This document shows, piece by piece, positions 1 through 30,117 of a DNA stretch of 30,117 nt. The stretch is from Patescibacteria group bacterium (lineage in GTDB: Bacteria > Patescibacteriota > Microgenomatia > Levybacterales > UBA12049). The notes beneath the pieces were generated by a model, which was given only the letters and a program-made list of their open reading frames with translations, made no database searches and was not told the DNA's origin. The stretch is taken from contig JBBTVW010000051.1 of the NCBI GenBank assembly GCA_038063075.1, positions 1 to 30,117 on the forward strand, given 5' to 3'. Both the position numbers and the translations under genes were made by a program. How positions within the stretch are numbered: position 1 is the first letter of the stretch; each line of letters begins with the position of its first letter.

Positions 1-221
1 AGCTTACGCTTATGATACTTTACTAAGTCAAACTCGTTTATAAAAATATTTCCTTCAGATGGCAAAGAATCTCTTATCAAAAGCCTTAAAAGGGTTGTTT
101 TTCCAGATCCAGTTGGACCAACTAAGAAAACAAATTCTCCTTTATCAACTATTAAAGATATCTCAGTAAGACCAAGTACACCTGTTCCAAATTTTTTTGA
201 TACTTTATCTAGTTTTATCAT
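1..221 (-). CDS. ftsE: Cell division ATP-binding protein FtsE, N-terminal part (runs off the window start)
   Basis: Manual translation from ATG at 221: MIKLDKVSKKFGTGVLGLTEISLIVDKGEFVFLVGPTGSGKTTLLRLL... Walker A GPTGSGKT is present. The ATG overlaps the upstream stop (TAATG). Location downstream of prfB is typical of ftsE. Confidence 0.8.
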   Translation of the reverse strand, partial: MIKLDKVSKKFGTGVLGLTEISLIVDKGEFVFLVGPTGSGKTTLLRLLIRDSLPSEGNIFINEFDLVKYHKRK

Positions 222-706
222 TACAAAACCTCAATTCTTCCTACATCCATTAACCATCCAACACGTTGAGGTTTTTGTGTTTGTCCCCAAACCTTTATTT
301 TCCTTCCGACAAACATTGATAAATCAACTACTGATGATGTTAAGTATGCATTCTTACTTTCTCCTCCTGGCCTTTCAAGATGAAAAGCTCCTTCGCCCTC
401 AACGCCTCCCTCTCTTAATGTACCCTCAGCTATATCTTTGTATGTCTCCAAATCATCAGAACCAACTATTGTACCCTTAGGTGCAGAAGATAAATTCAAA
501 ATTCCACCTGTTTTTGTGGTCAAACTTTGACCACTTATACCTGAGCCTGAAAGAAAAAAGCCCGTAAGTATTCCTACAACTGTAACTATAACTAATGCTA
601 TTACGATTTTAGGAGCAAACTTTGACTTAGAGCTTGTATTATCGAAGCTTTTTATTAAAGGTTGATTTATATTACTTGGTTGTTGATCTAATTGTTCTTT
701 TTCCAT
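221..706 (-). CDS. Hypothetical membrane-anchored protein (single N-terminal TM helix, beta-rich C-terminal domain)
   Basis: 161-aa ORF with hydrophobic segment IVIALVIVTVVGILTGFFL. SD-like GAGGGGGTGA and a TATAAT box lie upstream. Confidence 0.8.
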   Translation of the reverse strand: MEKEQLDQQPSNINQPLIKSFDNTSSKSKFAPKIVIALVIVTVVGILTGFFLSGSGISGQSLTTKTGGILNLSSAPKGTIVGSDDLETYKDIAEGTLREGGVEGEGAFHLERPGGESKNAYLTSSVVDLSMFVGRKIKVWGQTQKPQRVGWLMDVGRIEVL

Positions 707-766
707 GAAAATAAAGTTTCACCCCCTCATCTAGTAAACCATATTATAGCCATTTTGGCAACCTTT

Positions 767-1771
767 TTAGAAAAGCCTAAGCTCTTCTTGTATAAACTGG
801 TCAATCTCTCCGTCCAAAACTGCCTCTGTATTTGATGTTTCAAAATTAGTTCTTAAATCTTTAACCATTTTATAAGGATGGAGAACATAAGATCTAATTT
901 GATTTCCCCAACCAGGAGTTTTATATCCTCCTTTAAGACTTTCTTGCTGTTTTTTCTTTTCTTCTTCGTTGACTAACCAAAGTTTTGCTCGAAGCATTTT
1001 TAGAGCGTATTCTCTATTTTTGCCTTGATATCTCTCTCCTGAAGCTGTAACAGTTATACCGGTTGGCTTATGCTTTAGTCTTACAGCAGTTGATACCTTA
1101 TTTACATTTTGCCCTCCATGACCACCGCTTCTAAAAAAATCCCACTCTAAATCATCATCTTTTAGATCTACTACGCTTTCTTCTTCTATAATTGGTAGGA
1201 CCTCAACCAATGCAAAAGAAGTTTGCCTTAGCTTATCTGCATTAAAAGGAGATTGCCTAACTAACCTATGTACTCCTGCCTCATGTTTTAAATAACCGAA
1301 AGCATACTCTGCATTTACTGAAATAGTTACACTTTTAATACCAGCCTCTTCTCCTATGCTTTCTTCAACTACTTCAAAACTCCAAGTTTTTTTCTCAAAG
1401 TATCTTTTGTACATTCTATAAAGTATATTTGCCCAATCCATTGCTTCAACTCCACCCTGTCCTGAATGGATTGATAAAATTGCAGGACCTTTGTCAAAAA
1501 CATCTGAAAAATATAAAAGATTTTCAAGTTTTTTAACCAAAACAAGCAGTTCTTTTTCATCTTCTTTTTTTACTAATTCCGAAAGTAAATCATAATCACT
1601 TATTTCTTCCTGAAGCTTTGCCAATTCTTTCATTTTTGAAGTAGCCATCTTTTGATCTTTCCAAAAGTCTGGATTAATAGACTCAGCTTCAATTGAGGAA
1701 ACTGAATACCTTTTCTCATCAATATCCATTTTCTCTAAAATTCTATTTGCTTTATCTTTAATTTCAGTCAT
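767..1771 (-). CDS. prfB: Peptide chain release factor 2
   Basis: SPF recognition motif ([10 protein letters not shown]) and GGQ motif ([10 protein letters not shown]). Start moved from 1807 to ATG 1771 (MTEIK...), 1 nt after the upstream stop; 334 aa. Confidence 0.97.
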
Positions 1772-1772
1772 A

Positions 1773-3038
1773 TTAAAATAAAAATGAAAAGACAACAAAA
1801 ATTGCACAAACTGCCATAATAGCTGTAATTATCCAACCCATTATATTAGAAATAGGTGGATTTGTCCTGCCATTCATAATCTGCTTATTATTTGAGATCT
1901 TCATAACAATAATCAAAAGAAGAGGTGCACATAGACCATTTAAAATTGCTGAGTAATATAAAAGCTCAAATGGCTTAATTGGTAAAAATCCAATTAAAAG
2001 ACCAAGTATGGTTGCTACTCCTATAACAAAATAAAATGTTGGAGCTTGAGAAAATTTTTTATTCAAACCAGCTTTAAAACCAAAACTTTCAGATATTGCA
2101 TAAGAAGCACTTCCTGCAAGAATAGGAACCGCTAATAAACCTGTGCCAATAATACCAGCTGCAAATAATAAAAATGCAAAATCTCCTGCAATTGGCCTAA
2201 GTGCTAAAGCTGCTTGATCTGCTGTTTCAATATTTGTTATTCCGTTTAAATTAAGAGTAGCAGCAGTAGTAATAATAATAAAAAACATTATTAAGTTAGA
2301 GAAAAACATTCCAATAATCGTATCTATTCTTAATTCCCTAATATCTTTACCTGTAATATGGGGCTTACCCCTACCTAAGCTAGCAATTTTATGAGTCATT
2401 ATCTCCTCTTCTACTTCTTCATCTGCTTGCCAGAAAAAAAGATAAGGTGAAATAGTAGTACCAAGGATTGCAACAATATTTAATAAATACTCTTTAGAAA
2501 ATTGAATCGTTGGAAGAATTGTTGACTTAATTATCTTTAACCAATCAAGCTTTATTATAAAAACAGCAAAAATATAAGTAAAAAGTGAAAATGTTAAATA
2601 TTTTAAAAGCTTAGAATATGTTGAATAGGAAACAAATATTTCTAAGCTAAGCGTGGTTACTGTTAATACAATTAACCAAAAAACAAAAGGAAGTTTAACA
2701 AGAAGCTGAGCTGATGCAGCCATTGCTGTAAGATCGGCAGCAATATTAATTGTGTTTGCGAAAAATAAAACAAAAACTGCAGAATATAAAATCAATTTTG
2801 AATAATGTTTTCTTATTATTCCAGAAAGACCCATTCCCGTTGCAAGCCCAATTCTTCCACAAATCTCTTGAACTATTGTCATAAATGGAAATGAAAAAAG
2901 GGCTGTCCAAACTTGCGAATAACCAAACATTGCTCCTGTTTGAGAATATGCAGCTATACCTGAAGGGTCATCATCAGCAGCGCCAGTTATAAATCCAGGA
3001 CCTAAGGATTTTAATATTTTTTTTAGTTTTTCTTTCAT
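1773..3038 (-). CDS. NRAMP-family divalent metal cation transporter (DPSG variant)
   Basis: N-terminal [22 protein letters not shown] motif and many TM helices; 421 aa. Confidence 0.85.
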
Positions 3039-3422
3039 CTATAAACCGCTGCAAATCTTCTCACAAGTATTTTTTAACTGACTTTTTGGTAAATCCTGAA
3101 GAGTTTTTAAATCATTTATGATTTTTTGCACCTGTGGGGATGAAGTTGCAATCTCAGCAATATCAAGACTCTCTGCTTGAGTTTTTAAATTATTAAAACT
3201 ATCTTCAACGCCTTCTCTTATATTATTTGATATCTCAGATGTATTTATGCTTTTAACTTCCCCTTGAGGATTTTTAGTTGTACTTAAGTTTTTTTCATCT
3301 GTATTTAAATAGGATTTAAATGAAAGACCAATTGCTATAATTAGAATAGCAATAACACTAGTTACAAAAATTTTCTTTTTATCCCAAATAATATCTTCTG
3401 ATTCTTTTTTTATCCTTGCCAT
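3039..3422 (-). CDS. Hypothetical membrane-anchored protein
   Basis: Likely start ATG 3422 (MARIKK...), with TACAAT 7 nt upstream. One TM helix; 127 aa. Its stop abuts the next ATG. Confidence 0.75.
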   Translation of the reverse strand: MARIKKESEDIIWDKKKIFVTSVIAILIIAIGLSFKSYLNTDEKNLSTTKNPQGEVKSINTSEISNNIREGVEDSFNNLKTQAESLDIAEIATSSPQVQKIINDLKTLQDLPKSQLKNTCEKICSGL

Positions 3423-3484
3423 TGACCTAATTGTAGGTAATTTAAGGCTACTTTGCAAACAAAACAATAGTATATAATACTTAT

Positions 3485-4258
3485 ATGGATTATCTTTCAG
3501 CTATCATACTATCTATCGTTGAAGGAATAACAGAATTTTTGCCAATATCCTCAACTGGACACTTAATTGTTGCTTCAGAAGTTTTAAGAATACAGCAAAC
3601 AGACTTTGTAAAAAACTTTGAAATTGTAATTCAATTAGGAGCAATTCTTTCAATTGTAGTTTTATATTTTAAAAGCTTTATCCAAAATAAAGAAGTTTGG
3701 AAAAGAGTATTAGCTGCTTTTATTCCTACTGCAATTGTAGGGTTTGCACTTTTTAAATTCATAAAATCATTTCTTTTAGGAAATCTCTACATTACACTCT
3801 TTGCATTACTTATTGGAGGAATATTACTTATTATCTTAGAACTAATATATAAAGAAAAAGAGCATCATGTTGACTCAGTTGAAAAAATTACTCTTAAAAA
3901 CGCTTTTATTATTGGTATTTTTCAATCACTTGCAATAATTCCTGGAGTATCAAGATCTGCATCAACTATTGTATCTGCGCTTTTTTTGGGAACCAAAAGA
4001 AAGGCTGCAGCTGAGTTCTCTTTTTTACTTGCTGTTCCAACCATGCTAGCGGCAACTTCACTTGATATGCTCAAAAGTAACTTCTCCTTTAATCTTTATG
4101 AGTGGTCTATTCTTGCAGCAGGATTTATTGGATCTTTTATTGTTGCAATTATCGTTGTAAAACTATTTTTAAAGTACTTACAAAATCATAGCTTTATTTC
4201 TTTTGGGATCTATAGAATTGTAGCTGCAATTATTTTTTGGTATATTCTTATCAAATGA
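3485..4258 (+). CDS. uppP: Undecaprenyl-diphosphate phosphatase
   Basis: Signature motifs VEGITEFLPISSTGH and PGVSRS; polytopic membrane protein of 257 aa. Confidence 0.96.
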   Translation: MDYLSAIILSIVEGITEFLPISSTGHLIVASEVLRIQQTDFVKNFEIVIQLGAILSIVVLYFKSFIQNKEVWKRVLAAFIPTAIVGFALFKFIKSFLLGNLYITLFALLIGGILLIILELIYKEKEHHVDSVEKITLKNAFIIGIFQSLAIIPGVSRSASTIVSALFLGTKRKAAAEFSFLLAVPTMLAATSLDMLKSNFSFNLYEWSILAAGFIGSFIVAIIVVKLFLKYLQNHSFISFGIYRIVAAIIFWYILIK

Positions 4259-4557
4259 ACACATTTGATAAAGTTTATGATCTTGTTGCTTCAATCCCCA
4301 AGGGAAAAGTTACAACATACAAAGCTCTCTCAATACTTTTGCTTACAACTCCAAGGGTTGTAGGATTTGCGCTACATGCTAATAAAAATCCTAAAACTGT
4401 TTTTTGTCATAGAGTAATAAATTCAAAAGGAGAAATATCAGCTGGCTTTGCTTTTGGAGGTCCAAAATCTCAAAGAAAATTATTAGAGAAAGAAGGAGTA
4501 GAATTTGATAAAAATGGAAAAGTAGATCTTAATAGATTTGGATATTTTTTATCCTAA
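4255..4557 (+). CDS. MGMT/Atl-family alkylated-DNA binding or repair protein (C-terminal domain only)
   Basis: IPKGKVTTY, PRVVG and CHRV motifs. Start at ATG 4255 overlaps the uppP stop (ATGA); 100 aa. Confidence 0.88.
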   Translation: MNTFDKVYDLVASIPKGKVTTYKALSILLLTTPRVVGFALHANKNPKTVFCHRVINSKGEISAGFAFGGPKSQRKLLEKEGVEFDKNGKVDLNRFGYFLS

Positions 4558-4880
4558 GCTTTTGCCCCTTTTACATCTTCTAATAAATCACTTGTAACCT
4601 GATCAATTTCTTTTTTCAACTTTTCTTCTATGTCACTAATTTTTTCCTTAAGATGAGATAGGGTTTTACTATGATCTTCTTTTGATAAATTACTTAAGAA
4701 TTTTTACTTTTCTTCTGGCTCTAGCTGGTCTAACACGCTTGAAACAACGGTTGTATGTATGTTTGCCTCCACTAAAGATAAAAGGTGTACTCTTTCTTTG
4801 CTTGTTACATCAAGCTCAGCAATCTCTAAAGTAATATGAGTTGTTTCAACTAAGTGTGAATAAAAATGTTTTGTTTTCAT
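4554..4880 (-). pseudogene. 108-codon helical hypothetical gene interrupted by an in-frame TAA at codon 59 (nonsense mutation or sequencing error)
   Basis: MKTKHFYSHLVETTHITLEIAELDVTSKERVHLLSLVEANIHTTVVSSVLDQLEPEEK*KFLSNLSKEDHSKTLSHLKEKISDIEEKLKKEIDQVTSDLLEDVKGAKA*. The TAA is at 4704-4706. TATAAT lies 6 nt before the ATG, and the frame exactly fills an otherwise empty gap. Confidence 0.75.
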
Positions 4881-4887
4881 ATTTATA

Positions 4888-5760
4888 TTATAAACTAACT
4901 GGACCTAATGGTACTTTATTTTCAGGATCATCTATGAATAAATAAATAACAGGACCTTTTTGCCTACCGTCAACTCTTTCTAAATACCTCATTACTTCTG
5001 GCGATCCACCTAATTGCTTATTCGTCCATGCAGCCGGACCTGAATCTGCAATATCAGCTACAACTGCTTTTCCATTTTGTGGATTTACCACAAGCATTTT
5101 TCTGTATTTATAAAACTCCATGTATTCTTTAACATTTTCACTAAAACCAGGAGACAAAAATGTCTGCACAGCTATATAATATTTTTCTCTTTGACTATCT
5201 TCTGCTGTCATTTCTGATCTGGAATTTGCAAAGTATCTAAAAGCTCCAAGCCCCGGAGCCATACCATGTTTTCCAAAATCATATGCTTCTTCTGGATTAT
5301 CAAAATGAGATAGCATATTATCTCCCGGAAATCTTGCTAAATGCTGCTCTTGACCAATATAGCCATACTGGGAATTTAGTCTTTTACCAGATAATTCTCC
5401 TACTGTTTTAATACCAAAAGTACGCGACAAAACTTCAGAAACACTTGCTTCTTCATCCCTGGTTAAGGGTCTAACGTCTGGTGGTAAAACATTTTTCAAG
5501 TCATAAATTAAAAATACTCTCTTATCTACAGGTTCTTCTTGTACAGTGCTAGTTGAAAAAAAAGCTGGGATCTGGGGAACAATTGGGTTTGTAAGCATAA
5601 ATATTCCAGCAATTGAACCAACAGCTAATTGCTTTGAGTTGTTCTCAAGCCATTCAAAAGCATCTTTATGTTTTTCAAAAATTTCCCTTTGTAATCCTTC
5701 ATGTTTTTTTGTCCACTTGTCTAGAAGCTTTTGATAATGAATGCTTTTATCTTTGGGCAT
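4888..5760 (-). CDS. Hypothetical protein with a probable C-terminal RlpA-like double-psi beta-barrel (DPBB)
   Basis: 290-aa ORF. LVVNPQNGKAVVADIADSGP resembles the RlpA pattern VTNxxNGRSVVVRINDRGP. Confidence 0.7.
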   Translation of the reverse strand: MPKDKSIHYQKLLDKWTKKHEGLQREIFEKHKDAFEWLENNSKQLAVGSIAGIFMLTNPIVPQIPAFFSTSTVQEEPVDKRVFLIYDLKNVLPPDVRPLTRDEEASVSEVLSRTFGIKTVGELSGKRLNSQYGYIGQEQHLARFPGDNMLSHFDNPEEAYDFGKHGMAPGLGAFRYFANSRSEMTAEDSQREKYYIAVQTFLSPGFSENVKEYMEFYKYRKMLVVNPQNGKAVVADIADSGPAAWTNKQLGGSPEVMRYLERVDGRQKGPVIYLFIDDPENKVPLGPVSL

Positions 5761-5783
5761 ATATTTATCATAGCAAATTTATA

Positions 5784-7520
5784 CTATTTGTTAAAACTAT
5801 AGATATAAGTTTGCCCAATTTTTTCTTTAAAGAAAATAATTGAACTTTTATTTAAACTTGAGATGACAAAATTACCGTCTCCTAATCTGTAATATTTATT
5901 TTTATACAGATTGTTATACTCATCGATATTTACTATTACATAATCAACTCCAATATTTTTCAATTTTTCTAAGGATTTTGTATTTGGAAAATCGTTAAAG
6001 AAAAATAAAACATTTTCTTGCCACTCTAATGGAGAAAAACCACTGTAGCCATTAATTACTTTTCTAAAATTTTTTGTATAAAAATATTGTCTTTCAAGTT
6101 CTATATAAGAATTAGGAGAGTTCCAATTATAAATTGGCATTAAAACAAAAACTGAATCTTTTGACGTGGTATTCATCCATTGATAAACTTTTGGGAAATT
6201 ATTAATTGATAAAACTTTATAAAACTTCATTGGAAAATTATATTCTGCTACAATTCCAAAAATTAAAATTATATATATAATCCACGCCTTTTTAAAATTC
6301 TTTAATATTAAAGACAGAGTTAATGAAATTAAAATTGCCATACAAAACATAAAAAGAATTTCCCATCTTGCTGAATTCCTAAATCCATTAAATCCAGGAA
6401 TAATATAATAAAACAATGCATAAGGCAAAATAATTGGAAATGGAGAGTGAATAGTCTGTCTTGCAAAATGGAGCGCAGGACCAAAGCTTAAAATTAAACC
6501 AAGTATTCCCGTTATAAAAAAACTTCTATCAACAATATTAAGTATCCTAAATTTTTTAATAGAATAAAATATAACAAAGACACCAAGTACACTAAACATT
6601 AACCCCATATATCCTGATTTAATCTCATCAGTTCGCAAGTATTTTTGCCAATTAGATATTTCTAAAAGTATCGGCTCTAAAACAGTGTGCTCATTTGGAT
6701 AAATTAAATCTTCAGGCTGAAGAGCAAAGTGAATAGAGTCCCTAATGTCTCTTTTTGCATAATATTTATTATCAACATCGATATAGGGTTTAATTATTGG
6801 AATAATTAAAATTATGAAAAATACTAAAATTAATAAATTATTTTTTGAAACAATGTTTTTAAATAATTTTTTATCCTTAAAAAAAGAGAATATAAGATAA
6901 ATTGCGTAAAAAAATGAAATGAAATACCCTGGCAAAAAACTATTATAAAATTGAAATAAGAAAAAAAGTAAAGACAAAAAAAGATAGCGACTTTTAAGAT
7001 TATTTACAAAAATTATAAAAAATAAAATTGCTAGCGGAACCCATTGAATTGATAAAATTTGAATATGAGTTTTTTTATCTAAAAATAAAGGGGAGAAAAT
7101 TATAAGTAGTCCTGATACCAAAGATGCCCAAAAATTCTTTGTTAAGTAAAAAGAAAGAATAAAAGTAAAAAAGCCTACCATAAATATAGATGAAATAAGT
7201 GTAAAGTTAACAATAGAAACAGGCTCCTGTATTAACAAAAGAGGTATTATTCCTAAAACGCTTGATGTAATAAAAATATCTGAGTAAGCAATTGGATTTA
7301 TGAATGGATAATAAATAGTACCATCAAATAAACTTAGCGGATTTGTAAAAATAATATTTACTATCCAATTCATTACATAAACATGTAGATATTGATCACC
7401 ATATCCAGTTATTAAACTTCCTAAGTTAAAAATTAAAGGAAATGTAATATAGATAGCACTTATTAAGAATATAACAAAAGAGATTATTAAAGGTTTAAAG
7501 TTGTTTTTAACAAATTTCAT
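5784..7520 (-). CDS. Polytopic membrane protein, probable GT-C fold glycosyltransferase (YfhO-like)
   Basis: 578 aa with many TM helices, an acidic residue in the first loop (GYGDQY) and a soluble C-terminal domain. Confidence 0.65.
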   Translation of the reverse strand: MKFVKNNFKPLIISFVIFLISAIYITFPLIFNLGSLITGYGDQYLHVYVMNWIVNIIFTNPLSLFDGTIYYPFINPIAYSDIFITSSVLGIIPLLLIQEPVSIVNFTLISSIFMVGFFTFILSFYLTKNFWASLVSGLLIIFSPLFLDKKTHIQILSIQWVPLAILFFIIFVNNLKSRYLFLSLLFFLFQFYNSFLPGYFISFFYAIYLIFSFFKDKKLFKNIVSKNNLLILVFFIILIIPIIKPYIDVDNKYYAKRDIRDSIHFALQPEDLIYPNEHTVLEPILLEISNWQKYLRTDEIKSGYMGLMFSVLGVFVIFYSIKKFRILNIVDRSFFITGILGLILSFGPALHFARQTIHSPFPIILPYALFYYIIPGFNGFRNSARWEILFMFCMAILISLTLSLILKNFKKAWIIYIILIFGIVAEYNFPMKFYKVLSINNFPKVYQWMNTTSKDSVFVLMPIYNWNSPNSYIELERQYFYTKNFRKVINGYSGFSPLEWQENVLFFFNDFPNTKSLEKLKNIGVDYVIVNIDEYNNLYKNKYYRLGDGNFVISSLNKSSIIFFKEKIGQTYIYSFNK

Positions 7521-7522
7521 AT

Positions 7523-8995
7523 TTAATGCTTTATTTTAAAAATAACCATAGAACTAAAAGTTGCGACTTTTTCTTGATTATTTATAAAATCAGATAATTT
7601 TGTTTTGAAATTATATGGACCATAGGCAACTACGTATTTTGTTTTCTTTTGTTTTATCTCTTCAATTATTCTCTCATCATCATAAAAACGCCACGCTCTT
7701 ACATAATATATCGAGTCCTTAGATGGATTCTTTCTATCAAAAATGAAATAAAAAAGTGGATTAAATGGATAAAATAAAACATAATCTTTATTTGAAGTAT
7801 TTTCATTAAGGAATTTTTCTATCGAATTTATTGTTTCTAATCGATAATTTTCAACTAAAATACCTTTTGCTCTTTGCAGATTTACCACAGACTTATCTTT
7901 AAGGTAATAATTTTCATATATGCTTTGAAAAAAAGTAAGATAAAAACCAATTGAAATACAAAGCAAAACAAATATAGTTATATACTTAAACTTTTTATCT
8001 TTATAAAAAAGTAATATTAAAGAAACTAAAACTAAGCCAAAGAATGGATAAACATGCAAAAGATCACTTTGTGGATAAATTGCAACAAAGAAACCTAAGA
8101 CTGCACTTAAAGAAAATAAAATTATTTTAAAATCTAATTTTCTTTTAAAAATCAAAATTAGTGTAAATATTAAAACAAAGATTGGTAAATAATAGGGAAT
8201 AAGTTTAATAAATCCAAATGGCTTAAAAAGATTTGTTAAAGGTGGATAGGAAAATGCGTATGCAGCAATAAAGTTTCTGCTAAAATTTATATATTCTATA
8301 AGCCCAACAAGATTATCTTTTAAAAAAAAATAATATATCCAGACACTAGTTACCAAACTTACAGTTAAGTTAAATGTTAATAATGATTTAAAGATTCTTT
8401 TTATGCTTTTTCTTTGGAAAACTATAAAAAGTAAGTTATAAAACAATAAATAATAAAGAGCAAAGTTTTGTTTTAGTAAAAATAATAATGCAATCAGTAT
8501 CCCTAAAGAAAATAAAAATCTATTATCTTTATTTTTTAAATATAAAACAAAGGAAATTATTAATAGTATTGAAATAAAAACTGTAGGCCACATAAGATTT
8601 GGGATATTTAACAATGGGTATCCAAAAGAAATTATTGAAAGAAAGACAAGTATAATTATTTTTTTTGATTTTATCTTAAGAAGATTAAGTAAATAAAATA
8701 TACTTACAATAATTGACAAGCAAAATATTAAGCTTAAAAACCTACCAAAATAAATTGTTAAACCGAATAATTTATAACCAAAAGATAATAAATAAAAATA
8801 AAGGGGACCATATTGCAGTGAAAAATCTTTATATGGAATATCTCCTAAAAATATTCTTTGGGCAGCATGAACAAAGTATCCTTCATCAAAATTGACTAAA
8901 TTCTTGTTAAGAAAAAATAAGTAATAAGAAAAGGCTATTATTAAAAGTACAATTTGCAAGAAATATTTGTTAATAAATTTACGTAACTTAATCAT
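7523..8995 (-). CDS. GT-C fold glycosyltransferase (ArnT/PMT-like)
   Basis: First-loop FDEGY motif followed by GDIPYKDF..QYGP, then many TM helices; 490 aa. Confidence 0.75.
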   Translation of the reverse strand: MIKLRKFINKYFLQIVLLIIAFSYYLFFLNKNLVNFDEGYFVHAAQRIFLGDIPYKDFSLQYGPLYFYLLSFGYKLFGLTIYFGRFLSLIFCLSIIVSIFYLLNLLKIKSKKIIILVFLSIISFGYPLLNIPNLMWPTVFISILLIISFVLYLKNKDNRFLFSLGILIALLFLLKQNFALYYLLFYNLLFIVFQRKSIKRIFKSLLTFNLTVSLVTSVWIYYFFLKDNLVGLIEYINFSRNFIAAYAFSYPPLTNLFKPFGFIKLIPYYLPIFVLIFTLILIFKRKLDFKIILFSLSAVLGFFVAIYPQSDLLHVYPFFGLVLVSLILLFYKDKKFKYITIFVLLCISIGFYLTFFQSIYENYYLKDKSVVNLQRAKGILVENYRLETINSIEKFLNENTSNKDYVLFYPFNPLFYFIFDRKNPSKDSIYYVRAWRFYDDERIIEEIKQKKTKYVVAYGPYNFKTKLSDFINNQEKVATFSSMVIFKIKH

Positions 8996-9104
8996 TTATA
9001 TTCTCTAAAATATACTTTTTTATAGCTATAATTACAAGCTTTGAATACTTGGGGATGCTTCACTCAAAAAATCGCCCAATCAACTACTACACCTTATAGC
9101 TTTT

Positions 9105-9827
9105 TTAATTCTTATTTTTTATTCCTAATCCAGAAGCTATCATTATAAACAAATAAATACAAGGAATTACTGTTGCAGCAAAAATTAGTTCTGTTATTGG
9201 AATAACACTACCTATAAGCTTAAGACCAAATATATTGTGGTCCAATAACCAAACTTGATACAAATATTCTTCTCCTATTAATAAAATGTAAAGATAATAA
9301 AAAATAAATGCACCGATAAACGCAGTTACAGCGGTATATAAATATGCTTTAAGTAAATCCTTTCTGATAATTAATAAGACTATCGATATTAGAATAGAGG
9401 TAGCTACGATTGAAAACATCGAATTTATGTTTCCTAATAAAGTTAATCCGAAAAACATAGCAATAAGAATGATAGACAATATTAAAAATCTGATAATATA
9501 AGAAAAATAATTCTTTAATGGCTTATTGAAAGTTTTATTAGAAATAATAATATATGAGAATGCCCCAATTACAGGAGCAGCAAAGGCAAAAATAAGATCC
9601 TCAATAGTAATCCTTACCCCTAAAAATTTAATTTCAAATAATGTTGGAAAGAACCAATAATCTCTAAAAAATAGTATCTCTGATATTGGCCCAGAAGGAA
9701 TGAGCAATAAGCCTGTAATTAATGATATTTTCCTTAAGTCTTTTCTTAATAGGAAAACAATTAAAAACAGAAGGAGAATTATTAGGCTTCCAACAAGATA
9801 TACCAACCGAAAATCTAGCTCAAACAT
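9105..9827 (-). CDS. Lycopene-cyclase-domain-like membrane protein (two repeated hydrophobic halves)
   Basis: 240 aa, very hydrophobic. Repeated motifs DYW...ITIEDLIF and QVW...IPITELIF. Confidence 0.55.
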   Translation of the reverse strand: MFELDFRLVYLVGSLIILLLFLIVFLLRKDLRKISLITGLLLIPSGPISEILFFRDYWFFPTLFEIKFLGVRITIEDLIFAFAAPVIGAFSYIIISNKTFNKPLKNYFSYIIRFLILSIILIAMFFGLTLLGNINSMFSIVATSILISIVLLIIRKDLLKAYLYTAVTAFIGAFIFYYLYILLIGEEYLYQVWLLDHNIFGLKLIGSVIPITELIFAATVIPCIYLFIMIASGLGIKNKN

Positions 9828-9847
9828 GAAAAAATTATAGCAGAAAA

Positions 9848-10111
9848 TTATTTTTTATAAATATATTTTTCCCAAAGTTTTTTAAAGTATGGAAGAGTTA
9901 AGGTTGAAAGAAGAAAACCTACGGAAGGAACAATTGCATTAATCCAAGGATCAATTCCTACAATAAATTTAAGATATAATGCTATCGCTAAGTATGTAAA
10001 GATTGCGATTAAAATTTTTCTTGTGTAACTTGTTTCCCAATTCTTATCTTTTTCAACATTTATATTTCTATTTTCAATTTGAGTAATTCTTTCTTCTAAA
10101 TTATTGTTCAT
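9848..10111 (-). CDS. Small hypothetical membrane protein
   Basis: 87 aa: N-terminal coiled segment and two TM helices. AGGAG lies upstream. Confidence 0.8.
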   Translation of the reverse strand: MNNNLEERITQIENRNINVEKDKNWETSYTRKILIAIFTYLAIALYLKFIVGIDPWINAIVPSVGFLLSTLTLPYFKKLWEKYIYKK

Positions 10112-10127
10112 ACAATTATTTCAACTC

Positions 10128-10151
10128 CTAATTTGGGTAGTGACAATTTTT
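10128..10151 (-). repeat. Second copy of the secA 3' end (encodes KNCHYPN*)
   Basis: AAA AAT TGT CAC TAC CCA AAT TAG here versus AAG AAT TGT CAC TAT CCA AAT TAA in secA (11474-11497). 21/24 nt are identical and all three differences are synonymous third-position changes. Confidence 0.85.
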
Positions 10152-10180
10152 GAACGCTAATCAAATAGACTACCTTATAA

Positions 10181-11455
10181 TTAAGAACTAATAAAATCCG
10201 TAAGCCTAACTCCATCAACCTCTTTATCTGTTAATTTTTTTACGGTTTCATCATCACCTTTTTTCCGAGCATAATCAATTGCTATCTGTATAACTTCGCC
10301 TAATCTTTTTCTTTTTGATGTTTTTGCATCATCTCCTGTATCTTCAATTGTAGCATTATGTGTTAAGTTCATCCTTTTGGGAACTACAAAAACATCTGGA
10401 TATAATTCTTCTGTGGAAAGGTAAGGCAAAGCATGTCTCATAAACTCATCGCTTAATAAATAAGAGGTAATCCTCTCCATTCTTTCTTCTCTTGTCTCCG
10501 TAGCGCTACCATCCATCTCGGAAGGAATTGTTCTTCTAAGCATAGAGAAGTATAGTAAACTTGATGGAATAGTTGTGTCTTGTGGACTAACAACGCTTAC
10601 ACTAAAATCAGAATTTGGATCACTGTCTTCATCTTTCAAACGCCTGAATGCTTCCTCAAAAAATTCCACAGATGGTAAAAAGTCTTGAGCTAAAAATTGC
10701 TCTAAGTGATCTGCCCAAGATATGTGATCATACAAAATTGCTCTTTCAAGATCATCAGCTAGTCTAGGATCAGTGAGTAAGTCTGCCCATTTTACACTGT
10801 GAACAACACCCCAAGTACTCAACATTTTATTTTTTACCTCATCACTAAGATTAGGTATTAAATTTATCAGAAATTCTCGAGCCTCATCTAAAGAAAAATT
10901 GGCAACAATCTCCGCATTTGCATTGGTAAAATCAGCATAATCAAAAAAATCATAGGAACCGTCTCGAATACCTAATCTTGATATTGCTCTTCTAAATTCG
11001 TTATTATCACCAGGATTAGATTTAATTTTATGCCAATTATCTTCGGTGATAGGTTCATCCTCAACTGGTTGAAACATTTTTCTTACAGCTGGATTAGTAA
11101 CTAGAGCATAATGTTGAAGTACAAAATTTTCAGGATGTCCTTCAGTTTCAAATTGCGCATCTCTTAGAGAACGATGTGGCTTCGCTTCATCTAGCAAAAC
11201 TGAACTAACTACATCGCTTCGGAGTTCTTCTGGACTAGAATACCAGCTAATTAGAGCTTCTAAATGTTGTCCTTGGATCCATAATTCATTTGTTGCAACT
11301 AATAGAGCTCTTGATAATTCTCTTCTATCGGGTGGAATAACAATTGGAGAGTCGGGATAAGTCTCCACACGACCAAACCTTAATTTTCTTACAGGTGGTG
11401 TTTTAGCATCATTCTCAGGGCGAGAAGATTTTGATCGTTCTACTTTGTCGTTCAT
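10181..11455 (-). CDS. Orphan acidic soluble protein of unknown function, probably inserted
   Basis: 424-aa ORF with its own TGC-TATTAT box 6 nt before the ATG. It lies between the two secA-end copies. No family was recognised. Confidence 0.85.
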   Translation of the reverse strand: MNDKVERSKSSRPENDAKTPPVRKLRFGRVETYPDSPIVIPPDRRELSRALLVATNELWIQGQHLEALISWYSSPEELRSDVVSSVLLDEAKPHRSLRDAQFETEGHPENFVLQHYALVTNPAVRKMFQPVEDEPITEDNWHKIKSNPGDNNEFRRAISRLGIRDGSYDFFDYADFTNANAEIVANFSLDEAREFLINLIPNLSDEVKNKMLSTWGVVHSVKWADLLTDPRLADDLERAILYDHISWADHLEQFLAQDFLPSVEFFEEAFRRLKDEDSDPNSDFSVSVVSPQDTTIPSSLLYFSMLRRTIPSEMDGSATETREERMERITSYLLSDEFMRHALPYLSTEELYPDVFVVPKRMNLTHNATIEDTGDDAKTSKRKRLGEVIQIAIDYARKKGDDETVKKLTDKEVDGVRLTDFISS

Positions 11456-11473
11456 ATCAACATAATAGCAAAA

Positions 11474-14173
11474 TTAATTTGGATAGTGACAATTCTTATA
11501 CTTCACGTGTGTTCCATCTGATTTAGTTCTTCCACACCAACATGGATCATTTCTGCCAAGCTTTTTCTTAACTATAGCTTTCTGATCATCTGAAACTTCT
11601 TTATTTACATTTGATCCAGCTGCATTTTGGGTAACACCAGGCTTAGTAAGTGGATTTTCAATAGGATGCTCATGATGAAGATGGATTTTATAAATTCTAT
11701 GAATCATTTCATCATCTATAGCATTTATTAATTTTTCAAACATTGCGTATGCTTCATTTTTATATTCAACTAATGGATCTTTCTGCCCATATCCTCTTAA
11801 GCCAATTCCTTGTCTTAAATTATCTATTGCATCTAAATGATCAACCCAAAGATTATCGACTACAGAAAGTGCTACATATCTTTCAAGTTGTCGCATAACC
11901 TCTTCTCCCATCTCTTTTTCTCTTTTTTGATAAAGATCATCAGCAATATTTGTTAAAAAGGAAGTTTTTTCTTCAAAGTTTTTTAACTGTTCAATTTGTG
12001 TAATTATTTGTTTAATTGAATTTTCATCAAAAGGTATTATGGTAGCAAATTGTTCTGCAATTTTTTCAGATGAGGATTTGCCTTCTTCGAAACTCTCAGA
12101 ATACATTACTACTAATGAGGTAATACTTGCATGAATTTTTTCAATAATATCTTCTCTTAATTTAGTTTCTTTATCATCGGCTTCTAAGACTGCCTTTCTT
12201 CTTTGATAAATTATTTCCCTTTGTTTATTTAAAACATCATCATAGTCAACTAAATGTTTTCTGATATCAAAATTATACCCCTCAACCTTAACCTGAGCTT
12301 GTTCTATTGCTCTTGAGACTAGTGGATGAGAAAGAGGTACATCTTCTGGCATATTAAATCTTGTCATTAGCCCCGATATTGTATCTCCACCAAAAAGCCT
12401 CATGATGTCATCATCAAGACCAACAAAGAATTGTGAAAGACCAGGATCACCTTGTCTTCCAGATCTTCCTCTTAACTGATTATCAATTCTTCTAGATTCA
12501 TGTCTTTCTGTTCCTATTACATATAATCCACCAAGATCCAAAACTTCCTTGTGTTTTCTTTCCCATTCTTTCCATTCTTTAGAATCCTTGTCATCAGTTC
12601 CATCAGCATTTCTTGGAGGCTCTCCACCTAAGATAATATCAACACCACGTCCTGCCATATTAGTTGCTACAGTTACTGCACCTTTTTCTCCTGCTTTTGC
12701 AATAATTTCTGCTTCTCTTTCATGATTTTTAGCATTTAATACTTCATGCTTTATTCCTTTTCTTTTTAGAAGCTCACTTACGATTTCATTCTTATCGATA
12801 GAGGTTGTTCCGACTAATACGGGCTGACCTCTTTTATGTGCTTTTTCAATCTCAACTGCAACTGCAGTATATTTTGCTCTAGAAGTTTTATATATAGCAT
12901 CTGCCATATCATTTCTTACCATGTCTCTATGAGTTGGAATAACAACAACATCTAATTTATAGATCTTATTAAACTCCTCAGCCTCTGTTACGGCAGTTCC
13001 TGTCATTCCTGCTAAAAGTTCGTACATTCTGAAATAATTTTGCAAAGAAACTGTTGCTAGTGTTTTTGACTCTCTTTGAATAACGACTGCTTCTTTTGCT
13101 TCGATAGCTTGATGGAGTCCTTCAGAAAGCCTTCTTCCAACCATAAGTCTTCCTGTGAATTCATCAACTAAGATTACTTCTCCGTCTTTTACTATATAAT
13201 CTTTTTCTTTATGAAAAAGAGTTCTTGCTTTTAAAGCTGCTTCTAGGTGATAAACGGTATCAAAATCTTTTTCATAGATATTTGCAATTCCATAAAGTTT
13301 TTCAATCTTTCCTATTCCATGATCTGTTAGGTGAGCTGTTCTTAGCTTTTCATCAATCTTATAATCAGTTTCTGAAGATAATTTATCTACAAGCTTTGCA
13401 TATTCATAATATTTTTTAGTAGGTTCTTCATCAGGAGCTGAAATAATATGTGGCGTTCTTGCTTCATCGATTAAAACAGAATCAACTTCATCAACAACTG
13501 CAAAATAAAAACCTCTTTGAGCTAATGAGTTCTTATCTTGGGCCATGTTATCCCTAAGATAATCAAAACCAAATTCTGAATTAATTCCATAAACAACATC
13601 GGCCAAATAAGCTTCTTTTCTTTCAATTGATTTTAAATGTAAAAGCCTATTATCCGTTGCCTCTTTGTTTACAAACTTGGGGTCAAAAAGAAAAGATTGT
13701 TCACTAATAATTGAAGATACGCTAAGTCCTAGGTAATTAAATATTGGTCCCATCCAACCTGCATCTCTTCTTGCCAAATAATCGTTTACAGTAACTAAAT
13801 GTACTCCTTTTCCAGTTAATGAGTGAAGATATAAGGCTGGAGTTGCAGATAATGTTTTTCCCTCTCCTGTTTTTTGCTCAGCTATTTTTCCATTAGCAAG
13901 TGAGGCTGCTGCCATAAGTTGAACATCAAAATGCCTAAGCCCTAATGTTCTAAAAGCTGCTTCTCTTGTTAGGGCAAAAGCTTCTGCCATTAAGCTTTCA
14001 AGTGGCTCACCATCTTCAACTCTTTCTTTTAATTCTTTTGTTTTTTTGGGGAAATCTGTAGCTTTTAATTTCTTAATCTTTGGTTCTAAACTATTGATCT
14101 CTTCAATTAGAGAGTTTAGCTTACTTATTTCTTTTTCATTGGAATCAAATAACTTTCCGAAGATATTTAGCAT
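11474..14173 (-). CDS. secA: Preprotein translocase subunit SecA
   Basis: QKTGEGKT, VDEVDSVLIDEARTP and RRIDNQLRGRSGRQGDPG motifs, plus a C-terminal SEC-C motif (GRNDPCWCG...KYKNCH); 899 aa. Confidence 0.99.
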   Translation of the reverse strand: MLNIFGKLFDSNEKEISKLNSLIEEINSLEPKIKKLKATDFPKKTKELKERVEDGEPLESLMAEAFALTREAAFRTLGLRHFDVQLMAAASLANGKIAEQKTGEGKTLSATPALYLHSLTGKGVHLVTVNDYLARRDAGWMGPIFNYLGLSVSSIISEQSFLFDPKFVNKEATDNRLLHLKSIERKEAYLADVVYGINSEFGFDYLRDNMAQDKNSLAQRGFYFAVVDEVDSVLIDEARTPHIISAPDEEPTKKYYEYAKLVDKLSSETDYKIDEKLRTAHLTDHGIGKIEKLYGIANIYEKDFDTVYHLEAALKARTLFHKEKDYIVKDGEVILVDEFTGRLMVGRRLSEGLHQAIEAKEAVVIQRESKTLATVSLQNYFRMYELLAGMTGTAVTEAEEFNKIYKLDVVVIPTHRDMVRNDMADAIYKTSRAKYTAVAVEIEKAHKRGQPVLVGTTSIDKNEIVSELLKRKGIKHEVLNAKNHEREAEIIAKAGEKGAVTVATNMAGRGVDIILGGEPPRNADGTDDKDSKEWKEWERKHKEVLDLGGLYVIGTERHESRRIDNQLRGRSGRQGDPGLSQFFVGLDDDIMRLFGGDTISGLMTRFNMPEDVPLSHPLVSRAIEQAQVKVEGYNFDIRKHLVDYDDVLNKQREIIYQRRKAVLEADDKETKLREDIIEKIHASITSLVVMYSESFEEGKSSSEKIAEQFATIIPFDENSIKQIITQIEQLKNFEEKTSFLTNIADDLYQKREKEMGEEVMRQLERYVALSVVDNLWVDHLDAIDNLRQGIGLRGYGQKDPLVEYKNEAYAMFEKLINAIDDEMIHRIYKIHLHHEHPIENPLTKPGVTQNAAGSNVNKEVSDDQKAIVKKKLGRNDPCWCGRTKSDGTHVKYKNCHYPN

Positions 14174-14179
14174 ACACTT

Positions 14180-14188
14180 ATCTTAACA
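14180..14188 (-). promoter_or_regulatory. Extended -10 promoter of secA (predicted leaderless)
   Basis: TGT-TAAGAT, then 6 nt (aagtgt), then ATG. No SD is present. Confidence 0.6.
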
Positions 14189-14200
14189 CAATTTAGCTTC

Positions 14201-14232
14201 AAAAAAAATCCCTCACCGTTACAGCGAGGGAT
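14201..14232 (-). terminator. Intrinsic terminator
   Basis: ATCCCTCGCTG-TAA-CGGTGAGGGAT forms an 11-bp stem with two G-U pairs, followed by a T run. Confidence 0.85.
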
Positions 14233-14282
14233 ATCAATTGATCAATTGATAATAATTGGTAATGTTCCAAATTACTTACCAA

Positions 14283-14312
14283 CTATTTCTTCTTCTTCTT
14301 TTTCTTTGCCAT
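14283..14312 (-). CDS. Putative micro-ORF encoding MAKKKKKKK (9 aa)
   Basis: ATG GCA AAG AAA AAG AAG AAG AAG AAA TAG. SD AGGGGGTGA lies 6 nt upstream, with a promoter upstream and a terminator downstream. Confidence 0.6.
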   Translation of the reverse strand: MAKKKKKKK

Positions 14313-14380
14313 TTTATTTCACCCCCTTTTTTGATTTATAAATTATTAAATTAATTAAAATCTAGCTTTAATTTAATTTA

Positions 14381-14409
14381 ATATTGGATCATTTTTAGAA
14401 GAATGTCAA
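14381..14409 (-). promoter_or_regulatory. Sigma70-type promoter upstream of the micro-ORF
   Basis: TTGACA (14409-14404), 17-nt spacer, CAATAT (14386-14381). Confidence 0.5.
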
Positions 14410-14477
14410 GAAAGGCTATTAGCTTTAAATTGTGAAGTTTAGATTGAATTAGCAATTAAAATTAATTAGGCTATTTT

Positions 14478-15704
14478 TTAGCGTTTTATTACTTCTTTAC
14501 CGATATATTTTTGCAAGACTTCTGGAATTATTATAGAACCATCTTCTTGTTGATAGTTTTCTAAAATTGCAATAATTGGTCTTGTTGAAAAAGCTGTTCC
14601 ATTTAAGATGTTTACGTAATTTTTTTCATTTCCATCTTGATATTTAATATTAAGTCTTCTTGATTGAAAATCTGTAGTAGTTGAGGTTGAAGTTACCTCT
14701 CTGTATTTATTTTCTGAAGGAATCCATGCCTCAAGATCATATTTTCTTGCAGCTGGATAACCTAAATCCCCAGTGCACATTTTTACAACCTGATATGGAA
14801 TACCTAGGGATTGAAGTAATTTTTCTTCTAAAGATAAGAGATATTCATGCTCTTTATCATCTTCTCCTTGTTTTGTATATGAAACCATTTCAACCTTATC
14901 AAATTGATGTGCTCTTAAAATTCCTCTCGTATCTTTTCCGTAACTTCCTGCTTCTCTTCTAAAACAGGTAGAAAAGCCAACATATCTTTTGGGTAAATCT
15001 TTTGCATTTAAAACCTCATCTTTATGTATAGCAACAATTGATTGTTCACTTGTTCCAACTAATACTAGATCATCTTTATCTAAGATATACATATCCTCAT
15101 CTCCACCGTTTTCCATGTAACCTAGTCCTTTCATTACTTCTGTTTTAATTAAAACTGGTGGAATTAAAGGAATAAATCCTTCTTTAAGTAAGAGGTCAAA
15201 GGCTAATTGTCTTAGGGCAAACTCTAAAAGAGCTCCTTCATTTTTTAAGAAATAAAATCTTGCTCCTGATATTTTTGAAGCTCTTACTACGTCAATAATA
15301 TCTAATTTTTCTCCTAAACTAAGATGATCTTTAGGAGCAAAGTTAAATTTAGTTGGTTCTCCAACCCTTCTTAAAACTTCATTCTCAGTATCGTTTTTAC
15401 CAAACTTAACATCGTCTTTTGCAGGATTTGGAAGTTGTAAAAGGTATTTATTTAACTCTTCCTTTATTGCGTTGAGGTCATTTTCATGCTTTTCCAGTTT
15501 TACTTTTACTTCTTTGCCTTTTTCAATATTTTTTTCTTTTGCTGCCCTATTTCTTTCTTCTCTTAAGGATTGGACCATTGTATCTAAGCCTCGAAGTTTA
15601 TTATCGAGTACTAGTATGTGTTCAATATTTACTTCTATTCCTTTTTCTTTTGCTTTTTTAACAACTAAATCTGGATTTTCTCTAATGAATTTTAAATCAA
15701 GCAT
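14478..15704 (-). CDS. serS: Serine--tRNA ligase
   Basis: MLDLKFIREN start, N-terminal coiled coil, motif 2 CFRREAGSYGKDTRG and motif 3 LNGTA. Confidence 0.98.
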   Translation of the reverse strand: MLDLKFIRENPDLVVKKAKEKGIEVNIEHILVLDNKLRGLDTMVQSLREERNRAAKEKNIEKGKEVKVKLEKHENDLNAIKEELNKYLLQLPNPAKDDVKFGKNDTENEVLRRVGEPTKFNFAPKDHLSLGEKLDIIDVVRASKISGARFYFLKNEGALLEFALRQLAFDLLLKEGFIPLIPPVLIKTEVMKGLGYMENGGDEDMYILDKDDLVLVGTSEQSIVAIHKDEVLNAKDLPKRYVGFSTCFRREAGSYGKDTRGILRAHQFDKVEMVSYTKQGEDDKEHEYLLSLEEKLLQSLGIPYQVVKMCTGDLGYPAARKYDLEAWIPSENKYREVTSTSTTTDFQSRRLNIKYQDGNEKNYVNILNGTAFSTRPIIAILENYQQEDGSIIIPEVLQKYIGKEVIKR

Positions 15705-15711
15705 ATTTAAA

Positions 15712-16272
15712 TTATACCATTTTTATTTTTTGAGTATCCATAAACTTTTTAAACTTTTGTAAAGCTTTAGCTCTATGCGAAATTAGGTTTTTCTTTTTAG
15801 GGCCCATTTGAGCAAAAGTCTCTTTTTCTCCATCTGGAATAACAATTGGATCAAATCCCCAACCCTCTGTTCCTTTTTCTTTTAAAGAAAGGGTGCCATT
15901 TACGCTGCCAATAAAAGTATGAATTTTTTTACCATCATGATATGCAATTACACTTTGAACTATTACTTTTCTATTTTTTTCATTCCTTAAAAGCTCTAGA
16001 ATTTTTTTATTTCCTAAAAGGTTATACATGTACTTTACAAATGGGCCTGGAAACTTATTCCAGACGTCAATAAATACACCAACATCATCAACAATTACCG
16101 GTTTTTTAAGAATATTAAATGCCTCCTGAACTTTTTTCCTTGCAACATATTCTAAATCCATACTTTGCACTTCATCTATTTCAATATCTGCAATCTTAAG
16201 AGGAATTTTTAAAATAGCTGATATTTCATCAACTTTTCCTTTGTTACCTGTTGCTACAAAAATCTTTTGCAT
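15712..16272 (-). CDS. rdgB: Non-canonical purine NTP pyrophosphatase (RdgB/HAM1 family)
   Basis: ATGNKGK, FPGPFVK, GWGFDPI and SHR motifs. Confidence 0.93.
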   Translation of the reverse strand: MQKIFVATGNKGKVDEISAILKIPLKIADIEIDEVQSMDLEYVARKKVQEAFNILKKPVIVDDVGVFIDVWNKFPGPFVKYMYNLLGNKKILELLRNEKNRKVIVQSVIAYHDGKKIHTFIGSVNGTLSLKEKGTEGWGFDPIVIPDGEKETFAQMGPKKKNLISHRAKALQKFKKFMDTQKIKMV

Positions 16273-16327
16273 TTCACAAGTATACCACTTTTTTTATATG
16301 TTAAAAAATGCTATTATAGTAACCTAA

Positions 16328-16534
16328 ATGAAAGAAACAACACCAAATTCAACAGAAACATGGATATTCCCAAATGAACCTATAAGAAAAGGCCCAAGGC
16401 CTGTTTTTCCAGAAACACCTATTAAAGTAGTTAATGAAACCTACTTAGCACAATCTAGGCTTAGGGCAAGACGAAGAAGACATCAAAGAGGATTTGAACT
16501 TACTGCAAGATATTCAACATCTAGGCAGCATTAA
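16328..16534 (+). CDS. Small basic hypothetical protein
   Basis: 68-aa ORF filling a gap, with TGC-TATTAT upstream and an Arg-rich stretch (RLRARRRRHQR). It overlaps the lysS end by 14 nt. Confidence 0.5.
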   Translation: MKETTPNSTETWIFPNEPIRKGPRPVFPETPIKVVNETYLAQSRLRARRRRHQRGFELTARYSTSRQH

Positions 16535-18029
16535 ATCTTTTTTTAATAAACTCTTTATCTAAAGAAAGAATAAGCCATGCAGCTTTTGGTCCATGATCTT
16601 TTCCAATCAAACTTAAGTAAATGGCAGCAAAAGTCTCTTTACCGCTTAACCCTAACTCTTTACCTATTTCATAAATTTTTGTTTGAAACTCTTCAGGATC
16701 CCAAGTTTTATCAACTTCTTCTGCAATTTTTCCTAAAACTTCTTTTTGTTTTTCTGACAAATCTTGAGCCTCTTTTGGCAATTCATTTTGTACATGAAAT
16801 TTTTTATCCTCAGGCGCATATTTTTCCAACCAAACTTTAGCAAATGGTACCCATTCATTTAGTCCATTTTTCTTAATCTCCCCTGCCATATTTGGCATCT
16901 GTACCCATTGAGATAAAATTGAAAATTTAACTTTTGGTGGATGCTTTATTTCGTTAATTTGAGAATATTTAAAAATTTTTGCTTTTTCATTATCTTCTAA
17001 GCTTTTATTTTTTACTGCGTCGAAATATATTTGCGCGTACTCTTCATATTCATCGTATAATCTAGGGATTAAATCTGTCCCTAGTGGCGTAAATTCCACA
17101 GCCCTACTTGGCGGATTTTTAATCATTAAAAATCTAACTAATTCAGGTGCTAGTATTTCTAGCAACTGTTCTCCATTTAAGCCAACACCTTTTGAAGAGG
17201 CCATTTTCTTACCTCCTGAAAGAAAAAATTCATATGAGAATTTAAAAGGCGGTTTAACTTTGAATACATCAGTAATTATTCTCATAGCCACATCATAAGT
17301 GCCACCAGCGGATGCATGATCTTTACCAGCCCCTTCTATAGTTACACCGAAAATCCACCATTTAGAAGCCCATTCTACTTTAAAAGGCATTTTACTATTT
17401 CCCTTAAAAGGGGACATTTTACCAATCGTTCCACAACCTTTTGCCCAAATTACTAAATCTGATTTACAAACGAATTCTACTTCTTTTCCATCCCATCCAA
17501 TTACTTTGGTTGTTCCTAATTTTCCGCAATTAGGACATACTACTTGAAGAGGATACCAATCATCACCAAGAGTTTTTTTATATATCTCTTCATATACCCT
17601 TCTTACATCTTTTACATGATCTAGAACAAATTTTATTGCATTATCAAAAGTACCATCTTTATAGAGATCACTTGTTTTATAAATCTCTCCATTTATTCCT
17701 AATTCTTTCAGTATTTTCCTTAATTTATTACCGAAATAATCAGCAAATGAACCATTCCCATCGGGAGAAGGAACAAGATAAATCGGAATACCCATGTATT
17801 TTTCGTGGGTTTGTTTTAAATCAGTAGGTAAACCATCCAAAGGATCTGCATCATCAAATCCATAAGTAAATTTTACTCCTATTCCTCTTTCTTTAAGAAT
17901 TCGAAAAAGAACATCATGCATCACTGGACCTTTCATCGAACCCATGTGAACCATTCCGGACGGAGTCCAGGCGTCATTTATCCATTCATTAACTTTTCTA
18001 TCTTCAAGTAATCGATCTGCCCAAAACAT
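16521..18029 (-). CDS. lysS: Class I lysine--tRNA ligase
   Basis: TPSGMVHMG (HIGH-like), GGKKMASSKG (KMSKS-like), CxxC pairs, and the C-terminal G..HGP anticodon-domain motif. Confidence 0.95.
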   Translation of the reverse strand: MFWADRLLEDRKVNEWINDAWTPSGMVHMGSMKGPVMHDVLFRILKERGIGVKFTYGFDDADPLDGLPTDLKQTHEKYMGIPIYLVPSPDGNGSFADYFGNKLRKILKELGINGEIYKTSDLYKDGTFDNAIKFVLDHVKDVRRVYEEIYKKTLGDDWYPLQVVCPNCGKLGTTKVIGWDGKEVEFVCKSDLVIWAKGCGTIGKMSPFKGNSKMPFKVEWASKWWIFGVTIEGAGKDHASAGGTYDVAMRIITDVFKVKPPFKFSYEFFLSGGKKMASSKGVGLNGEQLLEILAPELVRFLMIKNPPSRAVEFTPLGTDLIPRLYDEYEEYAQIYFDAVKNKSLEDNEKAKIFKYSQINEIKHPPKVKFSILSQWVQMPNMAGEIKKNGLNEWVPFAKVWLEKYAPEDKKFHVQNELPKEAQDLSEKQKEVLGKIAEEVDKTWDPEEFQTKIYEIGKELGLSGKETFAAIYLSLIGKDHGPKAAWLILSLDKEFIKKRFNAA

Positions 18030-18072
18030 AATGTTATTTTACCTTAAAAGAAAATAAATATAAACGGCAAGA

Positions 18073-18327
18073 TTAAGTCCTTAAATGTCCCTGACCTAAT
18101 CTAACAGTACTTGTACTAGGAATAACTTGTCTAGTTGAAATAGGCATACTATTATCCAATTGTAATCCTCTACTAAATCTAAATCTTTGTTTTACCTCTC
18201 TTCTTTCAAAACCCATAGCAAAATCCCTTTTTCCTTCTAATAAAACATTTCTTTCTGCTCTTGGTATAAGAAGATTAAATTCAATACTATTTTTAGCACA
18301 CCGTATTCTAATAATTTCTTTTATCAT
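18073..18327 (-). CDS. Orphan hypothetical protein (84 aa)
   Basis: Start moved to ATG 18327 (MIKEII...), which has SD GAGGAGG 9 nt upstream. Confidence 0.6.
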   Translation of the reverse strand: MIKEIIRIRCAKNSIEFNLLIPRAERNVLLEGKRDFAMGFERREVKQRFRFSRGLQLDNSMPISTRQVIPSTSTVRLGQGHLRT

Positions 18328-18352
18328 CTTTACTTTCCTCCTCTTATGTTTT

Positions 18353-18622
18353 TCATAAACCTTCCCCTTCCTCTCTTTTTCTATTAAAACTATTCCAACC
18401 ATTTAAAACACCATAAACCTCACCAACTTTAAAAACAGCAAAAATCGCTCCTTCTGGATCTCTTCCTAAACCCTGAACTTGACCTTCAGAATCCCGAATA
18501 ATCCACCCACCAGCCTCTCCTCTTGCCATTGTCATTCCACCAGGCAATCCAGTTTCAACAATTGGAGTATTAGTACCAACTGGTTCAATTTGTCCCCTAT
18601 GCCCCCTAACTATTTCAGTCAT
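18353..18622 (-). CDS. Orphan Gly-rich hypothetical protein (89 aa)
   Basis: SD AGGAGA 8 nt upstream of the ATG; first gene after the putative attenuator. Confidence 0.7.
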   Translation of the reverse strand: MTEIVRGHRGQIEPVGTNTPIVETGLPGGMTMARGEAGGWIIRDSEGQVQGLGRDPEGAIFAVFKVGEVYGVLNGWNSFNRKREEGEGL

Positions 18623-18650
18623 AATTTTATTCTCCTTACTTTAAACCACT

Positions 18651-18674
18651 AAAAAACCCCTCCTTTGAGGGGCT
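18651..18674 (-). terminator. Intrinsic terminator (segment 3:4 of the putative attenuator)
   Basis: AGCCCCTC-AAAG-GAGGGGTT followed by further T residues. Confidence 0.85.
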
Positions 18675-18697
18675 TGTCTTAAATGGATTTCTAAACT

Positions 18698-18766
18698 TTA
18701 TACCAAGACAAATCCCTCCGTAGAGAGGTTCTTCTTGGTCTTTTTAGAAAAATTTACTTTAAGCAT
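18698..18766 (-). CDS. Putative leader peptide MLKVNFSKKTKKNLSTEGFVLV (22 aa)
   Basis: ATG lies 7 nt after TATAAT (leaderless). The stop falls between segments 2 and 3 of the attenuator. Confidence 0.55.
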   Translation of the reverse strand: MLKVNFSKKTKKNLSTEGFVLV

Positions 18767-18802
18767 GTCTATCATTATAACAGATGAGGTAACTTTTTAA
18801 AA

Positions 18803-20002
18803 CTATTTTATTACTCCCAAACTTTTTCCTATTTTTTCAAAAGCAGCAATTCCAAAATCTAAATCTTTTTTATCATGTGAAGCTGATGGAATAACCCTGA
18901 TTCTTGCCTTACCTTTAGCAACCATTGGAAAAACAATTGGCGTTGCAAAAACATTTTCCTCAAAGAGTTTTGCACTAAAATTCCTTGCTAAATCTTCATC
19001 AGAAAGCATTACTGGAATAATTGGAGTAAGACTTATTCCAGTATCAAAACCTAATTTTTTAAAGTTTGATTTTAAATAATCAACGTTTTCCCAAAGTTTT
19101 TTGACTGGAGCATCAGACTCTTGAAGTATTCTTATTGCTTCAAGAGAAGCTGCAGTATCTGGGATCGATAAAGCAATTGAGAAAAGTCTTTGCCTAGATT
19201 TTAATTTATAATATGAGATTAAAGTTTTATTACTTGCGATAAAACCACCAAGAGAAGAAAATGCTTTTGATAAACTTCCTACTTCTATGTCAACTTGTCC
19301 AAGTAAACCAAAATGATCAACTATTCCTCTTCCACCCTTACCAAGTACACCTTCTCCATGAGCATCATCAACCATAGTTAGTGCTCCATACTCCTTAGCA
19401 AGCTTTACAATTTCTGTAAGTGGAGCTAAGTCTCCATCCATAGAAAAGACTCCATCTGTAATAATTAAAATTATTGGCTTTTCACCATCTGATTTTGCAA
19501 TATTTGCTAAACTAGCAGCGTCTTTTAATCTTTGCTCCAAATCAGACATATCAGTGTGTTTATAAATAAATTTATTTTTAACTCCAGATAGTTTTACTGC
19601 GTCAATTATTGATGCGTGGTTTAATTCATCAGAAATAACAATATCTTCTTTACCTATTATTGTTTGTACTGCTGCAGCGTTTGCAAGATAAGCACTAGTA
19701 AAAACAATTGCACCTTCTGTTCCTTTAAAATCAGCGATGGCTTGTTCCAGTTCTAAATGAATTGTATGAGTACCTGCTAAGGTTCTGTATCCAGTAGCAA
19801 CTCCATATTTATCAACTGCAGCTTTAACTGCATCTTTTATTCTTTGCTCATTGGTAAACCCCAAATAATGACTTGAGCAAAAATTGAGCTTCTCTACGCC
19901 ATCAATTGTTAAATATGGTCCTTGTGCTGATTCAATTATTCTAGGAGATACTCCACCTTGAATTGCTTCTTCTATTTTTTTATAAAAATCTGTTGGGTTC
20001 AT
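18803..20002 (-). CDS. kbl: 2-amino-3-ketobutyrate CoA ligase (glycine C-acetyltransferase), PLP-dependent
   Basis: NFCSSHYLG, SDELNHASIIDA, DDAHGEG and the PLP lysine in GSLSKA. It is coupled by an ATGA overlap to tdh, which favours Kbl over BioF. Confidence 0.82.
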   Translation of the reverse strand: MNPTDFYKKIEEAIQGGVSPRIIESAQGPYLTIDGVEKLNFCSSHYLGFTNEQRIKDAVKAAVDKYGVATGYRTLAGTHTIHLELEQAIADFKGTEGAIVFTSAYLANAAAVQTIIGKEDIVISDELNHASIIDAVKLSGVKNKFIYKHTDMSDLEQRLKDAASLANIAKSDGEKPIILIITDGVFSMDGDLAPLTEIVKLAKEYGALTMVDDAHGEGVLGKGGRGIVDHFGLLGQVDIEVGSLSKAFSSLGGFIASNKTLISYYKLKSRQRLFSIALSIPDTAASLEAIRILQESDAPVKKLWENVDYLKSNFKKLGFDTGISLTPIIPVMLSDEDLARNFSAKLFEENVFATPIVFPMVAKGKARIRVIPSASHDKKDLDFGIAAFEKIGKSLGVIK

Positions 20003-21021
20003 GGTATTAATACTACTTTACCACACTGTCCTGATTTCATTACTGCCATTGCCTCTTCAAACTCTGAAAGCTTAAACTGATGAGTTACTAGTTTTGCTAA
20101 ATCTACTTTTTTGGATGCTAACAAATCTGAAGTCTGATACCATGTTTCCCAAATTCTTCTACCAAAAACGCTTATTGCAGATAGTTCTTTATTAATAAAG
20201 TATTTTCCTATTTCGATACTTGCCTCTTTTTTTGGAACGCCAAAAAAAACTATTTTTCCAGCAATTCTTGCTGCTTCCAAAATAGTATTCATAATTTCAG
20301 CATTTCCGCTTGTTTCTATAACAACTTCAAATTGATTTTTGTATTTTTCTGGCAAATAATCATAAACCTCATCTGCACCCATTTTCATAGCAAGATTTCT
20401 TCTGTATTCACCTCTATTTATACCAATAACTTTTTTTGCACCATATGCTTTAGCAACAGAAACTACACATTGACCTACAGGACCTAGTCCAAAAACAATT
20501 ACAGACTTGCCTGCAACATCTGCTTTTGAAACAACATGAACTGCATTTCCTAATGGTTCTTGAGCACTGATAACATTTGCAGGTATATCAATTGTATTTT
20601 TCCAACTCGTTCTAATAGGGATTACAGCATACTGGGCAAATCCACCATAATCTCCACCTATTCCAAAAAGCTGCATATTTTCGCAAACATGACGATTATT
20701 TATTCTACATTGATAGCAGTTGTTACAAAAAATGTGAGTTTCAGAAGAAACCATATCTCCAACCTTAATGTCAGTTAACTCGTCACTATTTACTTCTAAA
20801 ACCTCTCCAACAACTTCGTGGCCAAGAGTAACTGGAAACTTTTGGATATGACCTTCTGCCCATGGAGTCCAATCATAAAGCGATATATCTGTTCCACAAA
20901 TAGATGAGGCTTTTACTTTAATTAATAATTCTCCTTTTTTAGGTTTGGGGATAGGAATATTTCGAAGGGCAACACCAGGGGCGTTTTTCTCTTTAACTAC
21001 GGCCAACATTGTTTTTGCCAT
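19999..21021 (-). CDS. tdh: L-threonine 3-dehydrogenase (Zn-dependent MDR family)
   Basis: SICGTD, GHE, structural zinc CxxCxxC-x7-C, GLGPVG and LSAISVFGR. Likely start ATG 21021 (MAKTM...). Confidence 0.85.
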   Translation of the reverse strand: MAKTMLAVVKEKNAPGVALRNIPIPKPKKGELLIKVKASSICGTDISLYDWTPWAEGHIQKFPVTLGHEVVGEVLEVNSDELTDIKVGDMVSSETHIFCNNCYQCRINNRHVCENMQLFGIGGDYGGFAQYAVIPIRTSWKNTIDIPANVISAQEPLGNAVHVVSKADVAGKSVIVFGLGPVGQCVVSVAKAYGAKKVIGINRGEYRRNLAMKMGADEVYDYLPEKYKNQFEVVIETSGNAEIMNTILEAARIAGKIVFFGVPKKEASIEIGKYFINKELSAISVFGRRIWETWYQTSDLLASKKVDLAKLVTHQFKLSEFEEAMAVMKSGQCGKVVLIP

Positions 21022-21033
21022 AAATTTTTGCAA

Positions 21034-21507
21034 CTAATTAACTGAGACTATTGTGTATAAAACTTTTCCTGCTGGAGCTTGGACTTCAACTTTTTCTCCA
21101 ACTTTTTTACCTAAAAGTGCTTTTCCAAGAGGGGATTCATGTGAGATTTTTTTCTCTTTTGGATCTGCTTCCCACTCTCCAACAACTGTGAACTCTTCCT
21201 TTTTGCCTTTAACATTTACGAAAACTTTAGATCCAAGCTGAACAGTACTGCTTGCACCATTATGATGATTTTCTTCGATAAGTACTGCTTGATTTATTAA
21301 TTCTTCAAGCTCCCCAAGTCTTCCGTCTATAAAAGAGAGTTCCTCTCTGGCTGCAACGTATTCAGCATTTTCAGAAAGATCTCCCATGCTTCTTGCTTGA
21401 GATACTCTTTCTAAAACAAGTGGTCTTTTTGACGAGTTTAACTCATCGAACTCATTCTTGAGCTCGTGTAAACCTTCTTTTGTTAAATAAATTTTTTTAC
21501 TGTCCAT
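21034..21507 (-). CDS. greA: Transcription elongation factor GreA
   Basis: YLTKEG, GDLSENAEY and ISHESPLGKAL motifs. Likely start ATG 21507 (MDSKK...); 157 aa. Confidence 0.97.
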   Translation of the reverse strand: MDSKKIYLTKEGLHELKNEFDELNSSKRPLVLERVSQARSMGDLSENAEYVAAREELSFIDGRLGELEELINQAVLIEENHHNGASSTVQLGSKVFVNVKGKKEEFTVVGEWEADPKEKKISHESPLGKALLGKKVGEKVEVQAPAGKVLYTIVSVN

Positions 21508-21514
21508 ATTTTCT

Positions 21515-21545
21515 AAAATAAAATCCCTCAAAGTATTTCGAGGGA
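21515..21545 (-). terminator. Terminator-like hairpin in the greA leader
   Basis: TCCCTCGAA-ATAC-TTTGAGGGA (9-bp stem) followed by TTTTATTTT, which ends 7 nt before the greA ATG. Confidence 0.7.
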
Positions 21546-21577
21546 ATAATAAATAAATTCAATTATTTGTACAATGC

Positions 21578-21606
21578 ATCTTAACCAATATAAAAAAGTT
21601 TGTCAA
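21578..21606 (-). promoter_or_regulatory. Sigma70-type promoter of greA
   Basis: TTGACA (21606-21601), 17-nt spacer, TAAGAT (21583-21578). Confidence 0.8.
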
Positions 21607-21644
21607 TGACCTCTAGTATATAATTAGAGGCTATTTTGTTATTT

Positions 21645-22499
21645 TTAATCAAAAAACTTATTTACCTTTTTTTTAAAATCTATCGGATGAAATGCTAAGA
21701 AATTATCTTCAATTGTTTCAAGTGTCACATCCTTTTTCATATAATTCCATTGTAAAAACTTTGCAATTTTTTCAATTCTTAAAAACTGCAAGACAATTAC
21801 CAATAAATCATTTATCACACTTTTGTTTTTATTAAATGGTATTTTATATTCCTTAATGCGCTTATTTGCATTTGGTAAAAACTTAAATATCCATTTGTTT
21901 TTATCAATAAAATTAAGGTAGGTATTTTCTCTTTGAAAAAGAGGCATAAGCTGAACAATTTCATGAGCAATATATAAATTTTGTCTTTTTTTCGTAAAAC
22001 TAGTACTACCGTCTCCAATAATTAAGTTTAAACAAATTTTATCCTTTGGGCTTTTTTCATGCTTTTTTCTATAAACTCCTAATGTTTTTAAATAAAAAAC
22101 AAGCAATAACCTTGTTAACCAAACAAGATTATCTTTAGAAATTACAAAAATATCAATATCATCGTTTATACCGCTATTTTTCATTGCCAAACTTCCACTT
22201 ATACCAATAAAATTAACTGTTGGAATATTACTTATTTTTTTAATAACTTTTTTTGCCTTAAGTAATTTTTTATTACTTTCTTTTTCTCTCTCAAGTCTTT
22301 TACCTACTATATTTTTTCTATTAGAAAGAAAATAAAAAGATTTAAAACTTTCAATATCTTTTTGTTTAACAAGGGAATAAAAATCTTCTTTGGATTTAAT
22401 ATCTGTTTTTGTAAATTGTAAAAGCTCGGCAAGTGTTAGAGGGTAATCGAAAAAATTAAAATAGGACAGTGTCTTTATTATCTGTTTCCTACTGTCCAT
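21645..22499 (-). CDS. Nucleotidyltransferase-domain (Pol beta superfamily) hypothetical protein
   Basis: IGISGSLA...DDIDIFVI matches the GS...DxD motif. Likely start ATG 22499, overlapping the upstream gene; 284 aa. Confidence 0.65.
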   Translation of the reverse strand: MDSRKQIIKTLSYFNFFDYPLTLAELLQFTKTDIKSKEDFYSLVKQKDIESFKSFYFLSNRKNIVGKRLEREKESNKKLLKAKKVIKKISNIPTVNFIGISGSLAMKNSGINDDIDIFVISKDNLVWLTRLLLVFYLKTLGVYRKKHEKSPKDKICLNLIIGDGSTSFTKKRQNLYIAHEIVQLMPLFQRENTYLNFIDKNKWIFKFLPNANKRIKEYKIPFNKNKSVINDLLVIVLQFLRIEKIAKFLQWNYMKKDVTLETIEDNFLAFHPIDFKKKVNKFFD

Positions 22500-23997
22500 A
22501 TTTTTGCAAAACCTGCAATACTCCTTGAGAAAAAGTATCAAAAGCGCTATCCATAGATGATCCGTTATATATCGAGTTTACTGCATTACCTAGGTATGTA
22601 TTTAACTCTTGGTTTAATCCGTTATCACTTGTTGAATCAACAAAAGCGCTTGACTCTGCAGTTTGTGCTTGAAGCAAAATTGGATACACGAATGGATTAT
22701 CTTTTACGGTTTCTAAAAGGTCTACTCTTGCAAAAGGTTGCCCAAAAACCCTTTGCTTAGATTGCTCACTATACATTTTTTCTTCCACTTCTTTTGTTGC
22801 TAAATAAGCTACGAATTTTAAAGCTTGTTTTTGATATAGACTTTTTGCAGACACTCCAGCTGCCCAATAACTTGCCATATTAATAGATTGATTTGGAAGC
22901 TGGGGAACTGTTGTTATTTCAAAATTAAGAGTTGGATTAAATGCTTTAATTGTAAAAAAGTCCCAAGAATAACCAAAATACATTGCTAAATTTCCTTTTG
23001 AAAAAGCAAGAAGAGACGGATCTAGGGTACTATCCCAAACGTTATTTGTATCTTTTGCAAATGAGCTATAAAAATTTAATCCACCTATAAATCTATCTTT
23101 TGAACCCTCTAGGTCTTCAAAGCTAGCACCATTTTGTAAAAAGAGTAAGGATAAAATATCGGGTGCATGAGTTACGTTTTCAAAAGTTCCCATAGCTGCC
23201 CCTGAGGTTTTTATTTTTCCCTCTTCATCTTTTACTGTTAATGTTCTTGCGCTATCAATAAAATCATTCCATGTTTTTGGATATGAAAGTCCAGCTGAGG
23301 CAAAGATATCTTTATTTACATACATTGCTAATGTATCCATTCCCATGGGTACTCCATAAATTGCACCATTTTTTACTAAATCTTTCTGGGTTGTTGGATA
23401 AAAAGAGTTTAGGAAATCATCTTTGGAAATTGTGTCACTTGGAAAAGGAAGCAATAAGGATGAAAACATAGGATACCAACTGTTATGAAAATAATAAACA
23501 TCTGGTCCGTTTCCGTTCTCAATTCTAGTTGTTAAGGTCTCTCTATATTGCTTTATATCTTGCTTTTGGTATTTAACCTTAATGTTAGGATTTAATCTTT
23601 GAAAATCATCAATAATAACCTGCATTGTCTTACCATCTTCCCAAAGTCCCCAAAAAACAATTTCAGCATTACCATCTTCTGGACTTTTATTACTAAAAAG
23701 CGTTGTGGCCATAAAATAAACGACTGCTGCCACAACCACTAAAACAATTAAGCCAATCAAAACTCTTAAAATCATTTTTGCAGAAAATTTTCTTCCGCCT
23801 CCACCCTCAACTACAGACCTTGGGGGAACTGGTGTTTCTTGTACCTTTGGCACTGGTTGAACCACGGGAATAGGTTGAGCAATAGGCTGAAAAGGAGATT
23901 GATTAGCAGAAGGACCCGTAAAAGGGTTGATATTTTGACTATTATCTTGAACTGGTTTTGGATTTGGGTTTTGAAATACGGTTTGATCGTTTTCCAT
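22489..23997 (-). CDS. Membrane-anchored extracellular solute-binding protein (ABC sugar-binding family)
   Basis: IVFWGLWE, GPDV, IYGVP..MDTLAMYVNKD, PKTW and FSKGNLAM motifs. The TM anchor is preceded by a Pro/Gln-rich tail. Likely start ATG 23997. Confidence 0.85.
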   Translation of the reverse strand: MENDQTVFQNPNPKPVQDNSQNINPFTGPSANQSPFQPIAQPIPVVQPVPKVQETPVPPRSVVEGGGGRKFSAKMILRVLIGLIVLVVVAAVVYFMATTLFSNKSPEDGNAEIVFWGLWEDGKTMQVIIDDFQRLNPNIKVKYQKQDIKQYRETLTTRIENGNGPDVYYFHNSWYPMFSSLLLPFPSDTISKDDFLNSFYPTTQKDLVKNGAIYGVPMGMDTLAMYVNKDIFASAGLSYPKTWNDFIDSARTLTVKDEEGKIKTSGAAMGTFENVTHAPDILSLLFLQNGASFEDLEGSKDRFIGGLNFYSSFAKDTNNVWDSTLDPSLLAFSKGNLAMYFGYSWDFFTIKAFNPTLNFEITTVPQLPNQSINMASYWAAGVSAKSLYQKQALKFVAYLATKEVEEKMYSEQSKQRVFGQPFARVDLLETVKDNPFVYPILLQAQTAESSAFVDSTSDNGLNQELNTYLGNAVNSIYNGSSMDSAFDTFSQGVLQVLQKYGQ

Positions 23998-24036
23998 ACG
24001 TTTTTTATAGTATAATACAATATACAAAGCTACTCA

Positions 24037-25482
24037 ATGAACATATCCTATCCAAACATTAAAACTAAGTTTCGTTTTAAGTATTCAAAGCGTATACACA
24101 AAATAGCAGCAAATTTATTTTGGTTTTTAACAGGCGCTTTTCTTTCCTTGGTTTTTCTAATAAGTATCCTCTTATTTGCTTATCAAAAAATGTATGATAA
24201 CAAAGTTTACCCAGGTATTTACATAGGCAATAAAGATTTTGGTGGACAAACTAAAGAGTATGTTAAAGGATATTTTGACTCTAAAAACAATAACATTGGG
24301 TTAACCTCATTTGTATTTACTAGTGATTTTGGAGTAGCAACAGTCTCAGCAAAACAAATTAACTTTGGTTTTGAATCAGAACTCTTATCAACTCAAGCAA
24401 TTACCCTTGGTAAATCTACAAATCTTTTTTCTAACGTAAGTATTATTCTCCAAGCCTATTTTGGAGGAATAAAACTTTCTCCAACATATATGTTCTCAAG
24501 AGATATCTTAACTGACACCCTAAAACCTATCAAAGAAAAAATAGATAAAAAACCTATAGATTCCCAATTCAAATTCGAAAATGGAAGAGTAACTACATTT
24601 AAACCCTCTGAAAATGGAAGAACAATAGATCAAGATAAAATAAATAAAATGTTAGAAGAAAAAACTCTAACTGTAGTCTCATCAAGTAAGCCTCAAGAAA
24701 TAATTATTCCAATTCCAATAGTTGTTCTTGAGCCCAAGATTACAACTGAGAAAGCAAACAATATGGGAATCAAAGAACTTATTGGCAAGGGAGAATCAAC
24801 ATTCTTTCACTCAATACCAGGAAGAGTTTATAATGTAAATCTTGCATCCTCAAGAGTAGATGGAGTTTTAATTGCACCCGGAGAAGTATTTTCTTTTAAT
24901 AAAACTATTGGTGACGTTTCTTCTTTTACAGGCTATAAGCAAGCGTATATTATTCAAGGTGGAAGAACAATTCTTGGAGACGGAGGAGGAGTATGTCAGG
25001 TATCAACAACTTTCTTTAGAGCAATCCTAGATGCAGGACTTCCAATTATTGAAAGACAAGCTCATGCATATAGAGTAGGGTATTACGAACAAGATTCAGC
25101 ACCTGGAATTGATGCAACAATCTTTGTTCCAAGTGTTGATCTTAAGTTTAAAAATGATACAGGACATCACATCTTAGTGCAAAGAGAAATTGATCTTAAT
25201 AATCTTTCCTTAAAGTTTTATCTTTATGGCACAAATGACGGAAGAGTTACAACCATATCTAAACCTGTAATTACAAATCAATCTGCTCCTCCACCACCAC
25301 TTTATCAAGATGACCCTAATTTGCCTCTTGGCCAAATTCAACAAACTGACTTTGAAGCTTGGGGTGCTAATGTTTATTTTACAAGAACTGTTACAAGAAA
25401 TGGAAAAACTTTAATTTCAGAGCGATTTAACTCTAACTACAGACCATGGCAAGCAGTATTTTTACGGGGCACTAAACAATAA
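24037..25482 (+). CDS. VanW-family protein (TM anchor, peptidoglycan-binding-like repeats, VanW domain)
   Basis: RVYNVNLA, GEVFSFN, GGGVCQVSTT, ERQAH, DAT and DLKFKN motifs. Confidence 0.9.
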   Translation: MNISYPNIKTKFRFKYSKRIHKIAANLFWFLTGAFLSLVFLISILLFAYQKMYDNKVYPGIYIGNKDFGGQTKEYVKGYFDSKNNNIGLTSFVFTSDFGVATVSAKQINFGFESELLSTQAITLGKSTNLFSNVSIILQAYFGGIKLSPTYMFSRDILTDTLKPIKEKIDKKPIDSQFKFENGRVTTFKPSENGRTIDQDKINKMLEEKTLTVVSSSKPQEIIIPIPIVVLEPKITTEKANNMGIKELIGKGESTFFHSIPGRVYNVNLASSRVDGVLIAPGEVFSFNKTIGDVSSFTGYKQAYIIQGGRTILGDGGGVCQVSTTFFRAILDAGLPIIERQAHAYRVGYYEQDSAPGIDATIFVPSVDLKFKNDTGHHILVQREIDLNNLSLKFYLYGTNDGRVTTISKPVITNQSAPPPPLYQDDPNLPLGQIQQTDFEAWGANVYFTRTVTRNGKTLISERFNSNYRPWQAVFLRGTKQ

Positions 25483-25486
25483 AAAT

Positions 25487-25972
25487 ATGGGCAAAATTTT
25501 AAATCTTCAAAAAGCAATAAATACTGCTAAAATTTTAAATCTAGAAGAAAAATCTATAGTTTTAGCAGGTGGTTGCTTTGACATATTACACATTGGCCAC
25601 ATAAGATTTTTAGCAAAAGCAAAGAAAAAAGGTGATTATCTTTTTATTCTTTTAGAAAGCGATCAATCTGTTAGAAAATTAAAGGGTAAAAATAGACCAA
25701 TCAACCAAATTTTTGATAGAGCACAAATTCTTGCGGCAATAAATAGCATTGACTACATAATTCCTCTTGAAAAAGTATTGGAAAGCAAAGACTACGATAA
25801 TATAGTAGAAAAGATACGTCCTAATATCATTGCTGTTACAAAAAATGATAAGGCATTAATTCATAAACAAAGACAAGCTAAAAAAATAAATGCAAAAGTA
25901 GTAAGTGTAATTGATAGATTTGAAGATAAATCAACAACTAGACTTGCAGAAATTATATCTAAGGATTTTTAA
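25487..25972 (+). CDS. Cytidylyltransferase/adenylyltransferase family protein (RfaE domain II-like)
   Basis: GGCFDILHIGH (HxGH), KGKNRPI and C-terminal STT motifs. Confidence 0.85.
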   Translation: MGKILNLQKAINTAKILNLEEKSIVLAGGCFDILHIGHIRFLAKAKKKGDYLFILLESDQSVRKLKGKNRPINQIFDRAQILAAINSIDYIIPLEKVLESKDYDNIVEKIRPNIIAVTKNDKALIHKQRQAKKINAKVVSVIDRFEDKSTTRLAEIISKDF

Positions 25973-25973
25973 A

Positions 25974-26423
25974 ATGAGACTTATACGCTTACTTAGCATC
26001 TTAATTGCTACAATAATTTTTTCTTCAATAATATTTCTCTTTTTTCTTAAAACCCCAACGCCTCGCGTTTTAATTAATGGAAAATCCTTTAACGCAGAGA
26101 TTGTTAAATCTAGTAAAGATCAAGCCATAGGACTAGCAAAATATAAAAAAATATCAAAAGACTTTGGAATGTTATTTATTTTTGACAATAAAGGTTATTA
26201 TGGTTTTTGGATGAAAAATATGAAATTTCCTATAGATATAATTTTTATTAGTGATAATAAAATTACGACTATTTTTAAAAATGTTGATTATCCAAAGAAT
26301 GGCAATAGTAATTTACAAGGCTATAAACCAGATGTTCCGTCAGATATGGTTTTTGAAGTTAATGCTGGAATTAGTAACAAATACAATTTTCAAAAAGGGG
26401 ATAGTGTTAAAATAAATTATTAA
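25974..26423 (+). CDS. DUF192-family protein with an N-terminal signal/anchor
   Basis: GLA, GMLFIF, FWMKNMKFPIDIIFI and FEVNAG motifs. Likely start ATG 25974. Confidence 0.85.
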   Translation: MRLIRLLSILIATIIFSSIIFLFFLKTPTPRVLINGKSFNAEIVKSSKDQAIGLAKYKKISKDFGMLFIFDNKGYYGFWMKNMKFPIDIIFISDNKITTIFKNVDYPKNGNSNLQGYKPDVPSDMVFEVNAGISNKYNFQKGDSVKINY

Positions 26424-27455
26424 ATGATTATTTTAGGAATTGAAACAAGTTGTGACGAGACATCTGCAGCAATCATAGAAGCTTTAGGGAATAATAGTAA
26501 AGTAAACCTTCTTTCAAATATCATTGCTACTTCTCTATCATTCCATACCAAAACAGGAGGCATAATTCCCGAAGTTGCTGCAAGAGAACAAATTAAATAC
26601 ATTATTCCTGTTATTAATGAAAGCTTAACTAAAGCAAACTTAAAGTTATCTAATATAGATGCAATTGCCGTAACCATTGGGCCTGGTTTAATTGGATCAC
26701 TTCTAGTTGGTGTTGAAACCGCAAAAACATTTTCTTATATACTCCAAAAACCCATAATTTCTGTAAATCATTTGTTTGGGCATATGTATGCAAACTTTAT
26801 TAAAGATGAGAATTTAGAAAATAAAGAAATACAATTTCCCGCTCTTTCGCTTATTGTTTCTGGAGGACATACTGATTTAGTTTTAATAAAGGAGCATGGG
26901 AAAATAGAGTGGCTTGGAGGAACAAGAGATGACGCAGCTGGAGAAGCATTAGACAAAATTGGGAGACTTCTCGGTCTTACCTATCCAGCAGGACCTTTAA
27001 TAGAAAGTCTTGCAAAAAAAGGGGATAGTAAAAAATATAATTTTCCAAGACCCCTAATTACCTCTAATGATTTTGATTTTAGTTTTAGTGGCTTAAAAAC
27101 AGCAGTTTTAAGACAAGTAAATAGTTTACCATCGCTTACAAATATAGATATGGAGAATATTTGCGCATCGACTCAAAAAGCTATAATTGATATTTTAATT
27201 GCAAAAACAATAAAAGCTGCTAAAAAATATAGCGTAAAATCAATTCTTTTAGGAGGCGGTGTTGCTGCAAATCAAACACTAAAAGATGAACTTAAACAAA
27301 AAATTAACATTGATTTACCATCAGTTGATCTTTTTGTTCCTAATAAAAAATTTTGCACTGATAATGCTGCAATGATTGCCACAGCAGGCTTTTTTAATCA
27401 ACAGATACTCCCCTGGAAAAAAACAGAAGCAAACCCGCAACTTTACTTTGACTAA
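26424..27455 (+). CDS. tsaD: tRNA N6-adenosine threonylcarbamoyltransferase
   Basis: LGIETSCDETSAA, GGIIPEVAAR, GPGLIGSL, VSGGHT, DDAAGE, FSFSGLKT and CTDNAAMIA motifs. Confidence 0.97.
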   Translation: MIILGIETSCDETSAAIIEALGNNSKVNLLSNIIATSLSFHTKTGGIIPEVAAREQIKYIIPVINESLTKANLKLSNIDAIAVTIGPGLIGSLLVGVETAKTFSYILQKPIISVNHLFGHMYANFIKDENLENKEIQFPALSLIVSGGHTDLVLIKEHGKIEWLGGTRDDAAGEALDKIGRLLGLTYPAGPLIESLAKKGDSKKYNFPRPLITSNDFDFSFSGLKTAVLRQVNSLPSLTNIDMENICASTQKAIIDILIAKTIKAAKKYSVKSILLGGGVAANQTLKDELKQKINIDLPSVDLFVPNKKFCTDNAAMIATAGFFNQQILPWKKTEANPQLYFD

Positions 27456-27487
27456 TACTTGCTTTCTAATGATAAAATAGATAACAC

Positions 27488-28504
27488 ATGCAACAAGACC
27501 TGCTCATAATACTTATATTTATTCTTGCTGGATTTGGAATCCTCTTATTTTTTATAAATAAAAAACTTGATAATACTAACAACAGTAAAACTGACCAAGC
27601 ACTACTTGAATGGCTAAAAAGTATGCAAGTTTCCATCAACTCCTCTTCTAATAATATGGTAAAGACTCTCCAGGAAAATTCTAAACAATTAAATGAACGC
27701 TTAGAGAAAACAGCTATGGTTATAAAAGATGTAGAAAGAGAAGTTGGACAAATGAGTGAAATTGGAAGAAACATGAGAGAACTCCAGGATTTCTTAAAAA
27801 GCCCAAAACTTAGAGGCAATATTGGTGAACAAGTATTAAAAGATCTTATTGCCCAAATGTTTCCAAAAGAAAGCTTTTTTTTGCAATACACATTTAAATC
27901 AGGAGAAAAAGTAGACGCTGCAATTAAGACAGATGCTGGAATATTATCTATTGATTCAAAGTTTCCAATGGAAAATTTTCAAAAAATGTCAAAAGCAAAA
28001 GACGAGATGGAAAAAGAAATATTTCAAAAAGAATTTATTAGAGATTTAAGAAAACATATTGACGCAATTTCTCAAAAGTATATTGCACCAAGCGAGGGAA
28101 CAATGGATTTTGCCCTCATGTATGTTCCAAGTGAATCTGTGTATTACGAAGTAGTAAATTTACCCCAAGTTCTAGACTATGCCAGGAAACAAAGAGTTTA
28201 TATGGTTTCTCCATCAACACTTTATGCTCATTTACAAACCATACTTTTATCATTTGAAGGAAAAAGGATTGAGAGTAAGTCTAAAGAATTGTTTGCGCTT
28301 TTAAGAAATGTTTTAAACGACTATGAAAAGGTTGAAGAAAATTTATCAGTGCTTGGAAAACATATTAATAACTCATATGCTCAATTTTCAAACGTATCAA
28401 GTGGTTTTACAAGTATGGGAAACGAGCTGAAGTTGACAAGAAAGCTTGAATACAATAAAAAAGAAATTACACAAAATGATCAAAAAGGAGGTGAAATTTT
28501 ATGA
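27488..28504 (+). CDS. rmuC: DNA recombination protein RmuC
   Basis: TM helix plus coiled coil, then PKLRGNIGE, IDSKFP and DFALMYVPSESVY. Confidence 0.9.
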   Translation: MQQDLLIILIFILAGFGILLFFINKKLDNTNNSKTDQALLEWLKSMQVSINSSSNNMVKTLQENSKQLNERLEKTAMVIKDVEREVGQMSEIGRNMRELQDFLKSPKLRGNIGEQVLKDLIAQMFPKESFFLQYTFKSGEKVDAAIKTDAGILSIDSKFPMENFQKMSKAKDEMEKEIFQKEFIRDLRKHIDAISQKYIAPSEGTMDFALMYVPSESVYYEVVNLPQVLDYARKQRVYMVSPSTLYAHLQTILLSFEGKRIESKSKELFALLRNVLNDYEKVEENLSVLGKHINNSYAQFSNVSSGFTSMGNELKLTRKLEYNKKEITQNDQKGGEIL

Positions 28505-28926
28505 ATACAAAATTAATAGGAATCTCTTTAGTAGTTATAGTATTAGTGGTTGCTGCTGCACTTGTTTTAAAAACCAAAGACACAAGTAAAACCAATACAG
28601 CTACTACCAACCAAACGCCAACTATAACCACACAGCAAGCAATAGAAAAAAAACCTAACACAACTAGCGTAGTAGTTACAACTAACGGTTATGAACCAAA
28701 AAATATAACTATAAAACAAGGAGACAAAGTTAGTTGGACAAACCAAAGCGGTACAGAAGTTACTGTAAACTCTGATGTTCATCCAACCCATTTGCTTTGG
28801 CCATTCTTAAATCTTGGTAATTTTAAACAAGGAGAAATAGTTTCAGTAATCTTTGAAAAAGCTGGAACATATACCTACCATAATCACTTCAACTCAAGTC
28901 AAGTTGGATCAGTTAAGGTAGAATAA
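28501..28926 (+). CDS. Membrane-anchored cupredoxin-fold protein lacking the type-1 copper Cys/Met
   Basis: YEPKNITIKQGDKVSWTN and GTYTY...G.VKV fold signatures. SD GGAGGTGA is present. The protein has no Cys. Confidence 0.8.
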   Translation: MNTKLIGISLVVIVLVVAAALVLKTKDTSKTNTATTNQTPTITTQQAIEKKPNTTSVVVTTNGYEPKNITIKQGDKVSWTNQSGTEVTVNSDVHPTHLLWPFLNLGNFKQGEIVSVIFEKAGTYTYHNHFNSSQVGSVKVE

Positions 28927-28957
28927 TCTTATGTTTTCTCTGTGATACAATAGCTGC

Positions 28958-30117
28958 ATGAAGGCTGGTATTAATTTAGATAAAAATCAGTTAAATGCTG
29001 TTTTATTTGGTGATGGTCCACTACTAATAATTGCAGGTGCAGGTACTGGAAAAACCACTGTAATAACTGAAAGAATAAAATACCTTGTATTAGAGAAAAA
29101 AGTTAGCCCATCTCAAATTCTTGCGCTTACTTTTACAGAAAAATCTGCTTTTGAAATGGAAGAAAGAGTTGATAAGGCAATGCCCTATGGATATACGCAA
29201 ATGTGGATATCAACCTTTCATTCTTTTTGTGATCGAATACTTAGATCTGAAAGTATTCATATAGGACTTAATCCTTCATATAAACTAATGACTCAAGCAG
29301 AAAGTATTCTTTTCCTTAGGCAAAATTTATTTACCTTAAAACTAAATTATTTTAGACCTCTTGGTAATCCTAATAAATTCTTAGAGGCAATGCTACAACA
29401 CTTCTCAAGACTAAAAGATGAAGACATTTCACCAGAGGAATATATTAAATTTGTTAAAACTAATAAGGAAATTAAAAAAGATAAGGATGAGTATAAAAAA
29501 TATATAGAACTCTCCCATGCCTACAGTGCCTATGAAGATTTAAAGAAAAAGGAAGGTGTAATGGATTTTTCAGATCTTATCTCAAACACACTTTATCTTT
29601 TTAGAACCAGAAAAAATATTCTAAAACAATACCAGGATATGTTTATGTATGTTTTAGTAGATGAATTTCAAGATACAAACTATGCACAAAATGAACTAGC
29701 AATATTACTTGCAGACAACAGAAAAAATATTAATGTCGTTGGAGACGATGATCAATCAATTTATAGATTCAGAGGAAGCTCTATTTCAAATATCTTACAA
29801 TTTACAAAAAGATTTCCAAAAGCAAAAATTATTACTCTTACTAAAAACTTTAGATCTACAAAAGAAATACTAGATAAATCATATACTCTCATTCAAAACA
29901 ACAATCCCGATCGACTTGAAATAAAACAAAAAATTAATAAAAAGTTAATTTCTGCAAGAAATATTGATGGAATAAAAACAGAATTAATTTATAAACAAAG
30001 AGCAGAAGATGAAGCCTATGCTGTTGTAGAAAAAATTAAAGAGATTTATGACAATGGTAAAAAATATGAATATAAAGATTTTGCAATTTTAGTAAGAGCA
30101 AACGATCATGCAGATGC
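28958..30117 (+). CDS. UvrD/PcrA/Rep-family (SF1) DNA helicase, N-terminal part (runs off the window end)
   Basis: Manual translation shows IIAGAGTGKT, LALTFTEK, STFHSF, LVDEFQDTN, VVGDDDQSIYRFRG and AILVRAN. TGA-TACAAT lies 6 nt before the ATG. Confidence 0.93.
   Translation, partial: MKAGINLDKNQLNAVLFGDGPLLIIAGAGTGKTTVITERIKYLVLEKKVSPSQILALTFTEKSAFEMEERVDKAMPYGYTQMWISTFHSFCDRILRSESIHIGLNPSYKLMTQAESILFLRQNLFTLKLNYFRPLGNPNKFLEAMLQHFSRLKDEDISPEEYIKFVKTNKEIKKDKDEYKKYIELSHAYSAYEDLKKKEGVMDFSDLISNTLYLFRTRKNILKQYQDMFMYVLVDEFQDTNYAQNELAILLADNRKNINVVGDDDQSIYRFRGSSISNILQFTKRFPKAKIITLTKNFRSTKEILDKSYTLIQNNNPDRLEIKQKINKKLISARNIDGIKTELIYKQRAEDEAYAVVEKIKEIYDNGKKYEYKDFAILVRANDHAD

Follow-up and report, generated by a model that had tools for sequence, protein, structure and literature searches.

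We consider it likely that the 3' end of secA in the bacterium described here carries the scar of a site-specific integration, in which an element moved by a serine recombinase of the LSR type would have brought in both cargo and a replacement secA tail. The host is an uncultured groundwater bacterium of the Levybacteria-type CPR (Patescibacteria), and the window, by which we mean the whole 30,117-nt stretch of DNA that was analyzed, belongs to its 96%-complete genome (G000). The window contains a complete secA gene (899 aa; positions 11474 to 14173, reverse strand) in which Pfam recognizes SecA_DEAD, SecA_PP_bind, P-loop_SecA, SecA_SW, and a partial SEC-C domain. The last eight codons of the gene (K N C H Y P N stop; 11474 to 11497, reverse strand) recur downstream at 10128 to 10151 on the same strand, as a 24-nt copy with three mismatches (AAG/AAA, TAT/TAC, and TAA/TAG), each synonymous or stop for stop. 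The codon preceding the repeat is TAT in secA and TTC in the remnant, as had been reported when the DNA was read without database searches.

The repeat that the sequence-only reading described is real. No match to the 24-nt repeat arose in 100 dinucleotide-preserving shuffles, and a single 2,723-nt contig from another sample (run X2) spans 9769 to 12491, with both junctions and only two differences. Moreover, two contigs of run X1 each bridge one junction separately. As far as contigs show, the repeat is not a chimera of assembly, a danger that had been raised with it. No contig contained a joint skipping 10152 to 11497, as excision would produce; contigs cannot show absence in reads. The sole open reading frame between the copies is the 424-aa gene P0001 (10181 to 11455, reverse strand), and an 87-aa membrane-protein gene (9848 to 10111, reverse strand, with its ATG at 10111) lies directly after the remnant, 16 nt separating that ATG from the remnant stop codon (10128 to 10130); both points had been read correctly. 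Homologues of the 87-aa gene occur in 62 of 151 family genomes and in none of them beside secA. The 87-aa gene is host DNA or an older insertion and lies outside the cassette, and the empty site that had been envisaged, with secA followed directly by this gene, was not found in same-genus genomes.

The downstream copy extends beyond the 24-nt remnant to form a hybrid site of 47 nt (10128 to 10174), in which a 25-nt arm that does not come from secA, here called P (10150 to 10174, reverse strand; placed by alignment A3 and model R1), is fused to an old secA tail, here called the B' half (10128 to 10149, reverse strand; N C H Y P N stop, placed by the repeat with the secA end). Against the consensus of the 28 other sites in A3, the window P arm differs at 4 of 26 positions, 2 of which fall in columns that vary among sites, and lacks 1 nt. 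Model R1 nevertheless matches positions 10128 to 10180 at 46.5 bits (E of 1.4e-12 per genome), compared with the roughly 15 bits of a secA end on its own, and on the present secA tail it matches the B' part alone, at 15.5 bits. No further copy of the P motif was found in G000, either with up to three mismatches or with R1. The AGGAG ribosome-binding site that precedes the 87-aa gene shares bases with the TAG of the B' half. Judged from its sequence, the hybrid site is an attR, somewhat decayed, the P arm being its element-derived half.

The P arm recurs well beyond the window. A pattern search found the P motif with its core on 37 metagenome contigs and two genome assemblies of Levybacteria, and a family-wide scan with R1 returned P-containing matches in 29 of 151 genomes. 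In 21 of these 29, P lies on the contig of secA, on the same strand and 0.1 to 13 kb downstream; in the remaining 8 it lies on other contigs of fragmented assemblies, and no other arrangement relative to secA was seen among the 29. Because the metagenome pattern and R1 both include the secA-like part, they tie P to such a core partly by design; the linkage of P to the secA gene itself is independent of how either was built. The first two search patterns missed the P arm of the window because of its 1-nt deletion, which R1 tolerates. In A3, positions left unconstrained in the search pattern are conserved too, as is an upstream TGTG. Conservation across sites ends at TTCAA, and the sequence to the right shows codon wobble and SecA-like tails. 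At 13 other loci (11 of them distinct and secA linked), the B' position encodes a plausible SecA tail, ended by a stop codon in all except three. The remnant tails in other genomes are unlike the current tail of the same gene, one locus having QQMP stop in secA and QLPSN stop in the remnant, which supports the original proposal that the remnant is a former secA end. Finally, the cargo of P-bounded cassettes consists of unrelated genes, mostly toxin-antitoxin pairs and genes of unknown function, so that different cargo does lie between similar repeats in related genomes, as had been predicted.

The source of the P arm is indicated by two contigs, L062 and L090, in which the P motif forms the left half of a near-palindromic 50-mer. 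L062 is a circular contig of 9,175 bp with a 127-nt terminal overlap, and at 5643 to 5692, 19 of the 25 half-site positions agree with the reverse complement, around the center TTTCA/AGAAG (the slash marks the center). In both contigs, 85 nt separate the 50-mer from the 3' end of an LSR gene whose 522-aa product has Resolvase, Recombinase, and Zn_ribbon_recom domains, and the LSR gene is adjoined by one for a 73-aa HTH_17/MerR protein, a candidate directionality factor. Elements of this kind are about 9 kb long, have genes for replication, and occur as a free circle, and no virion genes were detected on the element. A recombinase of this domain composition (Resolvase, Recombinase, and zinc ribbon) lies beside the site in L062, L090, and three genomes (G135, G141, and G142). 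The arm that precedes the remnant in the window is thus half of a palindromic site adjoining an LSR gene, and the resemblance to an attL/attR layout that had been noted earlier is borne out.

The palindrome predicted that an LSR gene should be found integrated at secA, and that state was then found in G135, G141, and G142. In all three the LSR gene abuts secA in convergent orientation, and secA ends in KKCH/LNREP, where the slash separates B from the P' half of the L062 site. The secA-abutting LSRs are 70 to 71% identical to that of the element (64% for the partial copy in G142), and G135 also has a P-type site, 9.6 kb downstream. Hybrid junctions of both kinds are therefore represented, those of attL type (B plus P') in these three genomes and those of attR type (P plus B') in the window, the 11 distinct secA-linked loci, and 29 family genomes. 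Because the palindrome lies beside the LSR gene and the LSR-secA junctions carry a P' tail, the C-terminal SEC-C zinc-finger codons of secA are the predicted attB of the LSR and the target of its integration. The suggestion of an integrase acting in trans fits these data: no recombinase gene lies between the window repeats, and relatives carry an LSR integrated exactly at the secA end. No close homologue of the element LSR was found in the 96%-complete G000, whose single LSR, on contig C10, shares 27% identity with it over the catalytic domain.

We propose that Levybacteria-type CPR bacteria host a family of small, LSR-driven integrative elements, for which the attB would be the stretch at the 3' end of secA that encodes Lys-Lys-Cys-His in the SEC-C zinc finger. 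The corresponding attP would be the roughly 50-bp near-palindrome on the element, and the two sites share the 12-nt block AAR AAR TGY CAY. Recombination inside this block would join secA to the right half (P'), which supplies the Cys-His codons again along with a new tail, and would leave the left half (P) on the downstream side of the insert, joined to the former secA tail, as attR. The palindrome center and the drop in conservation after TTCAA both point tentatively to the first AA as the putative crossover, which the model would put at 11497 to 11496 (reverse strand) in the present secA tail. The 424-aa gene would then be cargo that lay near the P end of an element, and the present canonical secA tail would have come along. 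By analogy with a strain pair described below, and with the differing tails elsewhere, the present tail would be foreign and would have arrived with the cargo.

Because the secA tail of the window is canonical (CHYPN stop) and not of the P' type, at least one further step would have been needed. We infer that the part with the integrase has been lost and a normal tail retained. Perhaps most economically, an element with an internal, captured attR could have been excised through that inner site, dropping its cargo, as in composite SCC islands. The window cassette is now probably a fossil.

The passenger gene P0001 starts 18 nt after the secA stop codon and encodes a mostly helical protein with no family in Pfam or PADLOC. 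Its AF2 model (pLDDT of 82) had no fold match in the PDB or the AFDB clusters, where it showed only a generic helical-repeat likeness (TM of about 0.2). P0001 as a hidden recombinase or nuclease was rejected, having neither such a family nor such a fold. Sixteen homologues were found at 42 to 50% identity. One of them (P0007, 47% identical, from another organism) sits in the same frame, with a secA end on one side and P plus remnant on the other; the others have diverse surroundings, rich in toxin-antitoxin genes and lacking a P site. The cargo is not foreign by composition, as its GC content of 0.36 (89th percentile) and GC3 of 0.205 (75th percentile) are not unusual. A promoter of its own had been attributed to the 424-aa gene, a claim that is not supported: the ATG follows the secA stop by 18 nt, and promoter-like matches nearby are no commoner than in shuffles (9 versus 7.7).

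Insertions at the secA end can accumulate and take several forms. In L052, G013, and G212, cassettes follow one another in tandem, each closed by P and an old tail. L052 and L004, a strain pair 99.9% identical, differ by one such cassette, the right boundary of which falls exactly at the end of TTCAA. Immediately left of the putative crossover, a stretch of 16 nt also holds five synonymous differences between the two, a pattern that a single conservative LSR event does not predict. Along with the differing remnant tails, the pair supports, by analogy, the claim that incoming DNA supplied a new tail together with cargo. A second type of scar at the secA end is common to G039 and G040. In G002, of the same genus, a gene for a 214-aa protein with a homing-endonuclease-associated repeat (HNH_repeat) lies between secA and a frameshifted remnant, and in G012 a hicAB pair is inserted at the secA end; these two duplications lack a P arm. 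Two other genes lie behind secA in G003 and G004.

A broader reading, that the SEC-C codons of secA are a general gene-capture platform in Levybacteria with recombinase-less cassette arrays like those of SCC elements and integrons, seems to us possible but rather doubtful. LSR elements might collect earlier scars and neighboring genes by excision through alternative att sites, and cargo might be dropped together with a "second-hand" secA tail from an earlier host. At least three other kinds of insertion (the scar of G039 and G040, the HNH gene of G002, and hicAB in G012) would then have used the same 40 nt. In the narrower sense, the earlier idea that secA is a capture site agrees with the LSR at the secA end in relatives and with the differing cargo between repeats.

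Could the scar have arisen without a site-specific recombinase? Transformed DNA anchored in secA might have delivered cargo and tail by homologous or homology-facilitated illegitimate recombination, with the repeat as mere portable homology. The left boundary in L052 and L004, 16 nt from the putative crossover, does look like that of a conversion patch, the duplications of G002 and G012 have no P arm, and the window has no integrase. A 25-nt arm foreign to secA in dozens of genomes with unrelated cargo would, however, be left unexplained, as would the sharp stop of conservation at TTCAA, the palindrome beside the LSR gene, and the LSR-secA junctions. We therefore regard this explanation as unlikely. 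Homology-facilitated illegitimate recombination, which the sequence-only reading had also entertained, is not needed for the scar, although homologous exchange may have shaped the present tail.

Three other explanations appear still less probable than homologous recombination. That P plus remnant acts in cis on the cargo transcript or on downstream genes, as a terminator, an RNA motif, or a regulatory site, and is conserved on that account, with its likeness to the secA end incidental or a matter of regulatory mimicry, would suit a site that always lies just 3' of a same-strand gene and whose stop codon, in the window, overlaps the ribosome-binding site of the next gene. The site has, however, neither a T-run nor a stable conserved hairpin, its right part varies as coding wobble does and is stop ended in most copies, its left part is half of an LSR-associated palindrome, and the cargo genes are unrelated; we give the idea very little weight. 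Equally improbable is a free-standing homing endonuclease that cut the conserved secA end and so caused the duplication. The HNH-type gene in G002 is placed as such an enzyme would require, but the window contains no endonuclease gene, P0001 has no nuclease-like fold or family, and the P arm of the window remnant is absent from that of G002. An Xer/dif-type module or integron-type cassette is hardly credible at all: short direct repeats do bound small, recombinase-less, often toxin-antitoxin cassettes, and G000 has two Xer-sized tyrosine recombinases, but the full site adjoins a serine recombinase rather than a tyrosine one, and neither an integron integrase nor an attC-like folded site was found. 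Both Xer-sized genes are on other contigs, so that a nearby integron or tyrosine recombinase was rejected for the window. A dif site was rejected as well, as secA lies 16 to 31% of the genome length from dnaA in four near-closed relatives (G028, G058, G015, and G037) and thus is not at the terminus; the skew profile showed no GC-skew switch specific to the site.

Integration by an LSR at secA, if correct, defines a serine-integrase system with a circular 9.2-kb element, a candidate attP and attB, and junctions of both types. A literature search found no paper linking a serine recombinase attB to secA or describing these elements. To our knowledge, the mobile elements of CPR bacteria are poorly known, and we know of no genetic tools for these organisms; the natural pair of integrase and landing site is a candidate tool. 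Scars occur in about one in five family genomes, and such integration would account for a hypervariable region beside secA. SecA C termini would be replaceable by element-borne copies and, if the capture-platform reading were true, would routinely be exchanged between lineages.

The system resembles several known ones in part. Like integron arrays, it has small, same-strand, site-terminated cassettes that lack a recombinase and often encode toxin-antitoxin pairs, but it has no IntI, attI, or structured attC and relies on a sequence-conserved serine-recombinase site. As in islands moved by tyrosine integrases into tRNA and tmRNA genes, the element regenerates the gene end, leaves remnants, and reuses the site; here, however, the recombinase is of the serine type, the palindromic 50-mer has no arm-type sites, and the target is a protein-coding zinc finger. 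Serine integrases, of which that of phiC31 is another, also carry phages and islands into coding genes (Bxb1 into groEL1, A118 into comK, and SPbeta into spsM), and many such phage insertions disrupt the target gene until excision. The imperfect-dyad attP of about 50 bp beside the integrase, the small shared core, and the hybrid attL and attR are common to both. Unlike in those phages, the essential secA gene would stay intact after integration because the P' half supplies the Cys-His codons anew, and virion genes were not detected.

The closest analogue is the staphylococcal SCC/psiSCC family at rlmH. In SCC and SCCmec, LSR-type recombinases insert DNA at the 3' end of rlmH (orfX) and leave the gene intact, and the repeats hold its last codons. 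The elements described here likewise keep the secA tail, have repeats of P plus tail, form tandem cassettes, and include, in the window, a cassette without an LSR. SCC-type cassettes enter a conserved gene at its 3' end without disturbing the reading frame, as tandem units bounded by direct repeats, some of them recombinase-less (PMC12648241). The present elements are an analogue and not a member of that family, because their target is secA in CPR bacteria. They differ in host and site (CPR/Levybacteria and secA zinc-finger codons rather than staphylococci and rlmH), in having a single LSR of about 522 aa that shares LSR domains with Ccr, in their size of about 9 kb with replication genes and a free circle, and in a cargo of toxin-antitoxin pairs and genes of unknown function instead of resistance genes. 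The kind of mechanism, LSR insertion into the 3' end of a gene with accretion of cassettes, is already known from SCC elements.

The end of secA is duplicated in the window. The gene (11474-14173, minus strand) ends K-N-C-H-Y-P-N-stop, and a second copy of its last 24 nt is present at 10128-10151, differing at three positions, each change being synonymous or stop for stop; dinucleotide-preserving shuffles produced a second match to these 24 nt in 0 of 100 cases. The sole ORF between the copies encodes the 424-aa protein P0001 (10181-11455), and the TAG of the remnant lies 16 nt ahead of an 87-aa ORF. The runs containing the window sequence are groundwater metagenomes. In X2, a run from a different sample, a single contig spans 9769-12491 with two differences from the window, and a minor 206-nt contig, about 10% divergent, carries the same secA-end/cargo-start junction from a related strain. 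Because independent assemblies agree, the repeat is real and, on the contig evidence, not an assembly chimera, and the duplication noted by the sequence-only reading is confirmed. The same reading gave the cargo its own promoter, which we do not support: promoter-like matches are at background level, and the cargo ATG lies 18 nt past the secA stop. Within the cargo gene, contigs of the source sample fall into two variants at 10515 and 10547, indicating strain-level polymorphism.

The sequence to the left of the remnant is also conserved. In another organism, the gene for P0007, which is 47% identical to P0001, directly follows secA and is itself followed by a remnant of the same kind. The 25 to 30 nt left of the remnant are alike in that organism and the window, yet they are not secA-like. 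By this comparison, we take the left part of the enlarged remnant to be non-secA sequence, here called the P arm. When public data were queried with the P arm plus the first codons of the remnant, the combination was found in 2 Levybacteria genome assemblies and 37 metagenome contigs. In the alignment of P-type sites (A3), conservation includes the bases left free by the search pattern and an upstream TGTG, and it ends abruptly after TTCAA. To the right of TTCAA, variation falls at codon third positions, and most copies read as an in-frame SecA C terminus with a stop codon. The remnant tail and the current secA tail of the same locus differ (QLPSN versus QQMP, QLG versus QERS, and QMS versus QYG). 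The window P site departs from the 26-nt consensus by a 1-nt deletion and at four positions, including two where the sites also differ from one another; R1, a sequence-only model from A3, scores it at 46.5 bits, compared to about 15 bits for a bare secA end.

P sites are linked to secA. R1 was scanned against 151 family genomes, and matches were then placed against secA coordinates. Twenty-nine genomes had a match that included the P arm, and in 21 of them the P site was on secA's contig and strand, 0.1 to 13 kb downstream, with two to three sites in a row in several genomes (G212, G013, G194, G018, and G006). The P sites of the remaining eight were on other contigs of fragmented assemblies, and none of the 29 genomes had a P site upstream of secA or on the opposite strand. 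Of the 37 metagenome loci, 15 have secA upstream in the same orientation, that is, wherever the retrieved DNA was long enough. The DNA from secA to the P site is unrelated between loci. Its genes, nearly all on secA's strand, encode HicAB, PIN/antitoxin, RelE-type, and Fic-like pairs, a nucleotidyltransferase, an M23 peptidase, and many unknown proteins.

In two contigs, L062 and L090, the P arm extends into a 50-bp near-palindrome (L062:5643-5692); symmetry holds at 19 of 25 positions, and the center falls between TTTCA and AGAAG. The palindrome is 85 nt from the 3' end of the gene for a 522-aa protein, which is a large serine recombinase (LSR) by virtue of its Resolvase, Recombinase, and Zn_ribbon_recom domains, and a gene for a 73-aa HTH_17/MerR protein adjoins the LSR gene. 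L062 has a terminal overlap of 127 nt and is thus a circle of 9,175 bp, which also codes for a primase/helicase-like protein. As judged by arrangement, the palindrome and LSR gene of L062 have the usual layout of a putative attP beside the integrase of a free integrative element. With P as the left half of attP and the remnant as attR (P joined to B', the right half of the secA-end attB), the prediction is that an integrated element has secA joined to P', the right half of the palindrome, and an LSR gene beside secA on the opposite strand. With the L062 LSR as the query, 245 genomes of the order yielded three close homologs, one each in G135 and G141 (70 to 71% identical) and a partial one in G142 (64%). 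Each of the three genes directly adjoins the 3' end of secA in convergent orientation. There, SecA reads ...G-S-G-K-K-W-K-K-C-H and then L/I-N-R-E-P..., the nucleotides are those of the P' half of the L062 palindrome, and the extended SecA tail of G142 is homologous to the reading frame leaving L062 P'. Thus, the element re-supplies the Cys-His pair needed to complete the SEC-C zinc finger. Moreover, G135 has a P-type site 9.6 kb downstream on secA's strand, a spacing that agrees with the size of the free circle. We conclude that the P arm, the attP beside an LSR, and the LSR-secA junctions of relatives support and sharpen the earlier proposal of attL/attR-like gene capture. At the distal site of the 9.6-kb element (L105, G135:C1 2945-2994), P is fused to a P'-like, noncanonical old tail, C-H-M-N-S-D-L-D-R-stop, and the G135 element may have entered a secA end already remodeled by an earlier insertion.

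In the window, the P half is at 10150-10174, and the former secA tail, B', is at 10128-10149. On the P side, the 424-aa gene would be all that is left of the insert, and the present secA tail (11474-11497) and the 18-nt spacer would have arrived with it. No LSR gene lies between the two sites of the window. Moreover, no close homolog of the element LSR was found in the 96%-complete source genome (G000), the single LSR of which (contig C10) is 27% identical to it in the catalytic domain. The lack of a close homolog and the decayed P arm suggest that the window cassette is a fossil. The sole LSR of G000 (527 aa; C10:637-2220, L041) is encoded close to the end of its contig, behind an AT-rich region full of repeats.

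The secA tail is P'-type where the LSR is still present and canonical in the window and most scar-bearing loci. Thus, a further step must have eliminated the integrase side and provided a normal tail, and we infer both events for the window. Tandem arrays hint at how the integrase side was lost. L052 has the order secA, an M23-peptidase cassette, P plus an old tail, a 428-aa cassette, and P plus an older tail, and its sister L004 (99.9% identical) is without the first cassette; on its right side, this difference is bounded exactly after TTCAA. An element that earlier excised through a more distal attR would carry an inner attR and the genes beyond. Once such an element had integrated anew, excision by way of its inner attR would remove the integrase core and leave the cargo behind with a secA tail taken from an earlier host. 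By analogy to composite islands of the staphylococcal cassette chromosome (SCC), such a route is plausible for the window cassette. Between L052:746-785 and L004:3286-3325, five synonymous differences fall within the 16 nt on the left side of the putative crossover, after which the two strains match without a change over 660 nt. This patch does not fit a single conservative serine-recombinase event and may reflect homologous conversion or another type of site.

Other insertions are found at the secA end. G039 and G040, from different families, have a common second scar type, in which an old secA end of greater length (G-G-S-G-K-K-W-K-x-C-H-Y-P-N-stop) is joined to a conserved arm that is not secA sequence. 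The scar lies +118 nt past the secA stop in G039 (L047/L054) and +104 nt in G040 (L048). On the left it is bounded at the Gly-Ser-Gly codons, some 18 nt upstream of the putative LSR crossover, and it may have been left by a different element family. In G002, of the same genus (L042, G002:C1 ~1011-1700), a 214-aa gene lies on the opposite strand between secA and a homolog of the window's 490-aa gene. Its product has a homing-endonuclease-associated (HNH) repeat and a C-terminal CxxC...HH...CxxC motif, and the gene is followed by a KYKKCHWPN-type secA-end copy of about 33 nt that is broken by a 1-nt deletion and has no P arm. In G012 (G012:C5 ~990-1770, L046), the secA end and its 23/24-identical copy flank a hicB/hicA-like toxin-antitoxin pair, with no clear P arm at the copy and a weak P-half-like match 700 nt further. 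Thus, several kinds of insertion converge on these secA codons. Comparison of window 7523-10111 to L042-L044 identifies the interval from secA to a conserved 578-aa gene as hypervariable in this genus, with 424-, 87-, 240-, and 490-aa genes in G000, the HNH gene and the 490-aa gene in G002, and 630- and 360-aa genes in G003 and G004. Conservation of the 87-aa gene extends to 62 of the 151 genomes of the family, yet elsewhere the gene is not near secA. At 11474-11560, the SecA zinc motif has a long spacer of 13 residues from Cys-x-Cys to Cys-His (...RTKSDGTHVKYKN...), as do the SecA proteins of G002, G004, and G039; the spacer is the usual 8 in G003 and most relatives. The displaced old end in G039 is of the usual type, and thus the long variant may itself be carried along by inserted DNA.

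Other sources of the repeat were considered. A dif/Xer site at the secA end was rejected, as 16 to 31% of the chromosome separates secA from dnaA in the four near-closed relatives examined. An integron was also rejected: no IntI was found, and the site is sequence conserved and tied to a serine recombinase. Finally, the cargo might encode its own recombinase or nuclease. No Pfam family, however, was found for P0001, its predicted structure is confident and mostly helical with no fold match found, and no defense-system family was found for it. P0001 has 16 homologs at 42 to 50% identity, and those other than P0007 are in varied contexts without a P site. We therefore reject a cargo-encoded recombinase or nuclease. 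Cargo base composition gives no sign of foreign origin.

Here, we define a complete integrase, attP, and attB system with a recurrent capture site at secA, in a phylum in which mobile elements and genetic tools are both scarce. Our literature search found no paper on a serine-integrase attB in secA or on these CPR elements. The closest analog is SCC, and the secA system works alike. Ccr serine recombinases insert the SCC element at the 3' end of rlmH/orfX, and SCC units are repeat bounded, accumulate as composites, and, in the case of psiSCC, have no recombinase (PMC12648241). Host, target gene, and element type are all different in the secA system, however, making it an analog of SCC rather than a member.

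Follow-up and report, generated by a model that had tools for sequence, protein, structure and literature searches.

Between serS and secA, the 30,117-nucleotide stretch of Patescibacteria DNA analyzed here (the window; assembly GCA_038063075.1) carries an open reading frame of only nine codons that encodes Met-Ala-Lys7, and the question is whether so small a frame can be a gene and, if it is, what its product does. The initial annotation of this locus credited the frame with a promoter, a Shine-Dalgarno (SD) sequence and a terminator of its own, and offered three natures for the product: a polycationic micro-peptide, a lysine-sensing leader peptide comparable to the his leader, or a dual-function sRNA. 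In the analysis below the first of these emerges as the best supported, with frame, charge, and start and stop codons apparently under selection, while the lysine-sensing leader falls away.

The promoter, SD, ORF, two hairpins (P1 and P2) and terminator all lie on the minus strand, within the coordinates stated in the initial annotation, and their positions are collected in Table 1. The genes on this strand are, in order, those for class I LysRS, a Ham1-family protein and SerRS, then the micro-gene, then that for the SecA ATPase.

Table 1. Positions of the elements of the micro-gene unit and of the secA start, in window coordinates.
Feature	Coordinates	Strand	Remarks
Upstream promoter element TTAAAGC	14422..14428	-	12 nt before -35; family consensus TTGARGC
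-35 hexamer TTGACA	14404..14409	-	sequence and relatives
-10 hexamer CAATAT	14381..14386	-	17-nt spacer after -35
5' UTR, about 62 nt, A/U-rich	14313..14374	-	no structure around the SD in the window genome (fold)
Shine-Dalgarno AGGGGGTGA	14319..14327	-	6-nt spacer to ATG
Micro-ORF Met-Ala-Lys7, TAG stop	14283..14312	-	ATG GCA AAG AAA AAG AAG AAG AAG AAA TAG (Lys: five AAG, two AAA)
Hairpin P1	14256..14282	-	arms UUGGUAAGU and AC(A)UUACCAA, 8-nt loop
Hairpin P2, palindrome UAUCAAUU-GAUC-AAUUGAUA	14232..14251	-	family consensus UACCAAUU-GAUC-ARUUGGUA
Intrinsic terminator	14201..14232	-	11-pair stem (6 G-C; 14232-14208), 3-nt loop, T8 at 14208-14201
secA extended -10 TGT TAAGAT and secA ATG (at 14173)	14171..14188	-	6-nt spacer; sequence and relatives

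With a transcription start inferred near position 14374, the 11-pair stem and its T-run would close a transcript of about 175 nt, in keeping with the short, strongly terminated transcription unit first described. This predicted RNA folds with a z-score of -3.96, none of 200 shuffled sequences folding equally well; in the predicted structure the SD and ORF are single-stranded, and there are three hairpins in a row. Searched with Rfam at gathering thresholds, the whole window gives no match, the best sub-threshold match under relaxed E-values being rnk_leader (27.9 bits against a threshold of 50), and ARAGORN detects neither a tRNA nor a tmRNA in the window.

The initial annotation read the promoter as TTGACA and CAATAT separated by 17 nt. 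A promoter scan of the window ranked a different combination highest, an 18-nt spacer followed by AATATT (10 of 12 matches). We adopted the 17-nt reading because the consensus -10 element among relatives is CAnnAT at exactly this spacing (CACGAT in 22 copies, CAACAT in nine and CAATAT in six). TTGAC[AT] occurs within 150 nt upstream in 76 of the 81 relatives' copies, and in 67 of these 76 the -35 hexamer is itself preceded, 11-12 nt upstream, by TTGARGC. This element could be an activator site or an UP-like site. The arrangement of TTGARGC plus -35 is found in the window genome only at the micro-gene locus and at one further site that is probably due to chance, and so is not a general promoter feature; if it is the site of a dedicated activator, as it may be, the micro-gene would be regulated rather than constitutive.

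The ribosome-binding site stands out against its genome. The window genome (709,822 bp in 65 contigs, 32.2% G+C, 95.7% complete) is poor in SD sequences: a strong 5-mer SD precedes just 37 of 525 long ORFs, and there is no enrichment of G upstream of start codons. What is found genome-wide is a TANNNT peak located exactly 6 nt before ATG codons (79 occurrences versus a background of about 25), a pattern characteristic of leaderless mRNAs. The stronger motif G[AG]GGTGA with a properly spaced start codon occurs at 29 sites, about 21 of which precede ORFs of at least 33 aa, mostly short proteins; the same SD type is found before HU, YbaB/EbfC, ATP synthase subunit c, LemA and several small membrane proteins. 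The strong SD thus appears to be reserved for a few small proteins, and the micro-ORF bears the translation signal of a presumably abundant class, which bears out the early remark that such an SD is unusual here. In relatives, 5-9 nt separate GGTGA from the start codon in all 81 copies of a dataset that was itself selected for GGTGA, the commonest form of the SD being AAGGAGGTGA. Their 5' UTRs range from 25 to 95 nt and contain lineage-specific hairpins, and the 5' UTR is predicted to sequester the SD no more often than in shuffled controls (32 of 69 copies versus a fraction of 0.47).

The initial annotation made conservation of the frame and SD in relatives the measure of its claim, and proposed a search for an SD followed by ATG GCN (AAR)n and a stop codon between serS and secA. 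About 91 of the 194 family genomes, and two sister families besides, share such a conserved unit at this position, so that frame and SD persist across an order of ultra-small Levybacteria, and reversed controls exclude a chance match. The strict nine-codon pattern was found in 36 of the 194 family genomes and 28 of 89 genera, always as a single copy, with no match in the reversed control. When the ORF was left unconstrained and only an SD, a gap of 55-85 nt and CCAATTGATC were specified, 94 family genomes matched, about 80 of them with the true element and the others by chance within genes; every one of these roughly 80 true matches contains an in-frame Lys/Arg-rich ORF that ends at P1. A third pattern, an SD followed by M-x-K-K and three further basic residues, was applied to the whole order and matched 59 of 193 genomes of the family and 1 of 49 and 2 of 2 genomes of the sister families. 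The reversed control gave one match each for the two looser patterns.

The position of the unit is equally constant. Among 81 distinct copies, secA lies downstream in 77 and serS upstream in 79, and the unit is single-copy in the window genome. In DNA searches of 41 relatives, similarity between genera was limited to the SD, ORF, hairpins and terminator; a terminator-like hairpin with a T-run follows in at least 66 of the 81 relatives, and its sequence differs among them. Two genera missed by both patterns have diverged copies at the same locus, of 15 and 23 codons. In two other genera serS directly abuts secA, and in a fifth a different gene is found upstream of secA; since some genera (genomes G056 and G166) lack the unit in the gap between serS and secA, it is either dispensable there or relocated.

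Whether the frame is translated can be judged from how it varies. We compiled coding statistics from the 81 distinct copies, which comprise 762 codons after the initiator Met; the copies are related to one another, so these counts overstate their independence. Thirty-six of the ORFs encode 9 aa, 20 encode 10, nine encode 11, seven encode 12 and the remaining nine encode 13-19, and the longest orthologue, in genome G104, has 23 codons and falls outside this 81-copy range. ATG is the start codon in 77 copies and GTG in four, and the stop codon is TAA in 64 and TAG in 17. The residues after Met are overwhelmingly basic (561 Lys, 101 Ala, 76 Arg, eight Ser, six Pro, five Thr, four Gly and one Val). 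None of the 762 codons is acidic: GAA and GAG are absent, even though each is a single transition away from AAA or AAG. The micro-peptides in these copies also contain no aromatic or large hydrophobic residue. What variation there is consists of exchanges between Lys and Arg and of in-frame insertions of Ala, Ser, Thr or Gly. Among the purine-only codons, G occupies the third position in 382 and the second in 72, but the first in only four. Arg is also spelled CGA, four times, which argues that selection preserves the residue rather than a purine tract. A separate observation concerns the in-frame changes in length, which could in part reflect triplet slippage of (AAG)n instead of purifying selection.

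Codon choice points in the same direction. AAG accounts for 68% of Lys codons in the micro-ORFs compared with 20.6% in the long ORFs of the genome, and a run of nine or more A residues is found in only one of the 81 copies, where 12.3 would be expected if the same codons were placed at random and 59.7 under genome codon usage. The suggestion that AAG is used to avoid poly(A), and that this reflects selection on translation, therefore gains support: avoidance of slippery poly(A) implies that in-frame decoding matters. Residue 2 is Ala in 74 copies, Pro in six and Gly in one. Methionine aminopeptidase permits removal of the initiator Met when residue 2 is Ala, Pro or Gly, and because it is always one of these the initiator Met is probably removed; the mature product would then probably be Ala-Lys7, with a net charge of about +8. 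Together, the patterns of charge, frame and codon usage indicate that selection acts on a translated polycation. The comparison among relatives thus shows a predicted unit that is conserved at a single locus across the order, with selection apparently acting on reading frame, positive charge and accurate decoding, and on these grounds we consider it very probable that the micro-gene is a real, translated, stand-alone gene.

Given its position, a tempting explanation is that the ORF is a leader peptide of the hisL or SecM type, by which the progress of a ribosome over seven Lys codons gates the terminator and so attenuates or monitors expression of secA. The synteny is strict, with secA downstream in nearly all copies and in all three families, and the tandem Lys codons are indeed followed by a terminator. 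However, folds in which a competing antiterminator helix was sought contain none that overlaps the terminator, P2 ending at the start of the terminator stem. secA also has a promoter of its own: in 60 of 77 relatives TGnTAnnnT precedes the secA ATG by 4-9 nt, matching the genome-wide leaderless signature, and with an extended -10 element 6 nt before the ATG the secA mRNA of the window genome is probably leaderless or nearly so. An RNA that read through the terminator would have an internal secA AUG that lacks an SD. The codons that would be sensed are not kept as Lys, since 76 Arg, 101 Ala and 24 Ser, Pro, Thr, Gly or Val are found among the 762 codons, and a nine-residue peptide with no hydrophobic residue has neither the signal nor the arrest motif of SecM or MifM. 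Nor does secA have an SD that a stalled ribosome could unmask, and a terminator stands between the two genes. The spacing between P2 and the secA ATG spans a continuous range, from 55 to more than 107 nt; serS simply abuts secA where the unit is missing; and similar micro-ORFs are found in unrelated contexts elsewhere. Neither a hisL-like nor a SecM-like reading therefore passes the tests that define it, because there is no antiterminator, secA has its own promoter and the Lys codons are exchangeable, and we regard control of secA by a leader peptide as highly unlikely. The lysine-sensing leader of the initial annotation fares no better: Lys is replaced by Arg (including Arg spelled CGA), the run is interrupted by Ala, Ser, Thr or Gly, nothing competes with the terminator, secA is separately transcribed, and secA has nothing to do with lysine supply. 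As judged from the predicted signals, the comparisons show a micro-gene that is closed by a terminator of its own and exerts no control over secA.

Downstream of the ORF, the 3' UTR appears to follow a universal layout of a predicted hairpin at the stop codon, then P2, then the terminator. Between the stop codon and the start of P1 there are 0-2 nt in 70 of 81 copies; in the window, the helix of P1 extends over the stop codon. The basal helix of P1, UUGGUAA/UUACCAA, can pair in 96.5% of alignment cells; its apex consists of GC, an 8-nt loop containing UUUGGA, and GC, or, in many relatives, of unrelated G+C-rich stem-loops of varying length. The core of P2, CCAAUUGAUCARUUGG, is nearly invariant across the order, and the pairing potential of the basal P2 helix is 93.8%. 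In 70 of the 81 copies P1 and P2 share a middle arm, so that they are mutually exclusive, and they are nearly isoenergetic (medians of -9.6 and -7.7 kcal/mol). In the remaining 11 copies, including that of the window, the middle arm is duplicated and P1 and P2 can form together, and in genome G028 of a sister family P1 is replaced by an unrelated hairpin; a strict switch between P1 and P2 is therefore not universal. Stop-codon readthrough or frameshifting into P1 and P2 was also considered as a conserved feature and rejected, as the linker between the stop codon and P1 can be 0, 1 or 2 nt long and the apical inserts are of different sizes.

A nearly invariant palindrome might also be a DNA operator for a dimeric DNA-binding protein, next to which the ORF lies by coincidence. 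P2 is a perfect repeat of 16-22 bp, and covariation is not strong enough to establish an RNA helix: it is not significant on either the basal P1 helix or P2, with two and one double changes respectively, because these helices hardly vary. The only compensatory double change in P2, from C-G to U-A, is that of the window's own copy. The case for pairing at the RNA level rests instead on the swapped apical stems of P1 and on the asymmetry between strands of the non-Watson-Crick cells of P2, of which 56 are G-U on the transcribed strand and only four A-C; this asymmetry fits an RNA and has no meaning for a DNA palindrome. The palindrome also lies within the transcription unit, always 0-2 nt or one hairpin past the stop codon, has no fixed phasing to the secA promoter, and is a single site per genome. 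We consider a DNA operator a very remote prospect. Two specific forms of it were rejected outright: a multi-site operator, as P2 is single-locus in the six genomes checked (the window genome and five relatives), and a phased secA operator, as the P2-secA distances vary continuously.

If P2 acts as RNA, its near-invariance points to a sequence-specific partner. It is conceivable that the unit is centered on its RNA, a translation-gated riboregulator or dual-function sRNA in which P2 is the chief element recognized by a protein or RNA partner, the job of the ORF being to bring in ribosomes that convert P1 into P2. No other part of the unit, the ORF included, is as strongly conserved as the P2 core; P2 occurs at one locus in each genome checked and always together with the ORF in the order; and both its strand-specific mismatches and the shared arm with its near-equal energies in most copies would fit such a role. 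On the other hand, a ribosome-loading ORF needs no all-basic peptide, no exclusion of Glu codons and no avoidance of A-runs. The switch is not universal, the window's copy being among those in which P1 and P2 form together and P1 of G028 being unrelated, and no complementarity to a target and no Rfam match were found. We therefore rate an RNA-centered unit as possible but rather unlikely.

Our preferred reading, to which we give about an even chance of being correct, is that the product is a free polycation, Ala-Lys7, that acts on RNA, DNA or ribosomes and whose synthesis is limited by the hairpins of the 3' UTR. A dedicated promoter would produce the RNA of about 175 nt, and one of the strongest SD sequences in the genome would drive translation of Met-Ala-Lys7. 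We infer that the peptide acts in trans and largely independently of sequence, as an encoded counterpart of polyamines or of protamine-like tails. The hairpins behind the stop codon may tune the output of the gene itself, although we propose this more tentatively: a terminating ribosome would melt P1 at or over the stop codon, freeing the shared arm in those 70 copies that have one so that P2 could form, and this change from P1 to P2 would make sense as dosage feedback if too much of the product is harmful. The composition of the peptide is fixed and its length and residue order drift freely, which fits a nonspecific electrostatic binder and is atypical of structural ribosomal proteins. The near-invariance of P2 is an observation that a nonspecific polycation leaves unaccounted for.

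The proposed likeness to polyamines can be set against gene content. The window genome has no Spermine_synth, Orn_Arg_deC_N or AdoMet_dc domain, and neither do most of its relatives, whether or not they carry the micro-gene. Spermine_synth was detected in 23 of 194 family genomes, namely seven of about 91 carriers and 16 of about 103 non-carriers, a weak difference among non-independent genomes in which many of the matches lie in ORFs of 500-990 aa. A role as a polyamine surrogate is compatible with the absence of these domains, but it is not supported by the family distribution, which is not clearly complementary.

A ribosomal role deserves separate consideration. A tiny and extremely basic peptide with a strong SD and promoter could be a stoichiometric ribosomal micro-protein like bL37, bS22, bTHX or eL41 that fills a pocket in rRNA, with P1 and P2 mimicking the rRNA site for autoregulation. 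Autoregulatory mRNA hairpins are typical of ribosomal protein genes, and the start of the micro-peptide, M-A-K-K, is one that we take to resemble the start of bL37. The known tiny ribosomal proteins, however, keep their length and specific residues, while the length of the micro-peptide varies from 9 to 23 residues within one order with no fixed position beyond residues 1-4, and some genera lack the gene at this locus. We accordingly consider a stoichiometric ribosomal protein improbable. A remnant of bL34, bL36 or bS21 was ruled out, as all three are present in the window genome.

We also looked for similar genes beyond the order, scanning one genome per species for an SD followed by M-A/P-K-K; the figures that follow describe a sample among the matches listed and not a census. 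Outside Levybacteria, and besides FtsK-like N-termini that are irrelevant here, the matches listed include at least 44 SD-led ORFs of 8-20 codons, in hosts from Aenigmatarchaeota, Micrarchaeota, Woese-, Pace- and Nanoarchaeota, Omnitrophota, NC10 and Bdellovibrionales. Among these 44 listed matches, 35 lie in intergenic gaps, and 27 are followed by a T-run. Within a sample from a single order of Aenigmatarchaeota, SD-led ORFs beginning MAKK were found in 18 of 51 genomes, mostly with 6-13 codons and with no match in the reversed control; up to five copies were found in one genome of this sample, and a few of the matches are the N-termini of longer proteins. Similar SD-led polylysine micro-ORFs thus occur, as predicted frames, in DPANN archaea. 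This distribution invites the speculative proposal, which we regard as possible but doubtful, that in the ultra-small symbiotic cells of the CPR and DPANN and in several other phyla free oligolysines of 6-25 residues, the products of dedicated and strongly translated micro-genes, replace neutralization of charge on RNA, DNA or ribosomes by polyamines or protamine-like proteins, and that a lineage-specific invariant hairpin senses the product and limits its synthesis.

If it is translated, the nine-codon micro-gene would rank with the shortest conserved stand-alone protein-coding genes that we know of, and annotation of reduced genomes would be missing a recurrent class of polycation genes that apparently spans Bacteria and Archaea. 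An encoded oligolysine would be relevant to the balancing of nucleic-acid charge in cells with minimal metabolism, and the invariant hairpin paired with the ORF offers a tractable experimental handle. The analysis also corrects the tempting interpretation of the locus as SecM-like or hisL-like control of secA.

A full-text search of the literature found no description of the micro-gene, and a collection of about 15 billion predicted proteins does not include its 23-aa orthologue. Among known systems, the micro-gene belongs to none of the families for which we were able to test the defining features. Like hisL, trpL, thrL, pheL and the E. coli SecM-secA pair, it is a short upstream ORF with a run of one residue and a terminator, and SecM is likewise located upstream of secA; it differs from these attenuators and from SecM in the missing antiterminator, the independent secA promoter, the exchangeable residue and the lack of a signal or arrest motif. 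With the tiny ribosomal proteins bL37 (about 24 aa), bTHX (about 26 aa), bS22 (about 33 aa) and eL41 (about 25 aa) it shares a very short Lys/Arg-rich product encoded by its own gene, easily missed by gene finders and presumably highly expressed, but it has only 9 residues (9-23 in orthologues), is conserved only in M-A/P-(A)-K-K, and drifts in length within a single order. A likeness in composition, that to the histone H1-like chlamydial proteins Hc1 and Hc2, to AlgP and to the C-terminus of PhaF, is seen in the 13-23-aa orthologues, in which low-complexity Lys/Ala sequence, such as a nonspecific binder of nucleic acids would be expected to have, forms AKK/KKA repeats; these repeats are confined to the longer orthologues, the window's copy being pure Lys. 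Those proteins are at least 100 aa long or are tails of folded domains, whereas the micro-gene encodes the repeat alone, which after loss of Met is down to eight residues.

The micro-gene encoding Met-Ala-Lys7, between serS and secA, carries an upstream element of the family form TTGARGC that could be an activator site. The element is gene-specific, and in 67 of 76 relatives it is placed 11-12 nt 5' of the micro-gene -35 hexamer. A second copy, TTGAAGC, lies at 14202-14196 in the window's genus, after the T-run of the terminator. The Levybacteria-type element with P1 and P2, the two hairpins that follow the micro-gene stop codon, also occurs in several public bins titled 'uncultured Gammaproteobacteria', which are probably mislabelled MAGs.

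Across the genome, no more than 7% of the long ORFs are preceded by a strong SD. SDs of the G[AG]GGTGA type are rare and are found ahead of a limited number of genes, most of them short, among them those for HU, YbaB/EbfC, ATP synthase subunit c, LemA, DUF378, DUF5676, DUF5679 and a cupredoxin-like protein; these look like a high-expression class within an otherwise SD-less genome. The secA mRNA appears to be leaderless, with an extended -10 placed 6 nt ahead of the ATG, and genome-wide the TANNNT motif has its maximum at 6 nt ahead of the ATG (79 of 525 long ORFs, versus approximately 25 at other distances). Directly 3' of secA is an ORF of 424 aa without a Pfam match at E <= 0.001. The gene for a class I lysyl-tRNA synthetase shares its strand with the polylysine micro-gene and is the third gene upstream of it, and no evidence of a functional link between the two was found.

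Features and loci discussed in the text (L, individual loci collected in the searches; G, compared genomes)
Feature	Position or loci	Strand	Basis
Micro-gene upstream element, TTGARGC	14422-14428	-	comparison with relatives (L009-L038 and others)
secA extended -10 (TGT TAAGAT), 6 nt, ATG	14171-14188	-	sequence
424-aa ORF	window 10181-11455	-	
Lysyl-tRNA synthetase, class I type (PF01921)	window 16521-18029	-	
Cupredoxin-like protein gene, G[AG]GGTGA-type SD	window 28501-28926	+	
Genes with G[AG]GGTGA-type SD, this genome	contigs C56:756-1028, C11:3341-3619, C61:9811-10017 and 16 others (L204-L222)		
Bins under Gammaproteobacteria title	L041, L050, L089, L103, L104, L108, L117		
DPANN polylysine micro-ORFs	L043, L047, L049, L051, L053, L054, L057, L067, L070, L081, L083, L090, L093, L100, L111 and others		
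Lys-head/Cys-tail micro-ORFs, Aenigmatarchaeota	G287:C2:39904-39979, G287:C2:40738-40812, G279:C2:885658-885732		

Among the matches listed, SD-led polylysine micro-ORFs of 6-14 codons are also present in DPANN archaea (the loci tabulated above and genomes G245-G299), where the majority of those listed are intergenic with a T-run 3' of the frame. Some of these genomes hold multiple copies (five in G287, four in G279), several loci carry tandem pairs, and in some Aenigmatarchaeota the micro-ORF joins a Lys-rich head to a Cys-rich tail, as in M-A-K-K-K-K-E-S-G-C-C-C.

Follow-up and report, generated by a model that had tools for sequence, protein, structure and literature searches.

Between kbl and two orphan ORFs that lead to a class I lysyl-tRNA synthetase gene (lysS), the minus strand of the DNA analysed here (the window, 30,117 nucleotides) carries a short lysine-rich ORF that is followed by segments with alternative pairing partners and by an intrinsic terminator. 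The locus raises the question of whether this arrangement is a device by which a translating ribosome reports the supply of charged tRNA-Lys to the genes behind it, or whether the ORF and the hairpins have some other origin, such as the terminator of kbl. The source is an uncultured groundwater Levybacteria (CPR) bacterium with a 710 kb genome (32% GC, 95.7% complete), and the organism is known only from groundwater metagenomes. The sequencing runs listed as holding the locus are all groundwater DNA runs, with no RNA run among them.

Layout of the leader region in the window

The minus-strand gene order is greA, tdh, kbl, the putative attenuator element, ORF89, ORF109, class I lysS, a Ham1-family gene, and serS. 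The features of the region are listed below in the direction of transcription, with their basis in brackets.

18805-18803, minus strand: stop codon TAG of kbl (sequence reading)
18796-18801, minus strand: -35 hexamer TTTAAA of the leader promoter (promoter scan)
18774-18782, minus strand: TG-extended -10 element, TGtTATAAT (sequence reading and promoter scan)
18698-18766, minus strand: leader ORF read as leaderless, MLKVNFSKKTKKNLSTEGFVLV, 22 codons plus TAA with five Lys codons (ATG at 18766)
18740-18745, minus strand: putative accessory Lys codons AAA AAG (K8 K9), outside all predicted helices
18731-18736, minus strand: putative sensor codons AAG AAG (K11 K12) (codon conservation among leaders)
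18723-18739, minus strand: segment 1, 5' arm of the predicted anti-antiterminator (pairing with segment 2)
18722-18719, minus strand: UACG loop between segments 1 and 2
18702-18718, minus strand: segment 2, partner of segment 1 or segment 3 (folding and pair counts)
18667-18680, minus strand: segment 3, 3' arm of the predicted antiterminator, containing the terminator 5' arm CCCCTC (folding and covariation)
18651-18672, minus strand: intrinsic terminator CCCCTC-AAAG-GAGGGG plus T6 (stem 18672-18657, T6 18656-18651)
18646-18650, minus strand: conserved AGTGG immediately past the U tract (conservation in homologues and in non-Lys paralogues)
18353-18622, minus strand: ORF89, an orphan and the putative first regulated gene (SD AAGGAGA at 18631-18637, ATG at 18622)
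18073-18402, minus strand: ORF109, an orphan overlapping ORF89 by 50 nt in a different frame
18036-18064, minus strand: own promoter of lysS, TTTATA-17-TAAAAT, ending 6 nt before the lysS ATG
16521-18029, minus strand: lysS, class I lysyl-tRNA synthetase gene (Pfam PF01921, 1.3e-86), co-directional with the leader

Every feature that a first-pass annotation, made from the letters of the window, had described in this region lies where that annotation had placed it. The leader promoter consists of TTTAAA, 16 nt, and a TG-extended TATAAT, and the ATG of the leader ORF follows 7 nt past the -10 without a Shine-Dalgarno (SD) sequence, with the stop codon at 18700-18698. The 2:3 pairing spans 14 positions and contains one A-C mismatch and one G-U pair, as had been counted, and the 1:2 pairing spans 17 positions, among them two mismatches and two G-U pairs. 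The RNAfold check proposed at the time bears out all three helices, at -18.0 (1:2), -16.4 (2:3), and -12.3 (3:4) kcal/mol, and the 136-nt region as a whole folds at -42.7 kcal/mol (z = -4.45), with none of 200 shuffled sequences as stable. The structure is well beyond chance because the same anatomy is conserved in dozens of genomes. At the DNA level the element is single-copy in its own genome and no repeat of it was found there, and for this reason the idea of a repeat or a mobile element was dropped.

Conservation of the element and of its putative sensor codons

A preliminary DNA search of relatives recovered the leader region in several genomes, one of which carries it twice. Ten homologues were used to build a covariance model, which matches 89 of the 151 genomes of the order (about 60%) at E ≤ 0.01, approximately 60 of them above 45 bits. 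An amino-acid-type attenuator had been called unexpected in a CPR-like organism; within this order the element is instead the rule. Eleven genomes outside the order match in a class-wide sample of 151 genomes, 7 of which belong to the order, and the nine of these 11 with a leader ORF all keep the KK. The full element occurs in named public records of Candidatus Levybacteria/Levyibacteriota, and weaker copies occur in other Microgenomates (Woesebacteria, Gottesmanbacteria, and Beckwithbacteria). A pattern scan of all species genomes mixed true matches with chance terminators of unrelated phyla, and the 35 matches confirmed by the model were used.

Within the 1.5-3 kb examined downstream, a lysine gene is present in 55 of the 65 Lys-type copies. 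The downstream genes among these 65 copies are class I lysS (42 copies), aspartokinase (10), a lysA-type decarboxylase (6), an M20 peptidase (5), a dapL-like aminotransferase (3), an ATP-grasp gene (3), a deacetylase (2), and DAP epimerase (1). The upstream gene varies, being kbl in 6 copies, greA in 12, and another gene in 47. By gene order, the element travels with lysine genes and not with kbl.

The reading frame of the leader was assessed by anchoring on the conserved AAGAAG and asking for an ATG-started ORF that covers the anchor. Such an ORF is present in the Lys-Lys frame in 67 of 73 copies, compared to 7 and 1 in the other two frames, and the consensus of the leaders is [FVI]-S-K-K-[ST]-K-K-N-L-S. 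The first sensor Lys is invariant among the Lys-type copies (65 of 65). The second position holds Lys in 59 of 65, and its distance from the ATG is 10-13 codons in 62 of 67 copies. For the 67 leaders whose ATG-started ORF does not exceed 31 codons, a tally gives AAG in 63 and AAA in 2 at the first sensor position, and AAG in 45 and AAA in 15 at the second. The codon that dominates the sensor positions, AAG, is the minor Lys codon of the genome (1.73% of codons versus 6.57% for AAA), which encodes one tRNA-Lys(CUU) and one tRNA-Lys(UUU). Lysine makes up 18% of leader residues and is found at position -4 in 32 of 65 and at position -3 in 28 of 65 leaders, both positions being outside every predicted helix. 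The first-pass annotation had proposed the whole KKTKK cluster as a possible sensor of Lys-tRNA; the K11-K12 pair is conserved, whereas roughly half of the copies lack the first pair.

Judged from these comparisons of sequence, selection acts on the short ORF as a reading frame. Pairing with segment 2 places a second constraint on the AAGAAG tract, so that A/G changes within it cannot separate coding from structural selection. Conservation extends to just two sensor codons, fewer than is usual in classical leaders for abundant amino acids, and lysine is a common one.

The promoter of the leader is conserved together with the ORF. Of 67 homologues, 63 have a good -10, 35 have a TG-extended one, and 48 match the -35 at four or more of six positions; the -35 is mostly TTGACA, at a spacing of 16-18 nt. 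The distance from the end of the -10 to the ATG has a median of 10 nt, and an SD-like sequence is found in just 2 of 67 copies. The leaderless reading offered in the first-pass annotation is well founded because the -10 sits about 10 nt before the ATG and SD sequences are almost absent.

Leaders with other sensor codons surfaced as weak matches of the same covariance model. Read one base later, the purine tract becomes AGA AGA (Arg), and the five copies of this kind precede a GNAT-M20-argS operon (one copy), GNAT or GNAT-M20 genes (two), and genes of unknown role (two). Trp codons occur as WW (…AAWWNLS…) in a leader ahead of trpE-trpG-trpD and as W in leaders ahead of trpS; a YYY leader stands before tyrS, a TTTKT leader before thrS, and KK..KK leaders before lysX/lysY. 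In the leader ahead of argS the codons read RRR. This repeated agreement between codon and target gene is hard to account for except by a ribosome sensing the cognate charged tRNA. Codon and target disagree in some cases: an NWY leader in the genome of the window precedes a 47-codon hydrophobic ORF and then alaS, and an Ile-rich leader precedes prephenate dehydratase.

A general synthetase regulon was considered and rejected, as the 3.5-kb upstream regions of 20 trpS and 20 tyrS genes of the order contain one W-type attenuator and no Tyr-codon (Y-type) leader. Because of this scarcity, the non-Lys versions are regarded as sporadic and the regulon claim is lowered. What is left is a tentative proposal, which we think has a real chance of being correct but would not bet on: that Microgenomates may possess a modular family of leaderless, codon-swappable attenuators whose main member is the Lys element, that its scaffold may comprise a promoter, about 11 codons, two sensor codons, N-L-S, the hairpin, the terminator, and UGG, and that substitution of the two codons, or a shift of their frame, may have directed this scaffold to Lys, Arg, Trp, Tyr, or Thr.

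Alternative helices and the proposed mechanism

Pairing in the three helices was counted on 57 strong copies. The 3:4 terminator, a 6-7 bp GC stem followed by U6, is paired in 97.7% of cells with compensatory changes present. The 1:2 helix is paired in 80% of cells, and its covariation is modest (0.226 versus 0.205 when shuffled, reached by 5 of 500 shuffles). The 2:3 helix, in an alignment that was partly fitted to this helix itself, is paired in 77% of cells and shows 69 double-change cells versus 38±6 when shuffled (reached by 0 of 500), well above slid controls. Inspected by eye, many of the distal 2:3 pairs vary in sequence among copies without losing complementarity. Because of the partial fitting of the alignment, each of the 67 copies was also folded without any alignment; this was used instead of a structure-blind MAFFT alignment of the 57 cores, in which the stretch between segments 2 and 3 is aligned too poorly to count pairs.

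The alignment-free folds assume a literature-derived ribosome footprint of +12 nt, with the A site on the second Lys codon and the RNA free from +13, and the fold of the stalled state covers the remaining RNA up to the terminator 5' arm. With the ribosome on the Lys codon, the 2:3 helix folds at a median of -16.1 kcal/mol versus -6.2 kcal/mol for shuffled sequences (z about -4, with 97% of copies below -2), and under the assumed footprint the terminator arm is sequestered in 82% of the 67 copies. When the ribosome is placed on the stop codon instead, the median weakens to -0.3 kcal/mol, and sequestration of the arm falls to 0% of copies. The median for 1:2 is also -16.1 kcal/mol, and the 3:4 helix, at a median of -10.2 kcal/mol, is weaker than the antiterminator. 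By sequence and comparison, the 2:3 antiterminator is mutually exclusive with both the terminator and the 1:2 helix. The stop codon has two placements among the copies: in the short class (37 copies) it lies 9-15 nt past the second Lys codon, inside the 1:2 loop, and in the long class (25 copies, including the window) it lies 30-36 nt past this codon, just beyond segment 2. Both placements are modelled to mask segment 2.

The trp-type, four-segment interpretation of the first-pass annotation is supported by these data, as all three helices are conserved and both 2:3 and 3:4 show compensatory changes. The search of relatives for covarying stems and conserved Lys codon positions, which it had recommended, found both, and the homologues keep the whole four-segment anatomy instead of the bare 3:4 hairpin that it had named as a possible refutation. 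The cUACGg tetraloop that it had described is present in the window at 18722-18719 but is not conserved in homologues. Past the U tract, the T and G of a UGG motif are invariant and the next G is kept in 45 of 57 sequences; the AGTGG/UGG motif also occurs in the non-Lys paralogues. A pairing of UGG with the CCA ahead of the Lys codons was tried and rejected, being compatible in approximately 70% of sequences, with both sides near-invariant and no covariation.

We assign a probability of roughly 85% to the reading that the element is a ribosome-mediated leader-peptide transcription attenuator sensing charged tRNA-Lys. In the proposed mechanism, transcription would start at or within one base of the leader ATG, so that a 70S ribosome would load on the 5'-terminal AUG, and the 1:2 hairpin may have a role in pausing. 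When Lys-tRNA is plentiful, the ribosome would reach the stop codon, past segment 2 in the long form or within the 1:2 loop in the short form, and would cover segment 2; segment 3 would then pair with segment 4, and RNA polymerase would terminate at the U tract. When Lys-tRNA is scarce, the ribosome would stall with AAG AAG (K11 and K12, with K8 and K9 helping) in the A site and would cover segment 1. Segment 2, now free, would pair with segment 3 and block the terminator, allowing read-through into ORF89, ORF109, and class I lysS. Without any translation, the 1:2 helix would form and the terminator would follow (superattenuation).

A translation-dependent attenuator of this kind need not be specific for lysine. 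It could report general ribosome availability or speed, or stress, with the Lys codons as a by-product of a purine-rich segment 1, whose partner, segment 2, is U-rich and so demands purines for pairing; AAGAAG encodes K, R, or E depending on the frame, the genome of the window has a paralogue with an RK/NWY leader upstream of alaS, and general stalling would act on any attenuator of this type. An irrelevant frame, however, should leave the three frames in about equal use, whereas the observed counts are 67, 7, and 1, and lysine is enriched at unpaired positions. Moreover, lysine genes are the targets of 55 of 65 copies, and when the frame shifts to Arg, the target in one of five copies is GNAT-M20-argS, in two is GNAT or GNAT-M20, and in two is a gene of unknown role. 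We consider a non-specific attenuator unlikely on these grounds.

A second alternative is that the RNA itself is a switch, either an analogue of the lysine riboswitch or an operator bound by LysRS, and that the ORF is incidental. Such a switch would be served by conserved RNA with alternative helices, and it could give a role to the conserved UGG past the U tract. Autoregulation through leader binding is known for other synthetases, as in E. coli thrS. Against an incidental ORF, the start codon, the frame, the distance to the promoter, and the position of the stop codon are all conserved, and codon identity changes with the target gene on a constant scaffold. Beyond the Lys tract and UGG, only the U tract and the helices are conserved, and neither a multi-stem junction nor a conserved loop is present. 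There is also no Rfam match to the Lysine or T-box families: neither the region nor the whole genome matches the five-helix aptamer of the lysine riboswitch (RF00168), and the T-box (RF00230) is absent from both the element region and the whole genome, the element at about 115 nt being too short for one. These observations make a ligand- or protein-binding switch very improbable. With respect to other riboswitches, a SAM-I/IV riboswitch precedes metK in this genome, and the SAM-I family was not found in the whole genome.

We give an equally small chance to a free-standing small gene, whose product would be either the terminated transcript of about 115 nt, acting in trans as an sRNA, or the 22-aa peptide. 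The element does have its own promoter and terminator, and a trp attenuator RNA and its peptide are reported to act in trans in Sinorhizobium (PMC7298713, PMC7968998). The long-form peptides end alike in RGFVL, but this shared tail is encoded by segment 2 and is absent in the short-form leaders (37 of 65). The position directly upstream of lysine genes is conserved, and a function in trans would be compatible with attenuation as an added role. Lastly, an ordinary kbl terminator whose 3' UTR contains a hairpin and an ORF by chance, as the location 125 nt downstream of the kbl stop on the same strand might suggest, is refuted by the comparative data, since the upstream gene is variable and the homologues follow kbl in only 6 of 65 copies (greA in 12), carry their own promoter, precede lysine genes in 55 of 65, and conserve the full four-segment anatomy and not just 3:4.

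Proposed regulation of lysS, comparison with known systems, and significance

The genes behind the proposed leader-peptide attenuator are ordered as the first-pass annotation had them, two orphan ORFs and then lysS, to which a separate promoter of lysS must now be added. The -10 box of this promoter lies 6 nt ahead of the lysS ATG, without an SD sequence, and the same arrangement is found in 39 of 42 lysS orthologues. No terminator was predicted between the attenuator and lysS in a terminator scan. Because lysS has its own leaderless promoter, the attenuator would be an added inducible layer. Most likely, lysS is transcribed constitutively as a leaderless mRNA, and transcripts from the promoter of the leader extend into ORF89, ORF109, and lysS only under a shortage of Lys-tRNA. 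Since lysS has its own promoter and no SD, it may be poorly translated from read-through RNA, and the directly controlled genes may be just the two orphan ORFs.

ORF89 has no Pfam match and only five close homologues in a homologue search, and for ORF109 neither a family nor a homologue was found in Pfam, homologue, and Atlas searches, with poor model confidence. Comparable small, unrelated ORFs occupy the position of ORF89 and ORF109 in other genomes. The main role of these fast-evolving orphan ORFs might be to deliver ribosomes to the SD-less start of the synthetase on read-through transcripts. By tblastn, the genome contains lysS but no homologue of aspartokinase, lysA, dapL, M20, ATP-grasp, or deacetylase genes, and the organism appears to be unable to make lysine. 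On top of the constitutive leaderless promoter of lysS, the attenuator would provide an inducible boost in an apparent lysine auxotroph.

The mechanism would be that of textbook leader-peptide attenuation, for which pheST, the lysine leader of Thermus, and the leaderless Cys leaders of mycobacteria are precedents. The element resembles the enterobacterial trpL, hisL, pheL, thrL, leuL, and ilv leaders in having a short ORF with cognate codons in segment 1, exclusive 1:2, 2:3, and 3:4 helices, and an intrinsic terminator ahead of the first structural gene. Nothing in the region or in the whole window reaches an Rfam gathering threshold, and the best match is Phe_leader (RF01859), which fits the geometry over its full length at a sub-threshold score (18.5 bits here and 31.4 bits in a paralogue, with a gathering threshold of 55). 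Unlike the enterobacterial leaders, to which it is not homologous, the element is proposed to sense lysine, its ORF is leaderless, its two conserved sensor codons stand at a fixed position, its stop codon has two alternative placements, and it precedes the synthetase operon of an apparent lysine auxotroph and not a biosynthetic operon.

In E. coli, the synthetase operon pheST is controlled by the pheM leader peptide and a terminator/antiterminator choice. The arrangement here is similar in that an aminoacyl-tRNA synthetase operon lies behind a leader peptide with cognate codons and a terminator/antiterminator, but the amino acid, the lineage, and the sequence differ, pheM has an SD sequence, and lysS here has its own leaderless promoter. 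The lysine (alpha-aminoadipate) cluster of Thermus thermophilus is reportedly governed by a leader-peptide attenuator (Tsubouchi et al., J Biol Chem 2005). That leader likewise combines a Lys-codon leader peptide and transcription attenuation ahead of lysine genes, and the KK..KK leaders before lysX/lysY in relatives within the order precede genes of the same pathway as the Thermus cluster. Here the target is lysS, not a biosynthetic cluster, and the start is leaderless.

Mycobacterial leaderless polycysteine short ORFs are cysteine-responsive attenuators (bioRxiv 10.1101/834739). They resemble the present element in that a polycistronic transcript opens with a leaderless short ORF, whose translation senses one amino acid and tunes the genes downstream; they differ in sensing cysteine and in belonging to another phylum, and the element here has a canonical terminator and antiterminator. 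The lysine riboswitch and the T-box also raise the expression of lysine genes or LysRS at low lysine or low charged tRNA-Lys through a terminator/antiterminator. In contrast to both, the element has no aptamer and no tRNA-binding specifier or T-box sequence, and sensing is proposed to be performed by the translating ribosome.

A literature search found no paper on this element, on lysine leader attenuators in CPR, or on any CPR attenuator. The element belongs to no Rfam family and is therefore unannotated in hundreds of genomes. To our knowledge, almost nothing is known of gene regulation in CPR/Patescibacteria, which cannot be grown alone, and the element offers a readable regulatory device conserved across an order. 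It also defines a lysine regulon consisting of lysS, aspartokinase, dapL, lysA, lysX/Y, deacetylases, and peptidases. The rare versions of the scaffold with Arg, Trp, Tyr, and Thr codons provide a natural experiment on codon specificity, and if the tentative codon-swappable family is real, auxotrophic CPR bacteria that lack T-boxes would gain an inducible second layer over constitutive leaderless synthetase promoters. The attenuator reading would extend leader-peptide attenuation to lysine with a leaderless ORF and would imply efficient 70S initiation on 5'-terminal AUGs. If this reading is true, a genome without a recognisable lysine pathway still tracks its charged tRNA-Lys to tune the synthetase.

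Attenuators and a riboswitch elsewhere in the source genome

The scaffold of the predicted lysine attenuator recurs with other sensor codons in the source genome (G000), which also encodes a SAM riboswitch:

C35, 920-1056 (locus L095:301-437), plus strand: paralogous attenuator with the leader MEMGHTNTMNWYIRKLLARGVFLS*
C37, about 13940-14060 (locus L295:144-255), plus strand: third paralogue, with the leader MKSVQNNWYYRFPLKGGDFVVV*
C40, about 20346-20446 (locus L294:197-297), plus strand: SAM-I/IV riboswitch (RF01725), scoring 47.8 bits (gathering score 41.1)

A hydrophobic ORF of 47 codons lies immediately 3' of the MEMGHTNTMNWYIRKLLARGVFLS* attenuator, with a leaderless alaS after it; the sensor codons of this attenuator do not match alanine. 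The MKSVQNNWYYRFPLKGGDFVVV* paralogue precedes a gene of the Asp/Glu racemase family, which is also preceded by similar WYY/YWY leaders in two other genomes. The gene downstream of the riboswitch has an N terminus that, judged by eye, is MetK-like, and the riboswitch terminator is a GC-stem of the same style as those of the attenuators.

Immediately after the U tract, the motif (A/U)(G/A)UGG is nearly invariant, both in the window (18646-18650) and at the equivalent position in all homologues. It is common to the lysine and non-lysine attenuators and is present 3' of the SAM riboswitch terminator, and it is absent from the remaining 13 of the 17 strong terminators of the source genome. In some cases, the motif coincides with a start codon.

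The window itself contains a further lysine-rich reading frame between serS and secA:

14201-14409, minus strand: micro-gene MAKKKKKKK*

This micro-gene carries a terminator of its own in addition to a strong SD; no antiterminator overlapping that terminator was seen.

Codon-swapped versions in relatives

Versions of the scaffold with non-lysine or otherwise different codons were found in relatives at loci L247, L253, L249, L256, L239, L252, L079, L242, L246, L235, and L240. Tryptophan versions lie upstream of trpEGD (WW) and trpS (W), a tyrosine version (YYY) upstream of tyrS, a threonine version (TTTKT) upstream of thrS, and an arginine version (RR(R)) upstream of GNAT-M20(-argS), and a lysine variant (KK..KK) upstream of lysX/lysY. 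These codon-swapped versions before matching genes are sporadic, with one such attenuator at the 40 trpS/tyrS loci surveyed.

Many of the relatives bearing the element carry the database label 'uncultured Gammaproteobacteria bacterium', and one is labelled Methylomirabilota (the records behind L103, L107, L109, L110, L114, L117, L121, L124, L128, L129, L134, L138, L140, L146, and others). The taxon labels of at least three such records look wrong, and the genomes appear to belong to the Levybacteria order instead.

Small ORFs and the lysS promoter

In most relatives, the slot between the attenuator and lysS (18073-18622 in the window) is occupied by one or two small ORFs of 60-380 aa, which have good SDs, in many cases belong to no known family, and usually end 7-68 nt upstream of the SD-less lysS ATG. 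A loose (L/V)LPEG/LPGG motif is repeated near the N termini of some of them. In the window, the two orphan ORFs of this slot, ORF89 and ORF109, lie in different frames and share 50 nt (18353-18402). Both the true start of ORF109 and its reality as a gene are uncertain because the Atlas gene call places the start at residue 26.

Downstream of the attenuator, lysS is predicted to have its own promoter:

18036-18064, minus strand: lysS promoter, with the lysS start at 18029

Similar leaderless arrangements are apparent at secA (ATG near 14173 in the window) and at alaS on contig C35. Among 42 lysS loci of relatives, the -10 box ends 5-10 nt upstream of the lysS ATG in 39 of the 42 genomes, and just three have an SD-like sequence ahead of the gene. 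The putative leaderless promoter of lysS is conserved and is positioned 3' of the attenuator.
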